Below, piece after piece: positions 1 to 26,655 of a stretch of 26,655 nt of DNA. The DNA is from Macrostomum lignano (Eukaryota). Numbering within the stretch: position 1 is the stretch's first letter; each line of letters begins with the position of its first letter. Both the position numbers and the translations under genes were made by a program. Location of the stretch: assembly GCA_002269645.1 (NCBI GenBank), contig NIVC01005086.1, forward strand, positions 1 through 26,655, in the 5' to 3' direction. Below the pieces are notes generated by a model, which made no database searches, had not been told where the DNA came from, and saw nothing but the letters and a program-made list of their open reading frames with translations.

Positions 1-1012
1 ATGACGCTTCTATGATTGTTGGCATGACGCTTCTATGAATTTTATGACGCTTCTATGATTGTTTTACATGACGCTACTATGATTTTTACATGACGCTTCT
101 ATGATTTTTTCACATGACGCTTCTATGATTTTTTACATTACACTTCCATGATTTTTATATAACGCTTTTACGATTTTTACATGGCGATTCTATGATTTTT
201 ACATGACGCTTCTATGATTTTTTACATGACGCTTCTATGATTTTTACATGACACTTCTATGATTTTTTCATGACGCTTCTATGATTTTTACATTACCTTC
301 TATGATTTTTTCATGTCACTTCGATGATTTTTTATGACGCTTCTATGATTTTTTATGACGCTATTTGACTTTTACATGACGCTTCTATGATTGTTTACAT
401 GACGCTTCTATGATTTTTTAAATGACGCTACTATGATTGTTTGCATGACGCTTCTATGATTTTTACATGACGCTACTATGATTGTTTGCATGACGCTTCT
501 ATGATTTTTACATGACGCTTCTATGATTTTTTCATGACGCTTCTATGATTTTTGCATGACGCTTCTATGATTATTACATGACGCTTTTATTATTTTTTCA
601 TGACGCTTCCATGATTTTTTCATGACGCTTCTATGATTTTTTATGACGCTTTTTTGACTTTTACATGACGCTTCTATGATTGTTTGCATGACGCTTCTAT
701 GATTGTTTACATGACGCTTCTATGATTTTTTCATGACGCTTCTATGATTGTTTACATGACGCTTCTATGATTGTTTACATGACGCTTCTATCTTTTTTAC
801 ATGACGCTTCTATGATTTTTTCATGACGCTTCTATGATTTTTTACATGACGCTTCTATGATTGTTTACATGACGCTTCTATGATTGTATACATGACGCTT
901 CTATGATTGTATACATGACGCTTCTATGATTTTTTACATTACGCTTCTATGATTTTTATATAACGCTTTTACGATTTTTTACATGGCGCTTCTATGATTG
1001 TTTACGCTTCTA
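1..1012. repeat. Tandem satellite, ~21-23-bp unit ACATGACGCTTCTATGATT(G/T)TTT, continuing from left of the window
   Basis: Dozens of head-to-tail copies of ATGACGCTTCTATGATT separated only by T-runs or TGTTT; no unique spacers. Confidence 0.95.
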
Positions 1013-1028
1013 TGATGCAATTCATGAG

Positions 1029-2203
1029 ACTTGCACTGTTCGATCAGAAATTTTCCTGGACGGTACATGCATCTTGGCTAAGAAATTGCTCCATGTTAAA
1101 GCGATTAAATATTCGAAAAACATGCTTTTTTGCAAAGGTCAAGCAAACTTTTCGACTTGAAATGCATTGTAAGAATGCTAGAGAAAAAACTGACTGGTTG
1201 AATTCTGATTCTGAAATGGATTACATCATAACTGAATTGTAACTCCGAATTGAATTGCGTCACAGTATTGAAAATGCAGTGTGGAAGCGTAGCACCAGAC
1301 TTGATTTAGATTGCGCAACCATATTGTTAACTGATACTGACTGACTGAGAAATTGATTATGTAATAACTGCTTCGTGTGATTTACTCTATGCTTGGAGTT
1401 TTGAAACTTATAATGCTGAATTCATGTTATCAAAACGATTCTATGATTGTTTACATGACGCTTCTATGATTGTTTAATGACGCTTCTATGATTGTTTGCA
1501 TAATGACGCTTCTATGATTTTACATGACGCTTCTATGATTGTTTACATGACGCTTCTATGATTGTTTACATTACGCTTCTATGATTTTATATGACGCTTT
1601 ACGATTTTTTTACATGAGCTTCTATGATTGTTTACATGACACTTCTATGATTTTTTACATGACGCTTCTTTTTAAAAAGTCTTTTAGTTTTCCTGACGTT
1701 GAAAAGCTTTAATTAAAAAAATTATACTCTATGAAAATTCGAACCATCGTCGCTGCATTTGGCAGTTCAGTTTGTTCACCTCTAGGCTAGCTCTCATCGT
1801 TTTGATAACATCAAATTTTGCACTTATATAATTCAACACTTTAAAATCCAAGCATAGAGTAAATCACACGAAGCAGTTATGACATAATCAGTTTCTCAGT
1901 CAGTCAGTATCAGTTAACAATATGGTTACGCAATTTAAATCAAGTCTGGTGCTACGCTTCCACACTGCATTTTCAATTCAAGTCGGAGTTACAATTCAGT
2001 TATGATGCAATCTATTTCAGAATCAGAATTCAACCAGTCAGTTTTTTCTCTAGCATTCTTACAATGCATTTCAAGTCGAAAAGTTTGCTTGACCTTTGCA
2101 AAAAAGCATGTTTTTCGAATATTTAATCACTTTAACATGGAGCAATTTCTTAGCCAAGATGCATGTACCGTCCCAGGAAAATTTCTGATCGAACAGTGCA
2201 AGT
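1029..2203. repeat. Long inverted repeat: arms ~1029-1438 and ~1797-2203 (~410 bp each)
   Basis: 1141-1200 is the exact reverse complement of ~2031-2090. The arms match end to end (ACTTGCACTGTTCGATC...GTTATCAAAACGA) with scattered substitutions and a ~12-nt indel near 1255-1267. Confidence 0.9.
1436..1668. repeat. Second block of the same ~22-bp satellite, inside the inverted-repeat spacer
   Basis: Same ACATGACGCTTCTATGATT unit, about 10 copies. Confidence 0.93.
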
Positions 2204-2392
2204 TCGAAGAAAATCGGTCCAGCCATTTTTTCTCTAATCGATTGCGTACAAACAAACAACTCATTTTTAGTATAGTTCTGACTGATGATCTGATCTGATC
2301 TGACATTTCAGAATTAATTTATTCGAATAATACTACTCTTAAGAGTAGTTTCCTAGCACATGTATTTCGTAACGCGTCGCAAAATTTTACAG

Positions 2393-2769
2393 AGCGGCCC
2401 AGAAAAAGCGGCAAAGCGCGCGTCCTGGTCCTGTCAGTCAGCTGCTTCAACCGGCTTCAGCGGTGCAAACTCGGCCACGGACTGTTCGGCTGGAGCCGCG
2501 AGGACTCGCTGCAGAGCATCGGCGACAACCGGCTGTTCCAGTGCGCCTGCGGCACCAGACTGTTCTTCTGCCGGCGAAAGCACCCGCTGTACCACGTGAA
2601 CCGGCATACTGTGCGACAGGAGGCCCTGGGTGAGGCTGCCTGTCTGTCTTTCTGTCTGTCTGCCTGTCTGTCTGCCTGTCTGTCGGTTTGTCTGTCTGTT
2701 TTAGTGTCTATCTGTCTGTCAGCCTGTCTTTCTGCCTGTCTTTCTGCCTCTCTGTCTGCCTGTCTGCCT

Positions 2770-2803
<34 letters not shown>

Positions 2804-2807
2804 CTGC

Positions 2808-2839
<32 letters not shown>

Positions 2840-3212
2840 CCGTCTGCCTGTCTGTCTGCCTGTCTGTCTGCGTGTCTGCCTGTCTGTCTGCCTGTCTGTC
2901 TGCCTGCCTGCCTGTCTGTCTGCCTGTCTGCCTGTCTGCCTGTCTTCCTGCCTGCCTGTCTGCCTGTCTGTCTGTCTGTCTGCCTGTCTGTCTGCCTGTC
3001 TGTCTGCGTGTCTGCCTGTCTGTCTGCCTGTCTGTCTGCCTGCCTGCCTGTCTGTCTGCCTGTCTGCCTGTCTGCCTGTCTTCCTGCCTGCCTGTCTGCC
3101 TGTCTGTCTGTCTGTCTGCCTGTCTGTCTGCCTGTCTGCCTGTCTTTCTGTCTGTCTGTCCGTCTGCATGTCTGTCTGCGCGTCTGTCTGCGTGTCTGCC
3201 TGTCTGTCTGCC

Positions 3213-3257
<45 letters not shown>

Positions 3258-4688
3258 GCCTGTCTTCCCGCCTGCCTGTCTGTCTGTCTGCCTGTCTGTC
3301 TGTCTGCCAGCCTGTCTGTTTTTCAGCCTGTCTGTTTGTCTGTCTATCTGTCTGTCTGTCTGTTTTAGTGTCTATCTGTCTGTCAGCCTGTCTATCTGTC
3401 TGTCAGCCTGCTCATTCGATCACTGCCACCCGCAGCCCCCAAGCGCAGAGGCCAGCTGCAGCAACTGTCGCAGCGCACTGAGGCAGAGGTGTTCGCAAGT
3501 TTCGGGCTTCGCCGTCCGCCCCAGTCGCCGCAGCAGCCGCCGCTGTCAACAAAGACAACTTTGTCAAAGAAGCAGCAAAACAGGCAGAAGCAGCAGAGGC
3601 AGCAGAAAACTCTACGACAGAAGCAGAATCGCCAGAAGCAGAAGCTGCAGCTGCAGCAGCAGAAGCGACAATACAGAAAAACAGCGGCTAAAAAGTCGAA
3701 AAGTCTCGTCGCTGGGTCGTCAAAAACTCGGCCCCCATCGGCCCAGCAGTTAAAGAAGGAGAAGCTGCTGCTGCAACCGCCGCCTTCGCCGCCGCCGCCG
3801 GACCTGTCCCCGGCCATGACCAGTCGCACCTCTTTAGACTCGCCGCCTGCGGCCGATGGCGCCAAGCGCCGCCGGCGCTACCGTCCGAGACTGATGGCTA
3901 AGGATGGCGCCACCATCGACAGCGTGATTGCCAATGTTCTCGGTGAGCAGCAACGGGGCGACGCTTTAATTGCGAAAGAAGAAGACGAAACTCGCGAAGG
4001 GAAGAAGAGCGCAGCGTTCACCATGCACCTGGAGGCCATCAGTCCGCCTTCATCGCCGCCGCAGCCGCAGCTTCGGTCGCTGGCGCCGGCTCAGCCGTCG
4101 CTGCTGTCGCTGCGCCCATCGGAGCTGGAGTTGCAGCAGCATCGCCGGCTTCAGCTGCTTCAGCAACAGCAGCAGCAGAAGCAGCAACAATACTCAAGTG
4201 AAAATCTGTTCAGGCTACCGCAGAGGCATCAGGATGCTCAACAGCCATTCAGTTCAGAACTTTATAATCATCAGCAGCAGCAGGTGAATCCTAATCTGTT
4301 CCGGCTGCCTTATCCAGATCAGTTGCCCTCCCAGCAGCAGCAAAAGCAACAGCAACAAATGCAGAATCTGCAACAGCACTATCAACAGCAGCTCTTGCAA
4401 CAGTGGGCTCAATCGGCTCAATTTGACTGGTCGCAACTTTTAAATTCAGCAACATCCATGCCGGCGCTGCATCCCAGTCTAGGGAATCAGATTCCATTCA
4501 ACTTACAGCCACTCCAGCAGCAGCAGCAGCAGCAGCAACAACAACAACTGCAGCTAACGTCTCAACAGCCTCCCGCATTTGTGCCAATATTTATCACCAA
4601 TCCGATGGCTTCGAATAGCGGCGCTTCTTCAACTGCTGGCATGTTGAATTTGACTGGTTTGAACAATAGCCGCAGTGTTGGACATTAG
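2393..4688 (+). CDS. Probable 3' exons of a spliced gene, join(2393..2629,3436..4688): Cys/His Zn-finger-like segment plus long Gln/Pro-rich C-terminus
   Basis: Acceptor ttttacag (AG 2391-2392), donor G|GTGAGG (2630), acceptor cccgcag (3433-3435). Phases join in frame (G|CC=Ala): ...RCKLGHGLFGWSREDSLQSIGDNRLFQCACGTRLFFCRRKHPLYHVNRHTVRQEALAPKRRGQ..., continuing into the 3489-4688 ORF to TAG. GC-rich exon composition. No upstream exon identified. Confidence 0.55.
2634..3408. repeat. (CTGT/CTGC)n tetranucleotide microsatellite, ~775 bp
   Basis: Continuous CTGT/CTGC units; source of the spurious SVCL/QTDR ORFs. Confidence 0.97.
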
Positions 4689-4747
4689 TTCACTGCTTAA
4701 TAGTTTCTGCGAATGCAACTGTGTTATCTGGTTGTTAGACCTACAAT

Positions 4748-5176
4748 CCCATTTGTATTGGTGTCTCCCAGCGGGCTTTAAAGCCCGCCATCCCATTTAT
4801 ATCGGTGTCCCTCCGCGGGCTGCAACACCCACCACCCAATATATATCGGTGTCCCTCCGTGGGCTGCAACGCCCACCATCCATTTATAGGCCTATCGGTG
4901 TGTCCCTCCGCGGGCCGCAACACCCACCACCCAATATATATCGGTGTCCCTCTGCGGGCTGCAACACCCACCACCCCATTTATATCGATGTCCCTCCGCA
5001 GGCTGAAACACCCACCACCCCATTTATATCGGTGTCCCTCCGCGGGCTGAACACCCACCACCCCATTTACATCGGTGTCCCTCCGCGGGCTGCAACACCC
5101 ACCACCCCATTTATATCGGTGTCTCTCCGCAGGCAGAACACCCACCACCCGCCACCCCATTTATATCGGTGTCCCT
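4748..5176. repeat. ~44-bp minisatellite CCCATTTATATCGGTGTCCCTCCGCGGGCTGCAACACCCACCAC, ~9-10 copies
   Basis: Direct tandem units with point variants. Confidence 0.93.
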
Positions 5177-6288
5177 TAGTGGCTTCCTAAGCCCAGCACA
5201 CATAGTCAATCGATTTTCCGTGCCAGTTTGAAAGTCTTGAAGCCTTGGTAAAAAATACGAATGAATTTGCTACACGACAGGCAGGCAGAAGGCTACGCTC
5301 GTAGAATATTTTTCAAGCAAAATCTACACGGACCAGGTATATGTTTTTTCCGTTCTGCATACTTTCTGTTGTTCATTATTATTCCAGCCTCTGTTGTGGA
5401 CATGTTCCAACTCGAAGATGTAGTATTTTATTTGTGTTTGTTCAACATGTGTTCTACCATTTTTAGTGCGTCCATTGTCAAGATTTCGGATGTGTAATAA
5501 ACGAGTAAAAACAATTATCAAAAAGAAAATAACTTTTCTGTAATGAAAAGTAAAGCTAGTATAATGTTAGTAGCGTTTTTCGATTTGTGTTTTCGTAATT
5601 GTCGCAACCGAAATAAACAAAACAATGATCAGTGTCTTAAAAACTTATGTAGGTACTCATTAAACAATATACATGTAGATAAATAAACAGTTTACTTGCT
5701 GCACACATTAAAATTTGAAAGCATAAATAAATTCGGCATAAAAAGATTTGAAGAAAGATTCTAATGGAATATTTGAATGAGAAAAAAATTAGCATGTAAG
5801 CAGATGTCATGGTCAGGGAGTTAGCCATTTTATTACATTATCATTAGGAGCTGAAAAAGTTAAATTGGTTGTAAAAATTCAAAATGAAATCGAACCACAG
5901 TCCAAATAAAGCTAAACTGGGCATCCGGGCATGGCCAAAAGGACCTTCGAGAAACCTGGATTAGAAACGATCCAAGCATAATCCAGAGGTCCATATGAGC
6001 GAAGACGAACGACGTGATCCGTACGTGTATAAGTTCAAACACCGATAGAAAACTAACTACTTGAAGTAACAACGAATGAATCAGAGACAACAACGTTACA
6101 ATTTCGAACAAAATTATAAAACAACCTATTAATTCGACTATATAGATAACGCTTTTTTAAATATTGTTGCGAAAATTAACAAAGACATTTCGTATAACAG
6201 TGTAAATGAAATTTATTCAGAGTACTTGTGTATGGGTAAATCAGTAGTAGTCACATATACATGGTTTCAGTGCACTTTGGCAAAAAAC

Positions 6289-6760
6289 GGTTCACTGCTA
6301 TACCCTCGATGATTCTTCGGGGTGGGGTCACTGCTATACCCTCGATGATTCTTCGGGTCGGGGTCACTGCTATACCCTCGATGATTCTTCGGGTTGGGGT
6401 ACGTCACTGCTATACCCTCCATGATTCTTCAGGTTGGGATCACTGCTATACCCTCCAGGATTTTACTGGTTGGGGTCACTGCTATACCCTCCAGGATTTT
6501 TCTGGTTGGGGTCACTGCTATACCCTCCCTGATCCTTCAGGTTGGGTCACTGCTATACTCTCCCTGATTCTTCAGGTTGGGTCACTGCTATACTCTCCCT
6601 GATTCTTCAGGTTGGGGTCACTGCTATACCCTCCCTGATTCTTCAGGTTGGGTCACTGCTATACTCTCCCTGATTCTTCAGGTTGGGTCACTGCTATACT
6701 CTCCCTGATTCTTCAGGTTGGGTCACTGCTATACCCTCCATGATTCTTCAGGTTGGGGTC
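6289..6760. repeat. ~35-36-bp minisatellite GTCACTGCTATAC(C/T)CTCCCTGATTCTTCAGGTTGGG, ~13 copies
   Basis: Direct tandem units. Confidence 0.93.
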
Positions 6761-6861
6761 AACACGCTACCCTCCCCTGACAATGTCATGTCAACGTCAT
6801 ATCAATAATGTACAACAATTTTTAATACTTTTAAACAACGCGCGCTCATCTACTAACTATG

Positions 6862-8717
6862 CTACTGATTATAAGTAGCCTGTTCGTCCGACTTCAGTCG
6901 GGTTCGCTCGGTGGCATCGTCTGCGGAGCCCTGCGGCTGAGAAGTCACAGTCGACTCGGCGCCTGTAGCTTCGGGTTGCTGTTAAAATCAGACAGACATG
7001 TCATCCTTAGAGCTGGCTTATTATAACTTGACAAACCCAGTAAATTTTCAAACTTACATAATAAGCATAATCTCCTTCATCGTCCGTCTCTTTTGGCACG
7101 CATTTGCCGCAGCAGCAGCAGCAGCAGCAACAGAAACAGCAGCAGGTGAGTGCAAAGCACGCTACCAATAAAATCTGCAATGTTTTTAAAGAACATTAAC
7201 ATATGATTTAAACATTGGGCTGAAGTGGTGAGTCAATTAATTTAGCTAGAAGCTCATTTGCAATTTGAGAAATTCCCCTTGAACTCCCGGCCATGTGATC
7301 ATGAGAAATTCCCCTTGAACTTTTGGTCATCTGGGAAATTCCCTTTGAACTCTTAGCCATCTGATTATGAGAAATTCCCCTTGAACTCTTAGCCATCTGA
7401 TTATGAGAAATTCTCCTTGAACTCTTGGCCATCTGATCATGAGAAATTCCCCTTGAACTCTTGGCCATCTGATCATGAGAAATTCCCCTTCAACTCTTGG
7501 CCATCTGAGAAATCCCACTGGAACTCTTGGCCATCTGAGAAATTTCCACTTGAACTCTTCGTCATCTGAGAAATTCTCCTTGAACTCTTGGCCATCTGAT
7601 CATGAGAAATTCTCCTTGAACTCTTGGCCATCTGATCATGAGAAATTCTCCTTGAACTCTTGGCCATCTGATCATGAGAAATTCTCCTTGAACTCTTGGC
7701 CATCTGATCATGAGAAATTCTCCTTGAACTCTTCTTGGCTATATGAGAAATTCCCTGCATACTCTACTTTTAGCAATCAGAGAAATTCCCCTTGAACTTC
7801 TGGCCAGCATAAATTATATTTGAGAAATTCCCTATAAGTTCTTCGAACATCTAAAAATTCTGCTTGAGAACTTGACCATCTGGCAAAGAAAAAAAAATTT
7901 CAGAATTTTTTCTTACCTTGCAGCAGACATTGTCTAGCATAAAATATGTTGTGACATTGTCCTCGCCAATTTGTGATGCAATTTGCAAACCAACAGAGCC
8001 ATATTTATCATAGATGGCTTTCCTTTTCTCATCGCTAAGCACATGATTGGCTCTGTTGAGCTCTTTGATCTGCAAGGGTGGTGTGCAATACTGATATGTG
8101 CCATATTGTGTTTATAATTTATTATTATAAATTTAACTATAATGTCTTTTTCATACCTTGTCTGCAGCACTAGGATCTGGATTTTTGTCTGGGTGATATT
8201 GCAATGCCAACTAAAAAATATGAAAAATTTTCAACAAGTTATTAGGGATTAATGATAACATTGAATATCCATATAGGGGCCTAATATTTAGAGAATATAA
8301 ATAGCTACAAACCTTTCTGTAGGCCTTTTTAACCTGCTCTGGAGAGGCACCCTTTTCTAGTCCAAGAATTTGGTAGAGACTATCTCCACTTGTTCTGCAA
8401 TGTTTATATATGGTAATGAAGTTTTAATTGCTGTAAACAAAATGATAAAGTTTAAGTAACCAAAAGTGTAATTTTTATTATTAATAAACCATGCACCATC
8501 TTCAAAACTTCAGCAAAAAATATGAGTGACCAATAAAATATTATAAAACAGTAATAGTGCTAATGTCAATTATCAATTTAGTTTTAAATCTAGTAAATTA
8601 TTGTATCAAATCCATGATATTGCCGATCGGCGATTGCATGGATGGTTCTTGCACTTACGAAAATTTTCTTTCAGAGTTTGGCGGTTCAGAGCCCGAAGCA
8701 TTACTTGCACTGGCCAT
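6862..8717 (-). CDS. DNAJC5: DnaJ homolog subfamily C member 5 / cysteine string protein, 193 aa; complement(join(6862..6978,7058..7174,7917..8069,8157..8210,8313..8394,8659..8717))
   Basis: All five introns are GT-AG and the phases are consistent (582 nt). Translation: [108 protein letters not shown]..., with J-domain HPD, the cysteine string TCCCFCCCCCCCCGKC and a C-terminus ...TVTSQPQGSADDATERTRLKSDEQATYNQ*, all typical of CSP. Confidence 0.93.
7265..7833. repeat. 36-bp minisatellite GAGAAATTC(C/T)CCTTGAACTCTTGGCCATCTGATCAT, with ~29-30-bp truncated units, inside a Csp intron (7175-7916)
   Basis: Tandem units lying wholly within the GT-AG intron. Confidence 0.93.
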
Positions 8718-10056
8718 CTAAATATGTTAATGATTCGTTTGATGGGAGTGTAAAGATGGTAACAATAAAATATAAACAGTTCTAAAGCGTATTACGATTG
8801 ATTAATTTCTTAGCTATATTTCGAAGCTATATTTTAGTTTCGAAGCAAGAGGAGGTTAAAGGGAGAAATAAATAAATAGCTAAAGGGAAATACAACTCTC
8901 GCTATAGCTTGACACTGCTATAATCACTTTTACTTTTATCTTAAGCGCTCTCCTGGAACTCCTATTCCGTATTTTTAGCGAAGAGTCGAACTCGAACACA
9001 ATAAATGAATGAAATAAATAGCAAACTAAATTGGCAGAAACAATAGAGAAAACAAGTACAAAATGCAGTAGCTATTTGCACAAGATTATTAATGGAAGGA
9101 ATGCAAGTTTTATTTTCATTGATTTTGAGCATTATTCTTTAAGCAGCAACATAGAATCAATTCACTTTGGTACGCTTTGTTATTCCTACCACGACTTTTA
9201 ACGCGTAAATTTAACTTATCAACAAAAATACTTCCAATTTGGCCGGCCATTGCTCAAAAACTCTACTGTGCACAAGATGGTTAAAGATGCTTGCTTAAGA
9301 ATGCATCCAAACAGAGCCAAAGGTAAAAAACAATGAAAAATTAGCTATAGCTATTATATAGCTATAGCTAGCCTTGAATATAGCCTTGAAATCAGTGGCG
9401 CGTCCAAGGGGGGCCAGGGGGGCCTGGGCCCCCTGTTAGGCCATAGGCCCCCCTGTGCCCCCCCCCCCAATTTCAGTTCTGACTTCTGAACGTCAAATTT
9501 TTCAAAAAAAGTTGAAAAACCTTTTTTTTATAATTTTAATTTTAGAAACAATACTACTATACTAGAAGTTTTTACACAAGCAAAACTGTACATGGGTACA
9601 TTATTCTTTACTCTCTGATCTGATAGTATGGCAAATTTCGTTTCGTTTGTTTTTATAGTATCTGTCGGTGTTTTGGTTTTGTCTAACTTTAATTATAAAG
9701 TGCATCGCCTCTCAGACTTTATTGTTTTTATCTAACTGTTCAGTCTATATGGCTGTATCCTTCCTACCCCCCAACCCCCTCCCCCACGCGTATAGCCTAA
9801 CACTTGCACTGGGACAGGGAAAGGAGGGATAGGACAGACAGAAAGGGAAGGGAGAAGCGCGCTGATAAATGTACATTTGGACAGGGACAAAGAGTTAAAC
9901 CATCGTACATTCAGACAGTGTGTAAAAGACTACAGAGCATTGCCCCTCTGCCCCTTAAGATTTAAGTCACACTTTAGCTACTGCTCTCTTAAGTCTTAAG
10001 GTTCAAAAAAACGGAAATGTATTTTTAAGAATTGAATTAAAGAAGCCTGGCCAACA

Positions 10057-13000
10057 ATGCAGAGGCCTGATATTCGAAGTTTTTTAAAAAGACCTAGCTC
10101 AGACCCGCGAGAAGATGAAGGTCCAGGCGAAAAAACCGATAGCCAGGCGAAAAGGCATAAGGATCAACCAAGCGCCATCTCTACGATTGCGGATCAGGAG
10201 TCTGAACAGGATGCTCAACTGACTGGCTCTGAAACAAATTTTCCTGGCACTCCTGTTCTAGTTGAGACAGCTACCGCTGCCACTGCCACAGAGTCAGCCT
10301 CAGACAGTAGAACGATTGAGCAACCTTCTTCGAAGGCCCGTGTGATATTTCCCAGAATAAGGACGATCCACCCTTGTCAGCCATTTTTGCGGAACTACCC
10401 AAAATCAGTTGGAACTTCAGGCGGTAAGTGGACAGTTATTTACATAATACTGTTTGTGCTAATGGTTACTAGTGGCTAGTGCTAGTGGCTAAGGCTAGCT
10501 ATACTGATATAGACGTATTTTTTAAAAGTTATTTGTAAAAATCCTCCACAGGAACGGATAAGGCAAAGCAAAAGTCCCGTTCATTTCAATTCTCGTGGTT
10601 TGAGACTTACAAGTGGCTTGAGTATTCGCAAATGAAGGATTCTGCTTATTGCTTTCTCTGCCGCCACTTCGCGCCTCAATCTATGCAAGAAGAGCCATCT
10701 TTTACTACTCAGGGATTCCGCAACTGGAAAAATGCTCAGTGTCAGGATGCAGGCTTTAAAAAGCATGCCCGCTCTCATTGCCACTGTTTAGCAATGCAAG
10801 CATGGTGTGACTACAAAGTAATGAAAGACACTGAAGGAACTGTATTGAAACAGCTTGATGCTACGTACAAAGCTAAGGTAGCTGAGAACAGGCACTTCAT
10901 TAAGTGTGTAGGAGAAGTATTACTTCTTACAGCAACTCAAAACATCGCCCAAAGGGGGCATCGCGAGAATGATGAGCAAGTAAATCCTGGAAACTTCAAA
11001 GCATTATTGAAGCTGATTGGCAGGCACGACGAAATAATAAAGAAGAAGATATCTGAACAGAAGAAGAATGCAAAGTATACGAGTGACACAATTCAAAATG
11101 AAGTTATTAACATTCTGGCAGACATGGTCCGTGATGTTGTTGTAAACGACATCCAAGAAGCCAAATATTTTTCTGTGATTGTACGTAGATGAGGCCAAGG
11201 ATATTTCTAAGGTTGAAATGATCTCCTTAATCATTCGTTTCTACAAGCATTCAGAAGGAGTGCAGGAAGTCTTTATGGAATTTAAACCTGCTTCAGGACT
11301 ATCTGCCCAATCACTTGCTAACTCACTAGTAGAAAGCCTTCAGAAATATGGCCTAGACACCGGATTTCTAGTTGGCCAAGGCTATGATGGAGCCTCAGTG
11401 ATGAGCGGAGTTCATAATGGGCTCCAAAAGCTGATTCGAGACAAGTCGGAACTCGCAATTTACGTACACTGCTATGCACACTGCCTGAATCTGTCTTGTT
11501 GATGCTTGCAAATCAGTGCCCGAGATTGAGGACTTCTTTTCTCTTGTGCAGAAGCTCTACTGTTTTATGTAAAACTCAGTTGTTCATCCTTAGTTTATTG
11601 ACCACCAGAAGAAACTCTATGTTGGAAAGCCAGCCTTAGAGCTTCAGCGCCTCTCAGACACGAGATGGGCCTGCAGAGAGAAGGCGTGCAACAATGTAAC
11701 GATATATACCGATTTTTTTCGGCAGCAATTGCGTAAGCTGAAGCCGCGTAGCGGCTGAAGCTTAGTAGAGCAATTGCTGCCGAAAAAAATCGGTACATGT
11801 CATTATTGTACCTTTTGACTTCCCTTGTCTATGGCCCAGACATAGTGCGGATGCTGAGTATGAAATGCGATTGTTGCCGGAATGCGCTTTGAAAGGGTTG
11901 TAGAGATAATCAATCGTCTATGGCAAATTTAGTTGCTCTCTAAATGAAAGGGTTGTAGAGATAATTATCGTTTATGGCAAATTTAAAGGACAGTGAAGAC
12001 AGCTAGCCTGGCTGCCATGAGTTAATTCTCAAGTTGATTTTGAGCTTGAATTAATTCTCCTATTCGGAGTGCAAATAGGAAAAGTAGCTATGATTCGCTA
12101 CGCAAACATTCCTGGCGGAGAAATATGTGGACTCTCCACGGACGAGTTGGCTTTTGTCACCCGAGAGTCGAGCACGCGCTACGTTCTGGAGATGGACAAC
12201 CTCCAGCTTGTCTGGCTGCCTATGGGTCCAAAGTCACCAAGATTGACGACGATGCGGAATCCACCATCGAAAGTGTGACAACTGGGTCTGATAGAGGCGA
12301 GCTGATGAAAGCACCCGAGGGCGGCCAAGACCTGCCGAGAAGCCTCTGTGGTGGTCAGTTCCACAACTGCACATTCAACTTTTACGGAAAGTAAAACAAT
12401 TGATTCGATCGGTTTGTTCTTAAGAACTTTTTGTGACTATGAAACACTTTCGCCGTGTTGCTATTGTTGTTCCTTGTTTTGATAGCCAAATACATTCGTC
12501 TGAAATCCGGCAACAATCGAAAAAAGCCGACAAACAATTAAATTGTTACCGCAAGTATGAATGCCGGAAACCATAGACAAAAGGGAACAATATTCGTAAT
12601 CGTATTGGCGCGATTCTCTCCGTTTTAAAAGAAATTAAGGAGCAGGACTCCGGAGATTGTGTTGTTGAAGCCACTGGAATTTTAGCTCAGTTGACCCGAA
12701 GCTTCGTACTAAGGCTAGTTCTCATGTGCGAAATTCTGACTCGCACAAAGGCACTATCGGATTTCCTTCAACAAAAAGATTTAGACCTTGCTTCTGCTGT
12801 TGATTTGGCACAGTCAACAATCACCGAATTCCAAACTTTGCGCGACAGCAACGAATTCTTAGAGAAAGTATTTCTGGACTCCCAGCAGTTAGGTAATGAG
12901 TGGAATATACCTGAGCCAGAACCGAACAGACGAACAAAACGCCCAAATAAGCGCTTCGATCAGTTTGTAACTTTTTAAAGGGATCATGTCGCTCAGCGCA

Positions 13001-13559
13001 ACTCTGAATTTGGAGCAAACGGATTTCGAATTAATGTATATCTACCGGTGATCGACTGCCTATTGTCGGAAATGCGACGAAGATTTGACCATGAAACAGC
13101 TGTTCTCTATAAGGGAATTGGTTCTCTAAAGCCAAACTCGGACTGTTTTTTGGACGCTTCACAGCTGGAGGATTTAGGAGGCCTATAAAATGTGACCAAG
13201 AGTTCCTGAAACTTGAGGTCATTCAAGTAAAGCGTCTGATTGAGAGAAAGGGCGATGGCAGCTTGACTGATTTAAAAGCATTTGCTGAGATGTTGCACCC
13301 ATTCAGAGAGGTTTTCCCTGAGTTGTACAAGCTTCTCATCATATGCTTGACAATTCCAGTAACAACAGCATCAGCAGAGCGCAGTTTTTCCAAAATGCGC
13401 CTGATCAAGACGTACTTGAGAAGTCGAATGTCATCTTCTCGACTTTCGAATCTGGCTCTTTTGTCGATTGAAAACGAGCGAGCATCAATAATTGATCTTG
13501 ACTGTTTTGTTGATGAATTTGCGTCTGCCCATTCTAATAGGCGAATAAGTCTTACATGA
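10057..13559 (+). pseudogene. Decayed hAT transposase (ZMYM1-like: TTF-type Zn finger, DUF4371-type region, hAT C-terminal dimerisation domain)
   Basis: Intron 10424-10551 (GT-AG). Motifs SRSFQFSWFETYKWLEYS..DSAYCFLCRHF, SVIV/DEAKDIS, GQGYDGASVMSG, YVHCYAHCLNL, LSDTRW and PVTTASAERSFSKMRLIKTYLRS. Several frameshifts and stops, plus an 890-bp insertion. Confidence 0.92.
11696..12585 (+). mobile_element. 890-bp insertion in the transposase; possible non-autonomous Crypton (tyrosine recombinase) derivative
   Basis: Flanked by AACAAT (11690-11695, 12586-12591); removal restores REKACNNIRNRIGAILSVLKEI. Contains ORF remnants CGLSTDELAFVTRESSTRYV and GQFHNCTFNFYGK*, resembling a Crypton recombinase C-terminus. 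Insertion certain, family tentative. Confidence 0.6.
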
Positions 13560-14021
13560 TTTTATGACTTATTTTGCTCGCTAAGACAATTTACATTTGC
13601 TACGGCCACTTGACTAATGTATGTACATGTATAGTATTACAGTATATGTATGTTGCTTTTGCGTTTTTATTCTGTACATACTTCATTTATGTACGTTACA
13701 TTACTTGTCATTTTTCACTTCATTGTCATTGCTACTAATTGCAACCTGTTTCATGTATCGTTCAAAGGTATATGAATGTACGTGTATGCACATTGATCGA
13801 ATTAGCTAATTTGTTTTAAATTATGTATATATATCTATTAAATAATATGTATATATGCATGCATTCACGTTAAGTTCTGTTGTTATGTATGTATGGTGAT
13901 TGTGATGAAGTGGGTGGTAAAGTGTTACTGTAAATTCATATTCAAGTTCATTCTACGCTGACGTGTTTTCACTAAACCTATCATCGATCATCAAATGTAC
14001 TTTATGCACCATGCACGCATA

Positions 14022-14325
14022 CTCAGCAAGACAAGTGTCCCCATCCGTTTCTCAGGAGAATTTTGTCTCTCAGTTGAGTGGCGAATTGATCCAACAGTTC
14101 GACCATAGACAAATTACAATTGCAAAAACTGTCTATCAGACTCTATCTTAGTACTCGATGTATCTCAATGCGCATACATGTATCAGAATAAATGTCTGTG
14201 GCCCAGAGTCTCCAATTTGTCACCAAGGACAACTTGATAACTGTTATCAAGTTGTCCTTGTTTGTCACTCAAACAGAGAGATGAAATTCTGTCAAGAGAA
14301 GTGTGGACAATTTTGTCTTGCTGGG
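14022..14325. mobile_element. MITE (304 bp) with TA duplication, nested in the hAT
   Basis: TA|CTCAGCAAGACAA...TTGTCTTGCTGGG|TA; 13-bp TIR with 1 mismatch, imperfectly extended to ~60 bp; no coding capacity. Confidence 0.75.
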
Positions 14326-14511
14326 TATATATATGTTTTCTATTATTAATGAGGCCATTGAAAAATGCATCAAAAATTTTAAACGTCGGCGTTTCTTACT
14401 TTTTATAATAATGATGGTTCAATGTGTAGTAAATGCATGAAATCTTCCGATGGAGTAACCAACGGAGTTTTTTGACGAGAATCTGCTGGAAAAAGTAACA
14501 TGCATGCATTC

Positions 14512-17120
14512 TTCTTCTTCGGGCGTGCTCGGGCCAGGGCCCATGGCACCGGGCGTCAGATGGCGCCCGCCTTCCCGAGGAAGTTCAACACCGCGACGCA
14601 GTTCTCGAAAACTGCCGCGGGCTCCGGGCTTGGCCCCCAGAGGCGGCAGCGGTGTGATGTCAGGGCGGGGCAGGAGATCAGCAGATGGGCCGCCGTCTCC
14701 TCTCCATCGCCACAGAAGCGGCAGGTGGGGGCCACGTCAACGCCGATGGCGGCCTGGAAGCCCCGCAGGGCCGGGCAGCGGTCGGCGCGCAGCTGGCAGA
14801 TCAGCCGCTCCTGCCGCCGCGTGAGGTCGCTTGTCGGCTGAGGCGGCAGGCGGCCCGCCGTGCAGGCAAGGTGCCAGGCAAGCGAGCTCGTGCTCGCCGC
14901 CTCGGTGGCCGCCGCGTTGTAGATCTGGTGCCAGCGGGCGAGGCAGTAGCGGCGGACGGCAGCCTGCGCGGCAGCTAGCGGTACGGGCGCGGTGCCTTGC
15001 GCCAGCGTGGTGCCTTGCTTGGCGATCTCGTCCACGGCCTCGTTGCCTGGGATTCCCGCGTGGCCAGGCACCCACTGCAGGTGGACCGAGGTTCCCCGGG
15101 CCGCGAGGTCGGCGAGGCTGCCCCAGACGGCGTCGATCATGGTGGCGCCCGTCGACCCGGGGCCGGACGCGAGCGCGCTAAGCGCGCTCAGGGAGTCGGA
15201 GCAGATGCGGACCGGCGACAGCTCTGCCGGGTCCGGGGCCGCGAGCACCCACCGAAGGGCCTCAGCGATGGCCACTAACTCGGCGTGGAAGCTGGACGTC
15301 ACATGGCCAGCAGCGACGCACAGCGTCGTGTTGGGCTCGACCAGGACGCCACTGCCGCCGTCCAGGATGCCGTCCTTCGCCGCTCCGTCGGTCCAGATCA
15401 CGGTGCTGGCGGGCGGCAGGGCGACAAGTGTCTGCTGCGCCGCGGCTCTCCGGGCCTCCGGCAGGTCCCCCCGCGAGGTTGGGGAGGCCAACTGCAGCCC
15501 GAGGGTGACAGAGTCCAGAACAGCCCAGGGAGGTGTCGTCGGGATAGCGTGGACGGGCTCTCGCGGGAAGCCGCTCAGGCCCGCAGCGCTGCATACACTG
15601 GCCGCCGTCTCGCGCCAGCCGCGGGCGCTTTGGAGGCGGCGGCGCGGGCCGACGCTGGCCGCGCAGGCGCGCAGCGGGTTGTCATGCGGCAGCCGGAGGG
15701 CGCGCTCGTGGAGGAGGCCAGCGTGCATCTCCGCGCGGACTGCCATCGGCGGCAATCCAGCCTCGCGCTCCAGCACCTCCGACCTGGTGTTCCGTGGACA
15801 CCCGGTGATGATGCGCGCGCCCAGGCGCTGGGCCCGGTCCAGGTGGTCGATAGCTGTCCTGCAGGCCGTCGGCATCCAGGCGCCGGCAGCGTACTCCAGC
15901 ACCGGCCGCACATAGGCCGTGTAGAGCTGGCGCACGTCGCTCTGCTTGGCGCCCCAGTTGCTGCCAGACAGCGCCGCCAGAACGCCGCAGCGGGCGCGGG
16001 CGCGGCCGGCGACGTTGGCGGCGTGCGCCGTGAAGCTGAGCAGCCGGTCCAGGATGACGCCGAGGAAGCGCGGCTGGCGGTCCGTCGAGAGCGGGGCGTC
16101 GTTCAGCCGCAGACGCAGCTCACGGCTGGCCTCTCCGGCGGTGGTGGTGAACAGGGAAGCGGCGCACTTGTTCGGCGCCAGCTCCATCCGCCACTCGTTC
16201 GCCCAGTCGGAGACCGCGTCGATCGCAGCCTGCGCCTTCGTCTCGGCCTCTTCCACGGTCAGGCCTTGCACTGCGATGGCCAGGTCGTCGGCGTAGAGGA
16301 ACGGCGTGCAGTCGGACGGCAGGTGGTCAGGCAGGTCGTTGATGTACAGCGCAAAGAGCAGAGGGGCAAGGACACTCCCCTGTGGCAGGCCCTCGCGGAA
16401 GAGCCGCCAGCTGCTCAGCGCGCCGTCCACCCTGACGGCAGCGCGGCGATCGGCCAGGAAGCTGCTGACCCAGCGGACCCCGGCCGCTGGGATGCCGGCG
16501 TTGTGCAGCTTGTGCAGCAGGCCCTGCTTCCAGACGGTGTCGTACGCCCGCCGGAAGTCGAACAGGACGACGACCGTCCGCCTGGCGGGGGCCGCCTGGT
16601 GGCCGTCGCTGATGAGCTGGGTGAGCCGGGCAATCTGGTCCTCGGTGCTGCGCCGCTTGCGGAAGCCGGCTTGGGCGGGGTGCAGCAGGTGCCGGGACTC
16701 GGCCCACCAGTAGAGCCGCGCTTGAACCAGACGCTCGGCCAGCTTGGCCAGAGTGGAGGTAAGGGCAATCGGCCGGTATGAGCCGATCTCGTCGGCCGGC
16801 TTGCCCTTCTTGAGGATCGGCACGATGTGGGCACGGCGCCACGCCGCGGGGACCTCCCCCTGGGTCCAGGACGCGTTGATCAGCTGCAGGACCGCCCGGC
16901 GGCCAGCGGCACCGAGGTGCTGCAGATGTTCAGCGCAGATCTCATCGGGTCCTGGGGCCTTCCTGGCCGGGAGGGAGTGGAGAGCCCTGTCCAGCTCGCG
17001 GTGCGAGAACGGCTTTCCAAAGTCTCTGCTCCCAGGCTGTCGGCGCCGGCTCGCGAAACGCTGCTGCGGATGTTCTCGCGGCGGAGGTCTCGCGTCCTGC
17101 GGTCTTGCGGGAGGCGGCTG
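14512..17120 (-). mobile_element. 5'-truncated non-LTR retrotransposon (I-group-like, RT + RNase H + CCHC), nested in the hAT
   Basis: 14-bp TSD ACATGCATGCATTC (14498-14511, 17121-17134), ~35-nt 3'UTR, (GAA)n tail; much GC-richer than its flanks. Confidence 0.93.
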
Positions 17121-17132
17121 ACATGCATGCAT
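14556..17132 (-). CDS. Reverse transcriptase-RNase H-zinc knuckle ORF (858 aa) of the LINE; no endonuclease domain
   Basis: KAPGPD, YRPIALTS, QAGFR, GLPQGSVLAP, YADD, FLGV; RNase H IWTDG..ELVAI..SDS..WVPGHAGIPGNEAVD; C-terminal CRFCGDGEETAAHLLISC. Confidence 0.92.
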   Translation of the reverse strand: MHACQPPPARPQDARPPPREHPQQRFASRRRQPGSRDFGKPFSHRELDRALHSLPARKAPGPDEICAEHLQHLGAAGRRAVLQLINASWTQGEVPAAWRRAHIVPILKKGKPADEIGSYRPIALTSTLAKLAERLVQARLYWWAESRHLLHPAQAGFRKRRSTEDQIARLTQLISDGHQAAPARRTVVVLFDFRRAYDTVWKQGLLHKLHNAGIPAAGVRWVSSFLADRRAAVRVDGALSSWRLFREGLPQGSVLAPLLFALYINDLPDHLPSDCTPFLYADDLAIAVQGLTVEEAETKAQAAIDAVSDWANEWRMELAPNKCAASLFTTTAGEASRELRLRLNDAPLSTDRQPRFLGVILDRLLSFTAHAANVAGRARARCGVLAALSGSNWGAKQSDVRQLYTAYVRPVLEYAAGAWMPTACRTAIDHLDRAQRLGARIITGCPRNTRSEVLEREAGLPPMAVRAEMHAGLLHERALRLPHDNPLRACAASVGPRRRLQSARGWRETAASVCSAAGLSGFPREPVHAIPTTPPWAVLDSVTLGLQLASPTSRGDLPEARRAAAQQTLVALPPASTVIWTDGAAKDGILDGGSGVLVEPNTTLCVAAGHVTSSFHAELVAIAEALRWVLAAPDPAELSPVRICSDSLSALSALASGPGSTGATMIDAVWGSLADLAARGTSVHLQWVPGHAGIPGNEAVDEIAKQGTTLAQGTAPVPLAAAQAAVRRYCLARWHQIYNAAATEAASTSSLAWHLACTAGRLPPQPTSDLTRRQERLICQLRADRCPALRGFQAAIGVDVAPTCRFCGDGEETAAHLLISCPALTSHRCRLWGPSPEPAAVFENCVAVLNFLGKAGAI

Positions 17133-17607
17133 TCGTGTTTAAAGTCTTCCAATTACAAAACTAAACAACTTGACAAAGCAAAAAATATTCAAAAGCATTT
17201 TCTTGGGCAAAAAAACAAGAACCATTTAGTGATTTAGAATGTTCGTTTTTCTTAAATTAACTAAACAATTGCAATCATTCATTGCGAGGTATTTTTGGAT
17301 GTCATTTTTGCTTTTCGATGAAAATTTTCTCTTTACAATACTCGTAATTAAAAAACGTACACTCTATTTGAGATGTTGCCCCTTCAGTTTTTACTGGGCC
17401 CCAACTGGGCCCCCCCATCCTGAAACCTCTGGACGCGCCCCTGCTTGAAATACAATGCTTTAAACAATGAAACTGACAAAATCTTTTAACATTGATTTTT
17501 CAAATAACTGACTTGAGCTTCGGGATATATTTATAACAATTTCTTGTGAACAATTCTGCAGGCTACTCGTTTTTTAAAACGTTATTTAATTTGAATAAGA
17601 CTGTTAT

Positions 17608-18091
17608 TTAAAAAGCACATGTAGATGTATAGCAATCGATCTTCAAATCAAATGATCGTTTAGAAACATCTTGAATAAAGTGCGCTAAAATGAAGAACAA
17701 TACAATGCAGTTTGCACAAGGACAATCAAAACTGTCCAGCATTGCTACTGCAGGTGTGCACTGCTGCTCCAATTGCCAGGCCAATAGATCTACAATCGAC
17801 TGGTTGAGGAGTTTTAGCTATAATTTCGAGGAATAGTTAATTGCATTCGATAATTCAATATATACAGCAGAAAACATTTTGCGAATCAAAAATTATAATA
17901 ATAAGTGCGGGATTCACCTGTATTCCTTCCTGGAAAGAGCTCGTATTGACCCAGTCTAACTGCAATTCTCTAATCAATTTCTCTCGTTTATCATCAGTTC
18001 GCATCCGAATGATGTTTGCTTGTAGATACGGCTTTTCGACATCCTCGTCACCTTCCCGTGTAGTTGAGACGCATCTCAGAACAAGCGACAT
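17608..18091 (-). CDS. Candidate two-exon gene of unknown function, complement(join(17608..17817,17918..18091)), 127 aa
   Basis: ATG at 18091, donor CAG|GTGAAT (17917), acceptor ttatag (17818-17820), phase-0 join, then 69 further open codons in AT-rich DNA. No family recognised. Confidence 0.3.
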
Positions 18092-18339
18092 CTCACGCAA
18101 GTAAGCGCAGAATTGGCACGCTGGGCGTAAATTGAGAAAACTACAGCGTTTTTTAATGCGCAGATCGTTTCTAAAACTAATTCTGATGTAAAAATATATT
18201 ACTACGTATCGCGCCAAATGTCGTTGATTTTTAGGCAGATTTGACGCAAAAAACGCAAATTATACTACTATCTGAAAAATGAAGTAAGTAGTATATGAAA
18301 ACGCTATTCTAAGCGTGATATACTTCAATATAGTATATA

Positions 18340-18600
18340 GTATATGTACATTAATCCATGTACTCGCATATGCACATTAATCCTATGTACTGCATTAATC
18401 CCTACATGTATCTATCTCAAATTGTATATGTACATGTCTACTTCTATGTCTATCCCCCCAATTCTACATGTACATTGTCAACTTGTACAGTGCATACTCT
18501 ACATGTACACTTGTACATTAAGCTATACTTCTATGACAATTTCTATATGTACAGTGTCCCACATTAATCCCCAATCTACACGACGGTCCGCGCTCTCTGC
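18340..18600. repeat. Low-complexity region rich in TACATGTA/TGTACA and ACATTAATCC motifs
   Basis: Four (A/G)CATTAATCC copies and many TACATGTA/TGTACA words. Confidence 0.5.
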
Positions 18601-19180
18601 GCGCTATTTGAATCGCCAACCCCACAAGATTACATGTACAATTCCAACTCGAAACACTACGTGTGTACAGTATGAGCAGAGGTGAGAATTGGTGTAGACG
18701 CGCTGTACAATCCCATCTACTACTATTAATAAATGAGTCAACTAACTGTGTAGCTCACATCGTATATAAACTATTTACAAAGATATATTTACAATAAATC
18801 AGTAGCATATTTCAGGAAATAATTTATGTACAGCATCACCAGCGAGTAGAATATACGGAAAATTTTACATTGTTTTTCAATAATTTTCTTTTCATAAATG
18901 ATTTTAAACAAGTTTGACACGCAAAATATGTACAATAGATTTTTACATTGGCAATTTCGCCGCATACAATACAAAAATGCTTTATGTACATTGACATGCA
19001 AATTATTGTACAACAAATAGATTTTTACTCTGATAATTTTAGCAATACAAAAATGTACATTTAATAGTCAGTCACAAGGACTACTACATTATTTATAACC
19101 ATAAGGCCTGCTGCAGGCCTCGTACACGCGTTTCGTCAGGACGCGCTGAAACGTCTTGTCCATACTAACAGTGTGTATGG

Positions 19181-19544
19181 GGGCCGTAGCCCAGCGGTAG
19201 CGCAGCTGCTCTGGTGTGCCAGCGACCCAGGCTCGATTCCAAGTGCAGTCACATTAATTTAGGGCTGAATTGGAATCTCGGCTTGGCTTCTGCTCGTGCA
19301 ATTAACGGCCTTGAGAGCCAACCCCCCCCCCCCAAGGCGCAGTGAAGTGTACATGCCTAACGATAAATAAAGTTAGGGCCGCTGTACACTCCTGTGTGAG
19401 TGTGTGCCTGCCTACGTATCCGCGCGCTTGTATGCCTGCTCAGGGGAGTCGGCGGAATGGGCAGTAATGCCTCTCGCCGGTTGTGTGCCTATGTCGCTTA
19501 AAGTGCGCCAGGGTGCACACAACCCCCCTGCCCCTAATAAAAAA
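19181..19544 (+). mobile_element. tRNA-derived SINE (364 bp) inserted in the last PolB exon
   Basis: A-box TAGCCCAGCGG (19187-19197), B-box-like GGCTCGATTCC (19230-19240), A-rich tail, 14-bp TSD AACAGTGTGTATGG (19167-19180, 19545-19558). Removal restores CTIHTVSMDKTFQRVLTKRVY. Confidence 0.9.
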
Positions 19545-21769
19545 AACAGTGTGTATGGTACAAGACGCCTTGTCGCGCCTGAACTGAAACTGCGGCAGCT
19601 GCAGAGAGCCACCGTGTAGGAGGGTGTTGCGCAAGTCATCGCTGCTCTCTCGTATCTCAGGGGTCAGGCGAATACCCTTACACTTCAGGACCTGGCTGGG
19701 GACACCGGCCGCATTCTCGACAATGTAAGTGTAGAGCTTGGGTCCCCCACTTACAAAGTCGGTCATCCGGCTGCCTGCGGGCACCTCATCGGTCCACATT
19801 CCGAGGCTCGTGCCATGGGGCGGCTCCCATTGGCCCTCGGAATCTCGGAATGCCGGTAAACGACCCTGTGTGGGAGAGAAAATAGGCAATTAGTTCCATA
19901 TGCCAAGTACGTAATCAATTCTAAAAGAATTTATCCAGCCATTACTTTCGAGTCGGTGTCGCAGCAAATGGCCCGTTCGCCGAGACCCTCCAAGGCCTCG
20001 TACAGGCGCAGCTGGGCCTGCGTGGTCGTAAAGACCCCGATTGGCACATTGGAGTAGCGGAACGGCCACTGATTAAAGTAGCGGTGCCGGTACTCCAGCA
20101 GCATAAACTCGCTGCCAATCGGTTCGCAGGCCTTGACTTTGAGGTTGGGGTCGGTCAGCCGGGCGAGCCAGTCCTCGTAGCTGGACACAATCTCGGTCGA
20201 TGTCAGGTCATCGTGCTGACAAAAATGGCCCCAGAGCCTGCGTGAAAAGATTTGGTTACTGTTAGTAGAAGAAATCGTTTACGAAACAAAATTTATGATT
20301 ACTTACGAATTCAAAAAGATTTTCGCTACAAAGCGAAGTCCAGGGTTGGGCTCGACCTTGTCCAGCGTGACGCCTTCCTTGGCGTAAAAATCGGCAATGT
20401 AGGCGGCCTTGTCTTCGTCTGACATGCCGGGGGAGCCGCTCGACTCGGCCTTCAACTTGAGGAAGGTGCTGACATAGTCGCTGAACAGGCCGGTCCGCTG
20501 CTCTGTCCAGTAGGCCAACGAATGCACAACCTGCAGTCGGTAGCCCAACTGGAAGGCTTTTCGCAGCTCCGGCGTTGCCCAGGTGCCAGTCAGCGCCCGC
20601 TCCTGGTCTGAGTGGTGGCAGTACTCGCCGCTGCACTGCTGCTGCTGCTCCATACAGGTGCGGCAAAGCCCAACAAAGAGCTTCTTCTACACCCTGTAGG
20701 GCAGCAGCAGAATATGCAAATCTGACGGCGGCAGCACCGTCACTTTGGAAATACCAAAGTAGCTGGCCAGCGCGTCAGAGTCGAGCGTCTGCGGCGTCGG
20801 ATGGTGCACCGGGTGGCCAATCGGGTATGGGTCTTTCGACTGCACCGTCGGGTACAGAGAGACCTGCCAGTTGAAATAAAACATTATTTTTCATAAACTG
20901 TATTTCACATTTTGCAAAATATTCTACTACATTAGTAGTATCACTACTCACCACATCCCGATATTTGAGCGCCTCAGTCTCACTGGCCACAGCATGCGGG
21001 ATGAAACACTCTACGCGGCCGCCGTAGAGCGCATCCTCCATCTTGAGCGGGGCGCGCAGATGGGCAGTTGCGGCAAGGAAATCGGCCTGCGACGCCAGTA
21101 CAGTGTCGTATTCATGCTCCCAAATGGCTCGAACACTGTAATTATTGCGCTCCAACTCGCGAGTGAACCACTCAGTCTCGTGGCGGATGTGGCTCAGAGG
21201 CTGCCGTTTGAGTGGGTGGACGACATCCTGATCGGGCATGCACTGCTCGCAGCCATGGTAGAAGCAGCCATGAAACTACAAAACAGTGTTGGTGGCCTCA
21301 TCGAAGCCGTCCACCTTGCGGCCGAGAATGACAGCCTCGCCGCCAGTCGAGTCGCACGTGCGCAGCCGCCCGCCAAATTCGGTGGCATTCAAATAGGCCA
21401 GCCACTTGCGCGCCTTGAACGACTGCTGGTCGGCCTGCCGGGCAATCACGCCGACCGAGTTGGGCTCCATAAATTTGGTGGTGAAAACGGCCGTTGCGAG
21501 GCTGGCAATTGTATTGGCCTGAACAAACGGTTCCAGGCCGTCACAAATTTCGCCAATTATCGCCCTGTACTTGATGCAGCCCTCGCGAAGCAGCACCGTG
21601 TCGCTCAAACAATAATCGAGATACTCCCGATTAAAGTTGAACAACTCGCCCTGTCGCGAGGCCAGCCAATTACAGATGGAGTCGTAGTCCTTGTTTGCCT
21701 TGCCGCCGTAATAGTCAATAGCCGGGTAGGGGCCCACGTAGTTCCAATTGGCCGGCTTGTTGAACTCGT

Positions 21770-22501
21770 CGTGGTTTTGTCTCGCATAGAGGCGCCTAAC
21801 CGCAGTACCCCTGTGAAACTTGTCTCTGCCTGGCCGAAAGCTTGTAATGAGTTAGTAGGCTGGGTTGGAGGGTAATAGTGGATCAGGAAGGGCTGTGGGT
21901 AGCTGTATAGGAAGGCAGGCCTATACCTGTTCCAGTTGGTGCTCTGACGGTCCCCCTCAACGGTGCCCTCTGAGCGAACAGCCAGTGACCCTATTAAAGC
22001 TGGAGTGTGCCAGAACCAGGACTGAGTCTGAGCAGGACGAGACCGTTGGCACGGTCACTATAGAAATGGCGGGTTGGCGAAGCAAAGGGTGAAACAGTTC
22101 CGGCGATTAGCCCTCCTGCCGCTTCAAAGATAAGAGACTGTCTGGCAAGAGTACCCGGGGTTTAGGCCCCGAGGAGGTTTTGTTTTTATTACCCGGGGAT
22201 GGTGGGCGGTCGGCCCCAGCACGGTTGCCACGGCTCTCGGCCTTCGGGCCAACCCTAATAGGCAAGGGGTCTATCTAACCTGGATTTTTTGGGCACGGGC
22301 TCCCTGACTGGTTCGTCGAACCGCTGTCACTGTCCCCCGGAGAGGTTTTTGATTTGTACTTGCCCAATTTACAGTCCTCTCATTCTAATTAGGATTTTAG
22401 TGTACATTAGTACACTCCCAATCTGGAACTGATATTTTCTCTAGTGGCGTAAGAGCCTATTAATTTGGCTGAGGCGCCGGAATCACTTATTTAGTTAGTT
22501 A
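21770..22501 (+). mobile_element. 732-bp non-coding retroposon-like insertion in PolB
   Basis: 11-bp direct repeat GTTGAACTCGT (21759-21769, 22502-22512) and a (TTAG)n right end. It interrupts KGTFP(H)-EFNKPANWNYVGPYP. Confidence 0.8.
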
Positions 22502-23236
22502 GTTGAACTCGTGGAAAGGTCCCCTTGGCCAGCTTTGTTACCAGCCCCAGAGCTTTGGGGAATTGCGCAAGCGGGATTGGTATATAGTTTAGCGAATCTT
22601 TAAATACCAATTTATCAACCGTCATGCACATTAGCCGGCTGCCCTGGAACAACACTTGGGGCCGCTTCTTGGCCAGGCCGTTGAGCAGAGCGCCAAGCAG
22701 TAGAAAAGAATCGTAGCCCGATGCATTGTGTGCGACAACGATAGCGCCGCCTCGGAATGTGGTGCTTAGCCAAGCGAAAAAAGCATTCAGCGAGGCCGGG
22801 CCCACAGCCACAAAGCCGGCCATTTGGTAGGCGCAGTCTGAGTGGCTGACGCAATTGGAGAATTCCTCCCCCAGATCGCGGCTAATCAGACAATTGGCAG
22901 TGCTATGCAGGCCATTGCAGAGGCGGCAAGTCTCGCGCGGAAATGCCCGGCCGGAACAGGTCTCGCAGCACGTGACGGCAGTCACCAGGTGCACATGATG
23001 CTGCTTCTCCTCATCCCGTACGAGCGTACGGGGCAGTTGAAGCCTTCACTTTGGGAGCCTTGACGTAGCACAAATGCGAGCCGGCCTCGTCATACTGTTT
23101 ACACAGTGGGCACTTGACATGGCCGCACTTGTGCTCCGGCTCCTTTTGGCCCACTTTTAATTCCTCCAAATAGTTGCATTTGGGGCAGACGCTGATGGAG
23201 CTACAGCGAGACCGCCCCGCCCGGTTTTTCCGGTGG

Positions 23237-23580
23237 TGATTAATAATAATGATTAATGATTAATGATTAATGATTAATGATTAATGATTAATGATTAATG
23301 ATTAATGATTAATGATTAATGATTAATGATTAATGATTAATGATTAATGATTAATGATTAACGATTAATGATTAATAATAATGATTAATGATTAATGATT
23401 AATGATTAATGATTAATGATTAATGATTAATGATTAATGATTAATGATTAATGATTAATGATTAATAATAATGATTAATGATTAATGATTAATGATTAAT
23501 GATTAATGATTAATGATTAATAATAATGATTAATGATTAATGATTAATGATTAATGATTAATGATTAATGATTAATGATT
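23237..23580. repeat. 7-bp satellite (TAATGAT)n, ~47-49 units, with occasional TAATAATAATGAT variants, inside a PolB exon
   Basis: Near-perfect array; PolB coding frames run into it from both sides. Confidence 0.97.
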
Positions 23581-24784
23581 GTAACAATTCAGCCCGCAGT
23601 CAGCGCAGCGCTTGTAGTCGCGCCGCAGGCTCTTGCAGTCGGTGCCGGGCACTTTGCATTGAGGGCAGGTGTTGGCACACTTGTGCTCTCTAGACTCGCA
23701 GTCGTACGCCTGCTGGCAGCGGTCGCAATAGCGGCGGGCACCGAAAAACGGCGGCACCTTGCACACCGCGGTAAAGTGCTCGCCAATCAGGTGCAAATTG
23801 AGCACTGTGCTGCCAGGGAGGGCATACACACATGTGTTGCCCTCCTCGGCGCTGTATATACGAGCGCCGAAATCTCGGCCGGGCGACTGAGCATTGAGGG
23901 CCGCGAGCAGTTGCGGGAGCACATCGACCCCGAAAGGCCCGGCCTGTGCGATGGTTGATAAAGACTAAAACATTTGTATATTAATAAAAATATAAATTAA
24001 AATGCGCAAGATAATTTTTACTCACCGAATACGGATTGGCAGAAATTTGTAGTTCCCCAGTCAGCCTCGTCTGCAGCGGGGAGTCGGCTTTGATGGTCCG
24101 CCAAGTCTGCTCGGTGATGGCCTTGGCCTGCATGTCCGCGAAAGCCTTGGCCACCACTAGCGCCCTGATGAGGCAACGCTTTTCGCTGTTGGCGATGACA
24201 ACATAGCTGTTGCCCATAGCGTGCCTGGCCTGAATGTGCTTCTCCGCCGCATCTAGGCTGCCGCAGCCACCTCGCGAGACCCAGGCCTTGAGCAAAAACA
24301 ATTTAAAGTTGTTGCCCAAGACACTGGAGTCCGACTGCAGAATCTTGTTAATGTGCTTGAAAACAAGCTCTGCAGTGAAGTCGCGGACCGGTGGGACACT
24401 GATGGTCAACATCATGTTGTCCGCCGACAGCTTAGCTGCGACGAAATCGTTTGCATGTAGGTCCGCGCAGAGGGTTGCTATTACCCTAGCGAATGTGTCT
24501 CGAATATCGGTAGTATCTGCTGCTGCTGCAGCTGCTGCGGTGAGTGATACCACATACTCATACCCTGCGGCTCTAAATTTAGGCAGGGCTTTCGCCCCGC
24601 CAAGACGCGCAATGAAGCCTGAAAAAATTGAGGGTTTGAAATTAGAATTGCGAGAGGGCGGCGGCGGCGGTGAATGACTCATGAAATAAAATCAACTCCT
24701 TACCATCGCCTTCGACAGTGTCGGGCTGGGGCGGGGTTGAAATTGAGCCAAATCTGCAATTAAAATGTGCATGGCGACTAAAAT

Positions 24785-25200
24785 TCTGACCGCTTCGAAT
24801 TTTTAAAACTGTCAAAAATTTTTGATTTATTGCCCTGCTGCAGCAGCAATTTTATCGCTCCACCCCCAAGCAACAAAAATCGGCGAGTTGTAAAACTCGG
24901 CACGTTCCAACACGCAGCAACAAAAGTAATGTGGGGTTGATTGACCCCGCTTCGAATTTTAGGCTGTCAAAATGTTTGATTGATGATCCTCTGATAACAC
25001 AGATCCTGCAGCAGCAGCCATTGTAAAATTTAAGAAAACCCACAATCGGCACGTGTCTCCATTGCTTCGTACCCCTCCTTGACACCTAGCAACAATACCA
25101 CGCGGCCGCTTTTGGATTTTTAAAGCTGTCATAAATGTCTGATTAATAACCCTCACTGTAGCAACCAAGTTTTATTGCCGCCAAACCCCTACTATCAATG
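24785..25200. repeat. Three degenerate ~155-160-bp repeats
   Basis: Shared starts such as GACC(CC)GCTTCGAATTTT(T)A...CTGTCAAAA...TGATT near 24788, 24943 and 25110. Confidence 0.55.
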
Positions 25201-25389
25201 CAGCGGTGATTACATCATCATGCTGAGCCCAAAAATCGGGGTTGATTTTATCACTGCCAGAAAACCTGCCCGCCCGCTCCTCTCTAGTTCAAGGATTAGT
25301 CATACAGCCCCTGGAATTTTATGACTATCCTTTACAGGCATTACCCAACTATACAATTTCTATACTGCGGATATTCTCCAAAACTCTGA

Positions 25390-25910
25390 TATTTCAATAG
25401 GCCTGATTGAGAAATCCAAATAAATCTAAAGCAAAAGCAGTTTCCTCCATTTACTTCAATACGATATCGATGGCAGGAGTAGCTACAGCCTGAATTCAGA
25501 AATTTTAAGCCAAATCCAATATCCTAAAAATGGTCTGTCGGTAAGTGTGTGATCGATTTTTTCAATAAGCGTGAATTTAGAGTTTGTAAATCACACGAAT
25601 ACAAATGAATGCTGAACCAAAAGCAGTTTCCTCCCTTTATTTCAATCTGCGACAGACAGTCCGAAGTCCGAATCCGAATTTCAATAAGCTGAATTTAGAG
25701 TTTGCGAAAGCAACTCTGAATGCGAAGGGTGAAAAGCAGTTTTACAGTGGGCCTATATATTATTTCAATAAGCCTGATTTTGAGTTTGCGAAAGCCAAAT
25801 GAATGCCAAAGATGAAAAAGCACTTTTTACATACAGAGAATAGCCCTATCTTTTTTCAATAATCCCGAATTTAGAGTTTCGTAAAAGATAAAGATGAAAA
25901 AGAAATTTCT
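25390..25910. repeat. Degenerate ~85-120-bp repeats, ~5-6 copies
   Basis: Recurring TTTCAATAAGC(C)TGA(A/T)TTT(A/G)GAGTTTG...GAATGC...AAAAGCAGTTT blocks. Confidence 0.65.
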
Positions 25911-25968
25911 ACACAGACTTGCAAGACTCACCTAGCTGTCGTCCCCTCTTTGCGGCCGGAGGCTGTGA

Positions 25969-26655
25969 CTGCTGCTGCTGTTGTTGTTGTGAGTGCGGAG
26001 TGCAGCCGTCTAGAGCGGGATCCAATCGATCCACACCAGGAGCCGCGCCACCAGGTTCCCATCGGCTAGGTCTTTCAGATCGCAAATGCTGTTCTGTCTT
26101 CGGCGACATCGGTCGCAGGGCAGTGGACCAGGTGGAATTGGTCTACCTCGAGCCCGCAAAGCCTGCACTCGGCCAGCTGAGCTTTGCCGATGCGCTTAGC
26201 GTAATAGGCCGAGGGGGCAGTGTCCAGCTCTCACCTGCGCAACGAGGACTTGCTCTCGCCGGCTGCCGTTATGGTGCGTGATGCGTCCTTGGTAAGTCTC
26301 CTTCAGATGGCCGGTCAGGTCCGGAAGGTATTCGAGCCGGGTAGATAAACTGCTTGGCTGCTTCGAGCGAGATGGCCACTTGGGCTTGTTCCAGAAGAGC
26401 TGCGGCTTTGGCCTCGCGATCGACGAACTCATTACCAGCCACGCCAGCATGGCCGGGAATCGACTGGATCGTGAGAACGCAACGGCCAGCGCTTGCGAAG
26501 AAGAGCCTTTAGGTCTTCGATAACGCGTTAGTGGTGGTCGGTCGGCTATCAGCGCTCTGACGGCCGCCTGGCTATCGTGAGGAGGGCGGCGGTGCCAATG
26601 TCCTGCTGAATGACATCCACGACAGCACCCGGAGCGCGCGGAGCTCGGTTTCGAA
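25969..26655 (-). mobile_element. 3' end of a second, decayed RNase H-containing LINE, continuing past the right edge
   Basis: Frameshifted IQSIPGHAGVAGNEFVDREAKAA (RNase H), QVRAGHCPL, CRLCGLEVDQFHLVHCPA (CCHC knuckle), stop at 26075-26077, then a (CAA)n(CAG)n tail at ~25969-25990. Confidence 0.8.

Follow-up and report, generated by a model that had tools for sequence, protein, structure and literature searches.

A decayed, intron-split Polinton-type polymerase gene in Macrostomum lignano and the compact inverted-repeat element to which it probably belongs

How does a virus-type, protein-primed DNA polymerase come to be cut by spliceosomal introns in an animal genome, and what kind of element carries it? 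The question is raised by a 26,655-nt stretch of the Macrostomum lignano genome (contig NIVC01005086.1, here called the window), in which a preliminary description had seen either an intron-rich Polinton lineage long adapted to the host spliceosome or a formerly domesticated polymerase. We think it probable that the gene in the window belongs to a decayed copy of a ~9-kb element, bounded by terminal inverted repeats, which encodes a six-intron Polinton-type polymerase (pPolB), in which integrase and virion genes were not seen, and which likely copies itself and likely depends for its insertion on a borrowed integrase of the Polintons resident in the same genome.

The nature of the polymerase was read correctly from the start. 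In a Pfam search two of the exon pieces match DNA_pol_B_2 (PF03175; E 2.7e-5 and 4.5e-10), the closest solved fold is the phi29 polymerase and the closest viral fold is adintovirus PolB. A VSR-like domain gives a profile match to E. coli Vsr (E 3e-4). Separately, contig C234 carries a decayed, apparently intronless VSR-type pPolB of 31% identity. The structure model has two further folded domains at the N-terminus, of the type expected for a terminal protein and a vOTU domain; we name them so, as predicted domains, after the part of PMC11161782 that deals with such polymerases. The sequences fall into two families, A and B, which group together in the tree (support 1.0; 76 sequences, 416 columns, FastTree, midpoint root) and are separated from every relative by ~2.3 substitutions per site; the tree names no donor. 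Among 82 metagenomic or viral relatives, 42 have the VSR domain and motifs A to C in one open frame, and several of these adjoin integrase, ATPase and capsid genes, which suggests that the ancestral polymerase gene was a single open frame.

Are the introns real? All five short minus-strand introns that had been proposed were recovered at their sizes (Table 1). They are AT-rich (GC 0.24-0.44 vs ~0.55-0.6 in exons), with YAG acceptors and GT(A/G)AG donors, the fifth donor being non-canonical in the window copy. The acceptor at 24754-24756 had implied one more intron upstream, and it was found at 25931-24754 with GT..AG ends. Their likeness to host short introns also held, as the Csp/DnaJ introns in the window measure 102, 87 and 79 nt, plus one of ~740 nt. 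Two claims needed trimming. The joins do agree in phase, but a named catalytic motif is rejoined only at introns 3-5, introns 1 and 2 lying in the N-terminal part. Of the branch-like words, that of intron 4 lies at -30; that of intron 3 is an unlikely branch point because it lies 74 nt from the acceptor. A CTRAY word in intron 1 is present in 19/19 A copies and 23/23 B copies.

Table 1. The element copy in the window, feature by feature (window positions).
Feature	Position	Strand	Remarks
Terminal inverted repeat, element end downstream of the pPolB gene	18201..18740		+ strand start ACTACGTA
Last exon, after motif C to stop codon, split by insertion	19089..19865	-	
Insertion, ~370 nt	19181..19549		short direct repeat at its ends
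Intron 5, 84 nt, phase 2	19866..19949	-	directly 3' of motif C DTD; family splice joint
Exon from motif B to motif C	19950..20237	-	288 nt in nearly all A copies
Intron 4, 69 nt, phase 2	20238..20306	-	within motif B; family splice joint
Palm-domain exon	20307..20863	-	PF03175 E 4.5e-10
Intron 3, 88 nt, phase 0	20864..20951	-	within motif A; family splice joints
Large exon: Cys-rich region, exonuclease, VSR-like domain	20952..23943	-	
Insertion, ~735 nt	21770..22505		short direct repeat at its ends
7-nt tandem array, ~50 copies	23237..23580		inserted in large exon
Intron 2, 82 nt, phase 0	23944..24025	-	family B length 175-341 nt
Exon, predicted terminal-protein domain and start of predicted vOTU domain	24026..24618	-	structure model
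Intron 1, 85 nt, phase 1	24619..24703	-	family splice joints
Small exon, 50 nt	24704..24753	-	51 nt in two A copies, 45 nt in B
Intron 0, 1,178 nt, GT..AG	24754..25931	-	family-B equivalent 730 nt, skipped in probable RNA contig
First coding exon remnant, basic, Gln-rich	25932..25995	-	
RNase H-containing retroelement fragment in first exon	26009..26655 (start approximate)	-	

The genomic copies show that these introns are not chance, since every family-A copy with a locatable junction retains the intron (among 30 loci, intron 3 in 27, intron 4 in 28 and intron 5 in 27). In fact, all six positions are common to families A and B, and GT..AG ends were found in 248 of the 257 introns located in 53 copies. 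Introns differ in size without apparent constraint, with up to 18 distinct lengths, and exons hardly at all; between A and B the intron sequences are unlike (~61-67% aligned identity), and synonymous sites are saturated (dS ~2.4). Median dN/dS, calculated over non-independent copy pairs, is 0.137 (A-A), 0.103 (B-B) and 0.117 (A-B). All four internal exons are open and in phase in only 4/13 A copies and 7/17 B copies. Open frames of 867-873 aa looked like intronless retrocopies and were rejected, as they read through an in-frame intron 3 of 81 or 87 nt; no copy without an intron was found among the genomic copies. The six introns are old and conserved, and the exons are under purifying selection.

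Splicing in the family is likewise supported. Contigs of runs X11/X12, probably RNA, skip 77, 74, 81 and 75 nt with CT..AC ends and also ~82 nt at intron 2, and those of X11/X13/X15 skip 83, 69 and 730 nt; none of these joints occurs in the DNA run X2, nor does any occur in six contigs of run X17 from a separate study. That the runs other than X2 are RNA is a guess, the runs with joints all come from one study and cover the introns unspliced as well, and the support for each joint is 1-2 contigs, whose shorter side spans 22-48 nt. The evidence supports removal of the introns by the host spliceosome in the family, a claim that we do not extend to the window copy.

The window copy is a pseudogene. 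It has suffered three insertions, two of them in the large exon, which also has a frameshift near 23010-23045 and one in-frame stop; a second in-frame stop lies in the palm-domain exon, and the retroelement has displaced the start of the first coding exon. Among the other family-A copies, only that on the twin contig shares the insertion in the last exon, and the ~735-nt one has no Pfam match in the single frame tried. The remainder of the element lies on the near-identical twin contig C1001; with both ends read from it, the copy has no common target duplication.

What, then, is the intact element? The polymerase has 127 genomic matches, and in 90 stretches we found 45 elements bounded by ACTAC...GTAGT, with terminal inverted repeats and an exact 6-bp duplication, at 43 different sites. 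All 45 end in ACTACGT or ACTACTA with 3-nt periodicity, in a scan that required ACTAC, the motif itself having first come from unbiased repeat mapping. The polymerase is present in 26; of these, 22 measure 8.7-9.9 kb, two are shorter and two are longer with nested inserts, in fetched 10-kb stretches that bias against long elements. One element of 14.4 kb (C126) has two long frames without assigned identity. The other 19 have the same ends and no polymerase, and many are near-complete palindromes. Within an element the two ends are more alike than between elements (identity 0.995 vs 0.755 in family B, 0.968 vs 0.885 in family A).

The genes seen are for replication only: pPolB, a PC4-like gene in 31/72 stretches and a dUTPase in 9/72. 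Integrase (four queries), ATPase and minor capsid each gave 0/72; major capsid and protease occurred in 1/72, in the flank only, where the element sits within the capsid gene of another Polinton. Among 107 short frames from five elements only PC4 and dUTPase rose above the Pfam cut-offs, with no integrase. A P-element transposase (L207/L236) and a mariner (L230) were rejected as element genes, being nested inserts. An orphan 336-aa frame recurs in 15/72 stretches and is missing from family A; Pfam gave nothing above cut-off for it and the PDB nothing below E 0.85, it has no DDE match, and its five matches are all from M. lignano, with no relatives outside the host among the candidates scored. 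Of the marks of a full Polinton, the element thus shows the protein-primed family B polymerase and the terminal inverted repeats with a target duplication of 5-8 bp; integrase, capsids, ATPase, protease, a 13-25 kb size and an (AGT)2 or (AG)3 end motif were not found. The reading as an intron-rich Polinton adapted to the spliceosome therefore survives in half: age, conservation and splicing of the introns are supported, but the element is no full Polinton, being ~9 kb long with ACTAC ends and none of the integrase and virion genes seen.

Full-size Polintons do reside in this genome. One integrase query has 146 genomic matches and the capsid 73, and the Polintons examined are intronless and 14-18 kb long, with exact 6-bp duplications in 3/8. 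They too carry the PC4-like gene. A genome search with Pox_A32 gave no match and is uninformative, as resident Polintons do have P-loop ATPase frames. AGTAG ends are present in all eight with both ends mapped and in one family with one end mapped, so a helper integrase would need to act on an end unlike its own. None of five resident pPolBs resembles the element pPolB at E<10, which argues that the helper is not the parent.

To explain these results we propose that the spliced protein (predicted terminal protein, vOTU, Cys-rich region, exonuclease, VSR-like domain and palm) primes on the 3-nt-periodic ends, and that a linear form would be copied by strand displacement, as its domains and known pPolB chemistry suggest. 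The PC4-like single-strand binding protein and the dUTPase may assist in some subfamilies, and the equalised ends and the many palindromic non-coding elements could be by-products of replication. As no integrase or capsid gene was seen, the integrase is likely borrowed from the full-size Polintons: insertion, which demonstrably leaves an exact 6-bp duplication, would be performed by the resident enzyme in trans. The introns would have been gained once the element lineage was established in this host, and because three of them cut motifs A, B and C, splicing is presumably needed for any active polymerase. We envision more tentatively, at somewhat less than an even chance, a nuclear, integrating, plasmid-like Polinton satellite: a replication-only element that has abandoned integrase and capsid, with its own end motif, a tier of non-coding palindromic parasites that it supports, a ceiling of ~10 kb and host introns in all three catalytic motifs, so that host splicing gates replication.

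The alternative that survives best, which we still hold to be unlikely, is a segmented Polinton, whose integrase and perhaps capsid genes, possibly intron-split, would lie on an unseen ACTAC-ended partner. A dedicated integrase would fit the distinct end motif, same-ended elements do carry other cargo (PC4, dUTPase, the orphan frame), and 15/31 facing end pairs lie 8.9-9.9 kb apart (a hand count over the first 100 of 152 motifs), which would fit a packaging limit. The survey covered part of the genome (40/216 and 40/272 end candidates scored, 100/152 end motifs listed, stretches mostly of 10 kb) and may therefore have overlooked a rare larger element with ACTAC ends, or one whose integrase is split by introns. 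Against this, ~36 further shared-end stretches gave no integrase, capsid or ATPase match and proved to be non-coding palindromes, polymerase copies and nested unrelated transposons (P element, mariner).

Could the element do without an integrase, its VSR-like nuclease domain or the orphan frame cutting the target and the polymerase filling the gap? The presence of that domain in the polymerase and the integrase gene not being seen are consistent with this, but relatives with the same VSR domain adjoin an ordinary integrase (as also in the relevant part of PMC10748475), the orphan frame has the shortcomings described above, and the exact 6-bp duplications are the same as those of resident Polintons. 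We consider such self-sufficiency very improbable. A reading as passive debris, left by internal deletions in an ordinary full Polinton rich in introns, comes closest to the preliminary description and we give it a slighter chance still: deleted and fold-back derivatives are common among same-ended elements, and the C234 polymerase could be counted in its favour, but two families separated by saturated dS share the same compact plan with dN/dS near 0.1, debris would not be under purifying selection, and no larger parent was found. That a domesticated host polymerase gene was amplified later deserves almost no credence: its host-like short introns aside, dozens of dispersed copies each have their own inverted repeats and target duplication, and a single conserved locus was not seen.

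On the reading that we prefer, a borrowed integrase, an animal genome would show a virus-type replicase in the course of becoming a selfish element that has introns and is passed on vertically, which parallels, in the nucleus, the origin of linear plasmids from Polintons. The gene offers a dated case of six intron gains against intronless relatives, three of them within catalytic motifs. A three-tier system (full Polinton, polymerase-only element, non-coding palindromes) is suggested in one laboratory animal, natural material for studying helper dependence and Polinton replication intermediates. Surveys that demand long open frames, capsid and integrase would miss such elements!

Our literature search, with Repbase/Dfam and paper supplements outside its scope, found no description of an intron-split, integrase-less element. 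Yeast pGKL-type plasmids are free, are not known to have introns and have their own transcription genes. As set out in part of PMC11161782, these cytoplasmic linear plasmids are Polinton-derived, have lost the virion module and encode a fused terminal protein-vOTU-exonuclease-palm polymerase. They are described there as cytoplasmic, whereas the M. lignano element lies in chromosomes, flanked by target duplications, and its gene is spliced.

With Polintons/Mavericks (Eupolintoviridae) the element shares the PF03175 pPolB, terminal inverted repeats, the 6-bp duplication, 3-nt-periodic ends and the PC4-like gene; it differs in its size (~9 kb vs 13-25 kb), in that no integrase, capsid, ATPase or protease gene was seen, and in its ends (5'-ACTAC vs 5'-AGTAG or AGAGAG). 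The VSR-like insert is common to it and to a VSR-bearing pPolB group that PMC10748475, in the part concerned, places in molluscs and a marine nematode. For ends starting with AC there is a precedent in Mavericks of Monopterus albus, with the dinucleotide repeat (AC)3A in 14 defective copies; the same section of PMC8097293 treats intact vertebrate Mavericks as intronless, reporting no introns for them, vs six spliceosomal introns here. Ginger1 DNA transposons have 1-4 spliceosomal introns in their enzyme gene (PMC2836005, relevant section), but are there described as cut-and-paste transposases with TGT ends, 4-bp targets and no polymerase. The nearest parallel for introns is found in dinoflagellates, where spliceosomal-type introns lie inside Polinton-like, eupolintoviral elements; according to the pertinent part of PMC12166617 these are mobile introners, mostly acquired after integration. 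In M. lignano, two deeply split families have the same six introns fixed in place, and these have been carried through repeated new insertions.

The element carrying the intron-split pPolB, a Polinton-type protein-primed DNA polymerase, is a real feature of the Macrostomum lignano genome. In the window, pieces of a family B2 polymerase are parted by five AT-rich stretches with spliceosomal signals. The five introns called in the preliminary description are borne out (85, 82, 88, 69 and 84 nt, one donor being non-canonical), as are the polymerase identity, two pieces matching PF03175, and the predicted further intron upstream. The exon preceding the latter is short, basic and interrupted by a retroelement. 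This copy is dead: a tandem array with a 7-nt unit and two further insertions interrupt it, and it also has a frameshift and two stops. The proposed likeness to short host introns also holds, those of the adjoining DnaJ/Csp gene measuring 102, 87 and 79 nt, plus one of about 740 nt. Database proteins of 95-99% identity are automatic spliced gene models from the same species, named only 'DNA-directed DNA polymerase'; the best non-host matches are 24-35% identical.

Coordinates of the pPolB copy, its neighbours in the window and features on other contigs or fetched stretches (L numbers)
Feature	Location	Strand	Remarks
Fold-back element	window 1029-2203		arms 210 and 135 nt, 96% complementary, within 22-nt satellite
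DnaJ/Csp-like host gene	window 6860-8700	-	short introns; 36-nt tandem array in long intron, another downstream
hAT-type transposon, broken	window 10036-13560	+	DUF4371 and hAT dimerisation matches
Non-LTR retroelement frame	window 14556-17138	-	GC-rich, 860 aa, RT and RNase H
Element end of window copy	window 18201		
pPolB pieces	window 19089-24753	-	
Upstream intron	window 25931-24754	-	
Orphan frame	L146:7209-8219		336 aa, acidic, adjoins PC4 in some members of family B; found in this host alone
Frames in 14.4-kb ACTAC-ended element	L218:4675-9375 (G000:C126)		760 and 451 aa, no Pfam match; probably a nested insert
Recurring end motifs	G000:C362:496222-525239		every ~9.86 kb, one orientation; suggests tandem copies
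Decayed VSR-type pPolB	G000:C234:57086-59396		31% identical to family A; continuous across motif A

The introns are old and the gene is under selection. A single pPolB exon has 127 matches in the genome; by hand count, 31 leading matches at 86-100% identity form family A, that of the window copy, and 45 at 67-70% form family B, deeply split from it. All six intron positions (0 upstream, then 1 to 5) are identical in the two, GT..AG ends are found in 248 of the 257 introns located (26 A and 27 B copies), and intron lengths vary (e.g. 69-85, 175-341, 487-1051 nt) whereas exon lengths are almost constant. We computed dN/dS pairwise and exon by exon on natural copies, removing pairs with stops; the medians, from non-independent pairs, were 0.137 within A (171 pairs with dS>0.01, 175 usable, 325 in total), 0.103 within B (230, 241 and 351) and 0.117 between A and B (50, 61 and 64), where dS is near 2.4. 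All four internal exons are open and in phase in 4/13 A copies and 7/17 B copies, breaks elsewhere being decay or assembly error.

Removal of these introns by host splicing is supported by contigs from sequencing runs that are presumed to be RNA and all belong to one study. For an A copy, X11 and X12 contigs omit 77, 74, 81 and 75 nt, each gap being bounded by CT..AC; at intron 2 they leave out about 82 nt, one letter remaining unmatched. For a B copy, contigs of X11, X13 and X15 omit 83, 69 and 730 nt, likewise with CT..AC ends; 14 further joints were counted. One or two contigs carry each joint, the same runs also cover intron sequence, and the DNA run X2 has none of these joints.

Introns 3, 4 and 5 lie, respectively, in the three polymerase motifs that we take to be A, B and C. 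By conservation, the windows around the three junctions fall within the top 6.1%, 0.5% and 5.4%, and 28/28 homologues are continuous there. By a binomial test devised after the pattern was seen, three of six introns would fall in the top 6% with a chance of 0.004. In five intronless relatives the Val-Ser codons of motif A already form a GTAAG donor word, which may be a simple lead to the origin of that intron; motifs B and C offered no comparable donor-word lead. Introns in essential motifs might be hard to lose, or might act as a splicing gate. Intron 3 of family A has a length divisible by three in 13/24 copies, several long open frames run through it without a stop, and its retention would add about 27 residues to motif A.

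Comparison of copies set the boundaries of the pPolB element, whose inverted repeats of about 0.2-1.4 kb end in 5'-ACTACGT in A and 5'-ACTACTA in B. An ACTAC-type element with an exact 6-bp duplication is present in 45/90 stretches, at 43 different sites; 26 of the 45 have the polymerase, 22 of these being 8.7-9.9 kb long. Searching the genome with a 28-nt core taken from the A end gives 152 occurrences, against 0 for the control. The window copy has its own element end, which shares no target duplication with the other end on the near-identical twin contig C1001. Gene content was scored in 72 stretches with queries from resident and outside Polintons: integrase and ATPase were each found in 0/72, capsid and protease in one (flanks only), PC4 in 31, dUTPase in 9 and an orphan frame in 15. 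In one subfamily of A, PC4 scores above the Pfam threshold (E 1.5e-6), and 107 short frames of five elements yielded no further genes. Introns, selection, ends, duplications and the gene content of the sampled elements are direct observations. A third PC4 type (G000:C1176, C1753), 37-38% identical to that of family B, forms tandem-like clusters beside family A fragments. A full-size Polinton on G000:C2932 (L086) has a family-B element inside its capsid gene.

Nineteen elements lack the polymerase; they are mostly non-coding, many are palindromic over most of their length, and they bear 6-bp duplications. The two ends of one element are more similar than the ends of different elements. A separate family, 94-98% alike (L200, L202, L205, L226-L229 and L231, G000), consists of non-coding elements that are palindromic along nearly all of their 7.8-9.9 kb and bear exact 6-bp duplications, assembly errors inside the hairpins being possible. 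From domain content and from PMC11161782 and PMC8097293, which treat terminal protein and jump-back ends, a linear form would be replicated by protein priming. Palindromes may be by-products of replication, and a Polinton integrase would act in trans for integration. The end motif is the weak point of this borrowed-integrase proposal, being common to no mapped helper.

The same genome is rich in full-size Polintons, which are 14-18 kb long (capsid, 73 matches; one integrase, at least 146, with 144/2,313 candidates scored). Their polymerase frames reach 1,478 aa without introns; every mapped one starts with AGTAG and ends with CTACT, and 3/8 have exact 6-bp duplications. PC4 is the sole gene related to those of ACTAC elements (31%). 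The resident polymerases have no VSR motif and the family-A frame finds 0/5 of them; resident Polintons can therefore be helpers, not the parent.

Relatives elsewhere comprise 82 viral and metagenomic loci at 25-38% identity. VSR and motifs A-C share one open frame in 42; the others, classed without locus-by-locus inspection, show contig-end cuts, breaks or a missing motif pattern. In none was an intron seen to follow motif B or motif C, and in several pPolB is accompanied by genes for integrase, ATPase and capsid. These open frames and neighbouring genes make it very likely that an intronless full Polinton was the ancestor. The profile built from 28 homologues matches phi29 polymerase at E 4.6e-9 and Vsr at E 3e-4; for one database protein, the predicted structure, with a mean pLDDT of 73.8, has phi29 polymerase and an adintovirus PolB as its best matches. 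Two AT-rich metagenomic contigs of 7.7-8.0 kb (L313, L316) have terminal inverted repeats and encode an intronless pPolB of the VSR type, besides three frames that match no integrase or capsid; they are possibly a free, capsid-less counterpart of the ACTAC element.

The initial view of an intron-rich Polinton survives in part: the replicon works like a Polinton's, but the element is not a full Polinton. Novelty, which had been left for checking, holds within the open literature (Repbase, Dfam and subscription papers lying outside this scope), where we found no account of the ACTAC element, nor any animal Polinton polymerase described as having conserved spliceosomal introns; a keyword check of PMC12801592 gave no match. 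The comparison also took in PMC10748475, PMC8502044, PMC6431247, PMC12220804, 10.64898/2026.07.28.741278 and 10.64898/2026.10.13.758929. Introns are already known in Polinton-like elements, as dinoflagellate introners (PMC12166617), and in DNA transposons, as in Ginger1 (PMC2836005).
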